Positions 1-64,000 of a stretch of DNA of 64,000 nt are shown piece by piece. Origin of the DNA: Eremomyces bilateralis CBS 781.70 (lineage: Eukaryota); assembly GCA_010015585.1 (NCBI GenBank), contig ML975153.1, one strand, 5' to 3'. The notes beneath the pieces are model-generated. The model ran no database searches. It was not told the origin of the DNA and saw only the letters and a program-made list of their open reading frames with translations. The translations under genes and the position numbers were made by a program. Positions within the stretch are counted from its first letter, which is position 1. Every line of letters begins with the position of its first letter.

Positions 1-230
1 TAGACTGAATTTGCATTTGTATGTGTTTTGCAGCGTATCTCAAGATACGGTGTATAGCGATTAGATTTGGTGATTTTCGGGGGTGTGTGCAGACATTTGT
101 CTACTTAAGTTAGTGTACCTTAAGAATGCTAAATGATTGAACCGTGAACCGTGTTCCCTGATATCCCATTAAATCCACTACTGACCCCAACGCCCCCATC
201 CCGCGCCCTTTCCCCAAATAGATGAATCCC

Positions 231-2345
231 CTAGTGATCGTGTTCGACAGGCCTCGTGGGGGTGTTAAAGCGGGCATTTCGACGTCTGACCGACCTGTTC
301 TGGGGCCGTCGGGCGGTGCTGGGTGTGCGTTCGAACAACTCAGGGCTCATCACTAGCCCCCTCCCCATCACTCTCTAGGTCTGTCATTTGGATGCGTTCA
401 TCCGTCTCTGGATTCCTATCCTTGCCGGCAAAAGGCGCCGTAAACCTCTCTGGATCCATATTCCTCGGATCACAATCCGGGACGTCGCCCATCACGCCAA
501 CGATCACTTTCTCCTTTCGCTCCTGCATCGCCAGAATTCGTTCGTTGATGGTTCCCTCCACAGTGAAGCGCGTCATATAGGTGCGTTCGGTCTGCCCGAT
601 GCGAACACACGGCAGAACCTTTGGAAGTCCATCGACCAATTCCACCATGGATCACAGATGATGACGCGGGTTGCCATGGTCAAGTTCAGGCCAACCCCGC
701 CGCTCTGGAGGGTGCAGAAAAGAATTCGCAGGTCCGGATCTTCTGCAAAGCCTCTGAGATCATTCTCCCCCATTTTCGGGCCGAGCTGGCCATTGTACTA
801 ATACTCGAATCAGTAGGAATCTCGTAGCGGTTGATATTAGACTCACATGAACGTTACCCCAACCCTCCTCGTCGCATATCTTCCCCATGATGGCGAGGAC
901 CAGAAGGAATTGCCCGTGGATGATAACTTTGCAATTCGGCGTCTGCTTGAACCATGCGGGGGGGTTGAGCCTTGATCATTGATGGCAATGGTCTTGGGAC
1001 TCGACAATATTCCCCCACCTAACTTGAGCCAGTTCACTGCCCGGAACTTCATCGACCTTTGTTTCTTCTTCACTTGTCCTATCCTCAGTGTGTGCATATC
1101 GCTATCATCGCCGTCTTCACCAACATATAAAGCACTGGCCTTCTGTTTACGCTGTCCATACAGAAAGGCAGGTGGATCTTCGTAATTGCTCGTAGGGTTC
1201 AGTATCGTGATTGTGTGGCCTATTTGCTGAAACCGAACCTTGTGAAAGACCAGCCCATGCTTTTGATTTTCAGGATCGTCGTCGGTAGAAGGGTCGTCAT
1301 CGTCTTCCGCAGCGGAGGTGGCGCCAGATTCACCTGCGTCCTCATCTCGAGTTACTTTGGTAGTCTTGGAGGACCTTGCGGAGGTGGAGGATGTAATCCC
1401 TTCTTCCATCCCCATGTCGCTCACCGACTTCTTCATTCGCAATATCCCGAAGTTTAGCGATATCTTCCTCTTTGAGAATATCCTTCATGGCAAGTTCAAG
1501 GGCTAGAAGGTGCTTGGAGGGCTGACGCAAGCGAAGGAGCATGACGAACATAGTGCGGTAACTTAGGGGTCCACTTTCTTTTACGAGGGCGATTACCCTG
1601 ATCTGCATGCGGATGCGGACAATCTCGTAGACGGCATGGTGGACGGGATCCATTTTGACCCTCATAACGCGTTCCTCAGCCTCTGGAAGGTCTACCAAGA
1701 TCGTCCCATGAATCTATCTGCCAACGTGCGTCGCACCATGATACGACCAACTATCATTTGGAGTCTCCCGGCAGCCATCTCCTTGGAGTGTAGAGTCTTC
1801 CCACCGATAAATTTCTGGAGGAAGATATGGCGGCTTCCGGCCACCTTGATTTTCAGAAACTTAAAGAGCGGGCAAATTTCCTCGATTTTGTTCTGGATTG
1901 GCGCTCCTGATAAAACCCAGCGGTATTTCCCAAGAAGGGCCTGAGAAGCCTGCGTCGTTTTCGACTCCCAGTTCTTGATGGCTTGGCCTTCATCAAGTAC
2001 GACTCGGCAGAACGGCATCCGATAGAGGAGTCCCCTTACCATACCGCTGAATAGTTGGCTTTAACCCATTGCCTCTTTTTTCAACTGGTCCTAAGCTCTT
2101 TTGGAATCAGTTTCCCCAATCTGGGTAGGACCTTTGGACAGTTTAATAGGCCGTGATCACCATTCTGTACTATCCCCCATCTTTTCAACTCCACTTTGGT
2201 CATTGTCAAACATTTTCTTCTCATCATCCAGATAAAGCAGAGTATTTCATAATACCTTCGGGTTGCAGAACTTCGCAATCTCGTTCGCCCATTGGACGCA
2301 GATACTCCGGTGTGCGACAACGAGCGTGGTCCGGCTCTCAAGTAG
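231..2345 (-). pseudogene. Degenerate SNF2-family (RAD5/RAD16-like) helicase/ATPase remnant, 5'-truncated and frameshifted
   Basis: SF2 motifs occur in the right order but in different frames: Ia TTLVVAHRSICVQWANEI (~2270-2335), II RVVLDEGQAIKN, III RWVLSGAPIQN, MVRRT, SSPKT, V TLQSGGVGLNLTMATRVIICDPWWN and VI FCRVF/RIGQ. Apparent 1-nt deletions lie at ~1699 (GR/LVDLP) and ~601 (VF/RIGQ), with in-frame stops. No Walker A (GLGKT) is visible upstream. Confidence 0.85.
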
Positions 2346-3041
2346 CCGAGTTCTGAGTGATATCACTTAGTTACTTGGCCTTGGTCAACATCGAAGATGT
2401 TGTGATCCAGATGTTTGGTGGCGTATAGTCACAGTCTGTGCAACTAGCTGCGCGTCGGAAGTGCCGTAGCTAGAGGAATGGAGAGTGATAAGCTGAAGAC
2501 AGAAGTGGGGAGAGGTAGACGAGGTAGATGAGAAGTGAGAAGTCGGCAAGTGTTGGTTGAAGAAAGAAGGAAGATGAGAATTGAGAAATAGTTAGTTGAC
2601 GAGGGTTGAGAAGTAGCGGTTAAAGAGAAGGAAGATCAGAGCGGTTGCTTGAAGAGGGGAGGAGAAGATCGAGCACGAGGAGTAAATGGTTGAAGAGGGA
2701 AGATGAGGAGTGGTGGAGGGAAATGTGAAGAGGTAGGCCGGTAGGTAGCCAGCGGAGCTGTGAAGGATGGTTGCGTCGGTTGAATAAGGAAGACACGAGT
2801 TGGTAGGCTGAAAGGAGAAAATTGAAGGCGAGAAGATGGGATGCGATTAAAATAACGAATGGAAGTCGTAAGATGGAAGATACAGATGGGTGTCCTAGCA
2901 TTGGAGCCTTCGATGGATGATTTAATGAAGATGACATCTGATTGAACCTACGAACGCTCCAGGAAAATATGACATCGACCATGTCTACTGAGCTCTTACT
3001 CAATGGTAAATTAGTGGCATCACGCTGAATTGTCTACTGGT

Positions 3042-4208
3042 TCAGATAAAGTCGCCGTCCCCAAAGCCACCGAACGGATTTGGCGGACGTCCACCCGTTC
3101 CACCGAACCTCCCACCGCCTGGAAACCTACCGCCTGCGTCACGCCCTCTCGGCTCCTCACCAGGTCCTACGGGATCATATCGTGAGCCAGGCGGAACTTG
3201 AGGGTCATACCCCTGCCTGTCTCCTTGACCTCTGAATAGCGGATCGTCAAATGTCGGATGCATCCCACCGCCTGCTGGGCCGCCGAGATATGGCCGTAAC
3301 GGATCATGGGGTCCGAGTCCAGGTGGGTGGAGGTCGCGCTCACCAAGACCCCCAAATGGACCCATGGGATTTGCGGGGCCGAATCGTGGCGGCCGGTTGA
3401 TTTCGTGCTCGTCTTCAAAGCCTGGAATGGGTTCGGGTAGGGGTCCTCGTGGGTGGCGTGGAGGTACGGCTAGAGGGTCGTGGAACGGGTACGGCCGAGC
3501 TGGTTGTGGCTCGTCCGGATCTTGCTGAGGCCTGTCTCGCCGTCCAGTTGAGGTTATGGGGGCCTCCTCGTAACCTTCCTTATGGATTCCAGGAGCCAGT
3601 TTTTGAATTATGGACGCTTTAAACTCCGTGGCTAGATCCTGGAGGCGAGCAGGAGTGATGAATATGCCTTTGAGAATGTCTTGTGCTGTCTTGATCCGCT
3701 CCTCCTTGTTCTCTGGCGCCTCTGGGCCGGTTGGAAGCGGAGACGAAGGAAGTGATGACTCGGAGACGAAGTCCTTCATATTGACGTCAAATTGGCAGAC
3801 TTTCTCGTCTTCAACAGCCAGTCCCAGAATGACGACTTTACTACCTATTCGGTTGACCTTGATGAGGAATTCCAAGGACGACTGCGGGTGGGCATATCTG
3901 AAGGCATGCGCGGATGACGCGTTCCATTGCTCTGGAAGCGGCTGTGTTTCCTGTGAGTCCGAAGATGCTTCTACAACTGAGTTTAGCGTTGTTCTATATT
4001 GATTCTTTCTAGGCTTACCAATCTGGTGGTCCTCCCCAAGGCCAAGCAGCCGGAATCCCACCGCGATCATCGCCGCATGTACGGCAAGCGCTATGGCATC
4101 GACAGGCCCCTTTAGCTGTGGTGATGCCTGGGGAGGTAGGCTTGCCGCCATATACCTCGAGAGGGAAGAGGCATTTAAGGGATTAGAAGACGGATTTGCG
4201 GGCGCCAT
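3042..4208 (-). CDS. PI31 (PSMF1/Fub1-like) proteasome regulator, ~372 aa
   Basis: N-terminal FP-like domain (AIALAVHAAMIAVGFRLLGLGEDH, LPEQWN, FRYAHPQSSLEF) and Pro/Gly-rich tail with GERDLHPPG, GGMHPTFDDPLF and PPGSRYDPVGP. ATG at 4208; 48-nt intron 3971-4018 (GTAAGC...GCTAAAC...TAG). Confidence 0.9.
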   Translation of the reverse strand: MAPANPSSNPLNASSLSRYMAASLPPQASPQLKGPVDAIALAVHAAMIAVGFRLLGLGEDHQIGKPRKNQYRTTLNSVVEASSDSQETQPLPEQWNASSAHAFRYAHPQSSLEFLIKVNRIGSKVVILGLAVEDEKVCQFDVNMKDFVSESSLPSSPLPTGPEAPENKEERIKTAQDILKGIFITPARLQDLATEFKASIIQKLAPGIHKEGYEEAPITSTGRRDRPQQDPDEPQPARPYPFHDPLAVPPRHPRGPLPEPIPGFEDEHEINRPPRFGPANPMGPFGGLGERDLHPPGLGPHDPLRPYLGGPAGGGMHPTFDDPLFRGQGDRQGYDPQVPPGSRYDPVGPGEEPRGRDAGGRFPGGGRFGGTGGRPPNPFGGFGDGDFI

Positions 4209-5702
4209 GTTCAGGTATTTTCGATGGTGGGACGCAGCTCCGGTACCGACCAGGAATGCGTAGTTGTCGATAGAGAGATCAAAGTAGAAGACGGGCAATG
4301 TCCGAGCAATAGACCTTGAAAGAGTCTGAAATATTCCAGGAAGAAACACGATAATGTGGTATTGTATGAGTCGGTTGTCGAGAGATTGCTACGGATATGT
4401 CGAAACTCGAACGTTGAGGATCAACAGCCAGCTCCCCACGCGTGCGTCATACATGTTGTGGCCTTGGCGCCTTGTAGGCTACAGCACGCAGTGCAGCGGG
4501 AGTGGAGGAGCACAGCTTGCAGCGTGCAGCCTCCCAAGCCCCAGCTTGAAGGCCCCAGCCTTGGAGCTTGGCAAATATGTAATACATATTCATTTCTGTT
4601 ATATTCGGCAAGTCCCGTGCACGCGTTACCCCCCCCACAGGCCCACACCAGACGGCACCTCCACATACTTTGAATGCCTTGTTGCCTGAGGTCTCCACCC
4701 AAGACCTGCACCTCCACTCACCCGACGACTGTGACGTCTATCTATGTCTCACCTCAATTGGCCTCACGCCCCCTTAATATCCGTTCATCATAACCTCATC
4801 TACAACTTCATTTATTTGTGTATAGCGGTTCACATGACGCGTCTATTAAAATATTCCTGGTATTATTCCTTAAACGGCATCAGCCCCGTTCCGGCTGCCG
4901 AAATGCTTAACCTACCGAGGCTGCTAATTAATCTGCACTGTGTCTGGGGCACGACTAAGGCAGCGACGTCTTGCTCGACTCCATATCAATATCGCCCGAA
5001 CCAATTGGGCTGGGACTCAGTATCCACCCAACGATTTGGATCCGACTCTGTTCATTATTTGTGCACTTCCGTCTCCCTTTGGCTGCTTTTCCTTGCTATC
5101 GACTCAGGCGACTAGAATATCGCCAAGTTGTGCATCCTGGAGGATCACTTGGTCCACGGGGATTTACTGCCGTGTCCAAAAGATCAAGCTTCAAATCGGC
5201 TTCATTCCCTGAAGATGTCTCCACAATGTCTCTTGTTATTTCCCAACCCATATCCTCGCCGGATCGTTCCGCCCAGTACGATTGGAGTGACATCCGACGA
5301 GGTACCATACCTAATCAATTTAATTAACATTCTATGAGTTGTATATTTTAGCATCGCACACATTGGGACTTCCTCTCCGGACATCCAAAGCCTCGATTGA
5401 TCCTCTCCCAATCAATCTCTGTCCGCATCAATGCTTTCATTTATACATGAAACCGCCCGGGTTCCCCCAGAGATACCGAGATGTGAGATCAGGCGTCATT
5501 GGTTATTGCTCTCGAATCCTGTTGGCAATTATGTGGGTTGTAATAAAGCGAGCCAGATGATATATCGTAGCATGCCTCGATTCTCATGCCTCGATTCTCA
5601 CCCACCTGTCCATCTTCATCCTGTCCCTTCTGAAGTCGTTCCTTTAGTCGTGCTTCCCGCAGTCAGTCGTTCATTTATTTGACTTGCCAAATTCTTTTCA
5701 TA

Positions 5703-6957
5703 ATGGTCCAAATCTCGGTCCTCCTCACGAGCGTTGCTGCTCTGGCAGCCGCATCCCCCGTGACCAAGCAGCTTCAGAGCCGGGAATCTTGCCAAGGACA
5801 GAGCTGCATCATCGCAGACGTCGCTCGCACCACCGGCCGAGCTCCCATCAACCCGAACGGTCCCAATCAACCTGAGGGGGGTAGTAAGGAGGGTAACAAG
5901 TGCATCGCGGACTATATCGTTCAATTGAACAATGAATGCCGTATCCCAGTGGGCTCTAGAACTGATAAGGACGGAAATTCTTTGCCCGCAGTAGCAGGCT
6001 GTGAGTCCAAGTCTCCGGCCACGCCAGGATCCAACTCGTCTGGCAGCACTGGCAGCACTGGGAGCACTGGGAGCACTGGCAGCACTGGAAACACTGGAAG
6101 CACTGGAAGCACGCAAAGCGCTGGAAGTAACTCTGCAGGCACAGGTGGGGGCGACTTTGCAGGGAGTTCAACCAGTGGTCTTGGAAGCGTTAGCGGCGGT
6201 GGTCTTGCTGGTCTACTCGGTGGGAGTGGTAGCTCGAGCTCGAGCGGTCTCAGTTCGCTCTTCGGTGAGCAATTTCCTCTTGACGTTCCCACCCGATGTA
6301 ACTACGTTGAATCGGACTGACTTCTGCTCCAGGCGGCCTATTCGGAAAGCGAGAGGAAGCCAATGCCGAAAAACGTCAACTCTTTGGTGGTGGAAGCTCA
6401 TGCACCCCATATCGGGTCATCTACGCCAAGGGTACCACGGAGATGGGCGAATTAGGATTTACCGTCGGTCCGTCGCTTAGCTCGGGACTCAGCGGGCGAG
6501 ATTTCACCGTCGATGGTGTGGACTACCCCGCCGATATGGACGGAATCAACTGTCTTGGTATGGAAGGCGGTATTATCGCCATGAAGATGCTGGAGAACGC
6601 CGTGGCCCAGTGCCCAGAGCAGAAGATTTTCATGTCGGGCTACAGCCAGGGTGCCATGGTTGCCCGTGAGGCAGTGGCATTTGCACGACCCGAGGCTCGC
6701 AAGCAGGTTATCGTAAGCGCTCCCGATTCCTTCGATTGGATGGGTTCCACTGACCATAGTTTTAGGGCGTTGTCACATTTGGAGATCCGTTCAATGGGTC
6801 ACCGATTGCGGATTTCGACTCCAGCAAGATCAAAATCTTCTGCTCTTCCTCTGATGGAGTGTGCAAGGGGGAGTTTTCTATCAGCCTTGGGCATCTGGGA
6901 TATGTTGGAACCTCCACTACTCAGGCCGTCTCGTGGATCAAACAGCAGGCTCGCTGA
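5703..6957 (+). CDS. Secreted cutinase-family (CE5) esterase with long Cys-containing, Gly/Ser/Thr-rich N-terminal extension, ~377 aa
   Basis: Signal peptide MVQISVLLTSVAALAAASPV. Exons 5703-6264, 6333-6712 and 6766-6957. Motifs VIYAKGTTE, GVDYPAD, nucleophile GYSQG, VVTFGDP and CSSSDGVC...GHLGY (catalytic Asp/His). Confidence 0.88.
6042..6113 (+). repeat. Coding 9-nt tandem repeat (GGMAGCACT-like x8) encoding (GST)n linker
   Basis: ggcagcact ggcagcact gggagcact gggagcact ggcagcact ggaaacact ggaagcact ggaagcacg. Confidence 0.9.
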
Positions 6958-7094
6958 GGCTAAGGGGAAGTCGAGAGTTAACAAGAAGTTCTTTCAGTAT
7001 GTAAGAAGGCATTAGAATGCTGATTCAATTGCGGCTGCGTGCGTTGCGAAATCATTAAACCTATTCCCTGCGCCTGTCTATGCGTCGAATTAAA

Positions 7095-8602
7095 TCACTC
7101 CTCATATAATGACCGTCCTAGCCTATCATTTGCTTCAATAAACCTAGTCTGTATTAGCATGCGTTGGATGATGACAAGGTGAAAATGCTTACGAAAACTG
7201 GTGCTCCAAAACCCCTTCCCCCCCTTTCTCCAAATCGATATTGTATACGTAGAAAGCCCCAGCACTTGTGACGACCATCAACTGTGGGGTATTGTTTCTC
7301 ATCGCCACAACAGTTCGAACCGGACCACCACCCTCCCCAAGATTTGGTGCAGTGCTCCGCGGAACCTTGACCCAAGCGAAGTCGCGCTGCGGCTCCCAGA
7401 TCTCGGTGACGGCGGTTGGAAGATAGGTCCCCAGGGAGGAAGCGAAAGTCTTGGTCATGTTCTGAGACGTTCTTCGAATCATCGATGCGAGGGTGGGATT
7501 CAGCGGTTTCCTTTCCGCTGCGGCTGTAGAGGCACCGATCGACTCATAATCCATGCTCCCTGAGTCGATATGGTCTTCGCTACTGATCGATGCGCTTCGG
7601 TCTCGAGTAGGAGAGAAGGTCGGGGAGCGGGGTGAGGAAGTTGCCGAGCCGGGTCGACTGGATGCCTTTTGCGGAGAGACCAATCGGAAGATGTGAACGG
7701 TTTCCGTCGCGGAGGAGACGCAGAGCAGCGAAGAAGTCGCGTTGAAGGACATGCTGAAGATCCTGGCGGGGATGGAGCCGCGCCGAAATTGGAAGAGTTT
7801 CTGCGCGAGCGGAACGGAGAAGACGCGGATGATCGTCCCCTTCTCGGACGCCGTCGCGAGCAAGTTGCCTTCGCCGTTCAATGACACGCAGGACAACGGA
7901 GTCTGATGTGCCTCGACGACGTTCACAGCTTCCATCTTGGTGGCATCGAAGATCATCACTTCGCCAGTGGTTGGGGCAACATGTGTCCCAGTCGGCGGGG
8001 TGTGTGACGGCGGAGCAAATGGAGAAGGGGCCACTTTCTGAGGCAACGGATATACCAAGTAGTTGTTCTCTGATGACGATGAAAGTGCGCAGATAGCTGT
8101 ACCTCGTCAGTGACCAACCCAATCTATCTCAGGTAGTCCTACCGTGTGGATTTGGTGAAGTTTCAATTCTGCGAATCAAATTCATGTTACTGATGTCATA
8201 GACGTAAATGGAGTCCTCAAGGACCACAACTAAGCGCTTTCTGTTCATACGGACGGCAAGAACACGTGACGGAAAGGTGAGGTCGCATATTGTCGATTGA
8301 CGCTAGAGATGATCAGTGGATTTGGAAGTATAGTATGGATTGCTTTACCTTTGTATTCTGTATCCGCAATAATCGCGGAGACAATACTAACGCCACCAGA
8401 GACGTGGAGAACAACATCTCGACAAGGGAGATGTCTCCTTCATTGGTCTCAAAGTGCTTCTCAAATGGCTCGGTGGTGTATTGTCGGAATCCTTTGGTAG
8501 TTCCTATCCACCTTAACACGTCGAACTGAATATGAGCAGGCGCAACAAACCAGCGGATATGTAACTATAGTCTTGATTGAAGGTAACATAATTGAGCGCC
8601 AT
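7095..8602 (-). CDS. ATG18: Autophagy PROPPIN WD40 protein Atg18, ~439 aa
   Basis: [45 protein letters not shown], phosphoinositide-binding [14 protein letters not shown] and PQRDFAW. Introns at 8504-8550, 8303-8348, 8097-8142 and 7144-7192 give an open 440-codon frame. Confidence 0.95.
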
Positions 8603-9143
8603 GATGGCGTCGAGGTATGAATAGCCAATATCAGACCTAATTCGGTCAAGATATCGCAAGGTTGCAGCTTCACGGGAGTCGGCTGGGATAGCCTACTTGT
8701 TGGGAGGCAAGTACCTCACGACAATATATGAGAGCTCTGCGATGCCAAAGTCGCGAAGAGAATATCCCTTGCTCTTATCCAGGAAATTTAATTTAGCCAA
8801 ACCTTCAAATATGCGATTTCTGTCTTTGTCAGAAGGTGGAAGGTGGCGGGAGCCTGTTCGAGGTTCGATGGTGGTGGAGTTCCAGAAGCTCGATAATTAC
8901 GAGAGATGTCCGTAGATGTCGCTATTGGTAGCTTTAGCCCGCCGTACTCAGGTTAATCACCTAATTCGAATGACGAAAATATTTGTCCATCCTAGACTTT
9001 CTTGACTGGAGACTCGGAAGGAATGGCACCTTTGATGGATCTTGCAAATCATCATGGAGGACTTGATTGAAAAGAGCTAGGGCTTTGCTTCGTGATAGAC
9101 CAGTGTTAAACCTCCCCTTGTCCAGAGTTGCCTGGAGATCACA

Positions 9144-11250
9144 ATGAAACGTCCGATGGAGACTTCTTCAACTATAAAGGCATCGAGCCGTGATGAAGCC
9201 ATCATCGGCACTAATGACTACAGCATTGTCTCTAAACGCAGCGTTGAAAGGCTCTACAATGCCGACGAATCGGAGTTTTTGCATCATTTTGTTCCAAAGT
9301 TTAAGAGGCGAGCTCCGGCCATCAATAGGGGTTACTGGCTTCGTGTGCACGCGATTGAGTTCGTGGTCCTGCGATTTTTGGAGGAGTGCCGCCAGGCAGG
9401 AAAACAGGTAGCTGTTGTGAATCTCGGATGCGGTTATGATACTCTTCCGTTTCGGACGAGATGGAAAGCACCACAGCTATGCGGGGACTGCGTATTCGTC
9501 GACGTAGACTATCCGAGTCTTATCCAGCGGAAGGCGGAGAAGATCCGAAGGGAGAATTTGTTCGGGTTGACACCTACGACTGGTACGGCCTCTGAAGCCG
9601 TCAGTCTTGAAACGGAAGAAGGATACTATGCAGTGGGCTGCGATCTGCGGCATCCGGAGCGACTTCAGCAAATATTAACGGATGAACTTGGTTTACATGG
9701 AAGACATTTCATATTTCTTGCCGAGGTATCATTAGCGTACGTGGACTATAACTACGCGAATACGCTCATCGATAAGCTCAGTAGCATATCAAATTGTATG
9801 AACTTTCCAAAAGCCATGTCCCACGGGACCAAGATTGTAGCTAATGTCACTCACAGCACGTTTCTGCATCCTGGAGCAGTACCTCCCCGATGGGGAAGGC
9901 CATCCCTTTGCGCAGGCGATGCTCAACCACTTCGAAAAAACCGCGCCCCTGAAGCAGATCCGAAAATGCCCGTCGCTCGCTGCCCAGGCTGCGCGATTCC
10001 GCCAAAACGGCTGGACGTCCGTTCAAGTTGAGAACCTTTGGAACCTCTGGCAAAATGATGAATTCCTCTCGGGAGAGCAGAGGACTGCGCTGGACAAGGT
10101 GGAGCAATTTGATGAGTGGGAGGAGTTCGCCTTGTTTGGCGCGCACTATTTCGTGTTGGTTGCCGGGAACTACGATTTAGGCCCGCTGTTACCCATATTG
10201 CCCCAACACAATGATCATTTGGGTGCTGAAGCGCCGCCAGTCCAAAGCGCTCTTGCATGGCAGCACTTCCAGGCGCCAAAAGGCGCTGGGCTTCGACGAT
10301 ATGGGGCAGTGATACCCCACAGTGCGCAGCTTGTCTCCTTTCACGGAGGCCAAACCTCAAGCGCGAAGCAGGGGAACTACGACACGTACAGCTGCAGTTC
10401 TCCAGCTCCTGATCTACCCGGCCCTCCAGAATGTCTGTCCAGCCACACCATAACGGAATGCGGTCCCGACACCTATTTGTGTGTCGGTGGACGGACAACC
10501 CCGAGCAAAGCACGATCTGCATGTTGGCTTGGAGTCTCAGATCAATGGACTCCCGTTGAACACCTCACTCCGGGTCGATATCGACACTGCGCAGTCCCAG
10601 TCCATCTACCCACCGAGCAAGGCGTCCTTGTTTTCGGCGGCAGGACTGGCGATGGCATAGTGCTTGGCGAATGGGCACTGTGGACTGGGTCGTCCGGCTG
10701 GCGACGTTTGACATGCCCCATGGATGAGCCCCAGCCGAGATTTAGCGCCACGATGGCATGCAGCGGGTTGACCGATGGTCTCTTGATGGGAGGCCTTTCT
10801 GCTTCTGGCACCGTGTTCCATGATTGCTGGAGGTGGACGCTGGATGGGTTGCAAGTATTGGCAGAGAGAGTCTCGGAATCCGTCCTCCCGAAACAGATTG
10901 AATGGACACGGTTTGGTGCAAGCCTTGTTGCGTCAGACAAAGGCTTTGTTCTCATTGGCGGGGTGGGAGCGAACGGCATAATACCAGAGATGGATGATGT
11001 TGTTTGTATATCCAAAGCGCTGCACTTCACCCGTCTTCCACTGGTATCTGGACCGACTCAGAGACCTTTACTTGTCGGACACGGGGCTGCTCTAGTTAAG
11101 GATGGCAGTCTCCTAATAGTAGGTGGGGGCGCTATATGTTACTCGTTCGGCGCCTTTTGGAATCCGGGGATCTACATGCTGTCGACATCAAGGGGTGTTC
11201 AAGAATGGTTCCTGGATGCTACCCCAGCTACAACCGAAGTGCAAGCTTAA
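9144..11250 (+). CDS. PPM2: Leucine carboxyl methyltransferase 2 / tRNA wybutosine-synthesis protein 4 (LCM + Kelch), ~681 aa
   Basis: GTNDYSIVSKRSVERLY, RRAPAINRGYWLR, VVNLGCGYDTLPF, VDVDYP, AEVSLAY and FDEWEEFALFGAHYF, followed by Kelch repeats (GGR, RYRH, GGGAICYSFG). Intron 9796-9856. Confidence 0.92.
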
Positions 11251-12170
11251 AACGGCTCTATCCAGCCTCTAAAGGAACGTTCGGGCGATGGACGGGCTAT
11301 GAAAGAGGAGGATATTGTCTCAGATCTCGACGTAGGACAGATCCCCTGTAACGAGCCCAGTGTTGCTACACGGCGTTGAGTTTGGTTCCAGGCAAGAGAA
11401 TTAGACAACCGAGTGCCTGCTCGGCCGAATTGGACGAGACACAAAAGCCGTCATCCACCCCACTCCAACCCGAAAGCTTGATTTCGTCCAAAAGATCTTC
11501 CAATATCAGACACTGCCCTTCTCGATGTTATCGAGTACCGAGCATGTCTACCTCCGCTCTCTATCCTGTCGATGCCAACGAAACAGGTCGCAGACATTTT
11601 CAAGCACTTTCCTCCCATCGCCCCAGACCTTGCCCTCCTACCTTCTCTACCCACCGTTGACAAGGGCACTGCCCCGTCCTCCGCATCTCCGGGAACGTCA
11701 CCATGTGACTCCATCACGATGCCACGGCAACCATCCTCACCCAATGGCGCAGGCGGAAGATAGTCTCTCTATTCCCTCCGTTGGATGTCGATCGGCTCCA
11801 CGTCGCCTCTGAACATCATCGCGAGTTCCGAGGCTCTTGGGGAACGGAGCTGGGTGGTGCGGTGAAGATGTTTTTCGGGGCTTGGAGGGATATGCGACGG
11901 GACGGGATATCTACGGCAACGGGGATCTGGAGGCCTATGAGATCGGGCGCAGGGAGATTCGGTGATGGTGAAGGGCGCGGAGGATGGTGGCACTTCGTGT
12001 TGTAACAAGTAGAACTGGCGTCACGCAGTCAACGGCCGGACGTTGGATCCTCAAGCGGGGGTGGGGAATGGCTATTTGCAAAAGACCAGGACAGCGTTGA
12101 AGGAACTACCGAAGGAACTGGTAGATTTCTATTCCCGTCGGCTGGCTAAGGAACTCCGGACTCGACGGAT
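11251..12170 (+). pseudogene. Decayed JmjC (TYW5-like/cupin) domain remnant, apparently the former C-terminus of PPM2
   Basis: Colinear fragments across frames: PVLLHGVEFG..EN*TTECL..IGRDTKAVIH..LDFVQKIFQYQTLPF..HVYLRSLS / PTKQVADIFKHFPPIAPDL / PVLRISGNVTM*LHHDATATILTQ..KIVSLFPPLDV / AVKMFF / GYATGRDIYGNGDLEAYEIGR / LPKELVDFYSRRLAKEL. Stops at 11402-11404 and 11706-11708, plus at least 4 frameshifts. Confidence 0.8.
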
Positions 12171-12427
12171 GAGCTGCTCCATCCACTCCAAAACACCATC
12201 CTGTACCTACACATCAATAGGACTGCCCTACACATGTTCACAGATCGAGAGAAAAAACCACGTTTCCTTCGAAGTGTTACTCGTTCATTACTGATGGTAC
12301 ACCATTGATGCTCGGGAGAAATTATCCTTCTCCGCCCAACGTGAATGTTTTTCAACTGCAGTGTATACACATCTTCTATGCTTCGTGATGCTGAGAACTC
12401 GTGACATGCCACCGATACCCGTCGCGC

Positions 12428-13514
12428 TCACAGGAAATAGTCGGGCGTTCGTCGGGAGACCATAGGCTCGCCCGCCCGCGGACATGGGTCGAATTGCAAG
12501 CTGGGGGGGATGTTAGGATGCGGATGGAGGAGTCGAGCGACGGGGACTTACAAAGTATACTTCAAGTGCTCGTCTATTTCCATGATTGCGGCCTGATTTC
12601 CGCAGCGATAACAGTAGTTCGGTGCTATTTCGCGTTAGTAATCGATGAGCGAGCCGCAAGAGCGGTGGCATACCTGAAAAGATGGTAACGACATTCCGGT
12701 CTTGAGACCAATTATACCCTTCCATGACCAGCTGGTGCGCACGCGCGACCAATGTCAGCCCGTTGTTATGATTGAATGCCTCCGAGATGTCCTGGCCGAA
12801 CGTGTACCCGGCGCCGCGCGGGGAGATCCCCCATCCGCATCGATCATCGGGATCCGACCACAGCAGATCGCACATAGGACCCTCATGCGGGACCTCCTGT
12901 ATCCGATCCAGGGCGCGGATGTTGTCGAGGGTGTCGATGCTCGGGCTCAGGCCGCCGTGCAGGCAGAAGATCTGATTGTTGATGAGGGCGGTGAGGGGAA
13001 GGTAGTCGAAGAGGTCGGTGAAGAACTTCCAGACGTTGGCGTTGCCATACTTGCGCAGGCACTCGTCGTAGAAGCCGTACACCTGGGTGATCTGGCGGGA
13101 CTCGTGGTTGCCGCGGAGGATAGTGATACGTTGGGGGTAGCGGATCTTCAGGGCGACGAGGAGGGTGACGGTCTCGACGGAGAAGTAGCCGCGGTCGACG
13201 TAGTCGCCCATGAAGAGGTAGTTGGTGTCTGGGTTGGGCCCGCCGATCTTGAAGAGTTCCATCAGGTCGTGGAATTGGCCGTGGATGTCGCCGCACACGG
13301 TTACGGGGCATTTGACGGGTTGCACGTTGGACTCCTCCTGGAGAACTTCTCGAGCTTTATCGCACAGCCGTTCGACCTCTGCCTCCGATAACTGCTTACA
13401 GCTCATGAGGCTGTCGATCCACGAGTCTAGGGTGTTGATGGAGGCGGGTTCGGAGTTGGACGTGATTTGTTGGACTTCCGGGGATCTCCCGACGTCTTCC
13501 ATGTTGGTATCCAT
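12428..13514 (-). CDS. PPH21: Serine/threonine protein phosphatase 2A catalytic subunit (PPH21/PPH22/pphA-type), ~328 aa
   Basis: [31 protein letters not shown] and C-terminal RRTPDYFL. Introns 12625-12673 and 12501-12551. Confidence 0.96.
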
Positions 13515-13940
13515 GGTTATATTCGAACTCTCAGTAAATACGGGCAACGAGGCCGAAAGATCAGTGGTGACACCTCGAAACGGGACGGCGTGTGGATTGA
13601 ATTAGGTGGGTTGTGGTGTGAGGCCTGGAGGGAAGGGGGGAGCGATTGGGCATGTAGTAGCTGTACGTGGGTGATCGGAGAGGAGTTGAATAGACCTAAG
13701 CGTCGCACAAGGAGTCAAGGGTATCGCGAATGACGGGAAAAGAGACGATGGCAGCAAGAAGGGTGGATTATGTTATGGGGTTGACGACATGTTTTCGGAC
13801 ACAATCACATCAATCTGGACGAGTAGCGTCAGCCAGGAGCTGCCATGAATTCGGGGAGACGATTTTCCGTTCCGGAGACATGATCCAATCAACGTAGCGG
13901 AGATCTCCCGTCACAAGGCTGGAGTAATGGCTTGCTGCCT

Positions 13941-13987
13941 TGCTGACTTGCTAGTTGCTGCCTTGCTGCCTTGCTGCCCTGCTGCCT
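13941..13987 (+). repeat. Imperfect 8-nt tandem repeat (CTTGCTGC x~6) in the divergent intergenic region, just before a TATAGAA element
   Basis: cttgctgc cttgctga cttgctag ttgctgc cttgctgc cttgctgc cctgctgc. Confidence 0.7.
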
Positions 13988-14375
13988 GGTATAGAAGTGC
14001 GGTATGGTTCGTGCAGCGGCCGAGGCACACCCCTGTCAAACTATGTGGCTGAAAAGTGGGACATGCGGAGGCTGGCACCAGCCCCTCCAAAGTGAAGCAT
14101 CGGGTGGTCGGTCGTAGTGAAGCATGATAATGCATTTCCTTGCTACTTCTCGACTGTTGTGCTTCTCTTCCTTCACCTACCCGTTGAACCAAACCTTACA
14201 GAATCACTCGTTGATACCAGCCTTTTTACTTGTCCACGTGCTTTACCGATCTCGCCGCATTCAGAAAGCCTAGGGAGGTGTCAAACTCCCACTTCCCATC
14301 GTCAGTTCACGATCCGGCTCACATTCCTCCAACAATCGGATCGGAATTCCCGCCCACTGGGCGCAGTCGATCGGA

Positions 14376-15607
14376 ATGGCACGACCCCCTTGCATCGCAT
14401 CGCTCCCCAAATTCCTCGTTCTCCTCGCCCTCTCTCAACTCTCCACCACATCCCCCCTTCCCACCGACGTGATCATCGAAGACCACCCCGACTACCAGAA
14501 CCACACCCTCTCAAAGCGACAAGCCTGCGCCAATCCCTGCGGATGGGCCGGCCAGCTCTGCTGCGCATCGAACCAAGCCTGCTTCATCGACTCGAACAAC
14601 CAAGCGCAATGCGGGCAAAGTAGCGGATCTCAAGGCGGGCAACTACAAGGAGCGCCAGCAGGTGGATCGGGGTCCGATGGACAGTGGAAAACGTGGACCT
14701 CCACCTGGGTCGAAACGGATCTGGTCACGATGACCTCCGTCTACAGCTCCTACATCGCCGGCGCCCAAGCGACCGCCGCCCCAACCGGAAAGTCATGCCG
14801 TTTCGAACTCAATGAGTCGCCGTGCGGAGACATCTGCTGCGCGAGCGGGCAGTACTGCTACGACCACAATCAGTGCGCCGCCGCCGGTAACGCGGGCTAC
14901 ACCACCACCGGCATCCTCCCCCCGGCGTCGGTCCCACTCCGTCCGACCGGCGGAACGGGCGTCGTCACCACTGCCACCGTGGCGCCCACGACCACCGTCC
15001 CGTACGCCCCGCCTGTCGCGACCGGCGCAAACGTCGATGAGCCCCTGACCGGGACGGGAGGCGGCGGACTGAGCGGTGGCGCCATCGCCGGAATCGTCAT
15101 CGGCGTGCTCGCGGCGATCACCATCCTCATCTTCATCTGCGTGTGCTGCGTGGCGCGCGGCATGTTGGCCGGTGTCCTGGCGATCCTGGGTCTGGGTAAG
15201 AAGAAGGATCACCGCCATCACCGACGGTCCGAGTATATCGAGGAACACCATCATCGCCATAGCTCCGCGGGGGGTTCGGGTCGACGGTGGTATGGTGACC
15301 GACCGGCGCGGCCGGAGAAGAAGAAGACTGGATTGGGAGGGGCGACGGGGGTGGCGGCGGGACTGGCGGGGCTGGCGATCGCGCTGGGTCTCAAGAGGAA
15401 GCATGATCGGAAACATGCGAAGACGGAGTATTCGGGAAGCGATTACACCTATGGATCCGAGAGTAGTCCGAGTAAGTAAACCGGTTCATGACCGTTGTCG
15501 AGTCGATGCTAACAATGTGTTTAGGTAGCTTGAGTTCTTCAGATCGACACACTCGACGATCGTCACGACCGTCACGCCCGTCACATCCTCCATCACGACG
15601 ACACTGA
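14376..15607 (+). CDS. Cys-rich, Ser/Thr-rich type I membrane protein (Mid2/Wsc-like architecture), ~392 aa
   Basis: Signal-like N-terminus, LSKR/QAC Kex2-like site, two C-G-x2-5-CC-x5-C modules, Thr-rich stalk, LSGGAIAGIVIGV TM helix and basic/His-rich cytoplasmic tail. Intron 15472-15524. Confidence 0.8.
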
Positions 15608-16260
15608 GGAGTGACGAGTGACGAGTTCCGAACGAACGGGAGATAATGGAAGGACGACTGATGGCATTTAGCAGCAGAGCATGGATGTCCCTTTTCGGGA
15701 CAATGGCGTTTAAAAGAGGCAGGCTGTGGACACCTCTGGTTCACAGCAAGGCCTCTTACCCTTTGCCTTTGTAAATCAGCTTTCTAGGGAATAATGTAGA
15801 TATGGGATGCCTTGGGCTATGAGCGAATCAGGGTCGGCAAATTGAGCCACGAAGGAACGAAATTCATCGAAAGGAGATTAGCTTTTTGCACGATCCTCAT
15901 ATATCGGAATTTGAGATGTGACACAAAATCTTCAAGCCTCAATCGATGGTGTACTGTATTCGGATGACCATGAGCAACGAAATGAGAATGGAACTGAGCC
16001 AGTGACGCACGTGAAACGTTGAAGTGCCTGACGGCCTGAGGTGTCATCTCAGTATCCGAAGATCCCCCGACGCTAGTAAGCTCCGCTTCCAACAGCCACT
16101 TCAGATCACGACTTCAGTTGCTTCACCTCTCCTCGACCGTCATCTCATTCAACCAACAGCCATTGCGTGCCATCCAGCCATCGCCGCATCGCCCCGTGCC
16201 CCTCTTCCCTATTCTCCAAATCCCACCATCCCACCCGCCTACACCACCCCCTTCCCAACC

Positions 16261-16688
16261 ATGCGCCTCCCCCGCCCCACCTCCACCGCCCTCTGCACCC
16301 TCCGGTCCCGCACGACCACGACCACCACCCCCCGCCGAACCTTCACCACTACCCTCCCCCGACCCAGCGGCGGCGAGCCCCACTACGAGCCCCCTTCCGG
16401 ATGGCTGTGGGGAATCCAGCCGGGCCAGAAGTACGAGAGCGAGGGATGGGAGAACGTGTTCATCTATGGGTTTATGGGGAGCTTTGGGCTGTTGGCGGTG
16501 GCGTATGCGTTTAAGCCGGATACGAGGTACGTTGATTTATTCCCATCGGCAGAGGGGCTGTTGATTCGGGGGGGTTGAGGGGACTGTTGGCTGATGGAAT
16601 TGGTTACAGCATCCAGACATGGGCGATCGAGGAAGCGCGGAGGCGGTTGGAGAAGGAGGGGATCTTGCCAGACCCGGATGCGGAGTGA
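16261..16688 (+). CDS. NADH:ubiquinone oxidoreductase ESSS subunit (NDUFB11 homolog), ~114 aa
   Basis: Arg/Thr-rich mitochondrial presequence, HYEPPSGWLWG..PGQKYESEGWE, one TM helix and FKPDTSIQTWAIEEARRRLEKEG. Intron 16527-16609. Confidence 0.9.
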
Positions 16689-17159
16689 TGAGAACAGGTT
16701 GATGTGACATACACGTAAGCTAAATCTCATCCTCTCAGCGTGCCGTGGATTGACGAGACAGGACCTAGAGCGACGGCATAGAGACCCGGGTAGATTTCTG
16801 TCATGGCGTTCAGCGGACATTTGGGTGACTCATTGATGGTGTTTCCGTCTATACATATTACCAAACCCTTGGAATTCGACGTTGCTTATCACTATGGTTG
16901 CTTCCTTGTGTTCTATTTGACGTACCTTGTGTTCGGCCATTCCCAGACGATTTTCTTCACGGGGGATCTTGATCATAGTGATCTATGACATGACATACGT
17001 TGACTCATAGCTTCTCTTTCTCGCCTATATATGCTCCATCACGCCAGGATCTCTCCGTCCACTACAATCCTCCCTACGTTTATCCTCACGTTTTCTCCCA
17101 CCTAACCAGATTTAAACACTCATCAACCACCTCCAGTTATCCACACCATCCATCCCACC

Positions 17160-17420
17160 ATGTGCATCCGTCTCGCCATCCACCACGCCTGCGGCCACCT
17201 CCGCGTCCTCGCCATCCCCTGCTCGGCCACCATCCCCTTCAAGACCTACACCCGCCAGATGATTCCCGGCTGCGCGGCGACGTTCCCGGGCTTCGAGCAC
17301 TATTTCAAGACGACGCTAGATTGTAGCATGTGTTCGGTGCTGGGTAAGGAAGAGGGGGGGAAGGGGAAGGGGAAGAGGCAGTGGGGACCGTGGGTTCTTG
17401 GGGAGGAGGGAGAGGATTGA
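17160..17420 (+). CDS. Small hypothetical Cys/His protein (MC..CGH..C..C..CxxC pattern), 86 aa
   Basis: ATG in CACCATG context after a pyrimidine-rich leader; MCIRLAIHHACGH...C...C...CSMC; coding-like C-rich third positions. Confidence 0.5.
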   Translation: MCIRLAIHHACGHLRVLAIPCSATIPFKTYTRQMIPGCAATFPGFEHYFKTTLDCSMCSVLGKEEGGKGKGKRQWGPWVLGEEGED

Positions 17421-17999
17421 GGAGGGGAGTAGTTGGGGTGCGAGGGGAGAGAGGGGTTTGTGAAGGGATGGTTTTAGTAGAGGTTTAGGTGCTGCACGAC
17501 GGCTTGGGCTGATTAATTTTGAATTCTACAAATATCCATTGGGTGAGATCTGGCTACTAGATACCTTTGAAATGTTCCATAACTCAAATGACATTGTTCC
17601 GCGTTGTATAGCTCAGTAACGGTTTGCCTGATGAAGACACCATAGTGTTGGGTATCGACTTTGTCAAACCATCGACGCTGAGAATGCACAATAAATTGAC
17701 CAGTGATAAAAATTCGCATGAATTGAAGTGCTCGAAGGCAAAAAATGGGTATCAATGTTAGCAAGAAAAATACATGGAATGGCCAAAAGCCACCGCCATG
17801 GTCCACCGCGCCACGAGAAATATGGCAACGGCACCGAATGAAAATACCCAAAACGAATGAGCCGGGTATCCTTGATCATCACCGTATCGTGGAAACCGTG
17901 ATCGAGCCAAATGATCGAAAACGGGTGCGCACATCGTCCAACTCCACTGCCCATTGCCGTACCGCAGAAATGTAGCCTCGTAATTCCCTCGTCAATCCC

Positions 18000-20900
18000 T
18001 CATATCCCCAACTTCTTCAACCACCCCCCCGACTTCTTCACGGGTTGGGGCAGATCATAATGCGTCGACCTGCGCGCCCGATCCCGTCCCCGCTCCCGAT
18101 CCTCCCGCTTGCCATAGCCCCTCCTCCTCTCTTTCGCCTCTCGCCGCAACCGCTCCCCGTCACTCTCCTCATCCACCGCCCGCCCCACGTCCTCCGCCTC
18201 CGGATTCGGCTGATCATCCATCACCGTCCCTTCCAGCGGCGGTGGCGGCGGTGGCGAGCTATTCACGCTATGCACCCATGACGACGTCTTGTCCTTCCCC
18301 GACGACAGATACGGCCGCATCGGGTCGCTGCCCGCGTGCCGCGAACTTACCCCCTCTGGGACTGGCGCTGGCGCTGACGTCTTGCGCCGGCTCGACGGCG
18401 TCCGACCAACTTGCTCGCTGCGCCGCCGCGCCTTGCGCTCGTCGTGCCGCGCGCGTCGCTCCTCGTCGCTTGTCCGCGATCGATGCTCCGCATAACTTCG
18501 GCGCCGATCGGTATTTGGGCGTTCTCGCTCCCGCTCTCGCTCCCTCTCCCGCCGCCGCTCCCGCCGCTCGGTGTCCCGGCGCAAATCCTCCTCTTCCTGC
18601 CGCCGTTGCTCGTCCTCCTGCCGCCGCCGCTCTTCCCTTGCGGCGCGTCTCTCCGCTTTCCGGGCGGCCGCCTCCTCCTCGTCGCGACGGAGGCGGTCCT
18701 CTTCCCGTCGTCGACGGCGTTCGCGCCGGGCGTCCTCTTCGGCGCGGACGCGCTCAGCTTCGCGCTCGCGCTCGGCTCGGCGCGCGGCGCGGCGTTCGGC
18801 GCGGCGGGCTTCGACTTCTTCGGCGTCGGTGCTGGTCGTCGTGGCGCGGGTACCGTATGCGTCGGTGGTGAAGCCTTCGTCGTCGGTCGTTGCGCGACGG
18901 GAGGGTTTCTCGCGGCGGTTGTCGCGACGAGTGGGCTTTTCGCGGGACCGGCGATCGGGCGCTTCGGCAGCGCGCTTCTTGGCGCTGCTCATGCCGAAGA
19001 AGCTCATGAGGCCGCCACCGCCTGAGACGCTGGGCTCGCGGGGCTTGCCACTGCTGCCGGCACGTCGGGCGGTGGGGCCGCGGCGAGGGGTCTCGGCGAT
19101 GAAGTCACCGGCACCTATAGTAGTGTCGGGTGCTACGTCGGCCATAGCGGCGTCCTCCATTCCAGAGTCGACGAGCCTGGATTCCCGCTTTGACTTTCGC
19201 CTTCCCATCCAATCTGCACGAGACATCGGGGGCGGTTCGGCCGCATGAGCGACACCAGCATCGTCCCCGTCCTCCGTGTCGTCCTCGTCGTCCTCGTCGT
19301 CCAACGCATAGGGGTCTGGGACGCTCTTTCTCCGCTGCTTAGCACTCTTGCTCTGCGAGAGACCCATGATCTTTGCCGCCTTGTCCGCAATTTCGTCTTC
19401 CGGCGGAGTCGTCAGACCGGTAGGGGCGGTCGAGTCACGTCGTCGCTCGGACCGCTCGCGGGTCGACTTCGATCGCTGAGGCGTTGGGGTTCCGAAGAGC
19501 GACAAGCCACCGCTGGCGCGAGTCGATTTCGAACGACTCGGTGTTGCGGCAGTTGATGCGCGTCGCAACGCTTTCTCGTCGGACGATTTCCCGGCGTCAA
19601 CCTCGGTGGACTTCGATGATTTATCCACCGGCCGACGGGCCGATTTCGAGCGCGACAATGCCGGAGGCGCCATCTTTTCCTTCGGCGGAGATTCGGACTC
19701 GTCCTTGGACTTCTTCCGGGGCTCGGCAGGCTTCGGCGCAGAGCCCCAGAAACCCCAGGACGCCGTGTTGGAACTGCGGACGACCCGCGCGCGCTCTTTC
19801 TTGGCGGGGGTGGATGGTTTCTTTAGATCCTCTTCTATCTCTGGCGGCGGAGTCGGCAGCTTGCCTTCTTCGGGCTCCACCGCAGTTGTGCTTCCCGACC
19901 CTTGCGTTCCTTCTGTCGTAGCTGGCTCCGCTTTTGCGATGTTGTTCGGTGGTGACTTCGACGATTTGGTGGTCTTTTTGAGCGTAGACTTTCGGGCGAG
20001 TTTCGCTGAAGCAGCAGGCATTCTCTCCGCTTTCTTCTCGAGTTCTTTCTCTTCTTCTTTGGCAGGTTCCTCGTCTTCGTCGTCGTCGTCGGGGAATCCT
20101 CCAGGCACAGGAGAAGAGCTCTTTCGCGGCGGTTCGACTGGGATCTCGAGTTTCGATTCCTCGAGTAGTATATTAACTCCCTTCTTCTTCTTCGACTTCG
20201 CGACTTCTTTGGCAGTCTTCGGGGGTGGTTCGACAGGGAGCTCGACTTTCGGTTCCTCAGGCGGCGGACTCACTTCTTTCTTCTTCGACTTCGCCGTTTC
20301 TTTTGCGCCCTTCTTGAGTTTCTTGCTGGACACAACGACCTCAGGTTCTGGCTCTGGCTCTGGCTCTGGCTCTGGCTCTTCCACTTCGGGTTCGGGTTCA
20401 GGCTCGGGTTCAGGAATAGGCGCCTTCTTCTTCAACTTCTTCTCTTCCTTCTTGGTGAGTTTCTTGGACGTGGCTTTGGATGCTGAAGTGGCCTTTGTCA
20501 AAGTCCCCCAGTCATCGGCGACGGACTTGGGAGGAGGCGGGTCTTCGTCAGCATGGGGCGCGTCGTAGTCCGCGTCGCCTAGAAGGTTCTCGCCCGCGTC
20601 CGTGGCACCTTCCCTGTCATTGGCTGCTGCCTTGGATTTCGACAGGGGGTTGGTGGCGTCGGACTTAGCCGCTTTATTAGCGGATTTAAGCGAGATTCCC
20701 CAGAATGATCCCGCCTTGGCAGTTGTGGCTGCGGCTTCTTCCTTCTCGATCTCAGCCAAAGCCTCCTCCGCCGCTCTTTCCTCCTCCGCTGCTGCTTTGT
20801 CAGCCTCTTCCTTGGCCTTGGCCTCCTCCTCCTCTTTCTCCTTAGCAGCAGCTTCGGCCTTTTCCCTTTCGGCTTTCTCCCTGAGATACTTTCTGCGTGC

Positions 20901-23900
20901 CAGCGGCTTCATCTTTGCGAGCTTGGCCTGTTCCGCTGCCTCTTCCTTCTCCTTGCGCTCCGTTTCCTCCTGCTCCTTCCGCTCCTGTTCTTCCTTCTCG
21001 AGGCGTTCTTGTTCCTCCTGATCCAACCGCTCCTGTTCTTCCCTCTCCTGTTCCTCCTGTGCTTTCCGCTCCTTTTCCTCCTTCTCCCTCTCCTTCTTCG
21101 TCTTCGCTTTCGGTGTTGTGCTGGAGCCCCAACTGAACATACTACTCTTCTTGGGTTCTTCTTTCTTTTTCTTCTTCTCCTCTTCGGGGGCGGGTTCGGG
21201 CTCAGGGGGATCTTCGAGCACAGGGTCGTCAAGGATCGCCCAATCGGATACCTTTGACTTCTTTTTCTTCTTGCTGTCTGTCGATGATTTGGTGTCGGTC
21301 CTGAGAAGCTCATCGAGCATGTCTTTGGGTTCCTCAGCTATCGGTTCTTCTTCAGCGACCTTGGACTTCTCGCTGTCTTTGGTCGACGTCTTCGTCAGCT
21401 TGGCACCTTTCTTGCCCTTCTTGCCTTTGACGGGCGCCCCCCATAGGTCGTCGGCAGGCGGCGGTTCAACGGACTTTGGTGGTGGAACGTCCTCTTCAAC
21501 TTCATCGGCCAGGGGCACTGGAGGTGCTTCGATTTCCTTGGTCGCTTTCTTGGCAGCGGCTTTGCGCTTCTCCTTTTTGGTCATCATGACGAATCCTTCG
21601 GGCTCCTCATCCGCCTGACTTTTGACATCGTCGGGCTTTTGGGTCTCGATCTTACTGGCGTAATCGTCTACCACTTCAACCGGATCATACTTGCTCGTCT
21701 TCTTGGATTTCTTGTCCTTTTTCGATGTTGTTTTGAACCCAGAACTGAACAAGTCGTCGTCGCCGCCATTGCCTTCGTCAACCGCATCGGGCTTCATGGT
21801 TCGGGCGCTGTCGTGAGATGTGTATTTCTCAAGCGAGTCTTCCTGTTTACTCCCGATCAAGTCAAGTAGATCATCCGACTCCTTTGCGGCCGCTTTCTTG
21901 GTTTTGTCATCCTTTTTGCCTTTGGAACCCCAAGAAAATCCGGAGGTCAGACCCCAGAAGCTGCTGCTAGCCTCCTCCGGCTCCCCCTTGTCTTCCTCCT
22001 CGGCAATATCAGGAATCTCCGGAGGGGGATCTTCGTCTGGAATCGATGCGTTGGCGATGGAGTTGCGTTTCTTCTTCTTGTCAGCTTTGCTCTCAACTTT
22101 CGGCGGATCATCCTTTTCCACGATCGGCTCCTCGACCGCAAGGGATTTTTTGCCTTTCTTCTTTGACTTGATCGAGCCCCATGCATCCCCCCAGTCATCT
22201 TTATCTTCCACTTTCACGGGCTCCGGTTCGGGTTCGGGATCGGGATCCGGGGCCTTGGTGGCTTTGGACCCTTTCTTGCCCTTCTTTCCGACAGTCGGGG
22301 TAGGCGCCCAATCATCGAAAGTCATTTCGGGCTCAGGCTCGGGCTCGGGAACAGGTTCGGGTTCGGCAGGTTTGACCGGTTCGGGGGCTGATTTGCCCTT
22401 CTTCTTACTCTTCTTGCTGCTGAAGCCCCAGGTGTCATCCTCAATCTTCGGTTCTTCCTCTTTCGGAGGAGGCAACAGCTCTTCTACCTCCAAAATGGCA
22501 TTCTTGCCCTTCTTCTTGCCCTTCTTGCTGGTGGTGAACCCCCAGGCGTCGTCCTCAACCTTGGGCTCCTCTTCTTTGGAAGGGGGGGGTTCTTGGACCT
22601 CCTCGATGACATTCTTTCCTTTCTTCTTACTCTTCTTGGTGCTGCTGAAACCCCATGTGTCTTCCTCAACCTTAGGCTCTTCCTCTTCGGGAGGAGGCTC
22701 TTCAACCTCCTCGATGTCATTTTTGCCCTTCTTCTTGCTCTTCTTCGTACTAGTTGCCCAGTCATCCTCCTCTACCTTGAGTTCTTCTTCTTTAGGAGGA
22801 AGTTCTTCGACCTCCGCAATGACATTTTTGCCCTTCTTCTTACTCTTCTTCGTGCTGAACCCCCAGCCGTCGTCCTCAACCTTAGGCTCTTCTTCTTTGG
22901 GAGGGGGAGGTTCTTCGACCTCCGCGATAACATTCTTGCCCTTCTTCTTGCTCTTCTTCGTACTGAATCCCCAGCCATCGTCCTCAATCTTGGTCTCTTC
23001 TTCTTTAGGAGGGGAAGGAGGAGGTTCTTCGACTTCCAGGATGGCATTCTTGCCTTTCTTCTTGCTCTTCTTGGCACTGGAACCCCACAGGTCGTCCTCA
23101 ACCTTGGGCTCTTCTTTGGGAGGTGGGGGGTCTTCGAACTCCTCGATGGCGTTCCTCCCCTTCTTCTTCTTTTTGTCAGCCTTGGTTGTTGTCCCCCAGC
23201 CAGAAGAACCCCAGATATCGGTCGAACTTTTGCCATCGGCTGCAGCCGCCACAGCAACGTCTTTGGTCGTATCGGGCTCATCATCTTCGAGAAAGCCGAA
23301 GCCTTTCTTTTTGTCCTTCTTGGAGACGCCGCCTAACCCCCAAGGGTCGGAAGCCTTCTCCTCCTTTTTACTCTCCTCCTCTTCCTCCTCGAAACCAAAG
23401 TCAAACCCAGTAGATATCGTGGTCTTGTTCTTCCGAGTCGAATTGCCCCAAGAAAAGCCCGCGTCCTCCTCCTCGTCCTTCTTCTTATTGTCGTTGCCAT
23501 CCACGCTATCCCAGAAATTGTCGCCAAACGTGGATGTCTTTGGCTTGCTCTCCTCCGCGCCACCAAGGCCCCACTTGGAAGATCCCCAACCGCCCCCGCC
23601 CCCGCCCCAGCCAGAGCCGAAGTCGAGGCTCGATTTGGTGTTGCCGCTGTCGAGACCGAGATCACCAAGTTTAGGTGCGTCATCGTCACCGTTCTTAGGA
23701 GACGAGGCATCGTCCAAATTGATGTCCATGAACTTGTTCGTATCGGCCGGAGGAGGGTCTTCCTTCTGGCCCTTTTTGCCCTTCTTCTTCTTCTTGCTGG
23801 CCGTGGTTCCCCATCCGCCAAAATCGTCCAACGGATCCGCCTCCTTCGCCGCCTCGGCAGCCTTTGCAGCCTCCTCCTCTTCTTCCTTCTTCCGTCGTTC

Positions 23901-24715
23901 CTCCTCCTCCTCCTCCTCTTTCTTCAGCCGTTCCGCCTCCTCTTCCTGCTGCTTCTTTTTCTTGGCCCCCTTCTTATCCTTCTTGCCGGAGTTACCCCAA
24001 TCGTCCCAGTTATCTCCATTGCCCTCATCGCCACCTCCTCCACCCCCACCCATATCGCCAGCATCATTCCCATCCCCACCATCGCCAGCGGGTTCTTCTT
24101 CTTTCTTCTCCTCCTCGCCTTCACCTGACCACTTGGCGGCTTTCGCTTTCGCTTGTGCTTGTTTTGCCTTCTTCTTGTTCGCGCACTGGCGCAGACCGCC
24201 AAGGTCGGACCAATCGATAGTCTCGTCCCGCTTGTCGCTTGGTTCGGAGCTATTGGTGAAGCCAGGGTCCAGCAACAAGGGGGAGTCGTAGAGCCTCACC
24301 GTAGCCAGAGTAGAGGTACTTGTATAGTCGGTCGGTACATCAGCCGGATATTCGGATTCGTCCTCCTTCTCTTGTTCGGTCGGGAATGCAGGTAACAGTG
24401 AAGGAAGTCGAAGGGGTTTCAGCTACTGTAGTCAGTTATCCCGTAATATAAGAACAATAATAACTGGCATCGTGGAAATTGATTGTGACCCACTTTCGCA
24501 TCCGAACTTCGCTTCTCAACATTAAGCTGCGCCAGCTCATTCTCCAAATCGTGCAACGCTTGCGTCCACAATGTAAACAGCCCATATGCCACCGTCCACC
24601 CATCGCCATTCCACTTCTCATGTTTGGCATCAACCGTTCCAGTCTTCGCCAGCTGGAGACTTTGTTTTAACCCGTACCACGGCGCCGGCGCCTCTGCCAA
24701 TATGACGACTGCCAT
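18000..24715 (-). CDS. Very large low-complexity K/E/D/P-rich repeat protein, ~2214 aa, function unknown
   Basis: Exon 1 24494-24715 (MAVVILAE...WTVAYGL..LENELAQLNVEK), intron 24423-24493 (GTGGGT...CTGAC..TAG), exon 2 18000-24422 open in frame (6423 nt). Multiple DDWG/WGF + KKxKKKGK repeats, EP repeats, E/K and R/E coiled-coil tracts. Confidence 0.85.
20341..20414 (-). repeat. Coding hexamer repeat (GAGCCA/GAACCC)n encoding (EP)n
   Basis: tctggc x5 and ttcggg-type repeats on the + strand. Confidence 0.8.
22397..23165 (-). repeat. Seven tandem ~105-115 nt coding repeats (GKNxIxEVEEPPPxKEEEPKVEDDxWGFSTKKSKKK)
   Basis: Seven units counted in the translation; near-identical nucleotide blocks such as cttcttcttgctcttcttcgtact and cctcaaccttaggctcttc recur. 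Confidence 0.9.
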
Positions 24716-27700
24716 TTCGATGATTCGTTCCTATGGCGCACAAGCAATCCGGAACCAGTCGACCGATCATTTGGCAGGATCCGGCGATGCGTCGAAGCAG
24801 CGATGCGACTGAAGGAAACGATACAAAGAAACTTTGCAAATCTCGCCGACTCTGTTGTTCGACGAATTTGCGCGATGGAAACACGGCGTCGCGAATGTGG
24901 AGCTGGGCAACTCGGTGGATTTCGCTCCGTGCAGCGATGCAGGCGAAACCAAAGCGCAGCAAACTCGCGAGCAAGGACCAAGAGGAGAATTCTTTCTGCA
25001 ACGCACACGCGGGTTGTGTTTCCTCCAAGCCGTGCGGGCGGAAATCGGGCGGGGATGCGTCGAATGAGGGCGGATGCGTCGGTGCCACAAGCGACGCAAC
25101 AGGGTTTGCTTGGGGAGGACTCGCTTCACAAATCCAGCACGGTTTCGAGGGCGCTCGGACGAGGGTGGAGTGAGGGTGGTCTCCCAGGAAACGCGGATCG
25201 ATTGCTTGCTCGGCGGGCGGTGATACTATCGCGCAGTGGCTCTCGCGTTCGTGACGGGATTTGGGAGAAGGATGCAGGGAATTGCCTGATACGGACTGGA
25301 GGGCTGGTTTCTGATGGTATGGTTCGGAGCGGGTAACCAGACCAGACCAGATGTCGGAAAGGTGGAGGAAGGCGGATATCTGGGACCGAACGCGCGATCG
25401 ATCCAGGCGAGATGCTGTTGGATTGATTCTAATCGAGCTGGACGATTCGAATCGAATATGCAGGCACGATAAGAAGAACGAGTGGTTGCAGCACCCCAAG
25501 TCGAGGGGTGATGGGTGAGATTCGATGATGCGAGACTGCGAGAGGTTTGATTTTGGTCACAAGGTTCGTCTCTGGCGTCGGGGATGCTTGCAAGCTTCCG
25601 GGAAGGGCTAAAATCCCCCCTCCTTTGGGCTGGTGTCAAAATTTCGATCCCGATCGTCGACGTCAGCGGTCGTCCTCTCCTCCGCAGTCCAGAAGTTGAA
25701 GACACAGGTAGGGTTTATCAAGGAGGAAAAAGAGAAAACTGAGGTAGATGTCCCTGCAGGAAGAACGTCTCCTGCGAAGCCGCAGGAAAGGGAATAAGGG
25801 ACAGCCCGATCTGCAGGAAGCAATTAGTGGCGACGACGCACACGGAGTAGAGCCAGTGGCAGTACTTTTCGGGGTCATCGTTTGGTGTGGACACCGAACA
25901 CTGGACAGCAGCCCTGAGGCACGGCCGCTTACGCCGTCTCGCATAAAGTTGAGGGCTGGGAGCCGTATGGATGTCCCCTATTCTGTCTAGTCAGTATGAC
26001 CAGGACTAAGTTAGGTCCTTTCTCCTTAATACTTCCTTAGGCACTCTGTATCCAGTGATTTTCTAGGGTAAGAAATCATCAGAATGTAAATGACTTGAGC
26101 TCAAAGACCTTCTCTTTATAAGTATAGTATTGGTATTAGGTGCCTTTAGAGATATATCGAAGATCTGGATGTCATTAACTTTAGTTGATTATGACATAAA
26201 GAAATGTCGAATCTTATTATTATCTTCATAGAGAAATAATGAACTTCTTCATAGTCGTGAATTGAACCTTCGGAGAGCTGGTAGCGGTAATTTACAGCAT
26301 CGGTCACCGATGTGGTTAGGAGCCCCGTAGATCACTGGCACTCCGTGGGCCATTCAGTCCAGCACGGTCTCCTGTCGACACACATTTCCGCCTCAATTCA
26401 ATATGCAAAATTGCACATATTGATATCCTTTAAAGCATAGTATCCTTGGCTCAGGACAAAAATGTTTTTCTGCTTTCTTATGATGTCGTACAAGAAGCTT
26501 TGTGCAATGCCCATGGTTTTAGGCTTTATGGTAGAACACTCCCTGTCAGCTGCTGTTAGCTGTCATCCCATCAGACCCTCCTCCCATGCCCTAATACACC
26601 ATGAAATCTTGTATCCTATCACCAGAATTCATTTTACATTCCCCCCTCACTGGTCAATCCTTTCTCCTAAAACCTCCATCCCACGCGCCAATGACGCTCC
26701 CTGGCCTCCCTCATCCATCGGCCCGGCGTATCCACCCTCGACCCGCCGCTACAGCAACCGAACCCAATAGTCCAATAGCATCACCATCCGTGAAGTGTAG
26801 CGGGAGTGAGCGTCGGTGCCCGCAGCCAGTGGGATTGCGAGACACCTTCACCGCTTTTGTCACGACGGCCTTGGCGCGTGGTGGTGAAGTGATGCAGGAC
26901 GCTTATTTCCACGTTTGGAGCGTATTGATTGTAGGTGATACCGTGGGATGTGGGTTACCAAGGGAATTTTCGGAGGGGTGTGTTGTTTAGAGGAAAATTT
27001 GGAGAAGGAGACCGCGGGTTGTGAAGGTAAAGTGGGGTCGCTATGGTTTTTCGGAGGTAATGGTTTGCGCCTGTCCGACTCGATGGTTGTGATATCGCAT
27101 GTTTAGTGCTCTTGATCCTATTACTGCATCCTGCACGATGTCGTCCTCCTCTCAAGAAGGCGCTGTCACTGTTCTTTGCGCTTCTCTCTCAATCTGTCGG
27201 CAAACGTGTCACATCTCCATTCCAGAATCGCCTTTCCAGATATGGGGAACTATGACAACGCAAAACAGTGCATGATGCAGGCGGTTTCGGCGTACATCTG
27301 CGTTTTCCCGCTGTGTCGTCAAGCTCGCAACAGCATGATGCAGCTAGAGAACTGCACGGAGGCCCGGCTCGGGACGATGGATGCTAGCGCTTTTAACCGC
27401 ACCATTTCTCGGATACAAACGACCCTGGTGAGTAGTACCGGGTTCCGAAACTGGCGACGCAACTAATCGCCGTGTGACGATATTGTGCTCTTGAGAAATT
27501 GGGATGGATGGGATATAATTTGAGCTTGACTAGACCACAAGGATCATTCCAGAGGTTATATCTCCTGTCACTGCTTCTTCAACCATTATTCCATGGGTAT
27601 CATCCTGTCCACGATGTCTCCTCTCCCAGTTCCTTTGATCTTGCGAAAGATATACCGTATACGTGCGTTAGGACCGATCAAAATTCCATTTCCCGCCTAC

Positions 27701-30700
27701 ACAGTCCACGACGGGACGCCTTTCAACTCTCAAATCACGAACAGGCGCCTGTCGAGATGACGCCGAAGGTATCTTCTGTTCGTCCAGTACCTTCTGCTCA
27801 ATGCGACCAAGGCGGAGCGTGTCCAACAGAGGATTGGCCCCCTGATCTCACGGTTGCCGAGTCTAAAGTATCCCTATGCTCCAATACAGGGCCTCATTGC
27901 CTCCTCAGCGCTCATCATATATTTCGATTTGGTCACCTTTACGTCGTAAATGACAGGGTCGCGTGCATCCAACTACGTCCATCGCGTGAATGGGCCTCAG
28001 TGTGATCGTGTGGCGACTCAGCTGGACGCTGGTCTTTGTTGGCCAGACATGCGCATGACGGAGGTTCGAATGCGGTCTTGTCATTTAGGCGACCAGGCCA
28101 CCGAGAAGCCTTGGCTCATGGGACCACCGTAATCTCGTTGTGACTTCTAGTAGATTTTTTGAATGTTATGGGCCACCAGACCACAGAGACTCAATATCGT
28201 TCCTTTATAACCCCCGAAAGCGGCAGAGCTGCTTGAAGTCGACGACAAACAACATATACTAAAAGAGATGCAGATATGATTAACGGAAATTCCGAGCCAT
28301 GCGTAAGTGAGAGATGAGACTTTTATGAAATTAAGATGAAGGCAACTTAGAAATCATCCTCCCATACAAACCGACCCCGGGAGAGCTTTTAAGAGACCGC
28401 CTCATGCTGACGACGAGGAATTTTCTCCAATTGTGATCAGCACCGAATCCAGCCGGAATGCATTCCGTTCCTATACATTGATCTGTAGTCCGTACTCTCA
28501 ACACAAATAATATTTCCCGGCGGGTGCCAAAGTCCACACGGCCGGAGGGAGATTCGATCCGTCCCGCCCGGATGGTTCGAGACAGCGATTAATATAAGGA
28601 ATCATGCGTCCAGTTCTTACCAAATGAAGGTACTTGCTCCACGCGGTCCTAAGAAGCTCCGAGATTCTCGGATTACGGTCCGGTAACGAGGCCGATGTGA
28701 TATATTGGGTCGCTGGTCGTCTGTCTTCTCTATTCCACGCTGTAAGTGCAGTCCTTGATAAACCCGATATTCCGAGACCCCACGCAACGATCAACGATTT
28801 GGTGCGGAAGGAATAAGCCATCGCCACACACCTATCTCTAATTGCCTCTCGCTCAAAGTTTAGCGCAGCATAACTGGCTCCAGTCCTTTTCAGGGTACGT
28901 TTTCCCAACGCTCCCAGGTGACAGTACGCTAACGCTACAAAAGATGTGCGATGACGTGGTTGCTCGGTTCGCCTGTGCACCCATCCATGAAGCGCGTGGT
29001 GAAGATCCGCTGCGATTCAAACATCATGTAAGATGTGATGGGGCAGTTGCGGCTCGGGGTATCATTTGTCCTGCGCGACGGGATCGCGTACACATTCTCC
29101 AGGAAGACAATGAGGGAATAGACTGCGCGGAATGTCGAAAAGAAACGCCTCCACAAACCCCATAGCATGGCACAAAGGTTCTGAGTGATATCAAGACATT
29201 GTAGGATTCCTTCTGACATTCTGAAGACCGAACGTCCGATTTTGGTCATTTCATCCACCGATTCTTGTTCTTTTCTCCCTTCCCAATACAAAGTTAATAT
29301 TCCCTTGCTTTTTCAGGGTCGTGGTTTCTGATAATGAAACCTTGAGGCTCGAGGACCTGAGATTCGGCTGTTATGAAACAAATTCTGTTCCGAAGAGCAC
29401 GACCCTCCTCCCGATCGATGACGCAATGGTACTCGAGGTCGAAGCCATCTCCGCATAGGCTTGTCCACCTCGAACATCAGAGACGGCTGTATGTAATCAT
29501 AGTTCGATACTTCGGTCGTAACCGTAACTTAGGTTGCTATCGAAGTCCCACTTATGAGTCTGCTAGCAGTGACTGGGGCCTCCAAGGACCCTGTGCCGAT
29601 GCTCGGGCCGGCCAGGTATATCAGTAATGCAACATGGAGCATCACATGTCTAGACTCGAGATTTGAGTCTATCATCTTGATTGAATGGAGGATAAGGAGA
29701 GTAGACAAAACCGATGGAATCAATGCAGAGAATAAAGATATGTTTTTGCCTCTTTGGTCGCTCTGGTCCCAAGGGGGATTTGGGGGGTCCGGAAAAAGAA
29801 ATTTTCCGACGCTCGGATCCCCCTATCCCCCTATCCCCTACAGTGGTGAAAGATCCAGCCAATCCACGTCTCGTGCTTCTTCCCATCCTTGTCACCCCCA
29901 CGAATAGAATGTTTCCATCCAGGGTGATGATGAATTGACAGCGAAGAGATATTCGGTGAAGTTGTGGTCACGAGATGGATAGAGTTTGCTAATAATCGAT
30001 AGGACATGGACGCTATCAGCAGCCAGATACAAGGCACTAGTATTCATCAAAATGTTCGGTGCCTACCTAACAAAACACGCCCAATTTGTTTCGCGCCTTC
30101 GGTCCATAGGGATGGCATCAAAAGTTTACCACACTGTGGACATGTGGCCTGGAATCTGATGATGAAGCTGTGGATATATCGGAACAAAACTGCATCTGCC
30201 AGACGTCTCAATGGACAAGGAGACGGTCGAATTATATATGTGTTAATTCTGGCTAGTGATGTTGGGCCTAATCCTGAACAGTTTCCCATTCTCCTCTGAG
30301 TTTGAACACCAACCAAATTGGGACCCGGCTTGGACTCGGCTGTGCATGCGAAAGCTTACCCCAGATGTGGGACCGTCAAGGGAGCTCATGGATTTAAAAT
30401 GGTGCTCACAAGTATGCACTGGAAGTCTAGATCCCAGGGTTGGCAAATCGTCAAGTCCACCTCAGAACGTTAGCCTATATCACAATGTCCGAAGGTCCAA
30501 AGCTCCAAATGGTCGTACACTGTTTCCATACGACGGTAACCCAAGAGACGACCCAACCTGATTCGAAACGCGAGAATCACTGAGAACTGAGAACAGTGGA
30601 CGATGACGCTTCGATTTCAGTCACGTGGATGACCCAATCTTTCGCAAGTGCCCGCTGGTATGACGAAGGGATTTATACGAATTGCCAATCAAAAAATCCG

Positions 30701-31725
30701 TTCTCAAATTCACAGGAGTGGTGATGCTCAGCAAGCGCCAAGCGGTATCATGCTTAGGAAGCAAAACGGCATTCGACCTTACGAATCCTCTCACTGCTCG
30801 GTGCTCAGAAGTTAATTGGGCTTGGGGCTCAGAACAGGGTTCTGCTTCGGCTGGTAGCCTTGGGTGGGTGAGAGAGCCAAACCCCGGCGGTGCAACCCGC
30901 CCAACGATCCCGTAAGCACCCCAGCCTGGTTCCGCTTTCCCCCCATGTTGGCGTCTACCCCCCGCCACCCGCGCTATCGTATTCTTACATCTACACTCGA
31001 CCCTGGTTAGAAAGTTCGGATCAAATCATCGAATCGCGACTCGGGATCTCCCGTACAGCTGCAAATAAAACTGCCCCGCTAAACCAGGGTTGGACGAGCC
31101 ATACGATCCGTTGCATACGTTGCCGGTTGCTGGGTCGCTGAGTCGTCGGTGCTCATCCACACCACGCCTCTTGCTTCCACAAGAGACTCGATCTGAACTG
31201 AACCCCCTCCTTCTCAACAACCTCTCTCATCTCACTTCCATCCCGTTCATCACTCTCTCCTCATCTTCTTCACCTTCCTTGGTGCTCTTTCGTCTCTCCC
31301 TAAGTAACGCTTGTATCCTCACTCGCACTCTCTGCATCTGCACATCCACCCTGTTCCATCTTGCCTGCGAAGTAAGGAACATACTACCGTCGCCCGCTCC
31401 GTTGTGAAGGAAACAACGTCACCCCGTTCCTTGGCCTGGCAACCGAACGCTGCCACCTGCGGTCCTTGAATCCCCTCGTCAATCACTTTGGACTCTCGAC
31501 TCTTCACGTCCATCTCGATCTCACCAGTCTACCAACTTCTTCCTGTTCATTGATCGACAGAATCTTGAGCTTGGAAGCACATCTCTTGAACTTCACCATC
31601 AGAAGTGGCAGCGACTCGTCTAGCTGCGAGAGCTTCAGCCGCATCCAGAAAGCTTTTGTATCCATCTGGAGATAACCCCCAACTGTTACGATCATACACT
31701 TGAAATCATTTCTCTCCTGAATTTT

Positions 31726-31785
31726 GTATGTGCTGCTCACTCTATTACGGTGTTTTCAATACTGACGATCATTGCCTATTACCAG
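31726..31785 (+). other. Probable 5'-UTR intron of SSD1
   Basis: GTATGT donor, ACTGAC branch point and CCAG acceptor, 127 nt upstream of the SSD1 ATG. Confidence 0.65.
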
Positions 31786-31912
31786 GCTCCACTCGGGGGC
31801 AAATCCGCCCTCTCACTCCTATTGCGTCACCAGCGTAGCGTCACTTTTGTCCATTGATTCATACGTTCATACGTTTGTCCATCTTGGACCGTGTGTATAC
31901 GATTCTGTTACC

Positions 31913-34900
31913 ATGGACCAGCAAGGACAATCTGGCCCAATGGCTCCCGGCGGTCGAAGACTGCATATTGCACATCGACGAAGCCCATCGGAGCTCACAC
32001 CGCTTATGAGTATGTGTGATCTTCACGTTCACTTCCACATGAAAGCCGTCAAAGGACATTAGCTAACAATGAGGTATGCAGTGGAACAACTTGCCATCGC
32101 TCAGCAGATCGAAGCCTTGCAACAGCAGCAACAGCAAATCGCTGCTACCTCCCAATACCTCAATATGGGCATGATGCATGGCCAGCAAATTCCTGGCCAG
32201 CAGATGCCAGGCCAGCAAATTCCCAATCAGCAGATGCCTGGCGGTGGCTTCCCGATCACTGGTCAAATGGCCAATGTCTCTCCTCACGGGAATCAGTTTC
32301 AGTTTCCGCAGCAGATGGGAGGACAACACCTCCAAGTTCCTATGGGTGCACCGACCCAGCCAGGATCTCACCGTCGAAACCAATCGTCTGCCAGCGCCCT
32401 GGGACCGCCACCCGCTCCTTCTTCCGGTGCATCCGGTTTCGGAGAATTCAATAACAACAACCAAGGCGAGCGCCGAGAGAACCAGAACCCGCGTGGTGGA
32501 CGCGGAGGCAATGGTGGAAGCGGACACGCCCGTCGTCACTCTTTAGCGCTTCCCGAAGCCAAGAAGGCCGCCGAAATCGCGGAACAGAAACGGCGAACCA
32601 CGAACTTCCAGTTTCCGGGGCCCGCTGCGGATAATGCCGCACCGCCTGCCCCCGCTACAGGCGCTGGTGAAGCACAAACACCCCAACTTGCCCCCACTGG
32701 TTCTGGTCGTGGACGTGGCTCCGGCCATGGTCGCAGCCAGAGCATGGCAGTTGGCAACTCCAAGGGTCGTGGCGGAAGCTTCCAATTCCCTCAAAGCGGC
32801 GATGTCGGTGACTCCACGCGCAGAAGCGGCCAACACAGCCGTACCGGCTCGAGAAACTTTGAAGGCAATTGGCGTCAACCCAACAACCAGCAACCCCCTC
32901 CCCAAGAACCACAGCAATCAATGGGAAATTTCCAGAACCCTAACGCCCAGCCTTTCCAGCCTAGCCATCGTACCCGCGGCTCGATGCAGAGCATGGGATC
33001 TCTTGGCAACTTCCAATACCAAGGACAGCCCCAAATGTTGCAGCTCCAGCAGGGTATGATGCCTCAGTTCGGAATGCAAAATATCAACCCCATTCAGTTT
33101 GCGCAATTGCAAGCGCTTCAAGCTGCACAGATGAATGGCCAGGGCCTTCAAGCAAGTCAGCATGCTCCTCAGAACATGCCGATGCAACAACAAAACCAGC
33201 AACAACGAAAGACGTTATTCACTCCTTACCTTCCTCAGGCAAGCCTGCCCGCTCTTTTAGGTCAAGGCCAGCTCGTCGCTGGCATACTTCGTGTCAACAA
33301 GAAGAACCGAAGCGATGCTTACGTCACTACTCAAGACTTGGATGCCGACATCTTCATTTGCGGCAGCAAGGATCGAAACCGTGCCCTCGAAGGCGATCTT
33401 GTTGCGGTCGAACTTCTAGATGTTGATGAAGTGTGGGGACAGAAGCGAGAGAAAGAAGAAAAGAAGAAACGCAAGGACCACACTGATTCTCGCGGTGGAG
33501 GCATTGCCGTCAACGATGCGACCACACAGCCCGAGAGCTCCCAGTCTGCGGCGGACGGAGGCATCCGCCGACGTGGCAGCTTGAAGCAGCGACCGACTCA
33601 GAAGAAGAACGACGATGTCGAGGTCGAGGGTCAGAGTCTCTTATTGATGGAAGAAGAGGAAATCAACGATGAGCAGAAGCCCCTGTATGCAGGTCACATT
33701 GTGGCCGTCGTTGAACGGATTGCGGGGCAGATGTTCTCTGGGTAAGTAATAATTTCATGGCCTGGATTTGTATTTCTCTAACATCATGTAGAACTCTCGG
33801 ATTGCTTCGTCCTAGCAGCCAAGCCACCAAGGAGAAGCAGGAGGCCGAACGCGCCGCCCGCGAAGGCCACAACTCTCGTCCTCATCAACAGGAGCGCCAC
33901 CAAGATAAGCCGAAGATTGTCTGGTTCAAGCCGACCGACAAACGTGTTCCTCTTATCGCCATCCCCACTGAGCAAGCGCCTCGGGATTTCGTTGAGAAGC
34001 ACCAGGATTATGCGAATCGTATCTTCGTTGCGTGCATTAAACGATGGCCCATCACTTCTCTCCATCCCTTCGGCACCCTTGTCGAACAGCTTGGCGAGAT
34101 GGGCGATCTCACCGTGGAGACCGATGCACTTCTCCGCGATAACAATTTCGGCCCGGACAATTTCTCCGATGCCGTGCTGAACAATGTTGGATTCGAGAAT
34201 TGGACCGTTTCCACCGAAGGCCGCAAGGATCTGCGCGATGAGCCAGTCTTTACCCTCGAGCCTAGAGGCTGCAAAGCACTTGACAACGCTCTCCACGTCA
34301 AGGTTCTCGAAGATGGCACGATCGAACTCGGCGTTCACATTGCGGACGTGTCTCATTTCATCAAGGCTTCGTCTCTTGTGGACCGTGAGGCGAAGAAGAG
34401 GGCAACGGCCGTCTATTTGATGAATCGCACGGTGAACATGCTACCCCCTCGTCTGTCCAGCCAGCTTTGCTGCCTCACTCCCGGTGAGGATCGCTATACT
34501 GCTAGCGTCATATTCAAGATTGACCCTACATCTGGCCGCGTCCTTGAAGACAAGACCTGGATTGGCAAGGCTATTGTCAAGAGCACTGTGAACGTTCCAT
34601 TTGAAGACATCGGTGCCATTCTGAGCGAAAATGGAGACGTTTCCCTCGATGCCAATCGTGTCAACGACGTCAAGCTTCTGAATTCCATCGCCCAGAAGCT
34701 CAAGCAGAATCGATTTGGCGATGTCACCACCGATATTCCTCCTCTTCGCTTGCTGTATCAGCTTGACGACGAGAATGTTCCTGTTGAAAAGAACATCTTC
34801 GACACGAGCGCGGCACACGAGCTTGTCGAAGAGATTCACACCCTCACCAACGGGACTGTCGCGAGGAAGATCCTTGAAGCCATGCCAGAGAAGGCAATGC

Positions 34901-36128
34901 TTCGCAGACAGGCCGATCCCAACCCCCGACGTTTGAGAACGTTCGCCGAGAGAATGAACGCTATCGGCGTAGAGATTGACATCACTAGCAGCAGCACCCT
35001 TCAGAACAGTCTCTTCAACATCGACGATGTGGACACTCGCAAGGGAGTCGAGACACTGCTCATCAAGTCTATGCAGCGCGCCAAGTACCATGTGGCTGGC
35101 AAGAGCACTCCCGACTTGAAGTCTCACTTTTCTCTCAACATGGGCGTGTACACTCATTTCACGAATCCGTCGCGCCGATATGCCGATGTGATTGTCCATC
35201 GACAGCTCGACGCTATCCTCAGTGACAACGTTGACGGTTTCTCCGAGGATGTTGAAGCCCTCAACAAGACCGCTGATCATTGCAACACCAAGAAGGATTC
35301 CAGTCACTTCGCCCAAGAGCAGAGCGTCCACATCGAGGCGTGCCGTCTCATGGACAAGCACAGCAAGGAACTTGGCGGGGACCTCATCAGCGAGGGCATC
35401 GTGCTTTGCGTCTACGAGTCGGCCTTCGATGTCCTCATTCCCGAATGGGGTTTCGAAAAGCGCGTTCACTGCGACCAGCTGCCGCTGAAGAAGGCCGAAT
35501 TCGACAAGAACAAGCGCCTTCTCGAGCTTTTCTGGGAGAAGGGGGTTCCGTCCTCGGCCTACATTCCGGAGGACGAACGTCCCAAGAACCACTCCTCGTT
35601 CAAGCGCTACGAGGCTCCGAAGCCGTCCAAGGATACCGAGGAAGCGCAACGCAAGCAGGTCAACACAGGTACCATTTCCACGGACGATGTTGATGCCCTT
35701 TTCGACGACAGCGACGATGAGTCCACCAACGGCGTCAACGCGGAAATGCAGGGTGTGTCCCTCAACCCCGTCGCCGGTGCCGACCGCCCAACGCAAAGCA
35801 TGCCGCCTTCCCCGACCCGCAACGGGCTGGTCGCCGGTGGACAGACGCCGCACCGCACCAAGTCCGATTCGAAGCTGTCGAAGAGCGCGACGGATACACC
35901 GGGAGTGAAGTTGACGAACAAGGAGAAGTACTTGGACCTGTTCACGCTACGAGATGAGAATGGAGATTGTGTGCAGGAGGTGCGCGAGTTGACCCGGGTG
36001 CCGATTATTCTAAAGACGGACTTGTCCAAGAGCCCACCGTAAGTGTGTTCTGGCCCGGCTGAAGTGATAATGACTAACGGTGTTGCAGTTGCTTGACTAT
36101 TCGGTCTTTGAACCCTTTTGCCCTCTAA
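31913..36128 (+). CDS. SSD1: RNase II/RNB-family pseudonuclease RNA-binding protein Ssd1 (gul-1/ssdA), ~1347 aa
   Basis: HRRSPSELTPL, Q/N-rich N-terminus with HxRxxS Cbk1-type sites, RKTLFTPYLPQ, LRVNKKNRSDAYV, GSKDRNRALEGD, KIVWFKPTDKRVPLIAIP, YTHFTNPSRRYAD and C-terminal CLTIRSLNPFAL. Introns 32010-32081, 33742-33791 and 36039-36088. Confidence 0.96.
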
Positions 36129-38179
36129 GTTGAAGCTAGTACGACGAGGCGAATGCCAGAGATTCGTTCTTATGTTGGACGTTTTGTGGCATTCGCAATG
36201 AAACCAGATGATCATCCCCATTCCCTTCCCTATCACCCCATAATCACAGGCAACACCTACTCTACACACCCCACATACCCCATTGCGGGGTATCACCGCG
36301 AAATCAATGCAGCACCACGCACATCATTCCAGTAACATGTGCACAATGGAGGATTACAGGATTAAATTGTTCCTGATACCATTCGGCATCTCAATTCCCG
36401 GAGCATGTCAATCATGCGCTACCCCTTATTATTCTATCACCTCCAGAACGAAAGCACGAAGAGGAGGTCTCAGTCATGAATCGAATCGGGCTCTGATCAT
36501 GCGACCGCCCACATGTCGGCCAAAGCCAAGCCGCGCCACCCAAATGGGCCACAGGATTAGTTTAAAGAAGAACCGGAGTATTCCTAGCGAGGAATGAGCG
36601 AGTGAAGGAGAGAGAACGAGCACGCACACCGAAACAAAAGTACCTCGCGCAGCGCATGGACAAACAAATCAGAGATATTCAGATAGCGTTGCACAGATTC
36701 CGTAGAGATTAATCAGCCCCGTTTTAATTTGTTTAGTTCACCGTGCTTGTATACTGCGTGTTGTCTTCTTCGCGCGTAGATGTGATAAGATGGGAGTTGT
36801 TAGTATCCGTTGATAGGGGTTGGGTTCTGGACATCGTTCTCTAGTCCATCACAACTTAATAAAGCACTGTTTGATCTAGGACTATCAGCTTCACGCACTC
36901 CTTGGATGTACTTAGTTAATAACTTAATACATTACACAGTAGAACAGGATGTTCCCCTTATTTTATTTCCAAGGCACGATGACATGCTCGCTCTTCGTCT
37001 TGTCGGTGGACCATTTTAATCCGATCAATGCTAGGGACTAGTCCTGTCCGAAGGCGGATCCTAAACACTTCACACTTCACATCCTCTTGACAATTTCATA
37101 GTATCTGTCGATGCAGCTTCGCCAATCTTCGACGTTTTCGTCTCTAACTTGTTTCTTGTCATCCGCGGACGTTGTCCACATGTACTGGAAACATCCTCTA
37201 TCCGGACGCTTCCGACCTGGCTGAACTGAAGCACCCACACGTTGCAGCCTCATCGAAGGACCCCTTACCGGAAGCGCCCAGCTCCGTGAGCTGCAGCAGT
37301 GGAAGAAATGAAGAAATGAGGTTCCAAGATCGTGGCTGGAGCAGACAAGGTTTCGGGGTCGTCAGAGGGACCCCTGTCTCCGACACACGACGTCACACAT
37401 CGCGACTTGAAGCTCTCCCTCCCCGACGCCTCTTTCACAAATAGCAAGATTTCTTTTTCGAATCTCCTCGCATCCCATGAAATTGGTTGCTTAACTGCCC
37501 TTCATTGCAATACCAAGCTGCCCTGGCACTTCTCGCGGAAACGTTCTCCGCCGCCGCTGCCCCTGCGACGGTCCTGTCCCATCTCCGCTGCTGGCACTCT
37601 ACGAAATCCGGGTATGCGTCTGGACGCCACCGGTGCTATCGATACCAAACATGGTAGTGACGGAAAGCTTGTCGGCCATTGCCGCGTCTTGACTGGATCG
37701 CTTGAGGTCGAAGCCTTACTAGAACTGCATTGTAGAGGCGCATATGCGCTCCTTTTGGGACTTCAAACGAGCTGTAGTAGGGGTCGCTCGGAGGCGCGAT
37801 GTTCCTGTCTCAGAACTCTCTTGGCTTTACCGATAAAGGGAAATGAGAGAATGGGCCGATTATAAGGCGTCGTCCATCCTTCAGTTTTGTTCTTCGTGGG
37901 AATACATGAGATGTTTCTTGCATTATTGTCCTCATGGTCTTGATACCCAGCATCGCTCCCTTTTCCTCTCGTTCCTCTTCGTTTTCTTCAGTTGTGCATT
38001 TCTCAGGAAGAGCTTGCTCTCATTAATCCCAGTCTCACTCAAGTCATTCATTGTAGTTGATTGATATACCTGTCCCTGGTTGGACCTTTATCTTGGATTG
38101 ATTCCAGCATCACAGTCCTTCAAGGAAAAAAAGGCAGTAATACTATTAGACGGGCAACTCAGTGCATTAAAACGTCACA

Positions 38180-39262
38180 ATGCCATCTATATCAAGTTTC
38201 CTCAAGATTCTTGCCGTCCTCGGCATCGCAGGGGGTATCGAGGCCATGCCTCGCCCACAGCCCGGGCACAAATACCCTCACCGGCCTGAGCGACGACAAG
38301 ACCCAGCACCGCCAGCGGCTTCGCCATCACCGACTGCCCCAGTAGCGGCACCAGCAGGCGGATTATCAGATATTGACATCCTCCAATTGTGGGTATCTAA
38401 CTCGTCGTCTCTCGTGGTATTGCTAACGCCCAACTTCCTAGCGCTTTGTCCCTCGAACACCTCGAATCCAACTTCTACTCCCAAGGATTCCAACGCTTCC
38501 CGCCCCAAGACTTCTCCGCCCTCGGTCTCAGCGAGGCCAATATCCAGGCCCTTCAAGCCATCGGCGAAACCGAAGCCACCCACGTCACCGCGCTAACCAG
38601 CGCCATCTCCGCTACCGGCGCTCCTCCCGTCCAAGCATGCACCTACAACTTCAACTTCACCACCGCCGCAGACATGGTCGCCACCGCCCGCATCCTCGAA
38701 GCCGTCGGCGTCTCCGCTTACCTCGGCGCCGCCCCGCTCATTCAATCCAAGGATATCCTCTCCACCGCCGGAAGCATCCTCACCGTGGAATCCCGCCATC
38801 AGACCTTCATCCGGGCCGCCAGCGCCGCCGCCCCCGTCCCCGCACCATTTGACACCCCGCTGGGGCCCCGCGCGGTGTTCACCCTGGCGAGCGGGTTCAT
38901 CCAGTCGTGCCCTGAAGGAAGCAACCTGAACATCCCGGCGTTCCCGGCGATCCAGCTGTCGACCCCGATGGTGACGGCGGGCCAGAGCCTTGTACTGCAG
39001 GACACGGCACAACCGTCCGGCGCGCAGTTTTGTGCGTACGTCAATCAGGGTCAGACGATGTTCACGCCGTTGCAACAGGGGGCGTGCACGGTTCCACAGG
39101 GACTGGCGGGCGAGGTGTACATGATGGTGACAGGGCAGGAGAGCGTTGTGGACGAGGCGGTCTTGGCTGGGTAAGTTCTCCCTCGGTTATCCCCATTAAA
39201 TATATATCAAGGAAAGGAAAGCTAACCGCATATTTAGTCCATCCGTCATCCTCATGTCATGA
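38180..39262 (+). CDS. Secreted ferritin-like-domain (Rds1-like) stress protein, ~320 aa
   Basis: Signal peptide, SDIDILQFALSLEHLE..FY, ETEATHV, LEAVGVSAYLGAA, ILTVESRHQ, PFDTPL and FIQSCP. Introns 38389-38441 and 39171-39237. Confidence 0.88.
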
Positions 39263-39904
39263 TAATGACCAGTGTAGGCGCTGTGTGTCCGATCTGTTCG
39301 ATTCGCTTCTGCGTCGTGTATTTTATCTTTCAACCCCAGTGGATTAGAGTTAGGGCTTATATGCAAGCTGGGATCGCGGCTATTCCCCTGGAGATTGGCG
39401 AAAAGGGGCCTGTCTATTGACTTGAAGAGGGCGAGCTTGACCTGAGAAAGACCGTTTGTAGTAATTCCCCAAATCCAAAGCCATCATTCAAGCAACCTTC
39501 TTATTGTGCATTTCGTCATTGGCGCAAATTTTTAAATATGGGTGCATTGAGGAGGACGAGCGGGTCGAGGTTCTTGAAGCGGGGAGGACATTATCCGGCG
39601 GAGTTCTTCCCGCCGTCTAATCAACAGAGAAATGCCAATTTCGCAAATTAGAGACCGCATACTAGAAGCTGACTTGCCCTTAGGCAATCCCGTCTAGTAG
39701 CTTAGCGTGGCAGAAACGACAAGAGATGCTTGGAGCACATGTTCAAGGATGGCGATGGCATCGGACAGGGACGTCACAAGATGGACGAGTTAGCACGCCA
39801 TGAAAGGCGCTAAAATTGACATCATGGTTTCCGTATTTCAAAATATTGCTTTACGATGAACTATACACGAAGCTGATAACTTTTACTTTGCTCTAATACT
39901 GCAA

Positions 39905-41626
39905 CTATACTTCTTTCCCCATAAGCAGCCGCGTATATTCCCAGTCCCACCAGTCTACAGGATCTGGGCCTGGATTGCCACCAGACCCAAATTTTGCACC
40001 ACCCTGCGTCCCATCAATGATTGCGACCAGATAGCGATGCTGCTGCTTCCCTTGCTCCACCGGTCCGGCTCCATTGTTGAAGTAGTCCCGCGACATCGGC
40101 TTCGTGATCAGATCGTTGATGGGTCTCTAGATGCTGCGGGCGCCCCCCTCCTCCGTGTATCCTGCATCGAGGATATACGCAATCACGGCCTTGGGATCGA
40201 GGATCTTCAGTTGCACGTTGCCGAAAGTAGGGGGTTTCTGAGATGCCTTCATCGCGGCACGCTTCGCCAGTTTGTTCAATTCGAGGACGACGATCTGCTC
40301 CTGCTGGGGTGGGATAAGGCAGAAGAAGGGGACAATGACCAAATGTGCCAAAAAAGCTCGTCCTGCGCTTCAGGTTAGTTCAACTCCGTCATAAAATTGA
40401 AAGTGTTCTCACATCAAGATGCTGCTTCATCACCATGCGGATCCGATCCTTCAAATGCGTTGCTGGGGACGACATTTCGGCTGCTTTGCCTGCAGCAAGA
40501 ATGTTCTGGAGCTCGATGGCTTCATTTTTGGCCATGTTGGTCTCGAAGATGAAGATTACTCGGCCGCAATGCACAGAGGTATCTGATCGGCGGTCGCGGA
40601 ATTGCCCTGTACAAGGTGTTAGTGCGCTACGCTGGGCTGGCAGCATGGAAATATAGACTCGCCAGAAGACAGAATGGCAAGGATAACAGCCTGAAATCCC
40701 TTGGAGGCATTTTCAATGCGCTCCAACACCACTATGCTCCGCTGTCCTTGATTCTCCGAGAGGAAGTCATTCAAAGCCAGTAAGGAAGAGCCAATGACAG
40801 GTCCACTTTCGAAAAGTGTTTCCGTGGTCGCGGTCGTTTCTGCACAGCTGATCCGCATCGTGCTCATGCCATATAGAGGGCCGAATTTGATGGCAAGTTC
40901 CGACTTGCCACTACCGGGGGCACCGGCGAAGAGCATCGCCAAAGGCAGGTTATCAGTCTTCGTGACCACACATTCCACGAGAAGGGCGTCGGCGGCAACT
41001 TGCATTGCAGTCTTCTGCCCAATGAGGTTGAGTTGGATCGGGTACCTAGTGGCATTGTTCCCATTGCTCAACCATGTTGCTGATTGGTGAAGGGGAGATG
41101 GTCCTGCTTCGGTCGAAAGACCTAGTTTCTGTAATTTGAAATTGAAATTGGTGGGGTGATGAGTTTCTGCAATTAGTGAAGTCATCATGCTCGTAACTTC
41201 GTCCTGGAGAGATATGAGGTCTAATTCTGGAACTGCAAAGCCCTCAAGACCGGAAACTTGCTTCCCTGATGAATCAATGTTAATGTCTTGAGTGAGTGGG
41301 ACAGGTTGTAGGTAGTAGATGAAGTTGGAAGAAAGTCCCTTTTGTAGGGTCGACGGTTCTGGCTTCAGGGGTGGTGGTAATACTGTACTAGAGTTCGGAT
41401 TCTTCTGCCCAATCGTCCTTGAGTGGGCAGATGAGGGAGGTAGCGACTGTCTCGGTTTGGGCTGTTTAGGACTCTCGGCATTCTTGTTCTCTCCGGGAAA
41501 GGGCGCGAGAGTGCCAGTGTTTCTATGTGCAAACACACAGTGACGGTCCTCGTTCTTACATCTGCCCTCATACCAGAATGGGCAGGTTAGGAGATTGCTG
41601 GAGCTGTGATTAGTTTCGGGAGCCAT
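39905..41626 (-). pseudogene. CCCH zinc finger + ClpB-D2-like AAA+ P-loop protein, apparently disrupted (frameshift + premature stop)
   Basis: CPFWYEGRCKNEDRHCVFAH; LIGQKTA; MLFAGAPGSGKSELA; degenerate Walker B IVVLERIE; GQFRDRR..VHCGRVIFIFETN; GARSI* (TAG 40127-40129) continuing in frame as RPINDLITKPM. GC-AG intron 40607-40662. Intron 40363-40412 leaves exon 3 out of frame at a T6 run. Confidence 0.7.
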
Positions 41627-43264
41627 GGTAGTGAGAGTAAACTTGGAAGTAAGGATAGACAATTGTCAGCCGAAATAGCACTTCCTTGGAAGATTTTCAA
41701 AGAAGCTGCGAGAAGTAAAATATTTCAAGTTGGTGGAAAGTTAAGAAGGGAACAATTTCGATTGATAGTGAGAATTGTGAAAGGACAAAGGGGTAACTGT
41801 CGACTCCAGCAATAAGGAAGGAAATCTATTCCATTGAACGAATTATCGAAACCAGTTGCGTAGGAAGAAGAAAAGAAAAAACCCGGGCCAGTGGTTTTTA
41901 ATATTGCTCGGCCCAAACACTACTTGGCCATGATGATCGTGGTAGAGCGATGATTGCTTACTCGTGACTATCAATCTATTAACCGTCCCAGATGTTGTCG
42001 CTTAGTCGTCGATTTGTTTTCTGAATCGAAGAGGTCCTATATAGTTAGTCGGTAGAAGTATGGCCTACCTGGCGAACCGGGACCTTAATCGCCAAACGTT
42101 GAACATATATACGTGCATCAAGACCCGAAGTAGCAAAAAAAGGCCTTATTTAGAATGTCTCTACCTGCCATGATGATGATGATGATGGAATCTACTGGTA
42201 TAGGACACTTGTATCGAGAGCAAAAGGGACCATGAAGCACATCTCCAGGTCGGGTAGCTGCTCAATTTATACCATGCAATGTCGCATTTGCGAAGCGAGA
42301 GAACAACAAACCTAGGAAGAGCGTATTCAGTCTGTATCGACCTTAAATCCATACACAATACCATGCTCATGGCCGAAAGGAATAGGGAGACTCGGAAGGT
42401 GTAAACAGACACCAAAATCATACGCAACTCTATGACTATGACAAGAAAAGCAGGAAAGACAGAGAAGCATGTCCTACCCCACTGGAAATGATAGAATGTG
42501 TATATTGCAAAGACAGCGGATCAACCGACCTGGGCGAATACACTGGCCTGCTAAAGGGAGGCTTCAAGTAACCTCGGAGTGCTTGTCAAGGTCCCGTCAT
42601 CATGACACTCATACTGGATGACTGGCAACCATTTGTTATATAGGAAAACGCATTGCAACGAGGGAACCGCTCAGAAAGAGCCGAGCGGAATATGTTATAC
42701 AATTGAAACAAACGCGACACGACGAGCAATCGTCCGTTTCAATACGGTAGATCAACCCAAGGAATCCAGGAGGTTTGGATCATCCCAACCAAAAGCTCCA
42801 GTGGAAGCATGCCAGGAAACCCAGTTTAGGGATTCTAGTGTATGAGCATAGAGAACAATGTAATACAGACACTGTTCTGACTTAGAATTGATATATATGA
42901 ATGACAGGCAGTACCGGTATGCTTCGAATGAAGTCGAAGGTTTCGGAACAAAGGACATTAATTAGTTACCTCTGCTCAAGTTGTTCTTCCTGTACCTCAC
43001 TGTCCCCCAAAGCAAGGCAATAAGGCGCCAATACCCGATTGCACTTGACGCGTCTCAAACCCACGATACGCGTCTTCTGATTTCAATCAATAAACGATAT
43101 TCAACGCATGGTTAATACACCTACGGTTTGGATATTTCTTGTACTTTGCTATTGATACAGCCCTTCGTATCCAGCTCTTGTCCATAAATCTCTACATAAT
43201 AATTCCTGGGTCGCTTCCGCCCTCCAACCGCCATCGGGCTAATCCCTCCTCCATCACACTACGC

Positions 43265-44359
43265 ATGGTAAGAACTCTCCTGCTTGACGCCTACGAAGTC
43301 TTGGTTCATCACTAATTCCATTCCCAGAACGCAAGATCCCTTCGCCGGCTAGCAGCCGACCATGCCTCCCTCCACAATGCCGGCCTCCCCCCCAACTATC
43401 TCTTCCCTTCTCCCGAGCCCTCAGGGGACGACCTCACCCAACTCGACGTCCTCCTCGCCGGCCCCGAATCGACCCCGTACGCCAGCGGCCTCTTCAAACT
43501 CCACCTCGACATGCCTCCCAACTACCCAACCGCCCCTCCCACAGCAACTTTCCGCACCCGGATATGGCATCCGAACGTCGACGAGTCGAGCGGCGCGATC
43601 TGCGTCGACACGCTGAAGCGCGATTGGAATAACAGCTTGACGTTGCGACACGTCCTTGTCACGATCAATTGCCTGCTCATCGAGCCGAATCCCGCCAGCG
43701 CTTTGAATGGGGAGGCAGGCAGGCTAATGGAGGAAGACTATGCGGCGTTTGGGAAACGCGCACGAATGATGTGTGGTGTGCACGCGGCATGTCCGCCAGA
43801 ATGGGCAGAGAGAGCTGAGGATGCGAGGCGGCGCGGTGACGAAGATCCGCAAAATGCGAAAGAGAAATTGAAATCGGGCCCGGCACGACCGAGCCGAAGA
43901 CTGAACGCGGTGGCGGGAACAACGTCGCAGGGGAAGGGAGCCGGGCGTGGCTCCGAGGAGAATTCGCAGGCTATAGTGTCAGCCGAGCCAGTCCCAGATG
44001 ATCCCCTCGATGTGTCGACGTCCGCCAACTCCTCTAAGCTGAAAACCATCCCGAATCCCGCAGGATCCATCCCGACGACGCATAGCGCCTCCTCCATCCA
44101 CAACATCCCCGAAGGCAGGTCGAGTGTCCGCGCCCGGAAAGCCACGTCGAGTCGCCGACGGACCTCACATGCTACCGTGTCCAGTACATCGGGGACGCCG
44201 TCGCTCATTGATTGGAAAGTGGGGTTGGAGAAGGAGCGGACACCGGAGCGGCAGAACCGGTATCGGGTGGAGAAGAGGCGGATGAGGGCGGCGAGAAATA
44301 ACGTTCGGGACTACAATCGGGGCACGTTTGGACCACGTTTCGGGTTGGATCGATTATGA
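43265..44359 (+). CDS. Ubiquitin-conjugating enzyme E2, UBE2S-like, ~344 aa
   Basis: ATG-only first exon, intron 43268-43327, then NARSLRRLAADH..DDLTQLDVLLAGPESTPY..YPTAPP..FRTRIWHPNVDESSGAICVDTLKRDW..PNPASALNGEAG, and a basic C-terminal tail. Confidence 0.88.
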
Positions 44360-44553
44360 TTGGGAGACTTTTGGTGTTGGATACGCCAATATCACACCCG
44401 AGTCTCGACGTAGGGATGGTCCATACATATCTCAGCACCGATGCAGTTCTTGGGAACCTGTTTTCCGAGACTGACTATATTTCGAACCTAAATGTGGCCC
44501 TTTATATATCCCGCGCTGGGTGGGCCATTGACACACAGGATGCTCTCATAGAC

Positions 44554-45155
44554 CTAATCACTGTCGTCCTCGCCTTCAGCCTGGTCCTCACCGCCCGTGG
44601 AGTTGGCAAAAGCAGCGAGCGCCTTCTCAAATACAGCCTGTTTGCGCTTCGCGAGCGCCTCACCCTCCGCCTTCAGGTTCTCCGGCGACTTCTCCCGCAT
44701 GACATTCTCGAGCTCCCCCGATGCGGCCTGGGTCCTCAACATGCTCTTCTTCACCAGACCTGAAAGCTTGTCAGTGTTCATGGGCTGATGAGGGTCTGTC
44801 ACGCAAGCATACCTCCGACGTGCAGCTTTTCGATGTGCGGTTTTAGTGAGATTAAATGGTCCAGCTGCGCCTCGCTGAGCTCCACCATCCGCTTCGACTG
44901 CGCCAGGATCTTCTGGCTTTCCTCCTCCGTGGGGGTGGTGCCCTGGTAGAATGTTAGGTTTGGAGGTCGATGGCAGAACTAAACACATACCTCGTATCCC
45001 TTTACGGCCTTCTTCATGGTTGATATCATGGAGTTTGTCTTCCGGCCCAGCTTGATCGCATCGCCGACGGACAACTTCTCGCCTTTGGAGATGATCTTGA
45101 CGCTCTTGGTCGCCTTGCGTTCGAGGTCATCGAGGGCTTTCTGAACCTTATCCAT
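44554..45155 (-). CDS. HsbA/Mp1p-like helical-bundle protein lacking a signal peptide, ~166 aa
   Basis: Exons 44991-45155, 44813-44942 and 44554-44759 splice in frame. Pattern LISLKPHIEKLHVGGLVKKSM..REKSPENLKAEGEAL..FEKALAAFA resembles the HsbA C-terminal half. Family assignment is by eye. Confidence 0.7.
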
Positions 45156-45271
45156 CTTGAGTATTATTAAAGCGTAGTGAACCTGTTGGTTAAGGGATGA
45201 AAACTGCGATGATATTCCTGACAAAAGTATCGATGAGATATCCAGCTGCTCAACGGTAGCATTATGGTCAC

Positions 45272-45279
45272 CTTTTATA
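45272..45279 (-). promoter_or_regulatory. TATA box (TATAAAAG) of the HsbA-like gene
   Basis: Consensus TATAAAAG on the - strand, ~120 nt upstream of the ATG at 45155. Confidence 0.55.
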
Positions 45280-47094
45280 CGTCAATACACCTGTCCCAGT
45301 CTGTCCGATACCAGCCGAACATGCATATGCACACCATGTTGAGTTACGATCAGATGCTCTGAACAATATGACAGCTACGGAGTCGCTCTTATCCATTCCT
45401 AGCCAAACAATACGAACGGGGCATCCGTAGAGCCATTGTGCATCGAACATGGTGATAACATGGACATGAAATGCGCCCAAGATTACGGCTCGAGTCCGTA
45501 TCAGGATAGTCCTCTAAATGTAACCGGGTTCATAGGAAGCGGACAAGAGGAAGAATCATCTCAACTTGAATGAAAGGTCCACATAAGGACTCGCCTGAAG
45601 AATGATAGCCAGTGTAAACCCCTGCATTGGACTGCCGCCGTTTCAGGCACATCCGGATCTTGAGTGGCCCGTCCATGGCGTGGAAACATCAAAGGTCCGT
45701 TCCGCCCACGCCATGCTCACATGTTCGCCGGGAGAGAATCGAATCAAATCCGGGAATGAGACGGTCTCCAGCGAACGGAAGTTGATGATGGGGACTGGGA
45801 TGGACGAGAGTCGGGAGGGGAGAGAGTCTGGAGAACCTGGGGGAGGCGAGGATCGGACGCTATGCCAGAAGCAGGATAGCAGAGAATGGTGCACATCAAG
45901 CGTTCAACGGCTCAAGGAGTTCTAGGAATATTCGAACGTTCTTTAAACTAAAAGAAATTTCAGCAGCGCATCGATGGCACTGAAACCATGCCCGCTGAAA
46001 AACATATAGTCATCGACGTCATCTATCCGGCGTGGACGACACTAATATCCCCAGCCTGAACGGCCACCCAGTATATTGAAAACCCTCAGTCGTTCCATTA
46101 TTTCAACTTGCATTACCTCTAGAGATCTAGATACCTGTTGGCTGGGGGAGGACTTCCAAGGTGAAACACCCTCAATTTCTAGCAACCGAGAGGATGCTTT
46201 CATCGACCAGGCGGACTTCCCCTCACATGGTGGTTCCGTAGAATGTAGCGGTTGAATTGGGATCGTATACGAAGGTACCTAGGTAGCTAGAGTGTGTCCG
46301 TCCAATGTTTCCCCAGTCGTGAGTAACTACAAATTGAAGGAGAGAAAGCACCAAGATAAGCTGGAGTCGAACTCTGGGCGCTTAGCACCTGCTGTTACAC
46401 CAGTCGATGGCCTGGAGCTGTTGCGTTGCTGTGCCTCAGCCCTGAAGAGCTGGACTTCATCGGCAGCCGACATTGGTACGTACCGATATAGCAACACGGT
46501 TAGTTAATAAGGTACCTAGAAAGCCACATGATTCGAAAACACCACCAAGACAGCTTTAACACATCACTTGAACGTTCGCGCATGGAATCAGATTGACGGC
46601 CTTAGAGAGCATAAACTGTCCAAAGGGTTTATACCACAAGCTCAGCAGCTGTGGTACCTCCGTCTCCCCTCTACCATTCGGTTGACCTTCACGGACACAA
46701 CATTGGGTTGCTGTAGTGGTGAATTATCTGCAACCAGCCGACATTATCGTCAACGAGGCTCCGTAACGGCCCATCCTTCAAGTCTTTGATCGGTCCAAGG
46801 AGGAGCGGAAGTTCTGCCTATTTCACCTATTCAGTTTCACCCTCAGTCCAAGGCAAACGCACCCCCACCACTAGAACGCTATACTGGTGAATGGGAGGCT
46901 TCAGAGCCGGTCGTCATTCAATTCCACAAGACCGCGAACTGACGTTTTCTTTTTCGTGTCACTAAATCCCCTTTACCTTCACCTTCCTTTCTTTCTTTTC
47001 CTGTTAGAACTTCCTCCTCGTCTCGCATGGTGCTTCCTGATCTGTCTATCTTTGATCAGAGCAACACACCGTATCGCGTGTTTAAACGTGAATC

Positions 47095-50000
47095 ATGGAG
47101 TCTGACGATTCCACACGAGAGGAGGATTCAAACCAAAAGATAGGGCAACAAGATACTGGTAATGGAGCTGGAGCGAATGTGGCGGAACCGTTCACCTCGC
47201 TGTATCCTCCCCTCTCTCACGGGTGTCCATATCACCACCACCCTCACCACCCTCACCACCACCCTCACCACTACCCTCAAGCACATGCTGGTTTCTTGTT
47301 CTATCCCGGACTTCCGGCGAATGTTCAACCTCAGCACTTAGCACCAACCGCATCGTGGCCGCCCTTATTCCCTCCAAATCCGTTGACCATGACTAACTAT
47401 TCCACTCAAGTCGCTTGGTCAGCTGCGCCCCACGCGGGATATTCTTCTACCGACCTCTTTAGCGGTACTGCGCCATGGGCCATGAACCCATTCGGCTCGG
47501 CCATGCCTCACGGCACGATCCCTTCGGGAATGCCATCAACAAGTCAAAGCCACACCCCGTTATTCAACCCAGCATCTGCGCAACAGCAGCACGGCTCGTT
47601 ATCGCGCAAGGCACCGGTCCCCTTCTCCAAATCGTTGTCGGATGGAAGCGGCGCGGGCCAGACAACCCCTTCGAATGGCTCTATCGCGCTGGGACCATCA
47701 TCCACCCAGCCGGTCGTGGATCACGCCCACAGAATAGGAACACCGCATTCCCTGGCCTCAATCGTCTCCAGTCCCAAGATGAAGGCCCCTTACCATCCCG
47801 GGCATGGCCAAGTGAATGCACCCCCCAAGGCTTATTACGGGCCGAACGGCCCTCAAGTCATATATCCCGGTTATGAGGACTCCGCCGACAGCATTCCCCA
47901 TTATCAACCGAGCAGCAGCCAGCCTGTAACTGTAACCGATGCTCTGAAAATGAAACAACAAACCACACCAGCGACCGTCTTTTCTTATCACGGAAATATT
48001 GCAGGATTCGGGTACGGGGACCCCAGTTTTGACCCCATGGAAGGCGTGATCCATTCGGAAGACCAAAGCATTCACTATCCAAACGGGCAAGTCGTGGCTG
48101 GGGAAACGGACCAGGTGTCGGCTAGGAAGGTTGATGACACGATAATAGGAGCGGGGCGGGAAAAGAGAGTGGCTCCTCCTATACAAGAAGAGATTCTACC
48201 CGATGAAGTACTACAGGTGCTGGTACACGAGAAAGAGCAGGTCGAAAGCCTAGTGGCAACGTTCCTGGAGAAAGTCTGCCCCAGGTGCACGAACCCACTA
48301 TTCTCCCAGGATGATTATCTAGCGACCCTGGTTCAGATCTGGAAGCAGAAGACCCGGTTGGATGGTTACATCGAATGCAGCAGGTGTCGTTTCGTATGTT
48401 GCCCGCATTGCCACAGTCACCCAACGCCCTATCAAGACGTGAACGAGGTTGCGGGAATCAGTGTATCCCTGTGCTGCAATGGGGCTCAGATCTTTGCCTA
48501 CTTTGCTCTTTTGTGGGCCTTTGACCATGAAGACACACTGATGGCATTGTTGTATCCACCCCAGACCAACGCCAATTCCCCCAAGGAAGCTGTCGGAAGA
48601 ATCGTCGGCAAAGGGGCTTCAACTGGACCGCCTGGACAGGGAGGGAATGTGAGCACCTCAGCGAGCACGAAGGCAGCAAAACAACCGAAGTTGCCTGGGT
48701 TTCCGATCCCAAAACCCCCCGTTTCGGTCACCAACGAACCTTTCGTTTCACCCTATAATCTAGACTTCCTCAATCCCGAATCAGATGGACATTACGGTCC
48801 GAAAGACCCTACGCCTTCGGGGGCTGGGATGCTGAATTTCAAGAAACAAGAGAATCTGGATACAATCAAGAAGAGCTTGGCAAGTAAGGATCTAAAATCC
48901 ACATCCAAGCCTCACTCTATTTCTCACCAATATTACAAATCCGTTGCCCCTGATTACTTCTCCAATGAAGAATGGGGTCCTCCGGTCGAAGCACTGGAGC
49001 ACTTCCTGAATCCCCCAGACATTGACTCTGACGAGGAATTTGCAGATTTGAAACTAGGACATGCGCCAATCTCCGCCCTCTCCAAAGGTGTGGGCTACGG
49101 TGGCTCGAATGCCTTTTACAGACATTCCCGCCCCACGGCAACCAAATCAGTTCCAACCAGTCCCGACGGACTCCATCAATTCCTGTTCAAGCTCCTCGCG
49201 CACCTATTGGTCAGTACCGGTATCATGATGGATAACAGCGTCTCGGAACATGCGCTTCTCCTGATGAAGAACAGCGCGATATTGGAACGAGCCGCCGAAC
49301 TCCTCCGCAACGACTCGATCGAAGACGTTACGAGCCGCCTGGGTTTGTATGAGTCGCTGCTGGAATTCCTACAAGTTCTCTCTCCGTCCCCCCAATTCTC
49401 CCTGGAGGCTGTCCTGAAACATCGCTACTCGCGTCCCGGGAAGAGCAACGTCGCAATGCTCGCGCGAGAAATCCTTGCCAAGGCCACCCCGAATGATGAT
49501 GCGATGAATTATCGCAAATGCCAGCCGCTGCTCTCCCTGCTTCAGAGGCTTGCCAAGCATGCGACCTTCATGCTGGGCTTCGTAAATTCCAAGGCTTCGG
49601 AATTGCTGACGACAGAGCCGAGCAACATGCGGCTATATGAGAAGATAGGCGACCTCTCGGACGCCTTCCAAGTTCAGGTCGAAGTCAATCTAGCGTTTGG
49701 CGAACAGATCCAGGCGAATGACGCAAAGGTCAGCTCCGATGCAAGTGCGAAGATGAAGGAATGGCACCGTGAGAACTGCGTCATCGAGGTTCCGGATGAG
49801 CAACTGGTCACCAGTCATTCTGTGCCGAATTATCGCAAGGGTGAATCGAAAGTTCCTGGACAAGACAGGATGAAGAGGCTCATGACGGAGCTGACAACCC
49901 TGAGGTCATCGCTTCCCGAAGGCATTTACCTACGATACTGCTCGGGGCATCTTGGAAAGATGAAAGCAATCATTGTTGGTCCATCGGGCACGCCTTACGA

Positions 50001-51009
50001 GGGGGGACTCTTCGAATTTGACATCGACTGCCCTATGTCCTACCCCAATACCCCGCCCAACTTCAATTTCAAGACAACCGGCGGAGGCACCGTTCGATTC
50101 AACCCGAACCTCTACCCCGATGGGAAAGTCTGCCTTTCGCTCCTCGGAACCTGGCAGGGTGAATCGTGGCGCCCCGGCGAATCTACCTTGCTCCAAGTGC
50201 TCATATCCCTGCAAAGCATGGTCCTGTGCGACGAGCCGTGGTACAACGAGCCCGGACGCGAGAGGAGAAAGCAAAGCCGGGAATCGGAGAGCTACAATGA
50301 ACAGGTCTGGTACTGGACGACGAACCACGCCATGTTGCATTGGCTCAATCCGGCGAAAACCGTCTCCTCCTACGCACGGCCGAGGCACGATAAGATAGGG
50401 GCGGGGAGCAGCCATGGCATCTGGGCGGATGTCATCAAGATGCACTTCACAACAAATGGCGATACTATCCTAGAATGCGTCCAGGACTGGGCGAACATTT
50501 CGGAAGTCCGTGAGAAGCAGTACGGCAACAAGCGCAAACCGAAGCCACCCCCCCCCAACCCCTTCACGCCGTCTGTGCCCCCATCCCCGCCCGGTTTGTT
50601 CGGCCACCATCTTAAAACCAGCGCAGCAGAGGGAATGGCACCTGTAGGCCCGATGCTGTTCGGTCCTGGAACCCCCATGCTCTATTACCCAAACGCAATG
50701 TCCACGGCCCCCTCCTCGTCATCCGCCCCCGCCCCGACCATCCACGCTCCAAAACCGCCCCTTCCGCCTGCGGTACAGCCCCTGACCCAGGCCCATGCCC
50801 AGGCCCATGCCCATCACTACGAGGCCGTCGCCTTCGAACGGCAGCGGATGCGACACTCGGCGAAGAATCTACGCGCGGCGCTCGAAGAGCTGGAGAAAGA
50901 GGTGGGGAATCTGAAGTGCACGGAGGAGCAGCAGTTGCAGCAGCAGGGAAATGAAGGGCTAAAGCGGGAGCCGGTGCAGAAAGGGAAGAAGGTTTTGGGG
51001 CGGATATGA
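47095..51009 (+). CDS. Large BIRC6/UBE2Z-type ubiquitin-conjugating enzyme with low-complexity N-terminus and Cys cluster, 1304 aa
   Basis: Single long ORF with KGVGYGG, ELLRNDSIED, RMKRLMTELTTLRSSLPEGIY, GPSGTPYEGGLFEFD, VRFNPNLYPDGKVCLSLLGTW and LQSMVLCDEPWYNEPG. Confidence 0.88.
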   Translation: MESDDSTREEDSNQKIGQQDTGNGAGANVAEPFTSLYPPLSHGCPYHHHPHHPHHHPHHYPQAHAGFLFYPGLPANVQPQHLAPTASWPPLFPPNPLTMTNYSTQVAWSAAPHAGYSSTDLFSGTAPWAMNPFGSAMPHGTIPSGMPSTSQSHTPLFNPASAQQQHGSLSRKAPVPFSKSLSDGSGAGQTTPSNGSIALGPSSTQPVVDHAHRIGTPHSLASIVSSPKMKAPYHPGHGQVNAPPKAYYGPNGPQVIYPGYEDSADSIPHYQPSSSQPVTVTDALKMKQQTTPATVFSYHGNIAGFGYGDPSFDPMEGVIHSEDQSIHYPNGQVVAGETDQVSARKVDDTIIGAGREKRVAPPIQEEILPDEVLQVLVHEKEQVESLVATFLEKVCPRCTNPLFSQDDYLATLVQIWKQKTRLDGYIECSRCRFVCCPHCHSHPTPYQDVNEVAGISVSLCCNGAQIFAYFALLWAFDHEDTLMALLYPPQTNANSPKEAVGRIVGKGASTGPPGQGGNVSTSASTKAAKQPKLPGFPIPKPPVSVTNEPFVSPYNLDFLNPESDGHYGPKDPTPSGAGMLNFKKQENLDTIKKSLASKDLKSTSKPHSISHQYYKSVAPDYFSNEEWGPPVEALEHFLNPPDIDSDEEFADLKLGHAPISALSKGVGYGGSNAFYRHSRPTATKSVPTSPDGLHQFLFKLLAHLLVSTGIMMDNSVSEHALLLMKNSAILERAAELLRNDSIEDVTSRLGLYESLLEFLQVLSPSPQFSLEAVLKHRYSRPGKSNVAMLAREILAKATPNDDAMNYRKCQPLLSLLQRLAKHATFMLGFVNSKASELLTTEPSNMRLYEKIGDLSDAFQVQVEVNLAFGEQIQANDAKVSSDASAKMKEWHRENCVIEVPDEQLVTSHSVPNYRKGESKVPGQDRMKRLMTELTTLRSSLPEGIYLRYCSGHLGKMKAIIVGPSGTPYEGGLFEFDIDCPMSYPNTPPNFNFKTTGGGTVRFNPNLYPDGKVCLSLLGTWQGESWRPGESTLLQVLISLQSMVLCDEPWYNEPGRERRKQSRESESYNEQVWYWTTNHAMLHWLNPAKTVSSYARPRHDKIGAGSSHGIWADVIKMHFTTNGDTILECVQDWANISEVREKQYGNKRKPKPPPPNPFTPSVPPSPPGLFGHHLKTSAAEGMAPVGPMLFGPGTPMLYYPNAMSTAPSSSSAPAPTIHAPKPPLPPAVQPLTQAHAQAHAHHYEAVAFERQRMRHSAKNLRAALEELEKEVGNLKCTEEQQLQQQGNEGLKREPVQKGKKVLGRI
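47233..47277 (+). repeat. Coding CACCAC(CAC)CCT repeat encoding HHHPHHPHHHPHHYP
   Basis: caccaccaccct caccaccct caccaccaccct caccactaccct. Confidence 0.8.
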
Positions 51010-53867
51010 TTGCGGGGGGGATGAGAGAAGGGGAGACTGGCTTCCTGTGCGATGCGATGGTTCGGTTTCGACGGGCGATGATGGCGGAGTCCTCAACTGG
51101 AGAGCCAGGGCGCAGGGCTAAAAGTGGTATAACATAGCGCAATAGTCGATGGCCGAATATCGAAGGATGGTAGTCCGGCAACGTTCGGAGGGTAGCTAAC
51201 ATATTCTTACATAGAAAATGAAACATTTTCACACCGTCCCCTTGGAAAATGGAGTGACTGTCATCAATGCTTTTCTGAATTTGATGCTCAGTTATCATGT
51301 TTTCCATTGATGTCATGTATCTATTTCATACAAAATGTCCTCCTCCACTCCTAAACCGCCCAGATCGATGCTTATATTCTCGCTTTTTCTCACGTTTCCA
51401 TTATTTCAACGATTAAACAAGTTCATATAGCTTATACAGCGTCCACACTTTTGTATCGTTGGAGATAGAACTTCTCCATACTACCGGGGAATATATTTTG
51501 TAAAAATATATATGTCGGTCACTGTCCAAGCTCGTCGTGTACTGGAATTTTACCACTTCCAAAAGTCAAACAAATGGAGCATTTTCAATGCTTTTATCCT
51601 CACTAGATGTGCCGTTTATCGACTTTCTCCGTCATTTGATTCCTATGGTGCTCCCTATAACATCTACCACAACCTCATTCTCCCAATTTCTCTAGATTCG
51701 TTGGAATTTACCTACATTTTTCATCCGGAGTCCTTATCGGCTCGAAATAGCGGCATTGGTGCGAATCCCCTCCCCAGCAGATCCGTTTCTCTCGATAATT
51801 TTACTATTAGTATAAAGATAGCAAAAATGATCGATGGGCCCAAAAAAATAGAGGGAGTTTTGTGGTGGCCACCCTCTCTCCCAGCAATGGGAGACATGAT
51901 GAGTTGAACACATGGCTCAGTCCTTTCAGTCTAACATGACCTTCAAAATAAGGATATTAACACCTGTTGATATACCCAGGAATAGAATTAGTTCCAAGTT
52001 ATGAATATACGTCATTGGATCCAAATATAATGTGCGACGATTAGTATGTTTCTCGCAGCTTCGCTGGGTGGCTAAGGTGCTATCTCAAGTCATTGAATGC
52101 CGATCTTGAGTGTGCTGCGCTCCAGTTTCCGAACCCATATTAAGATCGCTGCCATTAACTTATCTAACTTAACTTAGTTAACTAACTACTGCTCGTAGCA
52201 TTTTATCTAATTTCTAACCCAAATCGTTGAGAAAATGTTTGCCTATCGGGTGGACGAAATTGATTGCACCACGAGTTTGGTGCATAACTGCAAGGTCTAT
52301 ATATCTATGTTAGGGAATATTGAACCGCGCGCCCGGCGTGCGCTGATGATTTTCGCTTAATATAGTCTATAGCTAATGGTGAATTTCATCGCAGTGATTA
52401 GGTGGTGAATCATAAATTCGGGTAGGTGAAGCGATGATAGGGGTTTAAGATCATCCTTACATAGTAGTTACTAGTACGCCATTTTGTATCATTGCCAGAA
52501 CAGTTTTTGATACCAAATATCTCCTCTACAAAACTCTTCGCACAAGAATGGCATTTGAATTAAGCATGGGAAGATATGCACAGCGTCAGTATGTCATCCC
52601 TCAGCGAGTCGCTCCTCGATATCTCGCCCTTGGAGGGAGGCCTTGAAGCGTACGAGGATAAGCCAAGTTGAATCACTATCATGCCCCTGAAACTATCCTG
52701 TGCACACCCGGGAGAAAAGGCATTGATACTTGGAGCGTGGGAATGATGGTATTCCCTATAACTCAACATTATGCATTGCCACTGACGTAAACCAGTTCTG
52801 GCCTTCTGGGTCCTTCTTCAAGGGAAGCACCTCTACCTAAACGACATCACGGACCGCTTCAAGTCAAAATATCCGTACCTGGCTCGAGTGGTTACCCTGC
52901 TGGACAGCCCCCTAGAAGTTTCCTCGACCGATTTCACATAGCCAACCGTTTCTTCGACGAGGACAGGGAATGGGCAGGGAAAACAACGCTGGAGATATCT
53001 TCGCTTGAAGATGAATTGCAAGCGCTGGAAGACAGTGATAAAGAAGAGTTCCTCCATGTGCTACACCGGATGCTTCAGTGGCTACCAGGGGTTCGGGCCT
53101 CTGTACGAGAGTTTCTGAATGATCCCTGGCTAACAGAGTGACTGACAATAAGGGGGTTTGTGTCAGTGTACTCTCAGCTACACGAACTGGGACGGATCGG
53201 GGAGCATGACCGTTATTCATAGATAGCATCACCTATGGCATTATCCTCAGCAGAGGATACAAAGAACAATCTATCAACACTCATACTAAAACTTAACGTG
53301 TACTCCGTGTCCAAGATGTGATTCCATCACAAAATAGCGCTCCGCGCCACCACATTACAGCTCACGTGAGGTCCACCGCACCTACATCCCCTGAAAGCTT
53401 GGAGTGGACGAAATTGATGGTCCTGAAAGTCGGATCACACCCCTGGGGAGTCGAAAACTCTCTGTACATGCAGGTTGGAAGATGTCAATGCGAAGGATCA
53501 TCGCTTTCTTCCAGCTCGGATGACACGCCAGTAGAAGCAGACGTAGCGCCAGTTAGAAAAAACTAACACGTATCAAACACGATGAAATTTGACGTAGTCT
53601 AAGTCTACTACCGTCTTGTGCACAACGCCGGAGGCGAGTGTCTCTGGGTATCGTCTAGATCATTCCACATGCAGCCATTAACACAGCCGCCCAAGCTGCC
53701 TTCCAGACATGTCCGCCCACCATTTAGTGAGGCACATGCAGTCCCCCATCTACCTTTAGCCTGTCAAACACAGGGTCATCATCATTTACAACCCTCCGTG
53801 ACCACCTCGACATTACCTCATTCAAACAACCTCCGCTGCGGTGAGCAGAACCCTTTCCGTCCGATCA

Positions 53868-56800
53868 TTACCATGAGTTATCCCGATCAAAACGTCGTTC
53901 GTCATCGCTCCTCGCTGGCGACCTGTCGCCATTGTTTCCTCCGCGTCGCGTCGTAAAGCTTCTTCGAATGCTCTCTCCCCATGCGCTCGTTTCAAGGCTG
54001 TCCATCACGTCCTGCACGCTAACGGCACTTCCAGCTCGGCTGCGACCACCACCAGGTTCGAGGCCCGAACTCGTCAACCCGCCGGCTGTTAGCGAAGGGC
54101 CGTGAGCAGGGGACGAGGCGGCATCGCGGCCAGGCGAGCCGGATTGCAAGGGACTTATGGGCCGTTCGTGCGATGGAGGTCTTGAATTTCTTGGCGAATC
54201 GTAAGGAGATGGACGAGAGGCCCATGACTGCTGAGACGCCCCAGGAGCTGTCTGTCCGTATTGATCCTGTGGTCCTAGGTTTCCTTGGCCGAAAGCAGGT
54301 TGCCCAACAAACACGCCTGGGCGCGTCGGGCTGCTTGAAGGTGTGAGTTGTATACTGTTTGCTCGCGAATGTTGATTGTTGGGGGGTGTAATGGAGCCGG
54401 TAGAACCTTCGGTGTGACCAAGATCAATCGATAGACCTGGGCCTCTGCGTGGGGACAAAGAACTCGGGGTGCGCGGGGAACCATGGAGATCATTAGGTGC
54501 GTAACTGAACTGCCCGTTATGTGACGATGCGGCACCGGTGCCCGCAGAAGCACCTTGTCTCGTGTCGGCCGGACTTGTAGGCGCGTCGCCGTCATCGACA
54601 TAAATTTCAGGAACAGTGAATTGCGGAACGGCAGTCATCCGTCCGTCATCTTTCGATCGTGTGATGCGACGGAATCGACGAGCCCAGAAAACGGTGTCGA
54701 AGAAACCTTGCACAATGTTACGACGCACTGCTTCGTCAACCCTCTGAAGGCGCGCACGGCGGCGCAAAAACTCCTTCAGGCTATGTCTCAGTCAGTAAAT
54801 GGTTCTGGAGAGAGTGATATTTTCTTACCGTAGACTCTTATTGTCGTTGATGACCTTGTAGTGCGCCAATATCATGAGCAAAGAATTAAATCCGATTCCA
54901 CGATCGGGGTCGCTAGACACCAGAACTTCTTCGTAGAATTTGTTCATCCGATCTCGTCGCCTCCTGATTTCCTGTACCGGTAGCTCCGCCAAGCGAGCGT
55001 TCAACTTCTTCAAGTCCATTTCAGGGCGTTCCTGAGGATCATCAACCGGAAGGACACTCTGGCGCGCTGGGAGGCGGCAGTCTTCAATCAGCCTTCGGAC
55101 CGTAAAGTCGCCATCATATATGCGCATTTCGAAGACTCCGCTCAATTCACCGAGGAATCTCGGGAACGCTTCTTTGGAGATGAATCCCGTGCCGTTGGGG
55201 TCGAATTCTGCCCATGCTTGCTTGAAGCGCCGGATCTCCTCGCGGCTGATGACCGCAAGCCCGCTGCTGCGCTGATAGACATAAGAGAAGCTTTCGTAGA
55301 TCAACGACACGAACAAGTTGACGAAGATGTACATGCTGAGGATGTTCCAGCTGATAAAAAGTGCCCGAGCCCATTCTGGGCTGCCGCAGTCTCCTTCGCT
55401 GAAAGATTGCCCTACCACGCAGTTTGGAGGCCTGATAGATGCAAAATCTTCCATCAATTCGTTCCAACCTTCGCCGATACTGAGTCGGAAGAGAAGGATG
55501 AGAGCTTTAGGGACGGACCTGAAATTAATGTTGCTGGTCTGATTTTCGCCGAACTTTGTGAGGCCGAATGTCTGAGTGAAGGCGATGGCGTACACTAGAA
55601 ACAGGACGAACCACGTGGCGAGAAGATTTGCAATCGGCTTCAAGGAAGCAGCGGCAGTCTTAAAGAGCTGATCGAGTTGGTTGTTGCGCGGAATGAGAAG
55701 GAGGGCAATGGAGACGAGGCAGAAGTTGTGTACCTGCGCGTACACCCAATGGGATGGACGAGCCAGGACCATAATCGTCGTGATGAAAGCGCCGGACACG
55801 GAGATCAAAGAGTACAAATCCCAGCTACTCCTCCGGAAACGCGGCCACGAAAGGCCGACGATCCGGATGGCGATGTTGGCGATGTAAACGAGCGTGAATG
55901 CCAAAAAGATGAACTCGCGGACCAGATCCCACCAGAACGGCCCGGGGAAGAATTCCAAGCAGAGAAGGATCAGGTGGACAACCAAGACGAGGGTGACGAA
56001 TCGCTGCCATCGTCCCGATTTTCGGACGGCTCGTCGATAACACCACTCCTTCCACGACTCACGCCTTTGGCTAGGTACTGGACGCTTTGAGGGCGCAACC
56101 TGTCTTAAAAGCTTTCTCAATTCCAACCACGAGCGCTGATCGGTGGTCAAGTAGGCGACTCCCGTCTGTTCGGTGTAGTTGCGCATGAAGACCGACACAA
56201 ACAGGGTAAGCACGAAGACCGCTCCGAGCAAATTGAACACGACAAAGAAGATGGCATTGCCTTGACTCGCGAGCGGCTGTGGTTGACGGTTGACTCCGAC
56301 GATATTCTCGGCAGCCCACATGACGTCCGTCCATCCTTCTTGGGAGACGACTTGGAAGAGGATGAACAAGCTGTCGCCAAAATTGTCGAAGCTGTAATAT
56401 TCATTACTGACCACTCGGGGAGTCAACACCTCCCAATTGTACGGTGAGCTGAGGAATTCTCCAACACAGTCGTCGAGATTGTAAATGTCGGCTCCATCGT
56501 TGCAAGCGAGCAGCTTCCCATTGAACAGATTGAGGCCATAGATGGCGAAGGGAATCAGCAAGCTCAGCGACACGAGTGCTGCGGAAAGGATCTTCAGTCC
56601 ACCACGGACGATGATCGAATGGAACGTGTTCCGAGCACTGTCGCTCACGTTCAGCAGCCGAAGAGCCCTGAGGGCTTTGAATGCGCCGACTGCGCGGCTG
56701 ACCTGCCCTTCATTGAACAAGCTCGTACCAACGTTGATCCATAGCGTGACCAGCACAATGCCATCTATGAAACCCCAAGATCCGCGGAAATATGCATTGG

Positions 56801-59800
56801 GGGTCCAGAAGAAACCGTCCGCAATGACTTTGATAGCCGCTTCGATGCCGAAGAGCACAGCGAAGCCCATATCCGTGAAGACGAACCAATTCTTAACGCT
56901 AAATGGATGCTTTTGGAAGTAAACCTTCTGGTAGAGCGGTGTGGTGATGCAGGCAAGCAGCACCATAGCTACGATAGCAGCATAGACGAAGGCGGAGAAC
57001 GCATACCAGATTGGTACACTAGGTGCCACACCTTCGATCCTGTCCCCGCCTCGACCAGGTCCGACAATCTTCTGACAAATCTTTCGGATCGGATTGTTTG
57101 GCTTGAACGTGTACAGCGAGACATTGTATGATGGGTGCTTTAGTAGATATTCTCGCTGTGCTTTCTTGCGGCGCTCGCGCGCTGAGACCACCTCTTTCGC
57201 CATTTGACGGGGATCCAGGTCTTCGTTCGCTCTGGAAAATTCCAAACGTGAATAGAATGGATTCGGTTCGCTGCTTCCAAGAAACCCAAAGAACCGACCC
57301 CATGCCGTTGAGAGTGTTCCCGGCGATATTACCGTTGTCGGTGCCGATCGCAGTCCAGGTTGTGGCGTGGCGGGTGGTGGAGGCGATGATATTGGATCCT
57401 GCTCGTCTTGCTGGTCAAGGAAATCCCGAACAACCGCGCCTTTAAGTAACATCTCCGTGGTTGCGGTGCCGAATGCCAACGGATCTTTGCGCCTTCCCGT
57501 GGCTAAGCTGACCTTGAAGATCGTCGAGAGCGAAAGGTTCCCATGGGAATTGCCGCCTAGGTCGTTTTCGTGAAGGAATGCTTTCACTTGTTGCAAGCGC
57601 TTCTCATCCTCTGAAACGTCAAAGTTCTCCTGAATGACAGCAATGAACATGTTCAGCACGATAAAATTGGCCAGGATGAACCAGATGATGAAGAATGCAG
57701 CGCCGATCCAAGCGGTATTGTACGCCACCGTGAAGCCGGTAACGTTGTACATCAACGTTGTCCAGTTCTCGCTGGAAAGTACTTGATACATTCCAAGAAA
57801 CGAGTTATATATCGACGAGAAAGTGACATGTATGCTCTCGCCGTCGGCGTCGGCTATTGGGAACTCGCCACGAAACATTTGAACCGCGAAGATAGCAGCA
57901 AGGAAGGTGAGGAGGAACACGAAGAGAATAAGATTGACCAGACCTGAAAAGTTCCCCAAGACAGTGAGAATGAGGTCACGGGTGATTGGAACGGCCAAGA
58001 CTACTCGATAGAATCGGACGATTTGAAAGATCGTAAGCCAGGCGTAAGGCTGGCCTGAGTTATGGATCGCCGGGATCTGCATGACGGTTGTAATGATGGC
58101 GAGGAGACAATCGATGATGTTCTGTCGACTGCGAAAGAAATGCCGCCAGTCTACGATGAATCGAAGCACAATTTCCAGAAGAAGGATAAAGGTCGCGGCC
58201 GTTTCGGCGCCGTCGACGAATGCTGCTCGACCGCTGCCCATGCTAGCGCTCCTTAAGCCCTGGCAGATGGTGCCAGATATAATGATTAGGATCCACAGCC
58301 ATTTCGTCTTGTCGAACAGCTTCTTGATCCTGCTGATTTTCCGGTTTGCAGTCTCGCCGGAATCTTGTAATTCCAGACTTTGGTCCACTTCCTCGGCGGT
58401 GAACGCACTAGCCTTACTCTCGTCTCGAATCACCTGAAAGGACGAGGTGATGACAGCAATGAGAAGGTTGATAAGCCAGAGAAAAAGGATTACGATCCCT
58501 GCGGCAAAGAAGAGTGCCGCTGCAAGATAATCGCTGTCGGTCAGGAAATACATCAGTTGAGACCAAGTATTGGAGCTCATGACGACGAACACAAGCTCTA
58601 GACTCTGGAATATGTTGTCGAAGCTTAGCGTTCCATTGAAAGGGTTGTCCCCCTGGATACACATCGAGTTCACTGGGCATATATACCCTTTGTGAACATC
58701 AGATCCAGGGGTAAGATCAGAATTAAGCCACGAGAGAGCCGTGCCGTTCGGATCAAGATAGCCGCCGCAGAACTGAAACGTGTTTAAAAAGTCCTCTTCT
58801 AGGCCTTCGGGATCTTTCCAAACGCATTGGCGCCGTAAGCTCGCCTTGAACGCCTGAACGCCCACGATAGCGAACAGAAGCCAGAAGAAACCAATCAGAA
58901 ATGCGACATGGACCAGAAGAGGGGCGGCTTTTTTCAAGCTTCGCAAGATGACCTAGACATATGATTAACTCCATGTTCATCGAATTCAGGAAGGCACCTA
59001 CCGTAGTGCCGCTCGTCAGTAACAGCAGCCGCAGAATCCTCAGGCAGCTCAACATGCGGAAGACATAGGCATGCTTGCTAGATTCAAACCCACTTAGACT
59101 GATGGCGAAGGTGATCCAGTACGCGACCACTGCCAAGAAATCAAGGCGGTTAAACGAATGTCGGAGGAAAGCGCGGTGAGCGAGGCGGACACGACGTTGG
59201 TACCTTGAATCTGCAATCTGGTTCGGCTCGAGGTTGGTGGCTGTGAATGCCCGAATGATCGATGGCTGGGGCTCAGTAGTAAATGGCGATGGCTGGCTTT
59301 TAGCCGTCGTATCGACACTGAGTGGGGAAAACAACGAGTGCCATTTCGCGGCTACAGCTTTCTTGAATCCGACCTGGCGATTGACGGTGCTGTACTCAAT
59401 GGGATTCACAATAAATCCAGACACAATCGTGCGGATGAAACACTCGGCAGTGTATATGCAAAAAAGTGCCAGCATTGCATAGTCAATCCAAGACGACCCC
59501 CACCGAGGGGTTCGATGCCCGATAAAGACGCTCTGTCGAGCATCTACCGCGAGCAACACCGTTTGGATGACAATCAAGAGCAGAATACAGGGCTCGGTCA
59601 TTGGGTGAACAAGGATGTCGCAGAGTTTGATGCGCAGTTTGTTATCGGGTAGGAATATCCCAAGCGATCTGCCTCGAAGTGGGTTTGGGAGATTCTTCTT
59701 GGAAGGACGTCGGAATGGCTGGAATTGTTGAGGGGCGGGTGATTTCTCAGGTGGGATTTCCTCATCCTGTACACCCTCGGAGTATCCAGCGGTTGTGGGA

Positions 59801-60708
59801 TGTGACGGTGATTGGGCCCTCCTCGTACTGTGGGTGGATGATTTCCTGCGCATGTGACGCTCGACCAGTTCAGGCTCATTGCTCAGATTGACAACACGCT
59901 GAGACATTTGCCTCATGATGGTACCAGCACGGTGTAAGGGAGATGAGACCGAGGATGGGGATAGAGTTCTCGTGAAAGAGCTGGACCTCCGGATCTCGCC
60001 GCTGCCAGGAGTGCGAAGGCCAGCTTCTGTGGTGTTAAGGTCATCTCCGAGGCGCGCCGATCGCACCGGACTGCTTCCAGCGCCAAAACTGTTTGTGGAG
60101 CTCATTCTGTCGTGTTGTTGTCCTCCTGGATTCGAGGTGCCGGTGGGTTGTAGGTGGGTGGTTAATGGAGTTCTGTCCCCATATGTTGGTGAAAAATAAT
60201 CGTTCGGATCGTCCAGGTCGATATTTTCGGTGGCAGAGTCGGATTCCACTCGAGATAAAAAGGAAGGAACGCTGTTGGAGCGCATCGTGTGTTCACCTTG
60301 AGCGGAAGGAGCGGGTGGAGTGATGGTGTCGTCTTCATTCGAAAAACTTAAACCCGCAAATCCACCAATCGCAGATTGGAAGGCAACACCATCCTCCATC
60401 GGAGAGGCTTCGTCGGCATCGTGATGAGGCCGTCGGTTCGTATTATTCGAAGTTACAATTCTAGGAAGAGAGCGGCCCGGCGACCCGTCGTCAGTGACAG
60501 GTTGATATGACCCGCCTCCCCAATGAACACGAGGTGTCGCTCCATCTCTACTTCGTAATAAGTCTCGTCCCCTCTCGGTTATGCTCCGTTGACGTTGCCC
60601 GGTACTTTGCGATTGTTGCGTCGGGTTGTTGAAGTCCTGGAGCGGGATCGACTGAGGGGTCTGCGGAGTCGACGCATTTCGCCGATGGTTGCCATCATGA
60701 GAGTCCAT
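53868..60708 (-). CDS. CCH1: Voltage-gated-type calcium channel alpha subunit Cch1, ~2247 aa
   Basis: Four 6-TM domains with S4 segments and pore loops SSNTW/SSENW/SQEGW/IGEGW (N-E-E-E filter); RAFLRHSFNRLDF; EF-hand-like FDPNGTGFIS. Introns 58953-59001 and 54781-54828. Confidence 0.96.
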
Positions 60709-61859
60709 TAGAGCTTCCAGCACCCCCAGCACGCCTTCTCTTGTCTATGGTCTTCATCGAGCCCTTGCCATACTTTACCGACACGCGAAAACGAGGATGC
60801 GGAGCGCGGAGAAGGTGCTAACTAGACTCGCGGGGCGAGGTCGCGGGGAGGTACTCGGGGTGGCACGGGGAATTCGATGATGAAACTCTAATCGCGCGTG
60901 ATCCGTGGAGGTATCACGCAGATTCAAAGAGGTCGGATCGCAAGATTGTCAAAGAAAGGAGTGCAAACAGGAGGTACATATCAGATAATCAAAGGGTGGA
61001 TTGGAGTCTAGATTATTGTGGAAGAGGGAGAACGTTGAAACGTGCCCATCGCAAGGGTTCACGTTGCAGATTCCTTTGCAGGGGCCTCCGCGTCAGTTCT
61101 TCTGTTTGGCTGTCTTCTGCATGTGGCACAGCCCGACGCCGCAACGTCAGCACCTAGATCCTAAACTAAAATCTTCTGTCCCGTCCTATTACCTATTAGG
61201 CTATTATTAGCAGATCGTGAGTTGGGGTCTTGGGGATGATCCAAAAGCCAAGCATTCCTAAATCTTCGTGATGTCTTGTGAGGGATATTCAATGATCCGG
61301 ATATCTCATCCGATATCTCATCCCATACAATAGGGATACACACTATGTCTGCACATCAGGAGTTGTGTGGAGATTTGTCCATACGGAACCGGTTGTATCA
61401 TTTTGTGTCATTCCAATCTCCATCAAATCCTGGGCAACTGAGGATTCGACATGGGTTTTTGAACTCAGCCACCACGAGTCTGAACTGCGATCGCGCTCTC
61501 GTCGAATAGCTCGTATAGGTTTGCATGTTTCCATTGTGTTTCGAGAGTCCCTGACGATCATTTTCGTTCCTGATACGCATGACTGGCGCACGTTCTATCC
61601 GTATAGTTTTCAGCTTTAGGTTCGAACGGCGTCCATAAGGCACAATCGTGCAGTATGCCATGAACAATGAGATGCATGAGATCACCGATTGGCCTGGAAT
61701 CGGGAATATATATGCTGCCTAATGGCCAACCTATCTCCAAGACGACTAACTCCTAAAGACTAACCTTCAACTCTAGTAGTATTCCAGCGACGGTGCATAG
61801 CGCGCTCGAACCGGTTCGACTTGCTCTCGACAGGCATCCGACCTTCAGGGACATTAAAC

Positions 61860-62915
61860 ATGAAAAGAAACGCTGCAAAGGAGGAGGTAAAACGACCAGC
61901 AGAGCAGTCTAACCCAGCCACAACCCTCAATCTCTACTGTCGGCTTTTCCAAGGCCGAAAACAGTTATTCTCCCCAGCCGACCCTCCCGACGGCGTCGCT
62001 CCCGCATCATACTTCATCATCAACCCGATCCCCCATAAGCATGCGTGGCAATGGCGACCCGTCTTGCACCGCGGAGACAACCCCAAATATACCGCGGATA
62101 CATTGGCCATCGCAAGGATGACGCGATCTGCGATGTGGGGCTCGTTTTGCCTATGGATGGGCGACGGTGTTGATACGATCGTGAAGAATAAGAAGCGGAG
62201 AAGGGCGAAACGCAAGGCACGGCGGGCGGAGAAATGGCGAAAGTTCTGGCACATGAAGCCAAAGCCGCCGAAGGAGCCTTTACAGGACGAGATGGAGGTT
62301 GTGGGGAAGGTGTGCAAGATTCACGTGCGGAGAGCTGGGTTTTGGAGCCGGCGAGTGGAATGGGAGTTTGATGGTGTGCGATATCAGTGGTCTGGAACAC
62401 GCACATTGTCGAAGAATAAGCTGAAAGGGTGGACTCATGATGTTAAGGTATTAGATACTCATCCCGTCGCTGGAGTCATATCTGGTGGAAGGATGTTCGC
62501 TGATCACGATGTTGCACAGTTGATCCGAAAATCCGATCACGCTCTGATCGCTACCTTGAAGAAAGATCGATGGTCAACTTTCCGATCCTCCGAAAAGATC
62601 GGACAACCGCCAAATAAGAAACGAGCTTATGTCGGGCAACTATGCATATATCCGGCCGCCTATGAGCAGAGCACCATCCCCGACCAGACCAAGGAATCCA
62701 CCCTTGCGAAACATACAGCGAAAATCGACGGAGCCGTGTCCGGCAAAAAGAAGAATCACCATGACGATATCGAGATCCCCGACGGACCGCACGCTGGCAA
62801 TATGCTCGAAGAGCTGATCGTGCTGACGGCCTGGATTGTTATCGAGGCGGAACATCGCCTGAGATGGAAGATCGTAGATCTGATTGAAGAGATTGGGGAG
62901 AGCGCGGGCGGCTAA
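61860..62915 (+). CDS. Conserved-looking hypothetical protein, ~327 aa
   Basis: ATG at 61860; in-frame 72-nt intron 62448-62519 (GTATTA...GCTGAT...CAG); motifs WEFDGVRYQW, LIATL and EELIVLTAWIVIEAE resemble fungal tubby-C/DUF6593-like proteins (by eye). Confidence 0.7.
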   Translation: MKRNAAKEEVKRPAEQSNPATTLNLYCRLFQGRKQLFSPADPPDGVAPASYFIINPIPHKHAWQWRPVLHRGDNPKYTADTLAIARMTRSAMWGSFCLWMGDGVDTIVKNKKRRRAKRKARRAEKWRKFWHMKPKPPKEPLQDEMEVVGKVCKIHVRRAGFWSRRVEWEFDGVRYQWSGTRTLSKNKLKGWTHDVKVLDTHPVAGVISGGRMFADHDVAQLIRKSDHALIATLKKDRWSTFRSSEKIGQPPNKKRAYVGQLCIYPAAYEQSTIPDQTKESTLAKHTAKIDGAVSGKKKNHHDDIEIPDGPHAGNMLEELIVLTAWIVIEAEHRLRWKIVDLIEEIGESAGG

Positions 62916-63698
62916 TGGAACTCCTGTCTTCAGATAATATCCTTCGCAGCAGTGAAAGGGTCAGCGCATACTACTACCTATCAATCGTTTCCCTTGGGCC
63001 GCTTAATTCGTTCAAATGGATGAAACCCGAGCTCTTATAGTGCCACAATGTGCGACCATCATGATATTGCGCTTCATCTGTCGCGTTTCTCATCCATTGG
63101 TCGCAACTCATACCTTGCCTGTACTGGACCGACCTAAGGGCCATGCTAGGACGTCAAAGTGACGTTCGCTTTTCTTTAACATTTCTCGGTTCAGTACAAT
63201 CCCGTCTACCAAGTTTTGATCATAAGTATTTCGATTCGCTCGTCAAGTTCAAGTTTGCGACCTGTTTTCTCACGCCCAATGATTGGTTTTTGAGGGCTAG
63301 TTTCGTTCCATTCTACGGTTATTGTATATCTTTAATTCGTCCATAATGTGCCATTCCTGCAAGAGTATCTACTATGTATTGTTTCTATTTTATGTTCTTG
63401 GAGGGGTTCTGAAGGCATCGTTGGTACATTTACAGTACGGCCCCAAACTTGACAGTGGAGGCACGACATCATCCCACCCCACAAAAGCCCTGCCAGGGAA
63501 GAGGTGGAAATGTTCACCATCGTCTGATATATGATTCTACATCTTGCAGCGACCACGATAGCTCTTGTGCGAAGACGTCCATTGACTTCTGACCTGCCTC
63601 TCTTTGGCATTTCCTTCTCTCAGCGACCATCGAATGACAATGTCTTCAGCGCTCGGTTCTGCGGACACAGTCCTTGTGTATATGCGTTTTGATACATC

Positions 63699-64000
63699 AT
63701 GGAAGTTCCGAGGATCTCCGAGGATCTTCCACCCGGCGCATCGAAGCTTTCAGAGCAGCGATCGTTAGTGATCGCGACCACAGTTATAGCCGTAGTGTTC
63801 ATCGTGTTGCGGTTGTGGGCACACGCTCGACCGGCATGGATTATTTGGTGGGACGATGTGCTTGTTGCCGCCTCGCTGGTATGAATCCCCGGTCCAACGA
63901 TGTTGCTCTACGGATCAAACTAAACCAGCATGCACAGCCTGTCATGATCACATTGTGCGTTACAGGAGTACTCAGCTTCGAATATGGAAGCGGAACTCGC
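63699..64000 (+). CDS. PTH11-like (fungal rhodopsin-domain) integral membrane protein, 5' part only, truncated by the window end
   Basis: IAVVFIVLRLWA...WWDDVLVAASL, intron 63879-63937, then PVMITLCVTGVLSFEYGSG; LR..WDD..YG pattern typical of the family. Confidence 0.75.

What the first reader, a model, noticed from the sequence alone, without database searches (positions are those of the whole stretch)
11248..12170. PPM2/TYW4 has lost its fused JmjC hydroxylase domain, whose decayed copy remains directly after the stop codon
Seen: the LCM+Kelch frame is intact and ends at TAA 11248-11250. The next ~900 nt still encode a colinear JmjC domain (YLRSLS, PVLRISGNVTM*LHHD at the HxD iron-ligand position, LFPPxDV, GRDIYGNxDLxAYE, FYxxRLAxEL). 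It is broken by two nonsense codons at likely Trp positions (TAG 11402, TGA 11706), several frameshifts and an apparent deletion around the distal His ligand. Known: in many filamentous fungi Ppm2/Tyw4 carries a C-terminal JmjC domain related to TYW5, the hydroxylase that makes hydroxywybutosine at tRNA-Phe position 37, whereas S. cerevisiae Ppm2 lacks it. Inference: this lineage recently reverted from the fusion to a yeast-like enzyme and should make yW rather than OHyW, unless another JmjC gene compensates.
Basis: partly seen in the sequence, partly recalled or inferred. Interest (0 to 1): 0.8.

Follow-up and report, generated by a model that had tools for sequence, protein, structure and literature searches.

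The report
Fungal tRNA enzyme lost hydroxylase domain
In this fungus a two-in-one tRNA-modifying enzyme has kept its first activity but lost its second (an oxygen-adding domain, whose broken remains still sit behind the new stop codon), a clear and well-preserved example of a kind of loss already known from yeasts.

Summary
PPM2/TYW4 (9144-11250, one intron, 681 aa) is intact and matches yeast Tyw4 end to end (TM 0.78-0.82; Arg88/Tyr229 equivalents kept). Behind TAA 11248 lies a colinear relic of the fused TYW5-type JmjC hydroxylase (172.8 bits to a profile of fungal orthologues). It has four more stops, about five frameshifts and a deletion of about 114 nt that removes the distal iron-binding His. 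A spliced RNA contig from a second study carries the same lesions, so the relic is real and transcribed, with no rescuing intron. No other TYW5 was found in the genome, while TYW1, TYW3, two TRM5/TYW2 genes and tRNA-Phe(GAA) G37 are present. The organism should therefore make wybutosine, not hydroxywybutosine (inferred, not measured). Decay is about 0.14 substitutions per site; no close relative was available to date it. Repeated loss of this hydroxylase is in print for yeasts and other lineages (Iyer 2010). Similar short gene models in Penicillium, Trichophyton and Ceratocystis suggest it also recurs in filamentous ascomycetes (DNA not checked). Verdict: a real, new member of a known kind.

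The parts
9144..9795 (+). PPM2/TYW4 exon 1, LCM methyltransferase domain (N-terminal part, with the Arg88 and Tyr229 equivalents of yeast Tyw4)
   Evidence: Pfam LCM E 3.2e-19; alignment to 2zw9; exon end from the RNA joint
9796..9856 (+). 61-nt GT..AG intron
   Evidence: skipped in RNA contig of run X3, present in DNA run X1; splice signals printed
9857..11250 (+). PPM2/TYW4 exon 2: rest of LCM domain, Kelch propeller, short linker, TAA stop 11248-11250 (protein 681 aa)
   Evidence: Pfam Kelch; identical to the 681-aa named record P0121; AlphaFold2 pLDDT 86, Foldseek TM 0.78-0.82 to yeast Tyw4
11251..12162 (+). decayed relic of the former linker and TYW5-type JmjC hydroxylase domain with its C-terminal helices; now non-coding, covered by an RNA contig
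   Evidence: tblastn, frameshift-aware alignment, profile score 172.8 bits, RNA contig
11402..11404 (+). TAG at a conserved Trp
11706..11720 (+). TGA at the conserved Trp, followed by the retained His-x-Asp iron ligands (His codon 11712, Asp codon 11718)
   Evidence: His160/Asp162 of human TYW5 from PMC3045595 and alignment
11769..11870 (+). stretch shortened by about 114 nt; the distal iron-binding His motif is absent in all three frames
   Evidence: the motif is present in 117 of 120 homologues
11963..11971 (+). two further TGA stops (11963, 11969) in the helical C-terminal part
12428..13514 (-). convergent neighbour: PP2A-type phosphatase catalytic subunit (introns 12501-12551 and 12625-12673); context, not part of the relic
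   Evidence: Pfam Metallophos; introns from RNA joints; stop read; the PP2A label is recalled from its C-terminal motif

Best explanation
The ancestor carried the usual filamentous-ascomycete fusion LCM methyltransferase + Kelch propeller + TYW5-type JmjC hydroxylase. In human TYW5 chemistry the JmjC part hydroxylates yW-72 at tRNA-Phe G37 before TYW4 finishes the base. A nonsense codon became fixed in the variable linker just past the last propeller strand, which leaves a complete yeast-like Tyw4. The JmjC coding DNA, no longer under selection, decayed neutrally and is still transcribed, most likely as a long 3' UTR. Shown: structure of the gene, lesions, transcription cover, intact upstream pathway genes, no second TYW5 found. 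Inferred: Trm5, Tyw1, Tyw2, Tyw3 and the shortened Tyw4 make plain wybutosine (yW), and OHyW is absent. Which lesion came first cannot be told; any lesion inside the JmjC part would also spare LCM + Kelch. The reason for the loss (relaxed selection most simply) is not shown.
For: Relic colinear and single-copy. Highly conserved columns (>=90% in 75 homologues of 980-1150 aa) kept: LCM 53 of 57, Kelch 49 of 54, JmjC 49 of 80 with 8 gapped, i.e. 68% of ungapped, below the lowest intact homologue (72%). A neutral simulation gives that drop at about 0.14 substitutions per site and predicts about 4 stops (5-95% range 1-8) against 5 seen. The RNA contig of X3 (spliced; a different sample and study from X1 by the tool's codes) shows no listed difference or joint in the relic. 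The protein covers yeast Tyw4 residues 23-692 of 695, keeps the Arg88 and Tyr229 equivalents and folds like it. TYW1, TYW3 and two TRM5/TYW2-family genes have open frames, and two tRNA-Phe(GAA) genes have G37. The other five Cupin_8 loci match JMJD5, JMJD7 or histone-demethylase types.
Against: No nucleoside measurement. None of the papers found shows directly that the fungal fused domain makes OHyW; it is a prediction (PMC2938197) supported by human TYW5 biochemistry (PMC3045595). The genome search scores only its best candidates, and the assembly's completeness is not given. The RNA sample may be the same strain, and contigs drop rare variants and give no strand. The window protein keeps slightly fewer conserved LCM/Kelch columns than the median homologue (91-93% vs 98%), which could mean some relaxation of the remaining enzyme.
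Confidence: 0.82

Rival explanations
1. The domain is lost as described, but the shortened Tyw4 works poorly, because it relied on the JmjC helices for dimerisation or tRNA binding, or because the long 3' UTR destabilises the mRNA (nonsense-mediated decay, recalled). tRNA-Phe would then carry partly yW-72.
For: In human TYW5 the C-terminal helix bundle drives dimerisation and tRNA binding (PMC3045595 passages). Conserved-column retention in LCM/Kelch is a little under the median. The relic adds up to about 0.9 kb after the stop.
Against: Yeast Tyw4 has the same two-domain build. The 681-codon frame is open while the neighbouring 300 codons collected about 11 lesions, so the first part is still under selection. 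Its median identity to homologues equals that of fused peers (LCM 47%, Kelch 37%).
Confidence: 0.1
2. Another JmjC enzyme in the genome took over the hydroxylation, so OHyW is still made.
For: Five other Cupin_8 loci exist, three of them (JMJD5-like and JMJD7-like) in the wider clade that holds the yW hydroxylase (clade per PMC2938197). L003 is only a weak JMJD5 match (best E 1.7e-12).
Against: Their longer matches to fungal TYW5 domains are only 22-35% identical, best E about 1e-10, against about 47-52% among true orthologues. None lists human TYW5 near the top (3al5 last for L002, absent for L001 and L003). Searches with a fused orthologue and with a JmjC-only fragment find only the relic for the JmjC part.
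Confidence: 0.04
3. The lesions are sequencing or assembly errors, or recent degeneration of one cultured strain.
For: Only one species' data were available; X1 may be the source of the assembly and X3 may be the same strain.
Against: DNA and RNA contigs from two studies match the window without a listed difference across the relic. The flanking coding frames are open. About a quarter of otherwise invariant residues are replaced, beyond the lineage's background, plus a deletion of about 114 nt, which is far more than culture drift.
Confidence: 0.02
4. The domain is restored at RNA level by splicing, A-to-I editing of stop codons to Trp (recalled from sexual stages of other ascomycetes) or read-through.
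For: Two stops fall on Trp codons.
Against: About five frameshifts and the deleted distal His cannot be edited back. The RNA contig shows no joint and no other letter in the relic. No GT..AG intron with a branch signal spans TAA 11248 in the range tested.
Confidence: 0.01

Closest known systems
Saccharomyces cerevisiae Tyw4/Ppm2 (PDB 2zw9, 2zwa, 2zzk; PMC2685095)
   Same: LCM + Kelch propeller only; alignment covers residues 23-692 of 695; Arg88 and Tyr229 equivalents kept; TM 0.78-0.82
   Different: Here the former JmjC DNA is still readable behind the stop; the yeast locus was not examined for a relic
Fused Tyw4-JmjC of filamentous ascomycetes (described in PMC2938197; A. nidulans AN0128 in PMC4949671; A. 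oryzae and Trypanosoma brucei in PMC4417183)
   Same: Orthologous and colinear over all three domains, 35-49% identity in the retained part
   Different: The JmjC part is cut off by a stop and has decayed
Human TYW5 (C2orf60, PDB 3al5; PMC3045595)
   Same: The intact fungal domain matches it at E 2.5e-39; the relic keeps the His-x-Asp pair and the D-x-YGN-x-D stretch
   Different: Distal His (His235 equivalent) deleted, frame broken: not an enzyme
Repeated losses of the yW hydroxylase (PMC2938197: basidiomycetes, ciliates, land plants, several yeasts and arthropods; bioRxiv 10.64898/2026.06.06.730616: tyw2-tyw5 pseudogenes in Antarctic fishes)
   Same: Lineage-specific loss of OHyW capacity; visible pseudogene decay in the fish case
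   Different: Loss of one domain from a fusion in a Dothideomycete, with the rest of the pathway kept

Membership tests
TYW4/LCMT2 (Ppm2) | N-terminal LCM-type SAM methyltransferase domain | tested here: met
   Pfam PF04072 70 bits vs cut-off 22.3
TYW4/LCMT2 (Ppm2) | Complete C-terminal Kelch-type propeller (absent from Ppm1/LCMT1) | tested here: met
   aligns to yeast residue 692 of 695; whole-chain TM 0.78-0.82 to Tyw4, 0.31-0.40 to the Ppm1/LCMT1 entries listed; a separate PPM1-like gene lies at L009
TYW4/LCMT2 (Ppm2) | Catalytic Arg88 and Tyr229 equivalents | tested here: met
   alignment (positions counted by hand from it); roles from PMC2685095 passages
TYW4/LCMT2 (Ppm2) | Converts yW-72 to yW on tRNA-Phe | not testable with these tools
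   needs LC-MS or yeast complementation
TYW5 JmjC hydroxylase (as ancestry of the relic) | Sequence orthology to fused fungal TYW5 domains and position behind Kelch | tested here: met
   172.8 bits to the fungal profile; colinear
TYW5 JmjC hydroxylase (as active enzyme) | His-x-Asp iron ligands | tested here: met
   codons 11712 and 11718 retained, but behind stops
TYW5 JmjC hydroxylase (as active enzyme) | Distal His iron ligand | tested here: not met
   deleted; absent in all three frames
TYW5 JmjC hydroxylase (as active enzyme) | Open reading frame, fused or stand-alone | tested here: not met
   5 stops and about 5 frameshifts, also in the RNA contig
Wybutosine pathway | TRM5, TYW1, TYW2, TYW3 and tRNA-Phe(GAA) with G37 present | tested here: met
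   which of L016 and L018 is TRM5 and which TYW2 rests on my reading, as Pfam gives one family for both

The most novel reading that the evidence does not exclude
Loss of the hydroxylase domain by a stop in the Kelch-JmjC linker is a recurrent event across filamentous ascomycetes (this Dothideomycete, a Penicillium group, Trichophyton, Ceratocystis, perhaps Aspergillus wentii in mid-decay, and unnamed Dothideomycete ORFs). That would give a set of independent natural knock-outs paired with fused sister lineages, in which the long-open question of what the hydroxyl on wybutosine does (frameshifting at Phe codons, retroelement load) could be tested comparatively. This locus would be a case where the loss is caught with the relic still readable and transcribed.
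Probability: 0.6. Interest if true: 0.5.

Novelty: new member of a known kind. Interest (0 to 1): 0.33.

Why it matters
It predicts a different tRNA-Phe position-37 base (yW rather than OHyW) in this fungus than in most filamentous ascomycetes, and it shows how the yeast-type enzyme can arise from the fusion by a single stop codon. Paired with a fused relative, it offers a direct LC-MS test of the prediction that the fungal fused JmjC domain is the OHyW hydroxylase; I found no direct test of this in fungi in my searches. It is modest in surprise, because the enzyme is known to be dispensable and repeatedly lost.

Tried and rejected
Dating the loss with a close relative failed. The best non-self proteins are 42-49% identical; the metagenome scan gave 8 loci at 33-36%, of which 7 show the JmjC part downstream and one (L057) ends too early. 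Run X4 (organism B, same species label) laid only on the phosphatase gene, with 142 other letters over about 1,090 bases, and not on PPM2 at 80% likeness; X5 laid nothing; neither blank is evidence. No dN/dS was possible without relatives' DNA. Short homologues were mostly not losses: 100 of the 120 listed carry the start of the JmjC domain and are exon fragments, and most of the other 20 stop inside or at the end of the Kelch part, probably at introns. A repeat-induced point mutation signature was not seen: relic GC 55.7% vs 55.9% in exon 2, TpA/ApT 0.56 vs 0.50. Conserved linkage of PPM2 to the phosphatase or ATG18 gene was not seen in 8 of 8 metagenome loci (some have little flank). The careful tree did not finish, so only the quick tree was used, on 52 rows that I chose from the 240 proteins then held. 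A first script to find the TYW3 intron returned nothing through a faulty start search; the junction was read directly (59-nt GT..AG, in frame). One search was too broad and listed nothing relevant. Three look-ups of earlier scan findings gave nothing on this gene. The supplement of PMC2938197, which may list the fungal losses species by species, was not read.

Full report
The observation. The + strand carries a two-exon gene, 9144-9795 and 9857-11250; the 61-nt GT..AG intron is skipped in an RNA contig. Exon 1 matches Pfam LCM and exon 2 Kelch families. The product is identical to a named 681-aa record, P0121, of Eremomyces bilateralis, placed in Eremomycetaceae, Dothideomycetes (PMC4150071, passages). 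The frame closes at TAA 11248-11250, 29 residues after the last conserved Kelch motif. All 120 listed homologues of 815 aa or more (of 287 found; the length filter favours fused forms) carry Cupin_8, and 120 of 120 match 11200-12300 by tblastn at a lenient cut-off.

The lesions. A codon-level frameshift-aware alignment to four of the closest homologues shows a colinear relic to about 12162. It has stops at 11402 and 11706 (both Trp in 4 of 4), 11963 and 11969, and frameshifts near 11350, 11567, 11635-11665, 11873 and 12017-12059. A further TGA at 11658 is in frame under one of the possible frameshift placements. Read through with X at the breaks, the relic scores 172.8 bits against a profile of the 120 fungal domains, with profile positions 179-232 unmatched. 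The distance between the motifs flanking that gap is 90 nt against a median of 204 and a minimum of 186 nt (107 of 120 homologues measurable), and no distal His motif is left in any frame; 117 of 120 homologues have it. An intact homologue matches human TYW5 at E 2.5e-39, whose iron ligands are His160, Asp162 and His235 (PMC3045595, passages).

Are the lesions real? Three listed runs hold the stretch, from two studies; two may be the assembly's source. Four runs were laid. X1 (DNA) spans 8900-13700 in one contig without difference. X3 is RNA, shown by three spliced introns. One 4,451-nt contig runs from 9024 to 13635 with 0 other letters and 0 gaps in its four pieces, across PPM2, the relic and the convergent phosphatase gene. 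So the relic is covered by transcript sequence and has no rescuing intron in the majority form. Contigs give no strand and drop rare variants, so whether it is the PPM2 3' UTR is inferred, and X3 may be the same strain.

Is the remaining enzyme sound? It aligns to yeast Tyw4 residues 23-351 and 438-692 of 695. The residues I count as equivalents of Arg88 and Tyr229 are kept; these are the proposed catalytic residues, and R88A fails to complement (PMC2685095, passages). The AlphaFold2 model has pLDDT 86 and pTM 0.89, and its six best Foldseek matches are Tyw4 chains at TM 0.78-0.82. Among columns at least 90% conserved in 75 full-length homologues, the window keeps 53 of 57 (LCM), 49 of 54 (Kelch) and 49 of 80 (JmjC, 8 gapped). 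Median identity to homologues equals that of fused peers in LCM and Kelch but is 38% against 47-52% in JmjC. A neutral simulation turns the drop (0.68/0.92) into about 0.14 substitutions per site, with about 4 stops expected (range 1-8) against 5 seen. This is a rough figure under an assumed transition bias. The Kelch-region terminal branch is 0.83 changes per column, so the loss lies late on this lineage, but it cannot be dated.

The rest of the pathway. The genome holds TYW1 in an open frame of 738 codons, TYW3 in two exons joined in frame by a 59-nt canonical intron, and two TRM5/TYW2-family genes with open frames of 497 and 463 codons (my reading is L016 = TRM5, L018 = TYW2). Two of the 30 tRNA loci fetched (of 42 matches) are tRNA-Phe(GAA) with G at 37. 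The Cupin_8 scan gave 6 matches: the relic and five others. These are JMJD7-like (L001), JMJD5-like (L002, weakly L003), a PHD/JHD-bearing demethylase type (L005) and a JMJD6-like gene (L004; label recalled). Searches with a fused orthologue, a JmjC-only fragment and the relic's DNA return only the relic for the JmjC part.

Mechanism. Human TYW5 hydroxylates yW-72 but not yW, before TYW4 acts (PMC3045595). Without it, yW-72 goes straight to Tyw4 and becomes yW, as in yeast. Shown here: the gene anatomy, the decay, the pathway inventory. Inferred: the product on the tRNA. Rivals (impaired Tyw4, a substitute JmjC enzyme, artefact, RNA-level repair) are each weak for the reasons given in their entries.

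Comparison with what is known. The fusion and its absence from Saccharomyces were described by Iyer et al., who also report losses in basidiomycetes, ciliates and land plants and multiple independent losses among yeasts and arthropods (PMC2938197; passages and section 7 read, supplement not). The fusion is noted for A. nidulans (PMC4949671, passages) and for A. oryzae and T. brucei (PMC4417183, passages). Pseudogenisation of tyw2-tyw5 is reported in Antarctic fishes (bioRxiv 10.64898/2026.06.06.730616, passages). PMC11797069 mentions the A. fumigatus orthologue once and no wybutosine species. My searches listed no paper on this locus or on loss of the domain in a filamentous ascomycete; the library lacks most subscription papers.

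How unusual is it among filamentous fungi? In the quick tree the window sits in an unresolved group with Aulographum, Trichodelitschia, Venturia and unnamed proteins, all fused except the short ORF P0132, which nests among fused ones. Named models that end in the linker with no JmjC piece exist for five Penicillium species, two Trichophyton, three Ceratocystis and one Apiospora species. In Penicillium and Trichophyton, unnamed ORF calls end at the same stop as the named models. A caution: A. wentii has a 719-aa model plus separate 208- and 131-aa JmjC models and a 943-aa joined one, so short models can reflect split annotation or partial decay. I could not see the DNA behind any of these. Of 119 new representatives, 85 carry a JmjC piece; many of the other 34 look like yeast-type proteins or fragments.

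Verdict. It is a new, well-documented member of a known kind of loss, useful as a test case and not very surprising: interest 0.33.

Noticed in passing
window 12428-13514 (-) and 9024-13635: The PP2A-type catalytic subunit gene lies tail to tail with PPM2, a paralogue of the PP2A methyltransferase PPM1, and one RNA contig spans both genes, so their 3' ends overlap or abut. The linkage was not seen in 8 distant metagenome loci; the PPM1-like gene lies elsewhere (L009).
   Followed up: partly
P0263, P0378, P0379, P0380 (Aspergillus wentii records): Ppm2 is annotated as 719 aa plus separate JmjC pieces, or as a gapped 943-aa model; the JmjC part ends at profile position 270 of 314. Possibly a second case of decay in progress, or an annotation split.
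   Followed up: partly
P0185, P0143, P0244, P0246-P0248 (Penicillium); P0261, P0373, P0374 (Trichophyton); P0274, P0381, P0382 (Ceratocystis); P0280 (Apiospora); P0132, P0286, P0161 (unnamed): Ppm2 proteins ending just past the Kelch domain with no JmjC piece: candidate independent losses; DNA not seen.
   Followed up: partly
run X4 on window 12423-13516: Organism B carries the same species label as X1 but differs by 142 letters and 11 gaps over about 1,090 bases of the phosphatase gene, so it looks like a different species.
   Followed up: no
window 22393-23168: Tandem array, period about 105 nt, about 7 copies, 75% matches, inside a region of strong AT skew (18-24 kb); looks like a coding repeat on the - strand.
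   Followed up: no
window 5703-7015 (+): Cutinase-family match (Pfam E 7.3e-14) preceded by an ORF with a Gly/Ser-rich 9-nt repeat at 6040-6127.
   Followed up: no
window 7189-7956 (-): PROPPIN (ATG18-like, label recalled) gene upstream of and divergent from PPM2.
   Followed up: no
P0107, P0356, P0357; P0103, P0256: Intact fused homologues with variant residues beside the His-x-Asp pair (Val between the ligands, or Cys before the His).
   Followed up: no
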